Shown here one piece after another: positions 1-64,000 of a stretch of DNA of 64,000 nt. Each line of letters begins with the position of its first letter. Positions within the stretch are counted from its first letter, which is position 1. The DNA comes from Trichoplax adhaerens (lineage: Eukaryota > Animalia > Placozoa): the NCBI RefSeq assembly GCF_000150275.1, contig NW_002060943.1, positions 6,378,299-6,442,298 on the forward strand, in the 5' to 3' direction. Made by a program: the position numbers and the translations under genes. The notes under the pieces are model-generated. The model worked only from the letters and a program-made list of their open reading frames with translations. It did not search any database and had not been told where the DNA came from.

Positions 1-1362
1 TCGCATGTTACACATATTAAGTCGCTTAAATCCAATTACTTTTTGACCATGTATCGCTCTCAATTTTATGATGAAAGTGGTGATACTAAAGTTATTAAAG
101 CCTGGAATTTTGATAAAAATGGTCAGACAATTAAATTATCAGGCCATGCTGGTCGTATCCAGTGCTTTACATTAACCGATGATGAACGCTATTTACTGAC
201 TGGCGCAAATGACAACAGCGTCATCATTTGGGATTTATCCAATTTAACCATCTATGGCAAGCTATTAGGACATACTGAATCTGTTCAGTCCGTTGTAGTA
301 ACATCGAAAGCACGCCTTGCTGCGAGTGGATCAAAGGATGCTACAGTTCGATTATGGGATTTCAGCTCAAATATATGCCGCTTAATACATACTTATCAGG
401 GACATCAACATGTCGTTGATCATGTTTCATTTTCACCTAATAATACGTATATCATCTCCTTTTCATCAGAGGAGACTGTAGTAAAAGTGTGGAGTGTTGC
501 AACAGAAAATTTAATTGGCGATTTCCACATGCATGCTAAAATGCATACTTATGACATTAATGATATGAATCGTAAATTGATAATTGGAACTAATGATGGC
601 AGAGTAATCTTACTAAATATCTACGATTTATTTCGTAAGCGAGCTGGAACTAAGGTAGTAGGATGGAAAGATTTAAAGGTAAGAATAGGGAATGTAGAGC
701 GAAAATATATCGTACTTTACAAGCAAAATACGTATTGGATTACATGTTTAATAACGAGACCTGGCAAAATAATCTTCTGTACATAAACTAATATCATTAT
801 AGATCGTAAACAATTTTATTTTAAAGGTAGTCATGCTTGATGTTCCAATAATATCATTTATCAGATTACTAAATTTATCACAAACTTCTAAAATATGTCA
901 TCATCTAAGTTTTGCTATTGGAAGTAATTGATGAGAATGCAATTTTTGTTTAAAGCGTAAGCGTTAACTAATTAAATAATTAAAAAAATTCATCATTACT
1001 CGTTATAAGTCAGTAAATTATCGGCATTACTAGCTTTTATTCAAATAATGCAATTACAGGTGAATATGATGTGATTAATGATTTAAATTTTGTACTCTCA
1101 ATAGGCTAAATCTAGACCTAAATTCAAATTGAGTAATCCTGAGAAGGAAAATGGAAATATTAAAGACTCAAATCACATTAATAATAATTTGGAAAATTCT
1201 AATGAAAACCTAGAAACTTCTGAAAGGCCTAGACTTGACTCTAAGTCTTCAACGAATAGTAGTAAAGGTATTTTACGCAACTCTATTACGACTCCACCGC
1301 CTGAAATTTTGCAGTACAATCCTCCAGAAGTTCGCGCATCTGCTTGCTGTGTAATTTCTTAA
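1..1362 (+). CDS. 3' end of NACHT/WD40 (NWD1/2-like) paralog A; partial, WD40 repeats plus C-terminal CaaX exon
   Basis: Exons <1..678 (donor AAG|gtaaga) and 1105..1362 (acceptor tag|GCT), phase 0. The frame is open from base 1. WD40 repeats are present (GH...IWD, GH...LWD). It aligns by eye with the downstream paralog (LKSNYFLTMYRSQFYDESG..KAWN vs LKSNYFLTIFRTQMYDRSG..KVWN) and ends ...ASACCVIS*. Confidence 0.88.
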
Positions 1363-2751
1363 TTTAAATTCTACGTCGGCTTCATTGTCACAAAAATAAT
1401 AGACTTCAGTTTATTATTTAAATCTCATAACTTTCATAATGTAGATAATTCCATTTCATTGTAAATAATTTTCAACCATAGTTAATCCGATAGGAAAAAT
1501 GGTTTTAGATACTAATTTGTAAGGAAAATTAAGCTAACAATGTAGATATGATTTAACTTATTCGGTGATCAATTTTACATTTTCGAAATTGCAATTTTAT
1601 TCCATTGTAATGCGACAGATTTTAATAATTTGTACCATTGATCTTGTTTATCTGCTTAGTAATTGAGACTAATTTAGACTCAGGACATTACTTTTATGCA
1701 GTATGGCATTGTGCATTTTTCTTTCCAATTTTATAAATTATAGTGAAATAGCATCTAAATTTTCAAAGATAAACAATGCGGCACTACATCTTTATGAAAT
1801 GAAATTTAAAAATACACACCTACTTCACGTCACCAGCAAATACTTTGAATGCAGTTTTTATTATACTTTACAATCGTAATCATCAATCGAAATTATTTTA
1901 AGTAAATTTGAATAGTATGGTATTAGTTGAATGTTTTTCTATGCTCATTGAAGAAATAGTAAGTATTATTTTAATGAACTAATAGGAAAGATATTGAGGT
2001 AGTTATATCCTTAACATTAAACAAGAAATCGAGTAATTTGTAATTATGGTATCTTAATTATTTTATATAAAGTTAAACAATATCTCGCTATTCTATAATT
2101 TTAGATTGAATTAGCTTAAAAAGCTTTAAAATCGTATTCTACAATTTTAAAATATATGAGACTTTGGTTGATTAATCAATCACAAACGATCGTTACTAAA
2201 ATAAAAGAATCGCAGAATTAAATACAATAAATTACGAAAGTTAAAGAATAATAGATAGATAAAACAAATAACAAATTAAATGCATTAATAACTGGCTATT
2301 AACATACTGTTTTATAATGTACATGTTAACGTTTTATAAATAAAATTGATATGTAATCTTAAATAAATCATATTAGATATTACTGATTTACGTACATTAC
2401 ACTTTTAGGTTAAAGTTTAACAGATATTGTTAAAAGTTGTACTTTAGTATGCAATTTAATAGCAATATTTTGCTGCACAATTGTGCTCCTATACTGAAAC
2501 GACCCTCAGGATATATATACCCATACAACAGAATGGACAGCCTTAATTTACTTTAATAAAGAAGAGTATAGAATACTTTACAAAGCGAGAAGTGTGACTT
2601 ACTTTAATGGAAGTACGAAGAAATATCTGAATAGATAAGTAATCCGTATAAATAATAAAAAATCACAGAAAAAAATTATAATTTTTAATTGACCAGTAAA
2701 TAAAAACGTAATACTCACGAAATAATGATAATTCATTATGACTTATACAGT

Positions 2752-3075
2752 CCTAACTCTATCTCTAATCCTAGCTCTAGCTCTAACCCTAGCTCTAACC
2801 CTCGCTCTAACCCTCGCTCTAACCCTAGCTCTAACCCCTAGCTCTAACCCTAGCTCTAACCCTAGCTCTAACCCCTAGTTCTAACCCTAGCTCTAACCCT
2901 AGCTCTAACCCTAGCTCTAGCCCTAGCTCTAACCCTAGCTCTAACCCTAGCTCTAACCCTACCTTTCTAATCCTAGCTCTAGCTCTGACCCTAGCTCTAA
3001 CCCTAGCTCTAACTCTAACCCTGACCCTAGCTCTAACCATAGCCCTATAGAGGTCAACTTTAGCGCTAACTCTAT
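2752..3075. repeat. Telomere-like 12-bp minisatellite (CTAACCCTAGCT)n; minus strand (TTAGAG CTAGGG)n
   Basis: Directly visible tandem array with degenerate edges. Each half-unit is one mismatch from TTAGGG. Confidence 0.92.
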
Positions 3076-4669
3076 TGCTAGACCTCAAACTCTAAGGAAA
3101 TTCGATTTTAACATTGCAACTAAAGTATCTTTATCTTTGAATCCTAGCTTAAAATAGTTCATGCTTACAGACACTCTTCGATTGAAGCAATTTACTATTT
3201 CTCATACAGCTTATACTGTATGTTGATATCATTCGGCTGTTATAGAGAAGGCATAATTTTGACGATACTATAAAACATTCAAGTGTGAATCGGTTAGGAT
3301 CATTTTTATAGTAATTTCGATTGTTTTGTAAGATTAGATTCTCAGTTAATTGGTTTCTCTTGGGATGGTAGGCTACATTCGCGTTAAAAAGTATTTAATT
3401 AAGATGATGTATTTCAGAGCGATCTTGCTATGACATTCAGTATTTGCTAATTGCACAAGGGGTGTAGTTTTAGCTTCGACCAGTTTATATATGTAGATTT
3501 TCTCTGTCAACATCTCTACGTTTCAATATTGTAATTATGCAGCATTAATTATATTATTATAATTATCAGTATTTACCGTATACGTACTCATGTACTCGTG
3601 ACAATATTTCTATAGTACTTTACCGGTTGTTAACGTATCATGTTGCTACGTTCCTAATATCGCTAGAACAAATGTTCACAAGTAACTTAGTTATTACTAG
3701 CAAAGTTTAGATCACTCTGATGACGCCTTTCATAATGCTCATACATTATATATAATATAGTTATTAATTATATGCGATTGCTAGTAAGAACAACAAAGAT
3801 TTAAAATTATCATCCTTCAATCATGCAGCACAGTAGTATACTGTAAGATAGTGTTTTTCCGCTGAAAAGCACTAATCCGTGGGCCTACGCCACCAATCAT
3901 AATGATTATAATTATTAGAGCCTCTTATGCACTATCACATGAATAGGAATGTAAATTCCTGACTTTAAATATTAGCAAATTTTAATTTTTTCTGAGCTGA
4001 AGCAATAGACGACTTTATAAGTGCTAGCATTTCATTATCTTAGAAAGGATAAGTTAGAGTTTCGATAAGGTATTTGATGAGCCGCTACAATGTCATATTA
4101 AAATTACTATAAGGACATTATTCCTTGCACTGAACATATGTTGCATGTACTATGATATTAAAGACATTTTCTGCAGCAATATGCAGAAAATTATTCGAAT
4201 TCTTGGACTGGTAATTAATCTTATTGAACTGACTAGCCGAATTCGCACTCATTGATCAATACAAGTCCTAATCGAGCTGCAATAGGCATTCGATGGTTAT
4301 AACATGATTGCACTGATTTCCAAATGGCAAAAAAACATTTTTTCTATGGATTGAGCGGTTACTGTCATGATAACATGTGAAATTCTTCTGCGTTAATTGA
4401 CTCATGATAATGATGGAAAGTTGATTGCCAACACATCTACCTCACAACAGAGCTAAATAATAGTTAAAATTATTGAAAAACAAGTATTTGCCTAGGTAAC
4501 TATACCCCTATCGGACAGCTTTATAAAAATATTAGCTTTAAATTCATTCTAATTCCATAGCTATAAGCCTATAACAATGCTTCTCCATACTTAATATGCA
4601 TACTTTTTTATGACGTCAAGGACAAGAGATATTCATAATGATCAACAAATAAGGATAGATGGTCTTATT

Positions 4670-4683
4670 GTTGCTATAGTAAC
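4670..4683. promoter_or_regulatory. Candidate RFX X-box GTTGCT-AT-AGTAAC upstream of NWD paralog B
   Basis: Near-perfect palindromic match to the X-box consensus (GTTRYY-NN-RGYAAC), about 335 bp upstream of the ATG at 5017. A second one-mismatch site, TTTGCCTAGGTAAC, lies at 4487..4500. Confidence 0.5.
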
Positions 4684-5016
4684 ATTGGAGATTTAAGTTG
4701 AAACTTTATGATGGGATGTCATATAGGGAGTTTTGTTACGAATTTCGCATCTAGGCATCTCCGATGAATATGACATTTTGACCATTTTTATCCATATGCC
4801 AGTTTGGAAATATTCAAGATTGTCATTACAGGATAATATATATAAAATTGAGGTGAGGATAATTGTTGATTATTAAATGTAACCCGCTGAGTAATAATTA
4901 TCGATTTTATGCCAAATGGAAATGATAAATTGTACATGTTTGAACTATTTTCAATCAAAGTAAATGGTTTCTTTGATACAATAGATTGTTAGCTGGAAAT
5001 CTATCGACCTCCAGTG

Positions 5017-8000
5017 ATGGCAGTTGATGAAGTATTAGAAAAGGTTTTAGCTGGGAAGACAGAAAACCTACCACCTCAAAGATCGCAGATTGTTCGAATA
5101 TTTACTAGTTCTACCTTTACAGGTAGGTAATTTTCACGTATGGCTTGTTGCCATATTGAAAAGAACTTGCAATTTCTGAAGAAACAAATGTGTCAAAATG
5201 GCTCTTTTTAACCTCATCTGGCACGCTTAATTACTTGGAAGACTAATTTATAGTTCGTTTATTGTAGATACTGCAAATGAAAGAAACACCCTTATGAGAG
5301 ATGTCTATCCGAAACTCAAAAATTATTGTCGTAGTCGTTATGGATTAGAATTTCAAGTTGTTGATATGCGATGGGGTGTTCGAGATGAAGCAACGGATGA
5401 TCATATGACAAGTGCCTTGTGTATGGCAGAAATTAAAGCGTGTCAGCGGCTATCAATTGGGCCTAATTTTGTGGTAAGTAATCGTTTAGATACAAGAAAA
5501 TAGTAATATTTAGATAATATCTTTTTTATTTCGATCTAAAGACTTTGATGCATAAGATTTTGTGTTATTGCTATTACCAACTAGTCAAATTGATGAAGCT
5601 AACTACTTGAAGTAATGGATTAGGCATGATATGGATTTCAATATATTTAAAATCGAACTACAAATTACCATACGCTTCCCAATAATATTTAGCTTCAATA
5701 CAATTTTAATTCCTGTAATCTTTCTTTGCATTTCATATAATATTCTTACATGAAACATTTCTTTATCTCACCTAATTTTAAGCATTAATTGTGATGGAGG
5801 GTTCGATATCTCAGAGGATTGAGATTTAGTCGCCATTTACAATTATTACAACAAAGGGGTTATAAAAGTTATGCTTTATTGTAGGTTAGTAATGTGAAGT
5901 ACAGTGAGGTAGTTACGGTAGACCAACGTGCAAGCTGTCGTGAGTAACGAGTAGAAGTATTAGACTGTGAGAGACTAACTAGAAGACTAACTGAGAGGCT
6001 AATGAACTCTGAGGTAGAAATCGCCGGTATTTATAGTTTTAAAGATAGAGCACATGCAGAGAATAGGATTGTGGAATTAGATACAACATATACCATAACA
6101 GATTACAAAATAGCAGATGATTGTAGAAAACAGCGAGTACCGTAATAACTAAATACAGTAGTCTATATATGAATGTAGAGTAAGCGGACTGTAGATCTGT
6201 CTAAATATAAGAGCAATACAACATGTCTATATTTAAGAGTAGAATATAGTTACAGTATATTCTAAATACACTACATTAATCAATCAAACAGCAATAGTAA
6301 ATTAACGAGTAAAGTTTTGTACGGTGTATCTTAATACTGAGCTGAGAGCTCATGTTTAAGAATTAGAGCGTATAAAAATCCCTAATAATTTTAATATTAG
6401 GCTCTCAAAGTTGTTTTTATCGCACGGTAGCCAATTGAATCATAAGATCAAAAAATGAATTTTACCACGAGGATATTGTAAATATATTTAATATCCAAGA
6501 TTAATCATACGTGATAAACAGTATAAGCTACTTATTGTGGTTGAGCGAGTTATTTTAAAATATAGCACATATCCTTAATTCTATATTAATTGTTCGTCCT
6601 TGAATGATCATTAAATTTATAATCTTTCCGGCAGTAATGAATATCTTTGAGTATAGATTTTTACATTCTATAGTCTACAATTGTGTTGCTGTAGTAATCA
6701 ACCTCTATCGGTTCGAAATATTTGTAACACATCCGACCAAATCTATATGCCATAGTCAGATTGAAACTGCTTTGTAGTATTAAGTATCAGTATCATTAAA
6801 TTTGCTATTGGAACTATGCCATTATTGCTATTTATAAGTTAGAAATACGGTAGAATGTACACGGTATAATTTAATTCAAAGTTTTCATCTTCAGTAGCAA
6901 AGCCAATCTAAATTATCATGAATTCTATAATTCATTTAACAAATACTCGTGCTATATTCTGGACAATTAGTTCTAATGAAATTGTTGTTATACTTTGAGA
7001 TCGATTCCTACGGTAATGATTTTTAATTTCAATAAGCCAACAGCAACTGAATCACTTCTAAAATGATTATCAATTTTTACAATAGCACTTTTACATTTCT
7101 ACCATCGGTTGAATGTTCTTTTACCATAATTACACTTTTCGATATTCAATTTCGTCAATTTAGTTAGTAAAATTACTGTTATCTTAATAATAGGAGAAAA
7201 AATAGTTTAATAACGTAATCATGGGTTAAATTTTAAAAGAAAAAACCCATCTACAATTCTTTTAGCGAAGAAAGCAACGTTCTTCTGCTAGATTGATTAG
7301 GATGAAGAAATTGTTGATTTTTCGAGCAGTCACATTTCTGAATATGCAAAAAATTGTACGTCATTAAGTAGCTATATGCTCTTACTTGATTATTAATAAT
7401 TTTACAGACATTCTTGGGCCAGAAATATGGCTATCGTCCTTTTCCTCCTAAAATCCTTGCTACTGTCTATGATAAAATAATTCAATTGCTGACAGACCAC
7501 GGAAAGTCAACTGAGACATTTAAGACATGGTTTAAATTAGATGAAAATGCCAGTCCAGCCCTGTATAATTTACAGCCTATATCTTCAATCTTGAAGTATT
7601 ATATCGATCCTTCAGAGCCGGAATTGCATAAGGAAGATAAAGCGAAATGGTGGGATGCTTTTAATGAAATGCAACAATCATTTCGCTATGCTGCTAAAAG
7701 GCTATTGGAGAAGCAAGGGCTAGAGCGCGAAGAAGCAATGAGATTTTTAATTTCAGGTAGCATGCATATTGCTATCAAAGATCAATCTATTTGAAACTAT
7801 GCCATTAATTAAATGTAGATGATACTAACTTTACGGTCAATGAAAGATATTTTTTAGCTTTAACAGTTAAGCTGCGCGTTAATAAAAGATGTTACTTAGC
7901 TATAACAGTTTAGCTGTATATTGGCAAAATGCTCATCATTGCCCATCTTCTTTTCTTGATCTAGTAACCCACGAGGAAGTTATTAATGGTATTCTTAACA

Positions 8001-11000
8001 CAAATAAAGATATTGAGCCGCACTGTATTGGATTTGTTCGAAAAATTTCCAATCTTCAATCTGATCTATCTAACAAAAATGCTCCATCTTTTATTGATGT
8101 TGAATGGGGAAAATCAGAAGTTGATAGCGAAGCTCAGGATTTACTAGCTGATTTGCGAGATATTAAGCTACACGAAAAATTGCCCGCATCACGCTTATTT
8201 GAATCCACAATCGATTGGACAGATAATGGTATCGATCCTGAAAACGTTAAAGCTCATAGTCGCTATATTGAAGAATTTTGTGGCAAATTTTATAACACCA
8301 TGGTATCCATGATTGATGATGGGGTAGCAAAATCAAATCAGTTAACTTCCACCGATGATCTTTATCAAGAAGTTTTAAGTCATTTACATTTTTGTGTAAA
8401 GCAGTGCAAATCATTTCATGGACGCCGAAACATTCTCCAGCCTATTGAAGATTATATACAGCATAGCTGCCAAAACTCTAATGATATTCAAGAGCAACTT
8501 CCTCTCATCATCCACGGAGTATCAGGTAGTGGCAAAACATCAGTGATGGCTAAATGTACTCAGTGGACAGGCCAATCATATCCCCATTGTAAAATCATTG
8601 CTCGCTTTCTTGGTACTACGCCTAATAGTTCATCTATTTCCAAAACTATCTTCTCCGTTTGCCAACAAATATGTCGAATATATGATAAAGATGAAACACA
8701 AATTCCCGATGGATACTCTCAATTAGTTGCTTATTTCGCCATGCAGATACAGAATATCCCAGCTAACAAACCACTCGTAATCATATTGGATTCTTTGGAT
8801 CAATTATTGCCTGTTGATGGAGCTCATCGTATGCAATGGATACCGAATCGATTACCATCTCATGTTGCTATGGTATTATCGACTTTACCTTATGAATACG
8901 ATTGCTTGGCTGCATTAAAACAGGTATTACCTGAAGCAAGTTATATTGAAGTTAATCCTCTCCCGGTGGATGTGGGAATGCAAATTATTGATGACTGGTT
9001 ATCATCTGCATCACGTACAGTTAGTCAACAACAGCGAGAAATTATGACTGTCGCAGCTAAACAATGTAGTTTACCGTTATACCTCAAACTAGTATTTGAT
9101 CAAGCTCGGCGTTGGTATTCCTATCACACTATAACATCAGCAGATCTACCTGTTACTATACCAACAGTTATATCGCTATTATTTGATAAGTTAGAAAGAC
9201 AGCATGGTAAAATGTTAGTTTCGCGTGCACTATCTTATATTACTGCATCGCCATCAGGTGTAGCTGAATCAGAGTTGGAAGATTTACTGTCATGCGATGA
9301 TGTTGTCCTCCAAGACGTTTATCAATACTGGCTACCACCTGTTCGTCGTATACCTCCATTACTTTGGACAAGGATTCGAAGTGAAATTGATGAATATCTT
9401 GTTGAACGTGAAACTGATAATAATCGCGTTATATACTGGTATCATCGGCAGTTTATTGAAGTTGCTCGTGCACGTTACCTCCATAATGAAGGTGTGGTGC
9501 GAGAAATTCATAGCTTATGTGCTGATTACTATCTTGGAACATGGGCTAATCAAGAGAAACCTTTTAAATATACTGATAAACAAGTTAAAATGTTTAAATT
9601 AGATAGTGAAAATGGAAAAGCAGACAGGAAGGTACCTAGTCAACCGTTGATATTTGAATTGGATGGAGATATGGCCGGCCAAGGTGGCCGAGTTAGGTAT
9701 AATTTGCGAAAAATGAATGAACTTCCGTATCATTTAATTAAAGCTGGGCGATTGGAAGAAAGTAAAGAATTTGTTTATTGTTCATTTAACTGGTTACTAA
9801 CGAAATTAAATGCAACATCAATTCAAGAATTGTTAAATGATTTTACTATGGCACTGGATGCATTACCTGAAGAAGATAAAGAAATCAAATTAGTTTACCA
9901 AGCTATTCGTTTGTCAGCTTCAACTGTGATCACGGATCCACGCACCTTAGCCGCTGAATTAGTAGGCCAACTATCCGATCGAAGCTCGGGGGATGATTGC
10001 CAATACCTTGCTAAACTTGTTCAACAAGCAGCAGAATATGGCCAATATAATTACCCTCTCATGCCAATTCGATCATGTTTAAATATTTCGGGAGAGATTT
10101 TACAAGCTACCCTTGAAGGCCATACCGAAAAAGTCTGCTCCCTTGCTATTTCGCATAACGGATTATTTCTGGCGTCGGGCTCTGAAGATAATACAGTTAA
10201 AGTATGGAATATTGCATCTGGGAATCTAATGCATACTTTAACCGGTCATCATGAATATGTGTATGGATTAGCTATTACTGCAGACAATCGTATGATTGTT
10301 TCCTATACATATATTTGGGAATATGGAAAGAAAAGTCCTATTATCGTTTGGAGTTTAGAGTCTGGTGATCGACTAATGACTCTACGAGGGCATACCAAAG
10401 GTAAATGTCGGCTAGTGTTGACCAACAATTGCAAGTATGCTGTATCAGGTTGCAGAATCATGGGCAGATTACGAAAAGTTTTACCTCCTCGAAAGAAAGT
10501 AAAGTCCGATAGCGAAGAAGAAGATGAAGATGAAGATGATGAGATGATGATGATGATGATGATACCGAAGGAAACAAGAAAAGTAAAAACAATAAAGATG
10601 AAGACAGACCTACTCATGACTATGTTATACAAGACATAGATGACGGTGACGATTCTGCTGATGATGGAGAAGAAGTCGATAGCGATGACGAAGATGAAAA
10701 TAGTAATTGGTATGCAGTACTTGTATGGAGCTTAGAAAGTGGAAAATTAATTAGATATATGGATGGCCATACCAAAGAAATCACTGCAGTAGCTGTGGAT
10801 TCTTCTAGTACATTTGCTATATCAAGTTCCAGAGATAAAACAGCTCGTATTTGGGATTTAAATCATTACTATTGTCTGCGTGTATTAAAAGAAACTAATG
10901 GAGGCTGTCCTTTAGCTGAACTAGCTATATCTCCTGATAACTCCTTAGTTTTCATAGAAGGATTATGGCTTGGTCTCTACGATATCGCATCAGGGAAACA

Positions 11001-13158
11001 TTTGCATAAAATGGAGGACCCAGAGTATTCCTCTTCAGTTTATATGGCTGAAATTAGTCCTGATGGCAAGTTAGTTGGGACTGCAACTTCTGGCAATGAT
11101 GTTAAGTTCTTCAATGTGGCTAGTGGCGAATTCGTTTTCCGAATCAACGGCGATGATCGACAATATCGTCAAGGAATGGCATATTTTACAGCAGACAGCC
11201 AATACGTTATAGCCTCACTTGGCAATGATAAATTATCAGTTATTGATATTGCAAAAAGAGAAGTTCTTGCTGAATTTAAAGGGCATACTCGAGAAATTAA
11301 CGATTTAAAAATTTTCCGCGGTCGCGGGCAGCCATTTGCTGTCACTGCTTCAACTGATGAAACGATAAAAGTTTGGAATTTATCCGACCTGAGTTCTCTC
11401 TCTAATAAAAGCAGCGGAGATGCTGAACAAGTTGAGTACCATACTGATTATATTACATCAGTCCAAGTTACGCATGATAATCGCTATTACATTACAAGTA
11501 GCAAGGATAATACTACTAAGAAGTGGGATATGGAAACTGGAAAATTAGTTAAATCACTATCGGTAAAGCATGGACCACTAGGCTATATTCATGAGACAAA
11601 GGCTAGCCAATATAGGCAAGGAATTGCATTTCCATCTCGGAAAACATTGCGTTATACCGTTGATATTGAAAAACTTGAGGTAATTGATGAAACTAGGATG
11701 CCATTTCGAGCGGTGGATTGTGCTGCTATATCGGATGATGGCCAATATATCATTACATTATTAAGTGACAGGACTTTAATAATTTACACATCTGATTTCA
11801 GTACAATTGCTCAACATAAGCATTGTTATGCTACTGATATTATCCTTTTAAAATCGAACTACTTCCTAACTATATTTCGAACCCAAATGTACGATCGATC
11901 CGGTTCTAATAAAGAAATTAAGGTGTGGAATGCTTGTAATGGTCAATGTATAGCAAAATTAAGTGGCCATGAACGTAATATTTGGTGTCTAGCAGTAACT
12001 GAGGATGAGAAATATGCTGTTTCTGGTGCTTGGGATAAAACTTTAATTGTGTGGGAATTAGCGACTTTCGAGATCTATGGTAAAATGGTTGGGCATACTG
12101 ACATCGTAAAATCGCTACAGTTGTCGAAGAATAAATATTTGGCTGCTAGCGGCGCTAGTGATAATACTGTTCGATTATGGGATTTTTCTACACCACAATG
12201 TCAACTGATTTATACTTTGGAAGGCCATACAGCAACCATTGATCGCCTAGCCTTTCTGATGGAAGATCACTATTTGATGTCAATATCATCGGAAGAAAAT
12301 CTTGTTAAAATTTGGAATCCTAAGCAAGGCCAACTTGTCGCCAATTTTTATTCACATGCCAAGATTGTTAATTTTGCTATAGCAGAAAAGAAAAATATGC
12401 TTATTGCAGCTACAGCAGATGGAAGAGTTATGCCATTGAAGATTAATAAGCTACTGCAACCCCAGTCTACTGAGAGTGTTACTCCACAAACACAAAATGT
12501 AAGCAAGAGAAAAAATTTCTTATAGTGTCCTTATTGTCGGTTTATTACGCTTTTTCTTAATTAGTAATTAATACAGAAAAAGTGTTTAGCATCTAAAAGT
12601 TATGTTATTTATTCCGAAATACGATGAATTGAGAGCTTTCGATCATCCGTTACCAATATAAAGTAGCTTACGATAAAGTACTAATTCCCCGATGTAACTT
12701 TAATAAATCCTTTGATAACATTATTATAACTCTGTTCAATTCAGTCCTTATTGAACATCAGAAAAAAGTCTAAGTTGAAAAGCATTTCTATCTGAGCAAA
12801 TACTTCTGAAAAGGATTATTTGGTAGACTTTGTAACTATTATAAATATTTATCTGCAATTAATAGAGTAGTCTTTTGCCGTAAAATGCGCATAAAATTGA
12901 AATACGGATTTACTCGCTTCTTCGAGTAAAATCCACTATATAAATTATTAGCGATTACAGCTAACCAACTTATTGCTGTCATTAAAATTTCAGATCAAAG
13001 AGGAAAATTCTCCGCAGTATGAGCAACAAGCTGTGAATCAAAGTCAGCAAGAATCGCCTCAGCAGTCATATGAGCAAAATCCTCAGCAATATTCGAGTGT
13101 CGCAAGATTTGAAGGACGAAATGTTAATGCTGGTTCCACATGCTGCGTAGTAATGTAA
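5017..13158 (+). CDS. DUF4062-NACHT-WD40 protein (NWD1/NWD2-like) paralog B, about 1786 aa if one frameshift at ~10542 is repaired
   Basis: Exons 5017..5122, 5268..5473, 7408..7756, 7965..12498 (frameshift near 10542) and 12994..13158, all GT-AG with consistent phases. The N-terminus VRIFTSSTFTD..ERNTLM..VYPKL..VDMRWGV..FLGQKYGYRP is DUF4062-type. Walker A GVSGSGKT (8516..8539), Walker B IILDSLDQL, many WD40 repeats. Ends ...GSTCCVVM*. Confidence 0.88.
5790..6275 (-). mobile_element. Solo LTR, family A, in intron 2 of NWD paralog B
   Basis: 486 bp with TG...CA ends and a 5-bp target-site duplication TTAAT (5785..5789 and 6276..6280). On the minus strand TATAAATA (~6030) precedes AATAAA (~5878). 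Near-identical copy at 36606..37091. Confidence 0.9.
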
Positions 13159-13894
13159 CAAATATCGAAACTAAAAATATTCAAATTGTGCAGAATCATT
13201 TATTGCGACGGGAAATGCTTATTGAAATTTAGAGTCACATTTGAACAATTGTCGATTCTTAAAAAATTAAGCTGCATAACACTACCGTTCAAGTTGAACT
13301 TCTTCTTGCTACCATAAGGGTATCTGTAATGAAGGAGATATTATTCCGTTTAGTAAAAGGATACTGATATCATGACAATAGTATGCTATCAGTTATGGTA
13401 ATAAAGGCTATTATTTGCATTCGAAAGCGGATGGACCTATATACGTAGTACAATACGTTCTATTTAGTTAAAATCAAAAGTTATTACATAGTAAAATTTA
13501 TCTTAATTACAATTTTGAAATTTAGTTCGCGAAAGAAATACCTTCATTGCTCTTTAATCGCTTTTAATCATTGACATAATCTATCCAACGGCTTGTTCCA
13601 AATATTGAGGAATGAAGAAATAGAAATACAAAATCTTTTATTCTTAATTCATCTAGCTAGAGAAATTAGCAACTTGCAATAAAGTCATATTTGCTAATAA
13701 AATAGATGTATTACCGGTTTTAAAATTTTTATCTAATCTTGCAAATAAAGCACTATTGGTAGTTACGAAATAGAAAGATTATCTCAGACCACTTTCTTCA
13801 CAGATACCCCGTAAATCTAATCTCTCTCTATTTGAATGTAGACTAATTCTCACCATAATAGCTAGCCATATATTATTCGCTACTACTATAATAC

Positions 13895-14482
13895 TGTTAC
13901 GGAGCCATGCTCCGAAATATTAATTGCTATGTTAATTAAAATATCTCATTTAAATTATTGTTTGCTCCAGTAGCTTATTAGATATTAATGTTTATTAATA
14001 AGTTTTTGTTCAATATTGTTGACGTGTCGGAGCTAGCACGCTTAGTCTGTAAACCTTAATTAATAACACCTTAAGTGTAAGATCAATTACTTTGCAGAGC
14101 CTTGAGGCTCTAGTTGCTATACTAGGATATGTGTACTGAACACTGTACAGTGTACGCCGCTATTTCAAGAATATTCACAAGTGTACCATCGGCGAGACTA
14201 TAAAAAGCGGAGCACTGGCTTAGCTTCTCAGTTCCAGTTAGTCATTTGCAGGATCTTTTGACTATTATTGCTAAGAATATTCTTACGTTTTTCTTTAGTA
14301 CATTTTACGACTAAGGTTAACGAAAATAAAGTATAGTATTTAAACCTATTACTAAATAGTAGCTTTTTGTGTAGCTGAGAGTTAGTTCACCTACGATAGG
14401 TCCCTAAGTTAGTTGGGAACACAAGTACTAGTGAAGATAGTGTTTAAGACCCGGTTTCTTGTTACAAAGGAAAATTGTAACA
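13895..14482 (+). mobile_element. Solo LTR, family B
   Basis: 588 bp with perfect terminal inverted repeat TGTTAC...GTAACA and 5-bp TSD AATAC (13890..13894 and 14483..14487). TATAAAAA at 14199, AATAAA at 14325. Confidence 0.85.
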
Positions 14483-15032
14483 AATACCTAAGAATTATAA
14501 TACGCTGATAATTTCTAAGAACGCAGCAACATAGCTAAGGATCAAGTAGAAAGGCTAGTATGTTAGTAATGCTATTTGCTTAAAAATCGTGAGAGAAAAC
14601 CCTATCATAAGTCAATTACAGCTTCATTTCTAACGGATAGCCTTGCAGTTTGTCTGATGCCTTGATTAATTGCCTAAGCTACATTAATAGTATAACCATT
14701 CATTAATATCGTACTCTTTATTCAAAAATCTTGAAATCGTTATTATTAAACACTCCAACAATAATTACGCGTATAGCTTTATCACCAGCTGATAGTCCAC
14801 CAAATAATCATATACAGTCGATCATCAATGCTTCTATATTATTCCCTAGATAATTTCACGCTCGTTGTTCAAAAATATCACCATTTAAATGACTTTTAGA
14901 TCAGAATTGGTCCTCGATATACGTTAGAAATGGTCATTATCAATCATCTAACGTAGTTAGCCACATAGTACAGTAATTTAGGCATTTATTTACTTAGGAT
15001 ATTCAAGAAATGGAAAAATTTACTGCTGGACA

Positions 15033-15515
15033 TGTAATGTACAGTATTAAGATTGTAGTATGCTTGTGGCATCTACTTAATATAGACATTTTAATTCGTC
15101 CTTAAACAGAGATGCCTTTACAGTCTTATCGCACTGTAGACAAATTTTATTTGTCATGCTTCGTTATTTATAGCACTTACAGTCCTCGCCGTTTTCTATA
15201 ATTATTTGCTATAGCATAGGCTATTATGGATATGTTGTATCCAATTCTATAATCTCGTTCTCTGCAAGCATCCTACCTCTAAAGCTATAAATGCTAGCAA
15301 TTTCTGCCTCTGATTCAGTTAGTTGCAATATAGTCACATTGTAGACTATTCTCGCTAAACTGCACGTTAGCTTGCTTATAGGCTGCTCTACGACAAATGC
15401 CACACATTTGGAGTTTGTAATAATGAAGCTATTTTTACACATGGCGCATTTGTATAAATCTTCAAACGGCTACTAAATCTACTTACGCTGAATTATCGAA
15501 CCACTTAGGAATACA
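15033..15515 (+). mobile_element. Diverged solo LTR related to family A, opposite orientation
   Basis: Collinear similarity to the reverse complement of 5790..6275 (e.g. TATGTTGTATC.AATTC..AAT, CTATAAAT, ACTAAATCT...TATCGAACC). Similar length (~483 bp), TG start, no clear TSD; the right boundary is approximate. Confidence 0.7.
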
Positions 15516-18500
15516 TTGCTACATTAAAATTTAAAGTAAAATCTAGACTCTACAGCTATCCAATAGATGTGTAGGTGGATTATAAGTTAAAGGTTGAGTA
15601 CATACAATTGAGAGGTGTTCGGTAAATAATCAACAATTTCTTGAACTTTTTCAATAGTTTTCATTTTTCAGCATCATATTAGATCATCATTGCTCATCTA
15701 TGGTTTATAACTTGCTTTCCCAGATGACAATATATGCAATAAGCTGTGCTTGTATATGGTCTTATCTATCTGTATTATTTGGCTACAAGTAGATAATTCA
15801 TAAAACAACTCAATAAAGTTTGCTTTAGTTCAATAGTTCTTGCAACTAAGCTAACAGCTTGAACCCTAAAATTTCTAAGTTCTTTACCCTCTTTATTATA
15901 TAATAACTATAATGTAACGGAATAACACTTTCTTAAATCCTATATAGGAAACTTCTCTAAATGGAATAATTTGCTTCTCAGCTTTGTAATGTTACTCTAG
16001 ATTGTGTTGCTGAAGTAGATCGGCTCTCGAGGCAAAATCCGGGCAAAAATAAGTTCATGCAAATTTTATACTGAAGGAAGTCAAACTCCAAGATTTTTCA
16101 ATAATGTACGGATTGATATCGCATTAATGTAACTAGCTTGCGACCTGAAGTATTCAATACGATTCTTACAAACTTTGGATATTTAATTAAAGCCTGTGAT
16201 TGCTTCAATAGCTGACATTATATAACCGTATTTCATTCTAGTTCGATATTTTACCTACAAATGCATACGATAATTACCGAATTTTCGTATGAAAGTCCTT
16301 TTATTAGTATTACACTATAAAATATTGGAAATATAAGTTTAGATTATTATACGTATACTCCTCCGTTTACGGAGATAAAGTGTGAATTTAGTTAATCTTA
16401 TAAATACATGTGAGCCAAGTTTCTGGAATTGGATCAATTTTAGTTATCGATCAACATCATCTACACTTTTACCGTGTTGGTCCTTATACAACTATATTGG
16501 AATAGTATCAGAACGCACAGTATGTAATCATTGCATTGTGATTATATAGTGACTATATAAGATTCAAGGATTGGCATTTCTTATGGATATTCATTATTTA
16601 CTTTAGCGACTTCTACGTTCTCGTTGTTGTAATCTTGTGCGTTGCTGAAGGTAAACATTGACCATTACTTCAATATATATCGGCACATGTTGTTTTATAG
16701 CAACGGTACTTACTAATGAATTGTAAATAAATATGTCTTGCAATGCAAGTCTATACAGTATTATTATCAGTCTTACGATTCCATCGAATAGTTTTCATGC
16801 TATAGTTCAAGTTAGGGTACTGCTGATGAGTATGATAATCCCAACAGTGGTACTGTAAATATTTTTACGCTGGTTTATGTTTGATCTACTCGATATTTTG
16901 TTAGTAGACTGCTAATATTTTTATTGCCATCGATGCACTGAAGATAAAGTTAAAGAAAGACTTTGCTTGATTTATTGTGATTTTCTACTCGAGAATCCTG
17001 ATCGTCGCGTTTCGACAGCTTTTCACATCGCTATTTTTACTGTTATATTAATACATGTAAAACAACCCAACCTTTAAAAAATTAGTAGATATGATGGACA
17101 ATCTTTTACAATTTAAATTAGCTCCGATTATAATGCTACTACCCTTAGCGGGAGGGGAAATTAGCCAACGAGTCTGGAAAATTTTCTTAAATTTTATACT
17201 GAGTATATAGTGCCATTAGAAATTGACGGTAAATTTTAAGGATACTATCATATAAATTGCTCGCTAATCTATTAAATTAGCTAGCAATTTGTGCGTCTTA
17301 ATACGTCAATAAAGCAAAATAATTCTCTTTACGATCTTAAATTTATCCTTTGGACGCTTGAGTTAACTATAGAAATTATAGATTTAAGTTCGGTTAGATG
17401 AAAATACTGTAAAATACCTATGTGATGGATCAAACGGTCGGAATATTCATAGATAATACATACATTAAGTACGATACTATATCATCGTATGCATCAAAAT
17501 TGGGGTGACAAAACACAAGTCATCACTGGTTTTCTTTTTTTGTAAAAATAGAAACATATTAAATTGATTCATGATGATGCTAGATGGAAATTCAAGTGTA
17601 CAGTATACTTACAGTATATGGGTAAAAATCAATTACATTGGGCAATAATATTGGTCAGAGCTGATTTCATACGACTAGATGGAAAAATTGAAATGATGAA
17701 ATTTAGGTACAGGGGAAAATTCATCGGAGATCAGCTAAACTATGCGAAAGATATCCAGTTATGCTATATTATTATTTCTGTGAAGTAACCCAGCTCAGAG
17801 AGGAGGTAAGGGTGTTGAAAATTTGGATTATTTAAGTATGAAGGTCGTTTCACATCTGGTAAATAGACATAATGCGTCATACGACTTGAAGTTGGTAGAT
17901 TTACCTTAGTCTGGATAATGATGATCCATTCGCATAATAGTCATGATTAAGTTAGTCAATTGCAAACATATGGTCCGAGGTGATTCATATGTTAAAAAAA
18001 TTACACTGAGTCATGCACTAGGCTTTTTTCTAACGTCAGTTATTGTGGCAGACAATGCGACAAGACTGTCTAGTGCTAGTTTAATCAGTAATGTATGAAA
18101 TTGGGAAGTATTCCTAAATGACGATGAATCAAATTTAGCTGCAGGAAAACGGTTACATCAACTCAATAAATTCTATTCTGGTTTATTAACTTACCATTGA
18201 CGTCGATTTAAGTTATCTGGAGAACGCAAACTGTTAATCTTATGTTAATGAAATAGACAAAGTGGTTTATAACAAATTAAAAAAAGCAGACCGGTACTGT
18301 TATTATCAGAACATTTTGAAAATTGGCTTAGTGAATATCCATTCGAAGGGTGGAGTGGTGCTATTATAAGTAAGGAGAAATTACTTTCAAGAAGGCTATA
18401 CCCAAGTCAGTGCGATATTTACGGTAAGTAAAATACTCTAAGTAGATCTTATTTTGTTGAAGGCATGGAAAGAAGATTTATTTAAATTGAAAGAGATAAA

Positions 18501-19949
18501 CGACAAAATCAATAACCCCACAGTTATGCTTGTTGTAAATGTAATACATAAGAGTGAACGCATTTGGTTAACTAAATTCTCCTAACTACACTAGATCATC
18601 ATTAATTTCTGACCATCGTAAAATACTGTTTAAGATATGATTTGTACTTTTAGTATCGAGCAATATCTGCTGCAACAAAGTTTAAAAATCATTCTTAATA
18701 AAATAGAATAAACTTGGCAGATTATGATTATCAAGGCCAATACTCTATTTGATATTGCAGTTACGTAAATAAGTACGTATTAGTGCGTGTTAAATTGAAT
18801 GTAAATTAATAAGCTTTCTATGATCTAGTTTAAAAACCAGTGCTGAATCTAGTGTACTAAATCAAAGGCATGCAAGAATAAAAGTTAAATTAGAGTACGC
18901 TATCAGATTTTTGCATTTATCATTGAATTAAGAATAGCACTTTGTTAGAGGTTCGGATATATCAATTATCGGCTAGTAGACTATTTCTGAAATCAGTTTA
19001 TCCATATCTAGTTCTTAAAAATTTACTCGATATTCAATTAAAAACATATACGCGTGAGTGATTCACTATTGAATGTTATAAAATTTATTCAACTCTTTCT
19101 TACCTTAAATATCGTACTTTACACTTTATGACTACCTTATTATGCGGACCTCTATACAAGTATTACTATAATGAATAAATCATTTAATTCTGTTGAAATA
19201 GATCGAATATTTATACCACTAGTATATTTAGTAATTTCAATTGGTGCACAGTATTGATAAAAGGATGTTCTATGTAATTATGATAACGTGAATTAAGCTT
19301 TTAGTCTTTCACTGTACTACAGATAGTGGCCAAATGTAAAATACGTATGAAAACACCAAAATCTAAACGCATAAGCGGATTTAAAGATTACTAAACTGGT
19401 CTGATTAATAGATTTTCTACAAACGAGTATCTTTCTACCACAAGCAATGAGGCGTTTTCTTAGTAAATATTAGCCGACGACATATTTGAAAATATTGTTC
19501 GAAACAGCCTTGTAAAATTGGCTGTTCTGAAAATGTTTACGTTGTTAAAAGACGCGTTAGGAGTAGAAAGAGAATTAAAAGCTGAAATAGTAGGTAGATT
19601 ATTAATAGAAATACCTGCTCGTATAATTTTTAGTCGAGAAAAATAAGATTAACTAGAATAGAAGGCGAAATGTCGTACGTTTAAAATAAGTTAAGGTGTA
19701 GGCAATTATCCATTTGGCGATACAGATACTTCATCGTTAAGCCTAGTTTAAGTTTAGACTAGCTCAATATTGATCCAACTATTCGTACATAAAAAGGCTA
19801 ACATATAACTCCGCATTCATTTCTAAAATTCTCTTAAACAGTTTTCCAATACGGAATAACTGATGTTGCATGACCGATTTGCAATGAACTTAGGTTACTT
19901 TTAATATCAGTAAACTCAAACGTTAGATGAAATCTACTATTAAAAAGAA

Positions 19950-22350
19950 AGTAATTAAATATAGCTAGTGAAATATCTGATAGTCAACATTTAATATATT
20001 TCTTTGATCATCCCTTTAAAATCGAATGACTACTGTTAAGCGCTAGATATTGAAATACATTTCATCGACTGTTCCTTCTTCACACCCTTTAAACCGTAAT
20101 GATCAAATTAATCTATAGACTGCGATAATTTTGAATTTAATGGGTCTTTTATATTAGAATTGACTCTTTGAAAATTAGAAAATTTATATTAGTACATGAA
20201 TTATGGGCATTTGCCATTTTTTATGATATCTTTCAAAGGTTTAGGACAAGTTTGAAGAACCTAAAGTAGGTTTACTTTTTTGCTAAGGACGCCCAATTTC
20301 AGGGAATGTACTATTAAAATTGAATAATTAAAAATTTGTAGTATTCGATAGTATAGACTACTGATATTTCCCTCTATCGTTTATTAATCTCGATGAGGAG
20401 CTCAGCTTTGCCTGAAATGACTTTCTGAGGTTAATAATTCTAATCATATGCGCATCTCATATTTGGAATACACTTCTGAAAATCGGACAAATGAAGGATT
20501 GGATAATAAAGATGTCGACTTATGTCATTCACCATTTTCTTTATGATATTCCCTTAAACGTTGTAATCTGTAGCTTTTGATCGAGATCACCTAATTTTAC
20601 TAAGAATGATAAAAATCCCGAAGGTAGCTCCTGTTTAAATTAAATAACTGAACATTATATAATGAAATGCGTAACATTCAGTATTTCTTTCTATCGTTCA
20701 CTAAAATTTTATGACTAATTTATAAAGTCTAACGGTCGCCTAATTTGCTGCTAAAGTTTCAATTCTTATGGGTACTTTGCGTTAAAATAACTTCGGTTCA
20801 GTTAGAATAACCAAATCCTCCTGACGTTTACAGAATATCTCCAATTGTTTTTAATAATTTCCGATCACCTTTTTGCTATCAGAAATCAAGACGATTAAAC
20901 TTAGATACTACGTCCTTGACCTTAGTAATTCTGTCAATTCATTCATTTCCTATAAGAATAGAAGACGATACTTTATAATCAGCTCTGAAAGAAATGCAGC
21001 AATACTTATACGGTAACAGTAAACATTGATACTATGTCGCTAAGAAATGATTCAATCCCTGTTAAGGTCTTAGCGATGATATTATGTAAAAATTGACGAT
21101 ATTTGATTTCTGGTAAGACAAAGTGAAAAGTAGTGCCATTAGAAGGATACTTCCTTACAAAAATAAAATAAAACTATCGAAGATTAAATCTTCTGGTTCT
21201 TGATTGTGGCATTGTTGTATGAGACGAGAACATCTATAAATTTTACTATTTTCTGTTTGAAATAAATTAGCTTTACCATGAATTTTACCACTTCGTTGGT
21301 TTTATCAGAGTTGATTAGTAAATTTATCAGAGTAGAATTAGATTTTATTTTTCCATGTGCTTTAAATCAGAAATATATCGAAAACAATTACTCTATTTTA
21401 TTTCTATTACTATCAAAACACTGATGAATTGACGATGATTGCAGACTTGCTAATTAGTCAAGGAGTCAACTCGTGTAGCAGAAATAATCAGTCATCGCTA
21501 TAAGCACGAAAAATGAGCTGACATTTGTTGTATATTCTAAGCTTATTCTCACGTGTAGAACATTAGTTACTGGTCAGAAGGAGAACATGCTACTGATTCG
21601 GTCAAATAGAATATACTATGGAATATTAATTGCCTTTGCTTCTATTTCGGTCGTGATATTACTCAATGGTTAAACTTAATTCAATTAATTAATCTCTGAA
21701 GGAAAATAACTTGTATTTTATGCGCTCTTTATCGCGTTAAAATTAGAGTGGTACTAATAAGATTCATTGACATCTGTTCGTACGATGATTTTATTTGTCT
21801 TTAATATCTCTAGCTGAAAGATTTTCCAATGCAAAGGAAAGTCATTCCTTCAATACTGTAACGATAGGATGATTAATTGTAGCCATTTTAGATTTATTAC
21901 CATGATGAATTCGGAATAATGACGTATTCTTTTATTAATTTTCAAAATTAAAGCCATGGTGAAATTTGATGATGGCTAATTGTCAGAGGCATAGTTTCGA
22001 TAATTTAATTAACGGTAGCCAATCCATTCTAATGAACGAGTAAAAGAAGAGCATAATTCTATTTTGGCTTAATAGGAATACAAATTTAGAATTGGGCGTC
22101 CTTACATTCGTAATTTTATCGCTTAATTTCAGTCAGCAAGTTAATTTTAGCATTAGCTTTCATCGTTTATGAATATAAGTACCACGGAAATGCAGCTAGC
22201 ATGGGAGGAAAATTAACCATCAATTTATTACAGCAGCAAATAATAGCCTAAAATTGGTAGTTTTGACAATGCCGATAAGTCGAAATATCAGTAGTAATTT
22301 CAGTTCTACCAAACCTTAATCGCATCTATTCATAGTTAAGCGACTTGTAA
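19950..22350 (+). pseudogene. Decayed LRR-containing class A GPCR (LGR-like) relic
   Basis: Ordered motif remnants in shifting frames with many stops: LRR-like FKGLGQV (20232), LPEMTF*G (20408), YVLDLSN (20909), LKEMQQYLYGN (20985); hinge WHCC (21207); TM2 ADLL (21441); ECL1 W (21571); TM3 SLAERF (~21816); TM4 G*LIVAILDLLP (21867). Boundaries are approximate. Confidence 0.5.
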
Positions 22351-23176
22351 TTGTACTGTGCTCTTTAATTCTAACAGACCAAAAAAGAAGGTATTTCCAC
22401 TTTATCACATCTAATTTAGATAACGTCTATTTTATCTAAATAGATATCATTTATCTTCAATTCTCATAATAACTGTACGTCTTATTAATACTGTAGTATG
22501 AGACAGATACGCTGTAGTAGTGTTAACAATTTTAAGATAAGTGCAGCTTTAAGTAATCATTTGATTTTCTTCCTATCGCGTAATAAATTTCATGCTAAGT
22601 GTTATAGTTTTATAAATTTAACTTTACGTCTGATATAGTATTAACTCATCTACAGTATAGCGTTAGAAAAGTTGATGTTTGATTTGCTGCTATCAGTCCA
22701 TCTTATTGATAGAAAGTTGCCTTTATTATCTATAAAATATTACCCTTTTAACTCTATATTTAATCAGTATTATTGTGAACGCAGTTTAAAGCTCTTATTG
22801 ATATTGTTGCTATTTACGTCATTCTTAGCTTGAATAATCCACTATAAATATTGGTATTAACGTTTGCCAGTTCAATTCAATAAAAGTTCTATACTCTATA
22901 AGTGATGCTTGAACTCGTTCTTGTAAGATAGGTCTATACATACATTCTAGATACTACTACGATCGGATACGATAAATACTAGAATTAATGCTACCATTTA
23001 AGTTAGTAGCTCTGTGTACCTTATACGAGATGACTACAAAAGAATACGTTAAGTATGGATATGTGCAGCCTTTAAGCATTGCTATAACAGGAATAATCAT
23101 ACGCTACTATCTTATTTTATTATAAACTGTTATTTTACAGGGCAATATCGTAATCTAATTCCCTTAATCAATAAGC

Positions 23177-23235
23177 ATGGCTGAGAGTGAAGAAGAAACC
23201 TTACAGCGATTTTTGGCAAGCCTTAGTAAAGAAGG
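23177..23235 (+). CDS. Orphan coding exon MAESEEETLQRFLASLSKEG; candidate alternative first exon of RASEF
   Basis: ATG, open frame and strong donor GG|gtaagt in phase 2, the same phase and ...EG ending as RASEF exon 1. An upstream acceptor ttttacag ends at 23140. Confidence 0.45.
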
Positions 23236-25998
23236 GTAAGTCATTTCCTTCTTACTAACTTAATATATGAAAGTAATTTGCAGTATGGGAATCAAGTTAC
23301 TAGAATAATCAAAAACAAAACTGAATAAAATTTTTGCGTTCGATCGCCAACTGTGTAGATAGAATTTTCGGTTAAAATGCTATTAGTTTTCGCTTTAATG
23401 CTCGGCATCACTTCCATATTTTAATCTTTGCTGATGTGCATATAAGAGGGAAACCGGCATTTCATAAGTATTTGTTAAAATACTCAAGTCTGCTATGCCA
23501 ATCGTTAAGAATTGAGGTTAACCAATTTTCGATAGATTATTCTTATGATAGTAAAAATATCGAATTAAAATAGCCTAAACTGGAGTAATAATTCTATCAA
23601 AACGATCTTGCAATGAAATTTCAACTTTGTTATCGAAATTATAATTTCGCAATCGGTAGGTCCCCATTCACGAGATGCATTTAACATGAGCAAAGCTATT
23701 TTAGTACTAATGTCGTGATGGTTGTAGTAGCACATTAATATTGTTTGAATGATCCCAACAATTTCCATATCCATCGGATCTCAATACTATGAATTGCACT
23801 CTTGATCTAAATAATTTCAGGGTTGATATCTTGAAAATTAAAGTACTAATAGCGGGTTAAGTTCATAAATTTTTAAAGGATATTTTTTGCAAGTATTACA
23901 AGTGATTTATATGTATATCCTATCATCAATGTTAATTACATTAGGCTATGGGGTTTATTAAAGGTTGAAATTGAAATTTAGATTCTTAAGATGCTAGATT
24001 AACATTTACCTTACCAGATATTTATTTTTATTAAGAAAATAATTTGTCGCTTCTTTAAGTTATGGAAATATTCGTATGGATTATATAACATGGTATTTAA
24101 ATGTTAACACCAATTTTTTGGAAATATGCTCATAAGTTTTTAAAAATAGTAACAATGTGAAGAACTATCCAAGCGGTATACTAATCTGTAGCAAGAATAT
24201 CAAATTGGTACTACTGTACCATGCTATGGCACTCCTAAAAATAGCTTATATCTTAGGAATGCATTAGCACTGCTATGGACTACTAATAGCTCATAGTCTC
24301 GTTAAAAACAAATCGTGGACAGTATTGCATAGTAACCTAGAGTAGAACTAAACTTGCTATATTCGTATGCGTTTAGCACTTTATCACCGGGGAATTACTT
24401 AAATTGGCACTGATGAATCTAATTTCTTGGCATGAGTTAAGTAAAATCTGAATCGATACTATAGGCTTGATTTCATATCCTCATTTAGGACATCGTAACA
24501 TACGCACAGCTTTGGTAATTTCAGCTTTGTAATAATCCATGTGTGACCATTATTTTAATCTGTACGAAATTGTAGTATCAAGAAATATCCATGAAAGGGG
24601 CCACAATTGCGAATGATAAACCCATAATTTATGATTACATATGTCACGATCATATTACTACTGCTTAATGATAAGATTAATCATGCTTTATCGCTTAGCC
24701 CTATAATAGCAAGCTCTACTGACGTACTCTGTATTATCACTCTTCACGAATTGAACAGCTGGTATAAATTGTGCTTCAACAGCGTTAACATAAAACTAAT
24801 ATCATGCCGAATTTTTAATTGAACTTCTTAATTCTCAACGGATTCAAGGGAACAATAATTGATCCTCTATTCAAATTCAAAGACATTCTATTATAAATGG
24901 ACAGACATCATGCAAAGCTAGAGGAAAACAACTTTTGACAACTTGATACTGTATAGATTCTTTAGTGAGGCTTATAAAGTTACAACGTTACTGTTGAGGA
25001 AATACGCATTTATGCATTCATTTCCTTTCCATTGATTCAATCTAGCTCATTGCCTATTAAGTACTGTACAATATGATGTTTACTATATTGATTTTACAGA
25101 GTTACTGGGTACCATATGTAGCAATCATGTAAAGAACTAATAGACAAAGAGGAAATTGAATCTAAACGCCAGACATTTGATGGGTAATGACTTCAGAATA
25201 GCCTTATATCACTTTAGCATATTATTCCCTTGAATTAATATCATGTGTCTACTACTGTATATATAGGCTTTACTAATAGAAGTTAAAAATTAAGATAACT
25301 TTAATAGCAGTAGAACAAGACACAAGGGATAATTAATATAGCTTATACCCGTAGTATATAAAATTACATTAGATTTACACAATTTCTATGTAAATAAATT
25401 TCCGTTGCTTTTAGGGAGCAATATTTAATTTCAATTATATACGACTTTCGTTATAAAATAAATGCGGTAAGGCTGGGGATAGGTTATAATTGATTTCAAA
25501 ATTATGCAATTCAGTAGCAAAACTTGAGTTATAGTACAGTATAAGCTATTCAGAGGTTAGAATATTGCAATGATGCTTCGTTGTAGATGAAAAAGTGTGC
25601 AAAATTGTCTGAAATCGATAAGAATCGCATACTTTTCGATGCTTATAGTTTGGGACCAGGGTCTATAATTCATTCACTTGCATACGTCAATGAATATTTA
25701 AAACCAAAATTTTTCGATGAAGCGTTGAATCTTCACGAATACAGCTGTTATTCCAACTATAATTTTGTATCGTCGTATCTTTCAGAAAACTTAAAATGGT
25801 CCAATTGTTGCTGTTAGATACGTTAATACAAAAATATCCTGTTCCGCTATGCCTTAACTTCAACGTTTATATTTACAAGATAAATAACTGATGAAGATCT
25901 AAGGAGTATTTTATTATCTAATGAAGTATAATGAACCGATATCCTTAGACTACTTGGAATTTAACGTAAATCTAGTAGCATAATACGTGTATCCTTAA

Positions 25999-26139
25999 TG
26001 ATGGTTACCTTTAAATGCGTCAAAGTATTGTGTATTCCGATACTTTTAGTTCTAATTTCACTATCTTTGTTGATGGTTACCATTTGACGCCGCAAAATTA
26101 TTTAATATTTCGATAATTTTAGTTTTAATTTCCTTATCT
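25999..26139. repeat. Degenerate 72-bp tandem duplication (2 copies)
   Basis: TGATGGTTACC...TTTTAGTT.TAATTTC..TATCT occurs at 25999 and 26071. Confidence 0.7.
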
Positions 26140-26649
26140 ACGTCCAAGGCAAAGTAAAGAAATGTAGGGCTTGATATTCATTTGGCTAAATCTGTTGTCG
26201 TGTTTAGCATTAAATTATTCTGTACCCAGCATTAGGGCACTACAATATCTACACCAGTATCTGCGGAAGCTTTCACATAGTTCAATGTTGATTGATTAGA
26301 TAGTGATATCTCGAACTAAAGGTATCTAGGCATCATCCACGCAAAACAGAAAGGGTAAAAATAACCTATCCGTGTTTACAAATCAATACGAAAGTGGCAA
26401 TAGGATAAAATATTTGATTTGCATTCGTTGTATTGATATTATAAATCCCATCAGTGAGAAAAAACAACCACTAACCCGTTCGATAAAAAATTGACTGTAA
26501 ACTAATGAACTATTAAAATTGTCATATTAACAAAGCCACAGAAGTATCAGATGAAGATGATGATTAGAAAATAGTTTATTGATCGAATGACTAACTGCAT
26601 ATCAACGGTTATTAAAAATTCTTTTGTCATTGAGGATATTTGTTTAAAA

Positions 26650-28150
26650 TTGTTATTACAATCTAAAGATGGAACAAGACCATCAGTTATTGTTCATCAA
26701 AGATGCTACTGATGGCTTTGTTATCAAGTTATTCTACTCATTTATGCAACAATGGATAAGGGAACGATAGTATTTTGTTTTGTTTTGTTATCTTATGAGA
26801 CAAAAGATAATACCGTTAATGTTAGATTAGCAAGTCCTGCGTAATTGTAATATTGTTTCTTAGTTTCTATTGAAATAGCTAGTAGAAACACCGAGAAGGT
26901 TTAAATTAAAATGATCCATCATTACAACGCTAGTTAAAATACATTTATACCATTCGTTTCCTGACCTGCTGTATTTCAAATTGTTGGTCTTTATGATAAA
27001 AAAGAGTACTAGATCGATCAGTATCAGTTAGATTGATCGCCATTCCTTGTAGGGCATTGGTTTTATACGGAATTACCATACTTTTGCTTGCATTCAAGGG
27101 TATTATAGTTAGATCGAATTAATTGGATAGGGATAAAATAGAAAGACTAATATCAATCAACAGCTCTTAACCTAATATCCACCAAGACAATCTGAAATTT
27201 ATATCATTGCCCTTATCAGTAACACATCTGGAATCATTTTAGAATCATGACCTTGGGCTATTAATCATTCTTAACGAATAGGCATTGGAAAAGTATTCCA
27301 TCGTATTGCTATTGCCAATCGAATATTGTAGTTCTTAGTAATACGAGTCTCGCTGCTTGGCTTACAAATTGGGACTGGTGGATTGGTTTAAAACAGCCAT
27401 TGAACAAGCCATACTGGAATTGACTAAACAAGAACACATTACTTATAAATTACATCAATTCCTTCTTTCAAGTATCTATCCAACGTTAACAGAAACAACG
27501 GATTATCATTTGCTATCATCTAAATTCTTTTAAATTCTATTAATAATTCTGGACAATTTGAGAAATATTCCTTCTTATAGGACAGCATCATCCAGCAATA
27601 CAAGGCTGAACCTATTCTTTCGTTGTATTCCTTCCTTGTCCTAGCGTTTGCTTTATAACAGAGAAATTTCCAGGCCAATATTACAGCACTGGTTACTATA
27701 GACAATTAATTGATTCAAATTACAGGATTACTAGCGGTTAAGTTAAACGATTGTTGTCGCACTTTCAACTTTATTGATTAGTCAAAGGTTATGAAAGTTA
27801 TCATTTCGATAGTATCAAGTAAGAGTGAAGAAGCAACTTTATAGCGATCAGCTCTTGCTTTCATTTCATCTTCCAGCATTAAACTGCTTTAATTTTAAGT
27901 TGAAGTTTCGCCTAATACCGCATCAATTATACTTAATCCAGAAAATAAGTTTATTATTGATAAGATCATGAAGACACTATTATGATCCAAGTTTTTGTCT
28001 ATCATTTCGGCTGATGGCAATCAATTTCTATGCGACCATTGGCTTACGCAACTGAAAGTTATTCCTTCACCATTTCATACCACGGATTTCTTTCCCTCTC
28101 TCCACATTTAAAAAAGTTTCGTAATAGCGTCTTTGCAATTCATTACATGC
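26650..28150 (-). pseudogene. Decayed class C GPCR (mGluR/CaSR-like) relic
   Basis: Minus-strand remnants in the correct order: RNPWY (28091..28077; Venus flytrap RNPWF motif), Cys-rich C/CW remnant (~27600), PICKPSSE (27372..27349; ICL1 TPxVKxSxRE), TLEC (27101..27090; ECL2), LILIDLVLFFIIKTN..NE (27027..26983; TM5-ICL3). Many stops and frameshifts. Confidence 0.7.
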
Positions 28151-29088
28151 TGAAATATCATTGAACTATCACATACAAGGCAATAAAATAAGATTCTAAT
28201 TTACTTTATGTAACAATATCAAAATTAATTGATATCCACACAATCAATCAATTAATTAGTACACACTAGCGATAGACGTGGAACAGTTGTACTAGTAGTA
28301 ATTCATACAACATCAACTATAATATTATCGTCATTTTGTTGTTTTATGTATAGAGATACTATTAGCAATATTGCTATCAGAAATTTCTTTATAATACGAG
28401 TAATTCTCTACTAAATGCCGTTGCATTTAAAAGCGCACTTTTAGAGCATAACCTTTTCAGCATTCAGTTTCAATTTATTGCTTACTCATGGTGAAAGTAG
28501 ACTGAATAGGAAGGAAAATTTAGACCTTCACTTGGCTTCTTTCGCTGGCATTACCGAAACTAACCAATAAAATAGCGGAAGAAATCTTGAGTTAGCTGGT
28601 TAGGAATCTCAAAACGCTATTTCATTGAACTTTGTTTTAAATCTTACAATACTTTCATCCGAGTTACCTAGTAAATAAAGCAATTAATTACCTTCATGAT
28701 CAAGATTCTTATTGATGTAATATCAATTGCAATATAGTAAGTTAGTGAATTAAAACTACTGGAGAGTGGTTAGAATCGAGACAATTGAGGAATTTAATCC
28801 AGCCTTATTTGTCAAAACTTGAATTCATGATCGCAGAGACAGTAAGCATTGACTGAAGCAACCTAAAATTGAAGACTTTTCAGCAGTTATTACCATAAAT
28901 GGAACTACTTAAACTGTCTATGATTTATTATTAATAATTATTTATAACAGAAGCTAACTATCCTGCATCAATTACTGAATTATTTTGGGGGAAGAGTGTT
29001 ACCGTCGAAAAAAATTAAAGTAATTTGTTCATCCATCATCTTATCCTTATCCTTGATTACTAGAATTTTGTAATTAATTGAGGTCAAA

Positions 29089-32000
29089 ATGGAAGCTTAT
29101 AGGAACTCAACGGATAAAGATCATTCTACCCAATTAGCTAGAAGTTTATTTGATGTTTGCGATGTTGCCCAGCAAGGTTATATTCAACGTTGCGATTTAG
29201 AAATTTTATGCCAAAAAAAGGTAATACCCATTTCAGTTGACGAAGCTCATCAATTATTTTATTTACTGGACGAAAATGGCGATGGGATTGTTACGATCGA
29301 AGAATTTATGAGTTGTTTTGAAGATGCTATTGGTATAGCAATGCCTAAAAACCGTAATCAAGAGACTTTAACCCCTCCATTATCATCCCCGGAATCGACG
29401 ACCCATTATGAACATGAGAACACTTATACTAATGATTACCTGGAATTTTTTCATAATCAATTCTTTGAAGGGTGAGAATTGAAAAACAGAGTAACTATAT
29501 TGCAATGGTACATGTTTACAGTGACCAATACAATTGATTTTTGACTTTTCCTTGAACAATCTACCTCGTTAGTTTTGATTACAACTCGAGATTGGATCAT
29601 TTTTTGTACTTTTAGCCTGTCTATATCGTCAAGATCTTGATGATAGCTATCTAATGCTTATTTATTTCACAGTAGATGGATAGCTAGGTTAAAAGCCATA
29701 TATAATTATAATTTTTCAACTATTTATTCGATTATCTTATGCAATGGAGTGATCCTTCTATACCCATTTCCACATTATCATGGGATTGACTTGGGATTGG
29801 CATGGGTTTAACGTTGACAAATTTCATAACTTTTTTTCATATCTGATCTTCTCGATATCGTTCATTTGCCTCAATAATCACCAGATTTGTTGATTTCACG
29901 ATGACTTTCTCGATAATCGAGAATTACAGTGCATTAGCAATGATTCTGCTATAGCAATGTAACTGATTGAATTTCGTGATTTGGTAGCCATGTAGACTGC
30001 TAGCATCAGCAAAGGCAATTAAACCTTCTTTTAAAAAAATAGCAATCTTTTGGTCAATGTATTTCTACTTCGGAATGCACTATAAATTACCCTCAAAATC
30101 ACTTAGTGCAGGAAGGAGGATATTGTAGAAAATACAAGCATTTTTAATCGGTCAGATGTCATAAATCAAAATTTAAGTTGATAAAATGGATGGAGCGCTA
30201 AGCGTATTCCATTTCTTCTTGATCTATTTATTATAAATGCAATTTAGTTTACAAAGCATAACTTTACGGTAGGAATTTTAAGTAGACAGTTTATTATGCT
30301 TCATTTTAGATCATACACTACGTAACATAGAAAAGATTAAAAAAAGTTATTTGAATAATTTGACAAATAACTAATTCTAGTTCATAATTAGTCTCTTTTT
30401 ATAAATAATTCAGCAGATCATACTTGGAGTTTTATTAAACTGGTAGTAGTATAAAATTTTTAATCGATGAGAATGTTCCCATAATATTACTGCACAGATT
30501 TCAAGTTCTAGACTGATGCATTAACATTTATTTAATAATATTAATGTACAGGCAAGACCAACTTTGCGAACTATTTCAACAACTGAACGAGTCAGACTCA
30601 CCACAACTACTCGTCAACCTGGAAAGTTTCCTACTATGCGTGGTTAAAGATATTAAGAGAAGACAGGAGAATACAGAGCAACTGGAACTCGCTTTAAAAA
30701 GGTACGGTAAAATTTGATTTAGAAATGAAAATTCATACCGAAAGTAGGTTAAAAATTCAGGCACAGCTGTCATAACTTGTCTGTAAGCTACAATATTGAT
30801 TTATGTTGCAACAAATAAACCGAAAATTCCCTCCTATTAACAAAAACTTTTCTTTCAGTTACATGATATGCCTCATCAAATAGTAATGCGCTTAGTAATA
30901 TGAAAGAACGGTGCAATTTTGACTAGGAATGATCATGCATTATAGAGAGAAAACATTTTGAACTATCCAACTATCCTACAGTGCTCTTCTAAAATTAATT
31001 CGAATTTTTATGATTTAAATTGACGATGAACATTTTCGTAGATCTCTTAAAAATCAGGTTTAAATATTATTTTTAAGACCAATATAAACGCGCTACATCA
31101 TCAAAATTAGGTGCATAGCCATTATTCTTTAGTTGACTGAAAGAATTTTCGATTAATCTCCATCGTAAAATTGCCATCCGTTAAACTTATTCTTGAATGT
31201 ATTAAATAATTCTTCAAACTGTATTGCATTAGCAAGAAAGCCAGTTTACGCTCTCCCTTTATCAAACTCCATTACTATACTACAGTCTATTTGGCCGAGA
31301 GACTATTACTAATCCTTCTCTATAGTAATTGTAGCCCCTTCTGTAATAAGATACGCGTATGCTAGACCATACGCTTAATTCAATTTTGAAATTGCATAAC
31401 CATCTGAGACAACTATTTCCAGAAGAATTGAAAATTTTCATTGCAATCATAATTCTTACATTGAAGCTATTTTCGTCACCAGATCTACTGAGAAACAAGC
31501 TGAACATATCCATCAATTAGAAGAAGAATTTGATCTTCAATTAAGTAAAGCAGAAGCAAAAATTCGTGCTGAGGTACTCATTACAGTCTTCATAGGAATG
31601 GCTGCAGATAATATGAATCATTCGGAAATTTTTTCCTTTTACAACTCTAGATAGATTAATTTAGTGAAAGCTGTAGTGGAAAACATATTAATTAATTAAT
31701 AACTAAACATAGCTAAAATAATGACAATCACGATCTGAAATTGTCAATTGCATACTTGTGAAATAAAAACGTCATTTGTTACCTGTAATTTTTGTGTCTT
31801 ATAGGAAAGAAATAAAACAGAGAGAGTTATAAGTGGATTAAGATGTGATCTAGAGGGCAAGCAATCTGAATTGCAAGAAATCACTGTAAAAATTCAAGCG
31901 GTAACTAAGCTATTTTATTCGCAGCGTAAATAATTACGATTTGAAAGAATAAGATCAGAAATTAACTGTAATAAACTATGTTATAGCTTGAGTCAAAATT

Positions 32001-35000
32001 AAGAGATGAACATCCACTCTCTATGGACGAGTACCATGCTATTACTAAAGAAATGGATAACCTATTAGATGTAATGAAATTGAATTCTCATAAGCCGATC
32101 AAAAGTTATCATGATTTAGTTACTGATACTTCCTTTATAATTCTGTTTGAAATGTAACCAAATTCAATATTTAGGAAAATCGTGCTTTGAAAAGCCAGAT
32201 TACTAGCGCACAAACTGAATTATCCATCGTTAGGAGCGATATGTCACAATTAAATAATGATTACGAAGAGCAGTCTTTAGCATTACAAAAGTGAGCCACT
32301 ATTTTAAGTTCAACATTCTTAAAATTAATAGTCAAATGGTACTATTTTAAGAACTTAGTGACGATTTTACATGATAGAAATTTTACATTATATTCACGAT
32401 TGATTTGGATTTACAGTGAATCGGAAACGGTTTTAGTTCATGTTCGTGAGCAAGAAAACTTAACGAGACAATTACAAACCCTTCGGTGAGTAAATAATTT
32501 ATAAGGCTAACTTCTACATGACTTATTGGTGCCCCAGCTTTCTACAAAGTACTTTATAGGGATACTAGATGACTTGGTAATTTCAGAGAGTTATCGTTTT
32601 TTTAATTCTTGTATCGTTATTTTGGTAAAAAATCTTTGCATTTATATTAGAGAGGCAAATAGAAAGCTGCAAATGGTAAACATTGACTTGAAAGAAAGAT
32701 TAGAAGTAAGTTTTATAGCGATCATAAAATTCAGTTTAAACTAAGATGAAGTCATCGAAGTACATTGTTAATAGAGCTTAGATTTCGTTTTATGTCACAT
32801 TCTAAACAGCGTTAATAACATGACCATTTATCCTAGTTATTATTTTCAACAAATTACCATCATTAAATACCGTGATTGTTATAAAGGCGATAGGAACCCT
32901 GAAATAAGGATCGTAAAACTACAAATTTTTACTTTATGTAAATGGCATATTACATCAATAAAGTGCTTAGGGACTTTTATTAATATTCACGAGCGAATTA
33001 TGATATAGTTCAATATACATAGAGTCCATCACCTGCTAGCTATATAACCTGACAGCAAACTAATTTCTACTTAATTTAATTTCTAATGCTATGGTTACAT
33101 GTAAACATTCATTGAAGATATAACCCAAGCTGCGCGTATTTCATATCCTAGGTAGCAAAGGGATCCTCCAAGCCCAACGGAGCAATCAACGATGGGAAAT
33201 TGCCAAATGGATCTAGGTAAAATAAAATAGAATGAATTTATAAAGTAACTAGTTTGATCACTTAATTACCCTGAATTATCCATTAAATTTAAATATTTTT
33301 AATCCATCGTGATTACCTCTTCTAGCTGTGTAAATAGGATAACTGCAATTTTTTTAGAAAATATTTTCTATATCGTAGTCGTTATAATAATGTTCTGGCT
33401 TTAAATAGACCAGTTTATCGCCTTCCCCATGTTGTTATTAATATCATAACCTACCTAAAAGGATCATACCTACATGAAGTCTCTCAACTTTAATATTTAA
33501 TATTTTCGCCTAAAATGGATGAAAGTATTGTATTAACGATATTGCTTTAGTTATATTCTTACATTAATTTCATTTCTCTTTCTAAAATAATGCATTTTGT
33601 AGTAAAGAAACCATGTCATTTAAGGATGAATGTGCCAGCCAGGGAATTGATTCTGACTCTTACAGAAAGAATGCAACCCTATCGCAAATTAGCGTAGACT
33701 TGGACGATAGACCACTTACCGGTAATGGAGGCATTCGATCGAATACTGCGGATAGCAGTGATATTTTTCAAGCCAACGGAGACGCTAAGCCGGAGAAAAA
33801 ACTTTTCAGAACCGATTCTCATTATAATATAGGCAAAATGGTAAATGTATTTGGGTCTACAATATCTACTGCAGAATAAAAAGTAATTTATAGTATAAAT
33901 CTTCTATCATTTAATTTATATTTTTCTTGATGAACAGGAGGTGAATAAAACCGATACTAAAATGTTCAAATTGGTATTAGCCGGCGATGCTGCTGTCGGC
34001 AAATCAAGTTTTATTTTAAGATTATGCCAAAATCGATTCCACAATGCGTTGCATTCTACTTTAGGTTGGTACACTATTATGATGTTTTTACAGTAGAAGC
34101 TGAAATAGGGCGATATGGTTGTAAACAAGTTGTATATCTCAATATTTCGTATACGGTTACTTATTTGAAATATTGATTATTCTGATATTTCGGTATTTTC
34201 TGTTCGGTAGTATACAATATCAAAAAACTACAATTATAATTTTTATTGGAAAGTAATATAACCAAATTTAAAAAAATTTATAATATGGCCATAAATAGGT
34301 GTTGACTTTCAAATGAAAACATTAGAAGTAGACGGAATCATCGTTACATTACAATTATGGGATACTGCTGGGCAAGAACGATATCGCAGTATTGCAAAGT
34401 CCTACTTTCGTAAAGTTGATGGTGTCCTGCTGCTGTATGATGTAACTTCTGAAAGTTCATTTTTAAACGTCCGAGACTGGATGGATGCAATTGAAGTAAT
34501 TATGTTATCAGTAAAGATATCATCTAATTTTTTATTTTTCTAACCGCATAGCTCTAAAGGTATTGCATGCTCAGATTACTTCTAAAAGAAGTAAACAATT
34601 TCTTCGTTAAATTTACTGTTGTGTAATTTGCACTAAGGAATAGGTTAAACAAATAAGATGTTGGTGATATGCTGTAGAATAAGCGAAGGAATTTATTTTT
34701 AGTTAAAACTAACCTTATTACAGTAACTTTACTAGTATATTTACTTCTTCGCTGTTGAAAATCGAATCATCATAAAAATTGATTACATTTTTATGTTTAG
34801 AATAGCACAAGTAAGCCGGTACCCATTATGCTACTAGGAAATAAAGTGGATTTGAGGGACACCGAAGAAGCTAAAGGAGAGGCAGTAATCAGTACTGAGA
34901 ATGGGCAAAGATTGGCAAAAGTAAGTCAACGTATGGTTTGGTCATTATAATAATTGATCCTCAATTAAATGTATTAGGACTTCGAGTTTAAGAATATAAC

Positions 35001-35668
35001 TCAAGTAATGCTATTTATTCACTTGTACGTGTTATAATCTTTTACTTAAAAGTATAGTATAGCAATAAAGCTAAAGTTTGCAGGAAATAACGGCATTTTC
35101 TAACGCTAATTGCTTAGAATACTGGTAGTTATCAGTAATACTCTATTTTTGGAAGTAAAATAATAACTTCATGCTTCTTCCTCTAGTATTTGTTACATGT
35201 TCGCAGTTAATTTACGAAAATCGGTATAGCATTTTTCAAGGTATGACATAATTGTATTTACTATCGATCTTTTTTGCAGGAATATCAAGCCATGTTCGTC
35301 GAATGTAGTGCTAAAAGTGGTGTTAATGTTAGTGATGCATGTCTGAAATTAACACGGTAAGTTTAGCTATACATGACCATATTATCTCGTACAAAAACAA
35401 TCTTCAGTATTTTCAATGCCAAGAGCAATAAAATGCTGTTCATTTTATAGAGATTTCTGTGAAAATGATTGCACTGCTACTTTTATTATTAAGAATAAAG
35501 ATTAGTTTATTCAGTAATTTCCCAAACTATAGCCTAGATATTCTTACGTTTAAATGCAGAATCTTAATGGAAAATGAAAGCAAATCAGAAGGAAGCTCTA
35601 ATGGAATGAAACTTACTGAGAAAACCTTAGGCCAAGGGAAAAAATTTGGCTGTTGCCATCATCGCTAG
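29089..35668 (+). CDS. RASEF: EF-hand, coiled-coil and Rab GTPase protein (RASEF/Rab45), 658 aa
   Basis: 15 GT-AG exons totalling 1977 nt in frame: 29089-29471, 30552-30701, 31483-31573, 31805-31900, 31987-32070, 32175-32290, 32417-32485, 32651-32705, 33152-33216, 33603-33840, 33938-34064, 34299-34495, 34801-34920, 35280-35356, 35560-35668. Motifs: EF-hand [38 protein letters not shown]-terminal CCHHR. Confidence 0.92.
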
Positions 35669-36605
35669 GTAGTTTAATGTCATTAATCATTTTAAATATA
35701 TATGTTTATCCGCGCTGATACCATAAGTGCTAAAAAATATTTAAAAATATTTAAAAATATTGACATTTCGAAGTAGAGAGAAATTATCTATTTATTGCAA
35801 TTGCTCACGGTTAGAGACGCTGTCATCCTTCTTGATTTCCTGGTCATGTATAACTAATATATCGATTGCACATATAATGCGTAGATAATTAAAATCAACA
35901 TTTTTAGATTTTGACTTTGTAAAAACGCTTTCAAAATAAGAAAGAACTAATGTATTTAGTCATCATTAACTGAATGCTGATAGTATTGCAAATTACTACA
36001 CTATTTAGCCTTCTACGCGTTGTGTATGTTGCTGTAAAAAAGTATTTTATCAAAATGATTTTAAACGAACGTTATCAACCTTGGCTATTAAATACATATT
36101 CATGACCATTTTTGCAAGGATGATATTAATTTATATGTTCTTAGTAGATATTTCATTTTAACAGTAGCTTTCTCTAGTATTTGCGGTTGTTTATCTTGGA
36201 ATAGATAACATAGTTAAAAATGATGCCTAGATTATGATATAGTATATTTAAAGAAAGTGAAATCAGTCAGATCAGCAGCATGATTTTATTTCATATCTAG
36301 ATAGCATATGATGCATTTGCCATATATAATTTTGGTCACAGATTGAATTTAATGCTTACCTCAAAGCAACGTATTCATGTTTCATTAATTTATGCTTATT
36401 CTGTAAGTATAACTATCCAATGAATTTTAATTGTTGACTCTTCTATAATTGTGCAATTTTGTCTAATGAGGGAATAGTTTTAAAATTTCTTCATTGTTAA
36501 TTATGTTTGCCAATGATGCAACTCAATGGCTTAAAATAAATGACTTTTAAATTATAGGTCATTGTATATGTTGATACCAGATATTGTATAGATCAGGTCA
36601 ATGAG

Positions 36606-37091
36606 TGTGATGGAGGGTTCGATATCTCAGAGGATTGAGATTTAGTCGCCATTTACAATTATTACAACAAAGGGTTTATAAAAGTTATGCTTTATTGTAG
36701 GTTAGTAATGTGAAGTACAGTGAGGTAGTTACGGTAGATCAGCGTGCAAGCTGTCGTGAGTAACGAGTAGAAGTATTAGACTTTGAGAGACTAACTAGAA
36801 GACTAACTGAGAGGCTAATGAACTCTGAGGTAGAAATCGCCGGTATTTATAGCTTTAAAGATAGAGCACATGCAGAGAATAGGATTGTGGAATTAGATAC
36901 AGCATATACCATAACAGATTACAAAATAGCAGATGATTGTAGAAAACAGCGAGTACCGTAATAACTAAATACAGTAGTCTATATATGAATGTAGAGTAAG
37001 AGGACTGTAGATCTGTCTAAATATAAGAGCAATACAACATGTCTATATTTAACAGTAGAATATAGTTACAGTATATTCTAAATACACTACA
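36606..37091 (-). mobile_element. Solo LTR, family A, second copy
   Basis: 486 bp with TG...CA ends and about 8 substitutions (hand count) versus 5790..6275. Flanks ATGAG and GTTTG do not match. No PBS or PPT adjacent. Confidence 0.88.
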
Positions 37092-38169
37092 GTTTGAATG
37101 CATAGTTGTTTCTTGAATACTATTTAAATTGTCCCTTCATCAATTACAGTATACGAGAACAGTATATCGTATTTGAATATAAAATCTGCTATAGTTTTAG
37201 ATTTTTTCTGTTTTGAATCACTTCTCGATGAAGCTACCACGTCATCTTCTTAAAATTACTACAACTTTAATCCAAACAATTGAGATCGATAAACGAAATT
37301 TTATGATTATTAATTAAAGTGATCATTTTAGTAAATAGTTGCATTGTACTGAAATTATTATTCAGCGATGTATTATTCAGATCATAGCAATTCGCCGTTA
37401 TAATATGAAAGAATTTAATTTAAACTTTCTTTTGTCCTAATTTAAGAAACTAATAGCAGAGCAATTAAGTAACAGAATTTGTTGATAGACTCACAAATGC
37501 AAGCATTCTAGAGAAAAAATTAATATTGCGGTGACAATTAACTACCAATTTATAAGTTCCTTCAATGTTGATGTTTACAGCTGTAAAAGATGGATGTTAT
37601 GCTATTTATTCATTCCCAAGCTATGAGACTATACAGTACTATCTAAAAGTAGATTGAGACAATACTAATTGAAGTATTTACTGTAAATCTACACAATCAA
37701 AGTAGTCATGTATTTAAGTTATTGATAATTACATAAATGACAGATAGTTGTTTTTATTTCACATTGGTATATTTTAGTTCAAATTTTTATGCGGTCTAAG
37801 TGTTCGTAATAATAGGGTAGAGGGTCGCAATTGCTTCTAGTTTGCAAGCTGCATGCAATTAATTCTAAAGGATGTTAATTAAGATAAAAAGAAATATTAT
37901 AATTAGGTGATTATAATCCAAATAATAAAGTTAACTCTTTATCTGAACTGTAGCTAGTCATCGAAACACATTATCAACTAGGCATGTTGTACTGGCTTTT
38001 ATTTCTATTTTCTGTTTCATTTTTATCGTAATTACTGAGCAAGCAATTGTATATTTATAATTATTTCCATGGATTCTTGAGATTAATAAATTTATGACCA
38101 ATTAATGTAATGATTCTAAATGCGTTATCAACTGCTTTGCCTGTTGTATAGATTGATAGAAATGTTGCC

Positions 38170-41100
38170 ATGGTTGTGTATAGTGATATCACTAAGGTAA
38201 ACAAACAGGAATTATTACTATATTAAAGATCAAAATTCATTATATTAAAAGCGTGGATTATGTTCAGTTTAGTTCAAACAATAGATAAATTAAGTGGCAA
38301 AGTGCTAACATGGACGGACAATTGAATCCCGAATTCTATTTTTAATAGTATTTGACGTCTTTTACGGTATTAGTTGTTTTAAGAAATTGTATTGGAAACA
38401 GGTCAAATCACAACTTTTCATTCAAAAGTAGAATTTAAAATAATGAAAGTTGCCAAGGATAGAAAATTATAAGAAATTGGAACAGTAAATCATGTACTGA
38501 CACCTTTGTTACAATTATGGAATTTAAATTATTAGAAACTTTTCCATTTCTCCCACTCAATTTCTTTACCTTTAAAATTCTATTCAGAGTGTTTCAATAG
38601 TTACTTTCATATTTATAGCAAGTTTATGACGGTTGCCCCTCAATTATGTACCTTTATGTATGCTTTGATATTAAAGAAAAATGTCACCAAATTCTAGATA
38701 TACCGAGTAATTATCCAATATCGACACCTTATCCACCTTAGAATATCCTTATTGAGTATCATTTATCAGTAATCTTTATCGAATTTCTATTTAATCTCTG
38801 AGATGAAGAACATGAAATGATAACATTAATTATTAATTACTACAATTTAACTCAATTTTTGATATCATAATTACTCTAAAATGCTTTGATAGGAAAACTT
38901 AATTGATAATAGGGGTTAAGAATTCAAAGTTAGCACAGGTAGCTATCCATGAATCTATTCTCATAATTTGGCGTCAACACCAGAAATCTGATTTAATTAA
39001 TGAAGTAATGTAGCCGGTGCCTACTGAAAAAGCTGTTCAACTTCGAATAGGCTGATAGTGGGTAATACTTTGTGATGACTGGTGCTACCTCTCATTTTAT
39101 ACTGGTTTCGCAGGATCCTTCTATTATCTGAATTCATGCGTAGCCTTTAAATCTTAACTAAGTTTTCCTCGATAATTGTCTAAGCTAAGCTTATACACAA
39201 TATTACTTCGCAACTGCTATTTATAGGTCTATTTACCTGTAAAAATATTATAAAGACTCCATCTCTTTACCGTAAGAGATTCTCGATATCGTAACTTACA
39301 GTCATAATAAGACGGTAAGATGCTCATTTTTGCCACATTCAGTTTATCGAATGTTAATAACATCTTATAATTAGCATACAAGTCATTAGCTTTATTTGGT
39401 ATTTTATGCATATAATTTTAAGAGAAAATTAATGATTATCACATAATAATCGCTAAAATTAAAATAACTTTAACGCCTTTCCCATTTAGAAGATTAATAT
39501 AATAAAGATATAGAGATCAAGGAATTAATTTGGAATCTTATGGTAGTTCCCAGCCTCTAGGCTCTTAAACATTTAAAGACGATATAGTCTGGGATAGACA
39601 TGGATACATATCCATCTAAGCAAGGCGAGATCTCTCACCAACATATATTAGCTGTAACATCTTATCCTAACAAAATAATATAATTGTTGCATTGTAATAT
39701 CATTCATTTATTATTTTCAAATCAGATTATAATATTATTACCTGGAATTGATATATAATAATAATCGTATTATTGATTTCGTTGTTATGTTAGTCAATGT
39801 TTGGCTAGCAACGCATGACCATTTCATCGTGTGTTTAAGGAAAATAATATGGGTTACTACAGCGATATGAATGGGAAATTACAGACAATGTCTTGGATTG
39901 AATAGTATCATAATTAACTACGTTTTTTTGAAGTATTATATTCTTGAAGTGATTAGTTCGTTGATCGCAGTCATTGTACTAGCAGCATCTCATAGTTAAC
40001 ACCAGAATTTTAGCCAATGAATAACATCGGTATATTAAATGTTATTTTTGTATCACTTGGATATTTCACGCTTATGTAATTATTTTACTGACACAATAAA
40101 TCAGTAACTAATAATCGTAATGATAAAACACTATTATGACGTAAACTAGATTTTAAATCCAGCCTTGCACCATCAGTATAAATAAGCATGGTTCCAATCA
40201 TTCAGAGACAGAGTTCATTAATTTAACAACAAAGAGACGATTCGATGGGTTAGGATTACTGGCAAGTAGATTGCAACCATATCGAAAATTGACGTCTGGT
40301 AAGTGATTTTTAATGTTATCTCAGGTAATTTACTTCAATCTAATGAGCAAGATAGAGTAAATGTTGATCTGTTAAAGTATGCTTGATATTAGTTGGGTTT
40401 ACATGTCCTAAAGCAAAATGGACTTAAGATTTGCTACTTATCAACGCGCAAATAAATAGCGAATACCAATGAATGAAATGAATGAATGTATTAACTGCAT
40501 CCTTACTTTTTAAATGATTACTGATTGCTACAGCTATCAATCTTCAAATTACAAATCCGCTTTAGTTTCGCTGAATCAAAAATATTATTACTTTTCCCAC
40601 TATGACGGTAGACTATTCTATTTACTAACATCAATGCTAATGATAAATTGCAAGCATAGCGATCCAAATAGGAAACTCTAGAATTGGATTTACGATTAGT
40701 CATTATTATTGCCAATGCTATGTACCGTTCTACTTCTAACTCCTTTTCTTTCACCCTTAAAAATGAGTCTATCTATTTCCAAATTATAACTTTCGATTTA
40801 CTCCTTTTTCGTCGATACTTATTCCCATAGCAATCATTTCACGATCAGTTTCTTTAAGTTTATTTTTAGAGCTCTAATCTCGTTGTCGTCTTTATCGTTG
40901 CAGTAGCAATTTATGCTATTTTTAAAAATTGGAAGAAATTACAGCAATTAGCGAGTATTGCCTCTAATTGAAGTTGGCTGATGTATTTTTTATTTTGGAA
41001 AAGAAGATAATGATTAGTCTTAATCCGACTCTGATTATATGTAACTTTGCACTTTCACTTGTGCAGTTTGATATTTTCACAACCAATCATAATGCTTTCA

Positions 41101-44100
41101 TTCATTAAAACACTAAACCAAAGTTTTAGTATTTAGGTCAAAGTACGTTAACATGAATTAAGTCAGTACTGGATAACAAAAAGTATCAGCCATATTTATT
41201 TTGATTCTAGTAAAGTAAATTTGACCTGTAGTCATACAGGCTACGCTATGCTTCGTCGTTAAACTTGTGCTCTTCTTCTTCTAATAATAGAAATAATAAT
41301 AATAATAACATCATTATTATTAGATAAAGATTGCTTGTGTTATTTTGATCCTATTTTAAAATATGCAAACTGAATCTGGAAATATCTTATCACTAATGCA
41401 GTAATACATTTGATAGGTGTTATTATTTACCACATGCTTTCCCTACCCTGCACCAACTGAAGAATCATACTGCAGGTCTATCATTGATTGTTATACTTGA
41501 AGACATAGTTGGAAACATGTTTTAGTGCTAACGCTCCAATCGTTGTCATGATCTATTCTGTTTATAAGACAGGTTATTAATTGTATTAGCTTTGAATATA
41601 GTCGTAGTAATTCATCGACAATCTTGCTAAGGTTGTAAATGATTGGAGAAGAGTTTTTCTGCTATCCACTATTCAATTTTCTCACATATAATGATATTCT
41701 TTATAGAAATAGTCGATTTATAAATTTTCAAAATCATCTATTTTAATAATTACGGCATAACTTTAAAATTAATTTGAAGAGCTTGAAAAAAGGATCACAA
41801 ATAGTCAGTCATCCATGCAAGAATTCATCTCTTGTTACGCGAGTACATCATTAGATATTAACATAATGTAGCTATTCACCTGTTTGAAAGTGTAATATAG
41901 ATTTTTATGTTAAAATTTTCTCAATGACAAATCAATTTTATAATCTCAATTTAACAATCATCTGTAACTTGAAGTGACCAAATCAAGGCATTGGGTTAAA
42001 TCATTTGAGTACATTTCATGCCATAAAAGTAGTTTCACTATAGCAAGAAAGGATAATCTTTCTAGATTACTAGGTGCTCTAAGTATTGTGTATTATTTCG
42101 TTTTATCTATAATAAAAACATGTCAAATTCTGCTATGCTCTTAGTTCCTATCAAGTATTATGGTTATCTTGATCATCCTTAGACTATTTTATTTTCTTTC
42201 TTAACTTGTCACTTAATCTTCTTTCTAACTTGCGTAATTAATATTACAGTACCAAAATATCTGTCATTTATACTACATTCATAATGTATTTCCAGTTCAG
42301 AAAGCTTCATAGGTATAGCAAACCTTCTTCATCCGAATGCTCTGGCCAATCTACTTATTGGTATTTTGAATGCTTCTTACATTTCTTATTCCTCAATCTA
42401 GAAAAATAATAAATTGATATTTATGCTCTCTCAAAGGTAAAATAAATCTAGCTGCAAGTCATCTTTTTCATATTCTATCTTTTGATTGCTGCTCATTGAA
42501 GTGAAAATGGGTAAATGAAAACCAACTCTTTATCTCTTAATTGCAAGCAGTTTATTAGACAGATACTTTGTCTGCTTTTAGTTTTATTTAATCTAAAATC
42601 GCACTGCCTTGCATGATACTATCAGTTCCTCTCGCTCTGTTTCTAAGCTCATTCTGTCAATTCTTTTAGATAAGAAATTTAATCATTCAACACCAGTTGT
42701 CCTTAAATGGTAAGAGAATTTGAAGTGCAATACCAGTATAACTAATTCGATGCCATTTAATGATGTAAAATTCACACATTGTGAATTGACTCTGTAAATT
42801 GATAGCTTCGCTGTGCATACTGAGAAGTAGTCAAAGTAAAAATGAATTTAAAACATTTATAGCTCTAATTTGAGACAAATCCTTCCTATGATGTATTAGT
42901 GCTATTATCTAACTATATGAATTTCTTAGGAAAAGTTATAATCGATGATTACGTAAAATCTTGATTAGATACTGAACACGCATGTATTAGTGCTGGTGTT
43001 ATAAATACCAATGACAGCAACACGATCCAATGATTTAGAATACATTATACTAAAGAATTTTTATAAGGTATTGGTGATCGTAATCTAGGAGAAAACTACT
43101 AGTCAAAGCATGCAGTGGTATAAGTTGTATCTAATACTTAGTCTAAAATAAGCATTCGCTATCTTACTCAGGAAGCCATTGAAGGATTCTGCAAGTTTGC
43201 CGTATAATGGTGTTAACTTGAATTTTCTTATCAATTTCCTTTCGTAAAGTCTGTAATTTTACTGTAACTACTATATAAAGTTTAGTCTTTTTAGTTTGAT
43301 AACAGGATGCATCTCTTGGTGCTTATGATTGCAGTATATTGGAGTCGATTTTACGAACAACTAAAATTTAACGTAATCTATATCTACAAAGCTCAATGGA
43401 GTTATAAATTCCCGTAAATTTCTTTGGATTGCATTAGATTGATTTGATTTCGCCAGTAATTCAAAGGTGTAGTTGCATCATCCTAAATTGAAAGTATGCT
43501 GAAAAACATATTTATTTCATTACCATAGTATTCGTACAGTTTTATTGAAAACTGATAATTTATAATGTCTTTCACTAACTTACATATTGGTAAAAGTGTA
43601 GCGATAAGAAATATTCGCTTGCACCACCTCCGATCGTGGGGGTAAATTTCAGACACATTCAAAGTATGACGAGGGACCACAATTTTTACTGTAGATCAAA
43701 AGGTTTAGTCCTTGTACCGTGCAAAGTAATGCAGAAATATGCTTATTTGATTTAGGCTCGAGATAAATTACGAAGAGGCAGAAGGCGTTTGTATACCACG
43801 TAGCTTTCTCTATAGCAATTATACCCAGTATTGTCAAGAAGCGAATATTCATGCCGTTAATGCTGCTAACTTTGGAAAGGTATTTTAATAATAACTACAA
43901 CAGTTTGAATTTATTGCTGTAAATTATCTATAGATCATCATAAACCAATGATAAATTCATATCAATTATCTACACGTTTTAGATGATGCTAAAATTGTGC
44001 CATCATCATCCCTAATTAATACTCGTCTAATGCAGACTCAAATTTGATAATTATATCTTTAGATATGTGTATACTATACGCACATTAACAACATTAAGTG

Positions 44101-47100
44101 CTAAGTAATGATCCTTTTTTATCGTGGAGTATTTCCTTTCCAATGTGATTTCGGTTTATTACTTTAGATATAGCGAATAAAAAATCTTAATTTTATGCCA
44201 TCAAGATGTCTGTATATCATGTATTATTATGACAGTAATAATTTTACTTTCTTTACGTTAGTATCCATCCTAATTTATTTCAATGATTTTGGCTTAAACT
44301 ATGTAGATTCTTCGCCAAGAATTTCCGAAAGTTTTGACAAGGAGATTGGGTCATCGCGGAAGATCAAAGTATGGTACTCATTTAGGATCGCATTAAAATT
44401 TTACTATTGATGTCAAAAAATACCCTTCTATACTTATGTATCACTAGCCGTATATTTTAAATTTTGAAAAATTCGTTTAAATCTTTGATTGTTTACAACA
44501 GATATGCGCAAAATGAGTTGGATATTTATATTTGGAAGATAATTAAGTAATTAATTAGAATTTCTTTAAATCTTTCTTTAGGTATCACTATTACGGAATT
44601 TGTATTAAGGAGACTTCGGAATTCTATAAAGAAATATACGGAAGAAAGATGCTTATTCGGTAAGATCAGTATTCATATTACTATTATATATCATTACCAC
44701 TACATTTCTAAATTAGGAAACAATGCTTAGTAACAGTCAAGTTAGATTCGAAAGTGTTGATGATATAATAGCATAATTTTTTTGCTGTAAACTCAAATTG
44801 AAGTAATACTTACTAGCAAGCTAAATTAGGGAGGCAAAATTGTCATATCCATGGTAATTATTATGGTTAAACTACAAAAATGGTGCGAAGATGTTACTCA
44901 TATTTTTTTCAGTGAAAAGAAGCATCACAATAATAAAACTTACATAATTATCTTATAGACCCTTTTTTTTTATTGTACAAGTATTATACACCTATCATTA
45001 CAATTCACGATTTGTTTCTAAATTACAATATCATTTCTTCCACACGGTGATTCTGCAATGAAACAGGGAAGAATTATCACGAAAGTCGGAGAAAAGGGTA
45101 CATAGAAAATCCTGAATAGCTTGTATCTTCACTTATTGAAAAGAGCAATCGATATTTATCAGTTATACGAATGTAAACAGTTGTGACGTAGTAAAACTAT
45201 TCTATTAAATTCCTATTAACATGAGCCAAGATTTATTCCTAAGATTTGTTACAGATCGGTATTAATAAATTGAGTTATAGCTTTAGGCGGAAATTTATTT
45301 AACAATCTTAATCAGATTATGCTGATGAAATAAGTGGTTCTATATTTGATATAATTTTAAAGGCTCAACAATTATAATAAGAGTGGTGCTAAAAGATACA
45401 GGAGTGTTCAAGTTTTAGTTAAAAATAATGATAACACTTTAAATAAGTTATAGAAACTTTGAGATATAGTTTTCTGATAGAAATATATATTTCTATCCTT
45501 TGAATTGCACCAGAAATAAATAAAATAGAATCTTTCCCGGTATATATCGCCTTAATGATTTTCTTGTCGAATTTTTTAGTTTGAAGGCGAGCATGGGATT
45601 TCACAAGTTCAAAATGCCTTAGATTTGCCTAATATTGATGACTGTTGTATTCCTTCTGACTTACCTCAAGACAAAGTTAGTTGCTTTGATTCTTTGATAG
45701 GAAATTTCTATGCGTTTAAGTACTTATTAAAACGCTTAAATAATGTATATATATTCTTTCGCTGGGTTTTATTACAGATTATCACCTTTACTTTAATGTA
45801 TTCGACTCACTGCCAGCGTATCTTAAGCACCTCGAGTACTCACAACTTTACTGAAGTATGTATCACGTAAGATATAATTATTAGTAAGAAAATATATTGC
45901 TAGAAGGTACTGCATAATTATTTTACAGCAGTAGTCTTCATAATGGTAATGCTTGTCCGCTGTTAGACGTATTATCTTTATTATTTATTATTATTTGTAT
46001 AATCGACCTAGTTAAAAATATTTTGATGTAATTTTTGTCTACAATTTTGTTTAGACATGTGATTTCTTAATTCATTTCTGGCAAATGCTACCACCTCATT
46101 TATATGATATCTTAAATACAGATATTGTAGTTAAGATTGTTGTCGTCTATGATTTATTGGTTTATAAGGTAAGTTAGAGGCGTAAGTCTAGATCCTGATT
46201 AAACTATTATATCTGATAATTATTTCTAAATGGAATTAAAAAAGAACTAATTGTGCTAGTCTGATTACAAGTATTAAGTAGCTCACTATAATAGGCCTTA
46301 GCTTAATTGCTAGTAAGGCTAGTATATAATTGATTTCGACAGATCTTTCAAAGTATTTAAATGCTGCATAATTAGTCAATTTTAAGCTGTAAACTTGGAT
46401 TCTTAAATTTTAACCGACATAACTATCAACGTTTAATTTTTAGGCCCTTTGCCAATTTTTAAAGCCCAATCCTCAAGAGTTACTACCTGCAAAGTAAATA
46501 TATCGGTCTAAGCGGAATCTTATTTGCTATTCACTGTCTCTAAACTTACAAACTGATAATTGATTTTTTTTATCTATTTTAAGCTATGATTGAAAGGAAG
46601 GCTATAAATTTGATCATACGTTTTTAAATCTTGAAACCTATCTAGGTTATCCGCAGGTGCTAGAACTTTTGGCAAGAATTTGCTATGTAAAATTAAAGAA
46701 GCGTTAAGTGATTCTATGCAACAGCTGAGGTCGGCAAAGCTTCGGGGTAGGTTCATATAGTTGACTCACAAATTCTTTCATTTTACCATAAATATGGGTA
46801 TAATAACTAATGGAGTAAATTTATAATTATACAAAAAATTTAATACCGTAAAATTCACTTAATTTGTTTCTTTTGCAACAGTGGCAGAATACTTTTGTTT
46901 AATGCTTATGCGCTTAACAACTATAAATCACATATTCCAGGTATGATTAATTTCGGTAGGCCTTTTCCAATAACGTATATTGATGAATATATGCTTCCTC
47001 AGTCAATTCTATAATTAGATATATATTTACTCCATCGTCTATCAGAATTGACATTAAATATGATGATAGATATCTGATTTTTAATATATTGAGTTCATAT

Positions 47101-49367
47101 CATGAATATAGAAATAGATAATGGTATTGTTATTAGTATCTTTATATCGAATTATCTCTTTATATACCTTATAGGAATCTCAATTAATACTTGGTAGTAG
47201 ACTGTACATGGAGAAGATGCTACGTGATTGGCAGAATATAGATGTGAAGGAAATTTGTAACCAAAGCCTACAGTTGATAAATATCACCCCCATGAAGCAT
47301 CGAATACTTGCCAAAAAGATTAGCAAGTGTAAGTTGTATTTCACGATAAAGATAAATGTGAAGCTTCCACTGGTCGCTAGTTATCATAAGTAAAAATATT
47401 TTTATGCTATTGATTTGTAATTGTAAAATATCGGTAAAAAATTTATGAACAATCTAATATTGATTTAATGGATTTGATAACGCAATGACCTTATAATGGC
47501 CTGTCTTACCAAAATAATTTATTATGAATCGGTAATTTTTTAGCTTGCAAAGAATTTGAAAAATTGCTTGAAAATAAGGGGAATCGTGCGACAATTATGA
47601 AATGGTTACATGTGATTGTGGATAGATTTATTCTTAAAGTTTGTAAAAGCCAGTTAATATTAGCAATTCATCTATATATAAATAGTGAGAATTAAAATTA
47701 TTAATATTACCTCGTACATTTTCGACTAGAAAAAAATGAAGAGGTACAATCGATTGCAAAGATGTAAACAACTTATGATGATTTGGAATTATTTTACATC
47801 AAGAGTTATTCGCGAGTTAACACTGCACGGAGCCGATAGCTTTGGTAAAGAAGGAGATGATGTTAATTCTACTTAAATTCACTAAGCCACTAATTCACTA
47901 TTTTGATGTACCAAATTGCCCTAGGTCATTTTCATTTAATTAACATGCTATGTAGCGAGTATTTAATGTATTTGTTGGAGGAAATCAGAAATGATGAAAG
48001 GCTAAAATTAAATTTAAATATGCTAAGGAAGGAACCAATTAAAGGTAAACATAAATAATAGGCATTAATGACGAGTCCAAGTTCAAAATTTTGTTCCCTA
48101 GCTTTAGTTTATATCTTTGATTGTTAATACTGTTCCTATAGGATAGATTCACTTAATCGATATCATAGCATATCAATATATTTGCATGCAATTATGATTC
48201 TGTGACTGGTTAATACAGCAGATAATTTCCTCATTTAATGAGAAAGTCAAATGTATAATGGATTGTTAATTTCATTTATACTTTATAACAGAGTATATTC
48301 ATGTACTTCATATCAATTTTAGCCATAAAGTTTAGCACTTATTTTTCGTATCTTTAAACCACTAAATGATGTTGTAAAATTGAACAACTAGATTTATGCT
48401 AATAAATTTGAATTCAAACTATTTATCTAATGAATGATCTGTTATTTGTGTTATGTTGAATTGGCTAACTATATTTTTCATCTTGTTACTTCTTCAACTG
48501 AAATTTTGTAAAATAAGAAATTCATTAGGCGAAATTTGCGTTTTTACTGCTTTTAGACTGAAGATTAAGTAAAAATCAGTATACCTTCGTAGCATATTTT
48601 AAATTATTCTAACTGTTATATAGATATCAGATTGATGATAGAACTCTTTAAAAGCAATCCACGGATCAAAAATTCAAGTTTAAATTCCACAAAGATTTCA
48701 ATGGACCAGTCAAAGCAGCAAATACTAGAAGATCAACCTACTTTTGATATTTTTGCAGATCCAACTGTCGACACCATTTCTCCTGATCGTAATACAATGA
48801 GGAAATCTGTGGATTGCTTATACTATGAAACATCAACTATTGAGTCTTTGAATGATTCTGGAGATTTGTAAGTGACAGTTTTGTGATCCTATAACTGGTT
48901 ATTACTTATTTATTAAGAACATAGAACCTAATTATTAAAATTATCATATCTTTGGGTATGGTGCGCGGTTTTTAAGTGCGGCTATATTAATTTTTGAAAG
49001 TGTATCTTTATCAATAAATATTTATGAATTTGCTAACGGCATTTTTAATTTGTTGCATAAATTTAGTATTACTATTCTTTTTTTAATTTGTTATTGATGG
49101 GCGCTATTTGATATAATTTAATATGATTAGGTATTTACTTATTAAATCTACGTCTAATTACTTGATAGTGATTGGAGTGAAGACTGCAGTATCTTTGAAT
49201 ACGACATCGATCTGCTACAGAATGATCTTTATCAACAAGATCAACAACTAATCTATGGAAATGGTAATGGAACTTCACAGAATATAAATTTATTTCATCC
49301 CAATCAGTATGCATATGGAATAAATGACGGTCAAATTAATACACCAAATCCATATATTGAGATATAA
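38170..49367 (+). CDS. RFX4: RFX winged-helix transcription factor, RFX4-like
   Basis: Exons: 38170-38196 and 40163-40298 (both tentative), 42670-42709, 43756-43879, 44307-44368, 44582-44659, unresolved link near 45050-45097, 45580-45675, 45778-45855, 46055-46168, 46444-46493, 46646-46746, 46882-46940, 47175-47328, 47544-47638, 47730-47844, 47925-48044, 48624-48867, 49169-49367. DNA-binding domain [50 protein letters not shown]; B/C/dimerisation motifs YSTHCQRIL, HFWQ, RVIRELTLHGADSFGHFHLI. The RFX4 assignment over RFX6 rests on recalled motifs. Confidence 0.85.
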
Positions 49368-50685
49368 TGGACGTTCCTATTTTTTACATCAATATTTTGC
49401 AGCAGTATATTAGTACAATTATCTATTTTGATGTCTCTCTTTAAAACATGGGCGAGAATTTAATCTGGAAAAATCTATCTAATAAATCTAATATGATACA
49501 GCATCTGATCTTAAAGCCTTATTGGGAGAAATTTTTACTAACGTATTTAAGAATTATTCATCTGTATAAAGCGACTAATCATAACATTTCAATGATTAAC
49601 ATTAATCGTACATATACCATACATACAGTGTGTTATTTGTTAGTATTCCAGTTGTAGCCTAATCGTTGGGCTTCTTAAGTGGCAAATTTAATTATTCTCT
49701 TAGCCACATATCTCTTAACGCAGAATTTTATTTTAAATTTTGAATGTCACTCATAACTGATCATTAACGTAAAGTTTGCATTTACTGATGTGAATTTAAT
49801 TCAAAGAACATGGTTAATGTGTTGCTTTCAATATCCTAGCGATTCGTTAAGCTAGATGGTAAAAGAACGATAAGTATACATTACCGGAAAGTAATCAATT
49901 ATCAGCATAAAATAAGTACGAACAATGTATAGTTTAATATGTTGCTTGCAGTACTCTAGCTATCATTTAAAGCTAGATAATTAAAAAGTTATGAGTTTTC
50001 TTTAAGGAATTTGTATATGGCCAATTTTACATGACGCGTGTATTTACTGCCATGAACCTTAATAATTTGATCTTTCTGATCCAAACATGCCTTAATTTTC
50101 TGTTAAACTATCAGATCTAAATGATTACGGCTATTGCATAATATAACCATTGCAGTAGATAAAACAAAAATAGAATTAATTTTTTAATATAATAAAACTT
50201 ATCTAATTTTAGCAATTTATATTCACAGTCTATAGCGGTAAAGCCTTTAACCTTATTTTCTACTTTCAGATGAAATTAATACAAATAAATTAATAGTCAG
50301 CCCAATATTCAACTTTTACTTTTATTTCAATAACTGTTTTGTTAATAACAAATTGTTTGTATGTTTAGAAATTATCTGCCACTAATAATTAAGTAAAATA
50401 ATAATGTATTTTTTCCTCTATTGTGGGATACATATGATAATGAAGACCATCACGCTATCGCAAATAAAGATAATACCGTAATATTAACTCCAAAGCCATC
50501 TGAGAATAATAACGAGATGATCCTGCATGCTTCTATAATTACAATGATTGAGTTTTGTTTCAGGTTCAGTTTAGATGTTATTTTATTACGTTTCAGAAAG
50601 GGATAGACTGAGTCTATTATGTTACATATATCAGATATAAAATGACAACATACTTATAAAGTTCTGTCTAAGATATATTAATCAA

Positions 50686-52509
50686 TTACATGCTTGTTTT
50701 AATACGGTTGTGAGGCTTTTTCTTTTGCAGGGATAATTCCCATTCTTTCTTAAAACGATTATACAATTGAATGCAGGCTCTTGCATCTTCAACTGATGAA
50801 TGCTGACCAATTTGGATATCTAAACCTAGAATTTCTTTTGCTAATTTTCGTAATGATGGTGTATGGCCCTTGTTTACCTGACGAAAAAAACTAAAGGTTG
50901 ACGTATCCCTGAGTCGCTTTTTTGGATGTCCTAACATTAATTGCTTTAGATCATTCTTGATAGCATGGCCAACCAAAGTACGTCCTTGAATAATTTCAAA
51001 GACTTCAGTTTGAACAGTAGCAAAATCAGGAGCATTGAGCAAGTTGTCAGCAATAATTCCGCTAACGGGTGTTCTATAATCGGTCACTTTCTCAATTGGC
51101 TTAACATACTTATCATAGATGGTTTCTCCATAACTATTAACAATTGAAACTCGCGCTAAAGCGCTTTCTTTTCCATCGTATCCAATTCCAACCATTTCAC
51201 AATCCAAGGCAATAACTGCTGTTGTTTTTTTACTGTACAATGATAATATCGAGACGTAAATAAACTTGCCTACCGAAACTATTTAAACTACTTTAATCCA
51301 TTACATTTAATGTCACAAGAGGTACCTTTCCTCCGCATTAACGGATTGTTCTGGCTGGGAAAGGACAGGAGTAACTGCCGATTGGCGTATTTGTTCACTT
51401 TTGGTCTGCATTTCAGCCATTTGGATGTCTTCATAATTGACATCGTCAAACCAGATCTGATTCTGGCTATTCTTGTTATCCTGTACACTATCATTTTTAT
51501 GTTGATTTCCATGTGTATTTTTCTTCCAATTACCGCCCGATTTCTTACGATAGAATTTCTTAGGTATCTTCTCATCCTTTTTAGTTAGCTCCTGGAATAT
51601 GAAAAAATATTCTTGAAAGATTTATTTCTTTATATTAGTAATCCAAGTGAACGCACTTGTCAATCTCAAGCTTGATAAGGAAAAACTTTTTGTCAGTATT
51701 GAATCTACTGTAAGCTAAATGTTTCAATCTACACCTTTAAATATATCATGCAGTTTAGAACTATCGAAGTTGTAATAATTTTGTATTACGCATTTCATAC
51801 CCATTCAATCATTGACATGATTGTCTACAATAGTTTATTGAATTAAGAGAACATTTCGTACAAAATAACCTTGCCGTCTAAGAAGTAGGGTGATGAAACA
51901 GAATTTTAATATGATCTACGTAGTCAACGATGTATTCTTATTCATTTTTATCGTTTAATTCATTACACTAAGCCATTAAAATAAAAAATCGATTGGACTA
52001 GTCTCCTACGTCCATCTCATCGTCATCTAACTGCAGTGTATTACCGATGGTGGTTAGATAATGCATTCATCCTATCGTCTACTAACTTACACAATATACT
52101 GTACGGGATGACAGTTTCTGAAAAATCGGCTAAACAGCCAGTAAAGCAGCCAGTAGTTGACTAGTAAAGACAATTTGATGTACAGTACTCGACGAAGAAG
52201 TTGTTGTTGATTGATTTTACTTTGCTATACGAAACAAACAACATACAGTAGTACAGTGCGTGTTCTATAGCTACAACAGCCTGCGTACAGAAATGGTACT
52301 GCCTATTTTTACCAGCAATAGCGAATCTGCCTTGCACTGTACTTTGCTACTACCTTTTGTAATAGTTTCCAGTTATCCATTCCAGATTGTTTGTTCCTCT
52401 GCATGACTAACTGGATGCATTCTTGAGAAATTTTCTCTTTGGATGCCTCACTCTTCTTACTGTGAGTCCTTTTGCGACGATCTGGATTACGATGCTTGGA
52501 TTTAGCCAT
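50686..52509 (-). CDS. REXO4: RNA exonuclease 4 (DEDDh), 322 aa
   Basis: Exons 52509-52354, 51591-51326 and 51232-50686, phases consistent. Motifs NWKLL, IWFDDV, ALDCEMVG, LVGHAIKND, HSSVEDA. Confidence 0.92.
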
Positions 52510-52779
52510 TGCAATTTCTCAATGTCGACGAATGAAACTACTGTACTGTATATCCCAAAATAAGTCCACCAAAAAGTATCCACTCGATTATTTACAGCTA
52601 GCTAGGATGATCATCTGGATCAAGAATAGAGATAGAAACTACGTTAGTCAACCATGGCAAAATGCAGAACTGAGCATCAATATACTATGCAAGTTCTGCA
52701 ATGCAAAGTTGCAGAATTGCAGCAAAAGTTGCAAAGGTATCGAATGGCCCAACAGCAAGGGCCAATTGGCCATGCGCGT

Positions 52780-53075
52780 ATGCAGTACAGTACGCTACAG
52801 TGCACAGTGTACAGTACGACCCTACCTATCGAGTGCTAGTCTTATGTAGCGTTCGTGGATAACGTTCATAACAACTGTAGTGATATGATGAGAGAGTGCA
52901 GTACTACACGTTAAGTCTACAGTCTACAGTATTATAATTCATACTGTACAGTACGGTACAGTACGGAACGGTATAGTACGAAACGGTGCAGTACCATAAA
53001 TCATCGTTCTTCGCATGAACAGTTACAGTACACTACACTACAGTACAGTACTGTACACTCTAGTTATTGTACTGT
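52780..53075. promoter_or_regulatory. REXO4/kish bidirectional promoter with TACAG/TACGG/TACAC pentamer cluster
   Basis: Lies between divergent ATGs at 52509 (-) and 53160 (+). Examples: tactgtacagtacggtacagtacgg, tacagtacactacactacagtacagtactgtacac. Confidence 0.55.
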
Positions 53076-53159
53076 GGACAGGATGAGTACTTAACGTACT
53101 GCATTGCAGACTTTCGCTTCAAGAATCGACAAAGTCTTGGTGCCTCTTCCTGGCGAAAG

Positions 53160-54726
53160 ATGGTAATTGACTTTTTGGTTGCTTAATTCTCATTCTCCAA
53201 TAAACTTGAAAGTGTAAATTGGGAATCATAGTATGATTAATTGATAGACGTACATGTATAGCGTTGAGTAGTAACTAATACGGATGGAAGATACATTATG
53301 ATAAGATCAAGTGTAAAGTTTGTACGCTCATCCTCTTTCCTCCTTTACCACGAATACACTAACTTATTTTGCTATATGAATTTTCTTATTCTCAAATATG
53401 TCCTTCAAAACTTCCTATTATGGCTTGGTCCAATCGGTAGTCTGCATTGTTTAATTTTCAAAGCTTACTAGTGGTGGTATTACTACTTATCTGCACGTGC
53501 GCCTACGTTCGCCTTCTGTGGCCACGATTACTACAAAGAGAACATACTGGGTAAATAACTATTCACTTAAAATGATAGTTCGTAAATGCTGTACGTAGAT
53601 GCTTGAATCAGGTTGATCTTATAGTTCTGATGTAGGAAAGGAGACAATATTTCGTACTAGTATTGTAGCTATCGATAGACAGTTTATTTTTGCCATGATA
53701 AATTATAACATCCAGTCCGAATGGATATATAGAGTGTATTTAGGCTTACATACATACTCCGATCGTATGAATAGTCGTTTTACGCATATTTTCTCATGAA
53801 CGAGCAAAACCCTAACATGATAGGAATGTACTGGACGTAGAGCGTAAAAGAGTTTAATTTACCTTCAATGCCTTTACTTGTAGTTAATATTACATCCTTA
53901 GCTTTTACCTTCTGCATTATACAAAAAATCAATCAAGTTATGTTGTAAGTGTATTATGTAGCTTATCAAAAATATAAATCATTACCACCGTTGATTTAGT
54001 ACGTATTACATAAATTTAAAATGAATCTTTCTACTGTTCTCTTGCCAGTTCATAAGTTAATCTCTTGATAACGGTACATTACCATGCAAGCTGCCAATTG
54101 TATCTAAATCAGACATTCTTACTTTTTGTATGGCTGTCATTTGTTATTTTAGGTACCGAAATTTCTTTTGGAAAGCGGGGAGAATAGGTACATTGAATAC
54201 TAACAACGAATGATAATGAAGTAGATATTCTTATGGGAATAAAGTTTCTGTGAATAACTATAGTGACTGATGCTCGTATGTCAGGGATTAATATAAAAAT
54301 CGAATAGATAATCGACTTCCATTCTTGCTGCAATGTTATAACTATGTGTAACTTGATAATCAATATTTGCCTATACTGTACGAAAAATCGTTTGATAATG
54401 GACGAATCATTCAGCATGGATAGAATTCTTTATAATTAATTATTGAAATCAGCATTGATCAGTAATTACGAAGTATACAGCGTGCATACATTGTAAAATC
54501 GCACTGTTTATGTAGATTTCCATTTGATGAAGTTATTGCTATACGAACGTCAGTGTACTTGTATGATGATATGTAGCTGTAGTTTGTTAGGCATTTTGTA
54601 CAACGATATGTTGTAGTTTAAATGAAGAGACTTTTAGAATGTTACTTTCTAATTGCAGGCGAGAGAAAAAGCCCTTATGTAGCTGTATTCTGTGTAGCAA
54701 TGGCTGTTTCGATTCTCGTCCTATAG
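53160..54726 (+). CDS. TMEM167A: Protein kish (TMEM167A-like), 71 aa; not in the ORF track
   Basis: Exons 53160-53162 (ATG only), 53441-53550, 54153-54187 and 54659-54726 give [71 protein letters not shown], matching the kish signature. Confidence 0.92.
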
Positions 54727-55353
54727 GTGGAATGACAAGGTTGATCATACGCAACTCGAGGGAATTAATGCTTGGACTCCGATAATGGGTTATAAATTTT
54801 GTAAACAGATCTTGTCCAAGAACGATTATAATCAACAATTTCACTGTTGCTTTTCGCATTATTAACAAATTCTGGCGCTAGCATTCAGATAGAATTATTT
54901 AAAATTTGTCAATTTAAAGGTATATAATTCTCGATCAATATTAATTCTAGCCACACCTTCATGCTATAAATATCGCATGATTTTTGTATCTGTCAATTCT
55001 GATGTTAATTGCAATGTCAAGTGTATATAATAAAGGAAAGATAGTTGGACTAGCCCTAAATCATCTCAAATCGTAGTTCACCGGAATTTGGATTGCAAGG
55101 AATTAGCTTGGACTTATAATATCGTACGCTGAAAACAGAAAATTAAAGTTTATTTACCGTAATGTTTAAATGAAATTACACGGCTCACAACGATATACCA
55201 GCAGTTGATAATTAATCGCAACCAGAACAATGCATCACTCATTTGGTATAAACTACATAAAAAAGTGAATTATACCTCTCTCTCAATATATAATTTATTA
55301 GCCCTTAACTATTAGCATAATTTTAATAAAAAGTAAAAAATTTATATACTGTA

Positions 55354-57039
55354 CTATTGTGTATCCGTAAACATTAATATCCACAATTGAAACGATATGA
55401 AAATATTTCTCGACATCATATGATATTGAGGCCACCGCTGCATTTTGGTATGAGATCTCATCCAGTACTTTACATCTCCATCAACCAGTAAGGTTGTAAA
55501 GAATAATTGTAGGAAAAGGCATCTGTACATTTGAATCTTTTCAAATTCACTTATAATGCATAAACCGTAAAGTACATATGCAACAACGTATACCATTACT
55601 ATAGAACCACCACCAGGCATATGAATAATAAGAGCTTTACGATCTTCCTCGCTATTCATCAGTAACCATGCACTGCTAATAGCGTAGACGCCGAGAGCAA
55701 TACGGCCATAACGAAGAAGGTACTTGGTTTTGGGTTCTCCACTACGACGATCCGCATTAACGCCACCTGATATCATCACATATCCACCAATAAGACCAAG
55801 ATTTCTTGCAAAGAGTCTGACCTTATGGTATGAAATGGGAAAGGCAATAAATGCGAGTTAAGGCGTAATTTCATCTGTAAGCTAAGCAGTGTCAATAACA
55901 ATGTAGCACGTTGTTATGGAGTAATATTTGAATATTGTAACAGGCAGCTGAGGTAACTGCAGTATTATATAAAGATATATTTCCATTAAAAGTTGCGCTA
56001 TAGCTCAAGAACTGGCAGTCTCAGTAGCTATGTAATCATACACTACATACGAGTAATACAGAGCGTTTCTCATAGCTTTACTCACACGCATATATATTAG
56101 AGTAACGCTGTATACTTGTATAGCTGGTAGGTAATTACTGCTACTTCAACCTTCTTAAATAGTATATTCTGCAATAACTACGTACTCATTACGTTGGCAT
56201 TGGCTGATGCTATCAGAAGGTAGTAAAGTACAATAACCCAGTTGAAATACAACATTATGCACATCCGAAAGTATAATAGCTAGCATAGCCTAAAGCATTT
56301 ATTTCATGATTCGGAATAATAATGATTTTTAGTTTTGTATCTTTCAACTATCTAAATTAAGCGTTTTATTTAATTCATACTCTAACGTATACTCTAACGT
56401 ATAGGAATGTACTGCCTTGTACCACATGAAATAGCTGGTGTGATGACCTTGTCATCATGAAGATGACTCGATCTCAAAATGCAGCAATAATAAATTAATA
56501 CACTGACCACATATCGTATACGTCTACTTATAAGGGCGTGTACTGTATACTCGTATACGCGTCCGTTTACTATACAAGTGTACATCAAGGTAGTTAAGGC
56601 ATGCAAAAGACATTATTCAATACTTTTTGTACCATTCTATTTGCGTATTTTATTGCTAATATACGGTATTGCCCGGTTATAAGATATTAAGTATAACAAT
56701 CCAGTTATTACGTCTATCAAGTACCTTCGTCCACTGGTGATATTCTGATCTTAATGGAGAGCTTTGAATAGTTAAGGATATCAAGAACAGTTGCGCTGCA
56801 AATATCAACGCACACATACGTTTTTGGATATCGAAGCACATTCCAGTACCAACAGCAACAGCTAAAAATAAATAACCGATCAGGACATGATGTGGCATGC
56901 CGTAATCTTTTTCTACATGAGGTTGGACTGAAAGAGTTAAGCAGATGAAAAAAGCTTCGAGGAAAGGATAACGTTCGACAAGAAAGTTGCCAACTCGCAC
57001 CGCCTTTGCAGCAGGCACATCAAAGCCTAATATTAACAT
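55354..57039 (-). CDS. TMEM101: Transmembrane protein 101-like, 260 aa
   Basis: Exons 57039-56725 and 55821-55354 (phase 0). Motifs WTKVRLFARNLGLIGG, SEEDRKALIIHMPGG and LLVDGDVKYW resemble TMEM101. Confidence 0.85.
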
Positions 57040-57424
57040 CTTCTCAGGTATTTTCAATCAATAAATATTATCTAACACAGAATACAATAAAGTGACGATA
57101 GAGGGAACAAACTTTACACTTTACAGTAGCACATATATATCTGTATATGTAATTGCTAGCTTCCAATATCTCAAAATACTGAAAACGGACAGTGTTGAAG
57201 TTGATTGTAATCCAGTCGACTCTTCGTATCAATTGAACTCCAGCACGAATCAAGAGCTCATACAGTGCGTCTTAAAGGCTGAGTACTGTATAGTGTGCAG
57301 TAGAATTTGGAAGGCTAAGTTTTCTGAATGACTGTCCGAAGTCCACACCTTCTGTAGACTCGAGACGCCGAGTCGCTGATTGTTTTGCCAAGGCCCAACA
57401 GGATGGGGAGGGGTATTTAGCCAT

Positions 57425-57590
57425 AGAGTACAGTACAGTACAGTATAGAGGTTCATTAAAAAGAGAAAAATAACCGTCCGTCCATAGACTACTGGATGAA
57501 GCCTGGGCGTACAGTACTGTACAGTACAGTGTACAGTATCTAAAAAGGTCCATAAAACTGTGTGTACTGTACACTGTGCACTGTACCGCA
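57425..57590. promoter_or_regulatory. TMEM101/CDC50 bidirectional promoter with TACAG/CTGTA pentamer cluster
   Basis: gtacagtacagtacagtatag and gtacagtactgtacagtacagtgtacagta...tactgtacactgtgcactgtac lie between the divergent genes. Confidence 0.55.
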
Positions 57591-57811
57591 AGTCCATAGC
57601 GATCGAGTGTTTGTTTAAAAATAGAACCCTGATCATCGCTATCACGCGTTTGCGCAGTGGTACGGAAAAAACATCAAGTCGAACCGTAGTGTAGTGGTAA
57701 AAGAAAACCTTCTATGAACTGTGGCGATCGGTGGGAGCGAACTAATTTCATAGCATTCGCTGATTAATTCGAGATTGAAGAAACGTTGATAGGTAAAGCT
57801 ATTGAAGAAGA

Positions 57812-60800
57812 ATGTCTTCGCCTTCAGATGAAGCTGTAGCCTGTACAAAGCGCCCTGCAGGTTGTAAATCAATCGAACAGTACTATAAAAAGTATCTAAA
57901 AATCTTCAATAGAGCACAGTCAACTCAGATAATTTTGTACTATCATTAGCACAGTGAACGTGCTGTAGCAGTATTTATTTATTTACTCTGACAACTTATC
58001 TTTCCTTCTTAGTATTAATTCCAGTTGAAACGTTAACTACATAAGGTCTTGCTTTCTTCTCAATTTATAAGATACTATGACTGTATAGTTGTCTCCAGAG
58101 TATGAGGATGATTGTATTTCGTATGGATGGTTGATAATTGTTATTAATAGGAAATGTACAGCAATAGTCATGCACACATACCACTTCATATTGTGGCGTT
58201 TTATGCTGTGATCCTGTTCACTACAGTAGTGGCAGATAGCCTGTAATGTTATGGATTATCGATTTAGGGTTATATGTTATGATACAGCGTTAGGGTGATA
58301 TGCATGATGACATTTACTATATCCAATATGATCCAATGACTTTCATACAATCAATTTTACACTATACCATAGTCTATTGCCGGACACTTGAAATCATTCA
58401 TAATGTACAAATGAGCACAGTGATAGCAAGGAATAAGGAAAGAATACATTAAGTATGACTGATAGTGTTGGTTGAAGTGGAAAAATACGAACTGCTTTTC
58501 TTATGCAGTAGTACAATTTTGCATTTACTAGAGAGTCATGCTGGTAGTTTTTAGTTCTTTTTGCGTACGCGGTACATATATATTGCATTCGGCTATGAAA
58601 TAGGGCGGTGTTTTTCGAGTCTGTGTGCGCAGTAAACCCGTATGGTAAATCGAGTTTCAGCGAGTCCCCTGTAGCGCAAACTTTTAAAATTTAGTATGAT
58701 GAAACATAGCGAAGCTTATAAGACTATGTTCGATAGATAGTACTTTTATACAAATTACTCCACTAAGAAAAAGACTAATACAGGATAGCAACCAATTTTA
58801 CCGCTTGAAGTTTAGTTAATTTCAATAAGCGTTCTTTTACTGTACGTCTTGAATAACACAGTAGACTGACGAAAAACTCGAATCAGCCATTTTTTATATC
58901 TGTTCTAGTGTTTTTCTACTCATACAGTAGTGCTGTGTACATACAGATTTTACTCTACAAAGGCACGGTATCGGTACTATACCATGACTATACTACAGTA
59001 TACGGTACTAGCGTAGTTTTTACCAGAATTTTCTGTCATTCCGTCTGTACAACGACGCCATAACAATTTACTGTCTGAGTAGCTAGCTGTACTGCGAGTG
59101 TGACCAAATTTTTCAAAATAGTCATTGATGATTATATATGTTAACTATAAACAGTCTCCAACTGCAAATTTTTTTACACTGCTTTTAGCTATTTTTATTT
59201 ATTTCGCTGAAGATTTAAAAATAAAATAATTATATTGTATTGAACGTGTATACAGTACTGTACACTATCGCGATGCTTGAGTACCGGTTCATTCAGTGAT
59301 GAGCATTCCAAAAAAATAAAATAGTTATATAATTCATATTAACGTATTTCTTACTTGTGATACGGGTGATGTGTTGATATTAAGACATACAATAGCCGAT
59401 AGCGTCTTTTCTTGGTAACAGTTTATTTGCAGTTATATTCCTTTGCGGAGATGATTTGTAAATTTATTACTATCATACTCTACGTATCAACAGTAGGCGA
59501 ATATTGCTTGTATGCCTTGCTACGTTGACTGCCTGCTGCATATTATTACCTCATGAGTATAAACGTTAACAAGTGTGCAATCTCATCCGAAATCATAGAT
59601 ACCGCTTTCAAGCAACAGCGTATGAGAGCTTGGAAGCCGATAATGACTACCGGTTCTGTTGTGCCTGCTTTCCTGATTGTCGGTGTAATATTTCTTCCTC
59701 TTGGTATACTATTCCTATTTACTTCAAATAACGTAAGTATGCTGGATAGATGGCAACGTAGAAATAAATATCGTTTTAGTTGTACTACTATTGATTGATG
59801 GCTGATTAATTAAAAAAATGGATAAAATTTATGTTACCATGCATTTCTTAGCATCCATATTTATGTGCGTTCTTTTAAATTTATGCCTAGGTCAACGAGG
59901 TCGTGGTTGACTATACACATTGTAATGCCTCATCTGTATCAAATTCATTGTATCTTACAAGTCCCGGAATGAGTTGTGCCGACTACATTCAAACGACTAA
60001 TTTTACTGAAAATTGCTATTGTAATATAAGCTTTCAACTGTCATCAGCAATGACTGGCAAAGTTAGTATTAAAGCAACAATAGCGAAAAGCAGCGCTGAT
60101 TTCTATAGTATAATTAATCTTCCCGGAATTCTAGAATTATTTATATTAAATAATCGGTATACAACTATATCTGAATAGGTATACATGTATTATGGACTAG
60201 AAAACTTTTATCAAAATCATCGAAGATATGTTCGAGCGCGTTCTGACTACCAACTTCTTGGGAATCCAACTTATACAGTTAGCGATTGTGAACCGTTTAG
60301 ATATGCTAACGGAACAACCACTCCGATTGCGCCCTGTGGTGCAATTGCTAACAGCCTATTTAACGGTAATTGTTTTATTAGAGAATTGAATCTTAAGAAA
60401 TGATAATATTTGGATGAAGTCTTTGATGCATTTCGCATCAATATATACGATAAATTGCCCTCGAAACAGTTTTAATTATCCAGAGCAGTGCATAGGTGCA
60501 AACTATATGCAGTCAATTATCGTAATAGTTCGCTCTAGTAACTTATCCACGTCTGTTTTGGATAAATTTGTCGGTTAGATAACTGCAAGTTCTTTTATAT
60601 TTTTTTAAATTTTAAGCACATTAGGTGACCGTTAGATGCGTTAAATATGTAATTACTTTCTTATTTAAAAAATTCATCATACACTTTTAGATTCACTAAC
60701 TTTGACGTTCCAGAACACTACTGGTAATGTCAATGTTGGATTAATTGACCGCGGTATCGCTTGGAGTGTTGATTTGAGTATTAAATATAACAATCCTACC

Positions 60801-61801
60801 GTACAGACCGGATTTCCATTAAGGTATGGATTTAATGGTACGGCAAAACCTCCTTATTGGCGTAAGCCTGTATACGAGTTAAGCTCTGACCCCAACAATA
60901 ATGGCTTCAAAAATGAAGATCTCATCGTGTGGATGAGAACTGCTGCATTACCTCGCTTTCGTAAACTTTATCGTAAAGTAAATCACACTCAAGCAGGATT
61001 TGTAAATGGTTTACCAAGTGGAAATTATTTCTTCAATGTGGAATATAGTATCCTTTTCACTTTTTGCCATTTTGTACTGCATTAAATACTTCAAAATTAA
61101 GGTACATAATGTGGTAATGCCCTTGAATTATGTCCTCAACTGTAATATAATAGACTTTCCTGTGACGACTTTCAGTGGCAAAAAGCGATTGATACTATCT
61201 ACGGCATCATGGCTGGGTGGTAAGAATCCCTTCCTTGGAATTGCTTACATTACTGTTGGATCAATGTGCATTGTCTTAGGCTTCCTGTGCCTATTCTATC
61301 ATTATCAATATGCAAACAGGTAAATAGCATGCAATATTAACTTAATTTGCGGAGAATTTTGCAAAATCTCTTTTAGATCAATGTGCTTAGCAGCCAGCTT
61401 GCTAGACAATTAAACATATTATAGGCGCATCGGTATGAAAACCGCCCCTCGCAAAGAAAATAGTATAAGTTTTTTGCTACTGTAATAAATACTGCTGACA
61501 TAAATGCAAAAAAGAATTTAGGCATACTAGTTTATAGTGATTAAGCATTAAAGTTAAGGGAAACTATGGCGAAATTAAGATAGCGGGATTATATGTACTT
61601 ATAGCAGCCATAGAGAGCTATAATGCATTTAAGCTTAGTGCTTTTGGGATGTCTGGCGTTCGGAATTGTATCTTGAATTTGTATTTGTGGCTACCATGAA
61701 ATTATATTTCCTTTCCATTTTATTTCAGACCTCGTCAACTGGATGTAAGCAGTCGCAATAGTTTCACTACTAGAAAGTCACAGACTTCTCACGATTTTTA
61801 G
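57812..61801 (+). CDS. TMEM30A: CDC50/TMEM30 P4-ATPase flippase beta subunit, 378 aa
   Basis: Exons 57812-57860, 59599-59732, 59891-60061, 60179-60365, 60691-61047, 61154-61319 and 61729-61801 (1137 nt in frame). Motifs [60 protein letters not shown]. Confidence 0.93.
61048..61153 (+). other. U12-type (minor spliceosome) GT-AG intron in CDC50
   Basis: 5' site GTATCCTTTT; branch-like TCCTCAAC at 61133..61140, 13 nt from the intron end; no polypyrimidine tract. Splicing restores EYNFPV. Confidence 0.85.
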
Positions 61802-63944
61802 ATAGCATAATAGGTTCAATTGTTGATCAGGCAACAATTCTCCGACATAACATTTGGATTAGTTTATAAAGCAAGAACTATAGTATATTAACAGTCAATT
61901 CTATTTTCTTTTGTTATCGGCCATAAGCTTGGCACAGGACATTACAGGCCCAGTATACTGTACTCTAATAGTTGTTTGCCAAATTACTGTAACGCCAACC
62001 ATCAAATTTTAACATTGGACTAGATAGACTTAAAGTGGCTGTCCTTACGCATCGGCTTATTAACCTAACCTCCAGATCACTGCTAACAAATGATGAACCA
62101 TTTACAAAGTGTGATAATCCTTAGTTTACAATTTCAGGCTTTGACATTATATGTGTAACTATTTAGTGTATACGTGATATCTTTCTCTTGCGATCGCCTT
62201 CGGGCGATGCAACTGTATGCATTATTGTATCCTTATCGATGCATATATGTAATAATGATTCAGCTAATATAGATTGTTGATGGTAGTTACAATTAATCAT
62301 TTTGTTCATGAGTTCTCGTTGCGTTTTATCGGAATAATTGCAGATCTCGAACGGCGATCAGTCTATTAAATTGAAGACAATGTACTCATATAGCAACGAA
62401 TTATGAAAATTTCTTGAACAATCAAACGCATCGCTTTAGTTAATTTACCAAAGTGTCTAGATAATTTTATTTTATGAAGAACATTTGACTGTATTTTCTA
62501 CGTTTGTAAGCATTATAGCGTTTTGTATATGCTTATAACATTTCGGCGTCATATTTTCTGATTGTTTCTACACTACAAGTATGTTATAAATCGTATTAGT
62601 TAAAATTTAAATGCGTTCAACCATTTATAGACCAGTTAAAATGTGACGCTATCGAAACAATGATGCACACAGCCTTTCAACGTACATTTTACGCAGCATT
62701 ATAAAAGGAGAAGTATCGCTAGCTTTATAGAATAGATCGAATACTTAATACTTAACTTGATGACTGTAATTAACCATGCAACAAGCTAGTGGATGACACA
62801 TTTATGTTTCGGTTGTATTATATATATGCATATGCTATACAATATATAATAAATTTAAACATGTTTTGACATGACAAACCCAATAAAGGACATACATGTT
62901 ATCGATTTGCGCAGAAGTCATTTTTGCGAGTCATTTCGTATTATCTTATAAGGTTAAGATCCATAATTTTATAGCTTGCTATCATCAGAAAATGCTTCAC
63001 ATAGGTAATTAAAATTTTAATCAGTAATGACGGCATAGCATAGCAGCCGATCAGATGATGAATTCTGTTTCGACTATGTAGTGATTTCAGCTAATCACAG
63101 TAGTTTTGTGTACAGACTTCTACTATTTCAAATCTTGAACTTTAGATTTCGAATTTTTAAATTTTTATATATTCATGCTGGATAGAGTTTTCAATGTGAA
63201 GTCGTTCATGTATTTCATGCTCGGAAACATTCCTACTGAAGGTTAATAACTTACTATAGTATTAAAAAGTGCATCCTTGTTACATAAGGACCTTTAGGAA
63301 CTATAGTCTTGGCGGATTGATAACGGTTCGCAATCCTCGATATCAACTTAAAGTTGACAGCTTTATCCAACTAGGATGTTAGGCACTCTTTAACTCGTTA
63401 GAGCCGTCATTGAAATTCCTACTTTATTTTTGGTATTGTTGTATAAGTGATTAATCAGCGTTCTACTCGAGCCAATTCTTTAGTATTATTAGGTTAGGTT
63501 CTCGTTCACCTGTACAAGCTGTACAAACTCATATTTGTTAAAATGCAAAACTGCCGATTGATAAAAAAGCAGGCAGGCAAATTCTCACCGTTAAAATTAT
63601 ATTTATTTACGATTCAAGATAAAGTCAACTTGATCTCTTGATCTAGTGTAAAAGTTAGAATATAAAGTAAGATCAAGAAGCAGATTATGATTAAATAAAT
63701 TTGTCGAGCAAGTATTAATAGGACCTTTAAAAAATGTTTTTATGTTTGGATTCAACTTGAATTGCAACTAAAGTAACAACTGATTTCCTTGCTCTGTGAG
63801 TGATTGCAGCTATAAACTCTCTGCTAGAATCTACCATAAAGAGTATTTAGCTATGCCAATACAGATATTTCCTAGAAATGCTAGCTATTTTAAAATGCGG
63901 ATATGTAAGTTGATATTTTCAACATTACGATAAAATAGGTTAAG

Positions 63945-64000
63945 ATATCATTTAAAAGTTTAAATTTTACATTAAATATCATTTAAAAGTTTAAATTTTA
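63945..64000. repeat. 31-bp AT-rich tandem repeat running off the window edge
   Basis: ATATCATTTAAAAGTTTAAATTTTA at 63945 and 63976. Confidence 0.75.

Follow-up and report, generated by a model that had tools for sequence, protein, structure and literature searches.

The question raised by the locus described here is whether two adjacent STAND genes of Trichoplax adhaerens encode proteins that end in a Ras-like lipid anchor and, if so, whether this is a peculiarity of placozoans. The stretch of DNA analysed (64,000 nucleotides, the window) contains the 3' end of one gene (gene A) and the whole of a second (gene B). From the comparisons that follow, we consider it quite probable that these are tandem NWD genes with a C-terminal prenyl anchor that is ancestral and has been widely retained.

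Tandem NWD genes and their terminal exons

The features on which the analysis relies are as follows.

1 to 678, + strand: last part of the long WD40 exon of gene A, with Pfam WD40 and NWD2 C-terminal propeller matches
679 to 1104, + strand: last intron of gene A, 426 nt, phase 0, AAG/GTAAGA ... TTTTGTACTCTCAATAG/, read in the sequence
1105 to 1362, + strand: terminal exon of gene A, 85 codons and TAA, low-complexity linker with the end R-A-S-A-C-C-V-I-S
5017 to 5122, + strand: exon 1 of gene B, with the ATG and the start of the DUF4062/TeTIR-like region (...VRIFTSSTFT), donor CAG/GTAGGT, phase 1
5268 to 5473, + strand: exon 2 of gene B, DUF4062-like core, 71% identity to residues 66-144 of a Lingula NWD2-like protein (E = 2.6e-32)
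7408 to 7756, + strand: exon 3 of gene B, remainder of the N-terminal domain, by alignment to the Lingula NWD2-like protein
7965 to 10542, + strand: exon 4 of gene B, with NACHT, NWD1-type winged helix, APAF1-like helical domain and the first WD40 blades, its 3' end entering an acidic loop
10543 to 10636 (about), + strand: two-frame stretch of gene B, acidic (GAA/GAT)n loop, where both frames are open and the frame must change
10637 to 12498, + strand: WD40 propellers of gene B in the second frame, with the end ...DGRVMPLKINKLLQPQSTESVTPQTQN
12499 to 12993, + strand: last intron of gene B, 495 nt, phase 0, AAT/GTAAGC ... AAAATTTCAG/, read in the sequence
12994 to 13158, + strand: terminal exon of gene B, 54 codons and TAA, Q-rich linker, then SVARFEGRNVNAGSTCCVVM

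The 5' end of gene A lies before the window, with the remainder of the gene upstream in locus L011, and an uninterrupted frame of 1,552 codons runs from L011:6022 to position 678 of the window. In the NACHT region genes A and B are 62% identical. The NACHT and WD40 architecture proposed in an earlier, sequence-only reading of this DNA is borne out by domain scores that exceed Pfam cut-offs: in exon 4 of gene B, NACHT (PF05729) scores 39.7 bits (cut-off 26.7), the winged helix that follows it (PF25469, HTH_NWD1) 54.5 bits (cut-off 27), and WD40 63.8 bits, and the Walker A motif is GVSGSGKT, reading LPLIIHGVSGSGKTSV, while the stretch 10637-12498 scores 169.7 bits for WD40 (PF00400) and 70.8 bits for the NWD2 C-terminal propeller (PF23586, cut-off 33). 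DUF4062 was not matched by Pfam when the exons of gene B were searched singly; the alignments of exons 1-3 with the Lingula NWD2-like protein span its residues 43-259, and for that protein PF13271 is present in the precomputed list.

In both genes the last WD40 blade is followed by a GT..AG intron in phase 0 (679-1104 and 12499-12993), as the sequence-only reading had it, and the short exons that follow end in SACCVIS-stop (gene A) and STCCVVM-stop (gene B). Reading through the introns gives stops at 786 and 12525, again as claimed, and the two tails were rightly called unalignable apart from their ends, BLASTP aligning the last seven residues only. The tail frame of gene A is open exactly from 1105 because the acceptor AG is part of an in-frame TAG. 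The shared motif, S-x-x-C-a-a-X, is at 1339-1359 in gene A (S-A-C-C-V-I-S) and at 13135-13155 in gene B (S-T-C-C-V-V-M).

The evidence for a CaaX anchor is now supported by much more than two paralogs. A third tandem paralog (gene C), 20 kb upstream, likewise has a phase-0 intron (donor ACG/GTATGT, acceptor TTTATTTTGCAG/) and a terminal exon, of 28 codons, ending TSSCCIIF-stop. The read-through of this intron, giving VCTCL-stop, was judged coincidental, as it arises from the GTATGT donor. All three tails fit S-x-x-C-a-a-X, with a Cys exactly at -4 (C-V-I-S, C-V-V-M and C-I-I-F), adjoined in 3/3 by a Cys at -5, and they are otherwise low-complexity stretches of 28-85 residues with no Pfam domain matched. 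In vivo, the three genes would presumably be spliced at these sites. Of the other Trichoplax relatives, a fourth paralog (gene D, on contig C1384) shows a candidate terminal exon of 10 codons (RPKHECCLSL-stop), left uncounted since it lacks Ser at -7 and its splice sites are weak, gene E ends in an acidic tail with no CaaX, and gene F contains stops.

In the local DNA such endings are rare. When C-C-aliphatic-aliphatic-X-stop was counted in six frames over the window and 87 kb of other loci (about 150 kb), three of the 9,707 stops in the window were of this type, two of them the tails of genes A and B, and two cases were found in the other loci, one of them the tail of gene C, so that three of the five cases in total are paralog tails.

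An irregularity that the sequence-only reading did not mention is the frame change in gene B. A canonical intron was considered for it and rejected: the GT..AG pairs of the right length class all lie in purine-rich, coding-like sequence with no pyrimidine tract, making an intron unlikely and leaving a frameshift of one nucleotide or a sequencing error. Gene B might thus be a recent, decaying pseudogene whose CaaX exon is a relic, a possibility that would leave genes A and C unaffected and that we regard as unlikely, given that the frames on either side of the break stay open, over about 2.6 kb before it and 1.9 kb after it, in DNA of 31-38% GC, that the tail motif and splice sites are intact, and that the break falls within (GAT)n, a run in which a polymorphism or an assembly error of one base is plausible.

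Distribution of the motif in animal NWD proteins

The Trichoplax genes are 42-45% identical to annotated NWD1-like and NWD2-like proteins over about 740 residues (E around 1e-200); a search with the 580-aa protein of the WD40 exon was uninformative, returning generic WD40 proteins only. The survey of family C-termini that the sequence-only reading had proposed finds a CaaX ending in 114 of 217 NWD1/NWD2-like proteins of other animals versus 5 of 120 unrelated generic WD40 proteins, and in 108 of the 164 NWD homologs of at least 1,450 aa. The S-x-x-C-a-a-X form occurs in NWD1- and NWD2-like proteins of cnidarians (corals), lophotrochozoans, echinoderms, hemichordates, amphioxus, tunicates, lampreys, sharks, birds and mammals, the mammalian tails ending C-L-L-V or C-L-I-V. 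Among 95 distinct tails, 87 have Ser at -7 and 88 have I, V or L at -2; X is mostly L, V, S, M or I, with K and R the most frequent at positions -8 and -9. As to the two classical second signals, a polybasic run (at least four K/R within the 12 residues before the Cys) is present alone in 31 of these tails, an extra Cys alone in three, and both in six.

In a tree of the NACHT region, the CaaX label requires 7 changes versus 22.5 with shuffled labels, and genes A, B and C form one clade (SH-aLRT 98) within a CaaX-rich NWD2-like clade (SH-aLRT 95). Selection for the anchor, which had been proposed from the two paralogs, is thus supported by the third paralog, by the animal-wide motif and by the clustering of the label on the tree. 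The putative anchor is not a placozoan novelty, being probably ancestral and widely retained in the animal NWD1 and NWD2-like clades, including mammalian NWD1. About one third of full-length homologs are without CaaX, among them those of rotifers and insects and the whole of a third clade whose tails are acidic, suggesting that the anchor is dispensable in some lineages.

The Trichoplax genes have the domain order and the C-terminal S-x-x-C-a-a-X in common with NWD1/NWD2-type proteins, and differ in carrying the tail on its own exon and in the double Cys (CC-a-a-X). The dedicated last exon therefore stands for genes A, B and C and does not extend to the family: in Lingula the last 330 residues, CaaX included, are in one exon with the last blades, which led us to reject a separate exon as the ancestral state. 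The separate tail exon is lineage-specific.

The proposed prenyl anchor and the alternatives to it

The pattern of the tails is what prenyltransferases require, with a1 free, a2 being I, V or L, and X being L, V, S, M, I or F. Farnesyltransferase (FTase) reads S, M, A and Q at X, and geranylgeranyltransferase I (GGTase-I) reads L, F and I. In genes A, B and C, a2 is I, V and I, and X is S, M and F, respectively. The farnesyl signal that had been assigned to genes A and B is in agreement with this rule, C-V-I-S and C-V-V-M being predicted farnesylation sites, but it does not hold throughout, as X = F in gene C and X = L in many relatives predict geranylgeranylation instead. The Cys upstream of the CaaX box in gene A (1345-1347) is a candidate palmitoylation site. 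The genome of Trichoplax encodes the enzymes in question: two loci for the PPTA alpha subunit, three for the prenyltransferase beta subunit (Prenyltrans), ICMT, and at least 12 loci over the cut-off for DHHC acyltransferases.

The proposed mechanism would operate as follows. A protein in which a DUF4062/TIR-like domain at the N-terminus is followed by a NACHT ATPase, the NWD1-type winged helix and WD40 propellers would be continued, across a phase-0 intron past the last blade, into a short final exon encoding a disordered linker and S-x-x-C-a-a-X. The Cys at -4 would be prenylated by FTase (X = S, M) or GGTase-I (X = F, gene C), the last three residues would then be cleaved and the new C-terminus methylated at the ER by ICMT, and the Cys at -5 would be open to palmitoylation, as in Ras2 and H-Ras. 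The lipidated C-terminus would tether the large sensor to the cytoplasmic face of a membrane. Lipid modification and membrane attachment are what we infer from the tails, and observations on the mouse protein are consistent with them. Mouse Nwd1 is situated on the cytoplasmic face of the ER, and a C-terminal fragment of it, expressed from the 3xFlag vector shared with full-length Flag-Nwd1, also localises to the ER; the authors attribute this localisation to the WD40 repeats (PMC11897295). By our own reading, which is not stated in that paper, the Flag tag of the fragment is N-terminal, leaving the C-terminus free.

Alternatively, S-x-x-C-hydrophobic-hydrophobic-X might be functional for reasons other than prenylation, such as docking of a partner, a degron, or a redox or metal-binding Cys. 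The invariant Ser at -7 is outside the CaaX rule, and the mammalian C-L-L-V and C-L-I-V have an atypical X, V being a less typical prenyltransferase signal. However, the Cys occupies exactly position -4 throughout, a1 is free but a2 is I, V or L in 88 of 95 tails, X is limited to residues read by FTase or GGTase-I, and 40 of 95 tails have a polybasic or extra-Cys second signal; a PDZ-type ligand, for its part, needs no Cys at -4 and would not accept S, M, L, V and F alike at X. We thus find a function of this other kind improbable. That the tail exons are chance open frames and the proteins stop just past the last WD40 blade with no anchor is hardly credible: the linkers are indeed low-complexity and unalignable between paralogs, but in each of three paralogs a good donor and a pyrimidine-rich phase-0 acceptor come with CC-aliphatic-aliphatic-X-stop, an ending that a six-frame reading of about 150 kb shows in only two other places, all three have the family-wide Ser at -7, and the VARF of the gene B tail matches lophotrochozoan NWD2 tails (QVARFVAKARGAQKSRACVIS).

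Known lipid-anchored systems and a possible ciliary role

The prenyl-anchor reading may be compared with the hypervariable tails of Ras and Rho proteins (H-Ras, yeast Ras2 ...CCIIS, Cdc42 ...KKSRRCVLL, RhoA ...KKKSGCLVL), which similarly combine a disordered linker, CaaX and a second signal (an adjacent Cys or a polybasic run), and which, too, often place a Ser next to basic residues shortly before the Cys. Where these tails anchor small GTPases, the NWD cargo is a STAND ATPase of around 1,700-1,900 residues. A phospho-switch at the NWD Ser at -7 would be only an analogy, and we know of no GDI-type partner for NWD proteins. A relative of the DUF4062-NACHT type is nephrocystin-3 (NPHP3), which has the same N-terminal domain and NACHT module; N-myristoylation provides its lipid anchor, and UNC119 delivers it to cilia. 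It differs from Trichoplax NWD in that the lipid is N-terminal and TPR repeats take the place of WD40, and to our knowledge it has no CaaX. Plant RPS5-type NLRs are N-terminally acylated and NLRP3 is internally palmitoylated; these are likewise immune-type STAND sensors held at membranes by lipid, with N-terminal or internal acyl groups as opposed to the C-terminal prenyl group proposed for NWD.

The sequence-only reading had doubted that such an anchor had been described before, and this doubt is upheld: our literature search found no paper linking CaaX or prenylation to NWD1 or NWD2, no mention of the CaaX ending in papers on NWD1/NWD2 or the DUF4062 TIR-like NADase domain, and no NACHT protein described as prenyl-anchored through a CaaX box at its C-terminus.

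A more specific and rather doubtful proposal is that NWD proteins are an ancient animal class of prenyl-anchored STAND sensors of ciliated-cell membranes. They would be controlled by RFX in their transcription, travel as prenylated cargo of a PDE6-delta-type chaperone, position a TIR-like NADase/NACHT oligomerisation module at the membrane of the cilium or the periciliary region, and be released from it by a phospho-switch at Ser -7, which lies next to basic residues. The leads are several, none of them proof. One is a site upstream of gene B:

4670 to 4683, no strand assigned: X-box-like palindrome GTTGCTATAGTAAC, a candidate RFX site, 347 bp before the ATG of gene B

Over 64 kb, GTHNYYATRRNAAC is matched three times versus 0.69 expected, the three matches representing two loci, since the palindrome at 4670-4683, one of the two, is listed on both strands; it is also the only match to the stricter GTTRCCATGGYAAC within two mismatches. 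Its comparison with L013:7784, upstream of gene A, reveals an island of 13/14 identity in promoters that are otherwise unalignable. NPHP3 is a lipidated ciliary relative of NWD proteins, and C. elegans qui-1 acts in ciliated neurons. Two GMP_PDE_delta loci are present in Trichoplax. In Johnston's organ, which is ciliated and mechanosensory, the Drosophila ortholog CG10185 is a highly expressed gene (PMC7198581).

The NLR-related proteins NWD1 and NWD2 are poorly understood. Published work connects NWD1 with neural development and seizures, with ER stress in the liver and with androgen signalling; the N-terminal domain of NWD1/NWD2 was recognised as TIR-like in 2026, and NADase activity has been shown for the related TEP1, though not for purified NWD1 or NWD2. 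For annotation, the present results mean that ORF-only or truncated models of these Trichoplax genes miss the last exon, the functionally decisive part. If true, a conserved prenylation signal would locate the NWD sensors at the cytoplasmic face of membranes, it would account in a simple way for the ER localisation of the mouse Nwd1 C-terminal fragment, and the lipid-anchored STAND/NLR proteins would gain a class that is prenylated at the C-terminus.

Predicted terminal exons of the Trichoplax genes

The window is AT-rich (~31% GC) and carries on its + strand the 3' end of gene A and the entire gene B, adjacent genes of the NWD type that belong to a set of about six NWD-like loci in the genome, gene A lying directly upstream of gene B. 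The sequence-only reading held that both end in a separate exon carrying a CaaX lipid signal (Cys at -4, X at -1), and its coordinates and description of both tails proved correct when the sequence, the splice sites and the frames were read, as follows.

Up to 678, + strand: gene A WD40 frame, ending at the donor AAG/GTAAGA; the acceptor ends at 1104
1105-1362, + strand: gene A terminal exon, 85 codons, ...RASACCVIS-TAA; the frame opens exactly at 1105
5017-5122, 5268-5473, 7408-7756, 7965-~10540, ~10543-12498 and 12994-13158, + strand: gene B exons
Up to 12498, + strand: gene B WD40 frame, ending at the donor AAT/GTAAGC; the acceptor, TTTCAG, ends at 12993
12994-13158, + strand: gene B terminal exon, 54 codons, ...AGSTCCVVM-TAA

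The last intron is in phase 0 in both genes, and BLASTP aligns the final seven residues of the two tails and nothing else, in keeping with the earlier description of these exons as unalignable except at the end. From these sequence features we infer that the tail exons are spliced to the WD40 frames and that the tails are lipidated. The spacer between the two genes contains, at 2777-3047, a 12-bp tandem repeat, CTAGCTCTAACC, in 22.8 copies with 85% matches.

The family assignment is supported by Pfam matches to NACHT, the NWD1 winged helix, the APAF1-like helical domain and many WD40 models, including the NWD2 C-terminal propeller, and the best relatives are annotated NWD1-like or NWD2-like proteins of hemichordates, echinoderms, molluscs and cnidarians (42-45% identity, E ~1e-200). 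The DUF4062 label also proposed for these proteins was not confirmed on the separate exons; it is supported by the alignment of gene B exons 1-3 with the N-terminus of a Lingula NWD2-like protein. The reading frame of gene B shifts at ~10543-10636, a ~94-nt stretch open in both frames and belonging to an acidic (GAA/GAT)n loop within a WD40 blade, and no credible GT..AG intron was found among the pairs examined across this change, which is likely a one-base indel (an assembly error or a polymorphism) or a very recent frameshift.

A third tandem paralog, gene C, lies ~22 kb further upstream (42% identity in the NACHT region), and its long frame terminates at a strong donor, ACG/GTATGT. Its terminal exon (L013:622-708), with the acceptor TTTATTTTGCAG ~2.3 kb downstream of the long frame, consists of 28 codons in phase 0 and ends SVSETAKPNSSARDNHLRAPTSSCCIIF-TAA. 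Genes A, B and C thus each possess a phase-0 CaaX exon, one design common to three diverged paralogs. Retention of the last intron of gene C would also give a CaaX-like ending, VCTCL-stop (L012:8349-8365), probably a coincidence made by the GTATGT donor itself. In a fourth, more distant paralog on contig C1384, gene D (L014:9449-10014, 38% identical), a possible terminal exon of 10 codons, RPKHECCLSL-stop, is found ~550 bp past the long frame, with weak splice sites, without a Ser at -7, and with a ~90 bp unit repeated twice in between. Apart from genes A, B and C, a convincing CaaX was absent from two NWD-like loci, and one locus contains stop codons.

As to chance, Cys-Cys at -5/-4 precedes 12 of the 9,707 stop codons in the six frames of the window; with aliphatic residues at -3 and -2 there are three such endings, two being the tails of genes A and B. 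Other loci, 87 kb in all, contain two Cys-Cys-aliphatic-aliphatic-X endings, one being the gene C tail. The chance rate is roughly one per 150 kb of single-strand sequence, and the joint chance that all three paralogs are followed within 0.7-2.4 kb by such an ending is roughly estimated from these counts at <1e-6, with neither the phase of an acceptor nor Ser at -7 yet taken into account.

Conservation and age of the CaaX ending

A survey of C-termini across the family, as the sequence-only reading had proposed, shows Cys at -4 in 114 of 217 NWD homologs found by word searches (108 of 164 with a length of 1,450 residues or more) vs 5 of 120 unrelated WD40 proteins, in a homolog tail set that leaves out vertebrate NWD2. 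CaaX prenyltransferases are known to leave a1 free, require an aliphatic a2 and accept as X only what FTase or GGTase-I can read, and the family tails show this pattern. Among 95 distinct tails, -3 is variable, I/V/L occupies -2 in 88, and X is L in 36, V in 23, S in 15, M in 6 and I in 5, with others making up the rest. Ser is found at -7 in 87 of the 95, and K/R are the most frequent residues at -8 and -9. The resulting motif, S-x-x-C-a-a-X, is matched exactly by all three Trichoplax tails, and VARF is common to the gene B tail and the lophotrochozoan tails. Representative endings are:

Lophotrochozoan NWD2-like: ...QVARFVAKARGAQKSRACVIS
Starfish: ...KSKTCQVL
Amphioxus NWD1: ...KKSHFCHIL
Lamprey: ...SSRTCALL
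Sharks: ...SRACSLL
Birds: ...SQICSVV
Mammals: ...NKRSQVCLLV, with variants ending CLIV and CLIL

A polybasic run and an extra Cys are the two classical second signals beside a CaaX box, and the 95 tails include 31 with the former only, 3 with the latter only and 6 with both. The Ser at -7 sits three residues before the CaaX Cys, usually after K/R; in the tails of Cdc42 and RhoA, phosphorylation of a comparable Ser releases the protein from membranes, and by analogy a phospho-switch is possible in NWD proteins.

In a quick IQ-TREE tree of the ~500-residue NACHT/winged-helix region of 77 proteins, with the tail outside the alignment, Trichoplax A/B/C group together as a clade (SH-aLRT 98) within an NWD2-like clade (SH-aLRT 95) in which 27 of 32 members have CaaX. 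In the NWD1 clade CaaX is present in 22 of 26 members, and in a third metazoan clade, composed of cnidarian "qui-1-like," hemichordate, amphioxus and mollusc proteins with mostly acidic, D/E-rich tails, in 1 of 18. The CaaX label requires 7 changes on the tree vs 22.5 with shuffled labels, with losses in rotifer and insect NWD2-like proteins, gain and loss being not strictly separable since the tree is unrooted save for one archaeal outgroup row. Given this distribution and the shared Ser at -7, the simplest reading is one old origin, before the placozoan-bilaterian split. The selection for the ending originally proposed from two paralogs is supported, and generalised, by conservation across the family. 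The dedicated last exon holds for the Trichoplax genes but not for Lingula, in which the last 330 residues, including CaaX, are within one exon; the motif is thus ancient, but having an exon of its own is peculiar to the placozoan genes.

Predicted lipid processing and membrane localisation

In the Trichoplax genome, PPTA alpha subunits are encoded at two loci and prenyltransferase beta subunits at three; ICMT is encoded as well, as are DHHC proteins at 12 or more loci and GMP_PDE_delta at two. CaaX boxes are processed at the ER. Mouse Nwd1 is found on the cytoplasmic face of the ER, and a C-terminal fragment, expressed from the same 3xFlag vector as full-length Flag-Nwd1, also localises there, which the authors credit to the WD40 repeats (2025, PMC11897295). 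The CaaX box is an alternative explanation that these authors did not consider. The position of the tag is unstated in their paper; read as N-terminal, it would leave the C-terminus of the fragment free. The rodent NWD1 proteins in our homolog set, which are from species other than mouse, end in CLIL or CLIV.

The doubt of the sequence-only reading that prenylation had been described for NWD/NLR proteins was borne out: in the literature searched, no pairing of NWD1, NWD2 or KIAA1239 with CaaX, prenyl or farnesyl was found, save in one gene-table paper, where the CAAX matches listed come from the names of Rit1 and Rit2 ("Ras-like without CAAX"). In two 2026 preprints the DUF4062 of TEP1, NWD1, NWD2 and NPHP3 is defined as a NADase domain of the TIR-like type, and neither preprint mentions a lipid anchor. 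The protein family and the lipid signal are each known, while their combination appears to be undescribed.

Possible clues to the membranes involved are presented by two palindromic sites.

4670-4683: perfect X-box consensus, GTTGCTATAGTAAC, 347 bp upstream of the gene B ATG
L013:7784-7797: near-identical X-box, GTTACTATAGTAAC, ~1.5 kb upstream of gene A exon 1

With 13/14 identity, the two sites stand as an island in promoters that are otherwise unalignable, at different distances from the ATG (347 bp vs ~1.5 kb), and as candidate X-boxes they may place genes A and B under RFX control, as in ciliary genes. NPHP3, a lipidated relative, is ciliary. Among the highly expressed genes of Johnston's organ, an organ composed of ciliated mechanosensory neurons, is Drosophila CG10185, which is listed as the ortholog of Nwd2/Nwd1 (PMC7198581). 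Together, these observations weakly suggest a role at ciliary membranes for the NWD proteins, whose predicted CaaX ending is conserved from placozoans to mammals.
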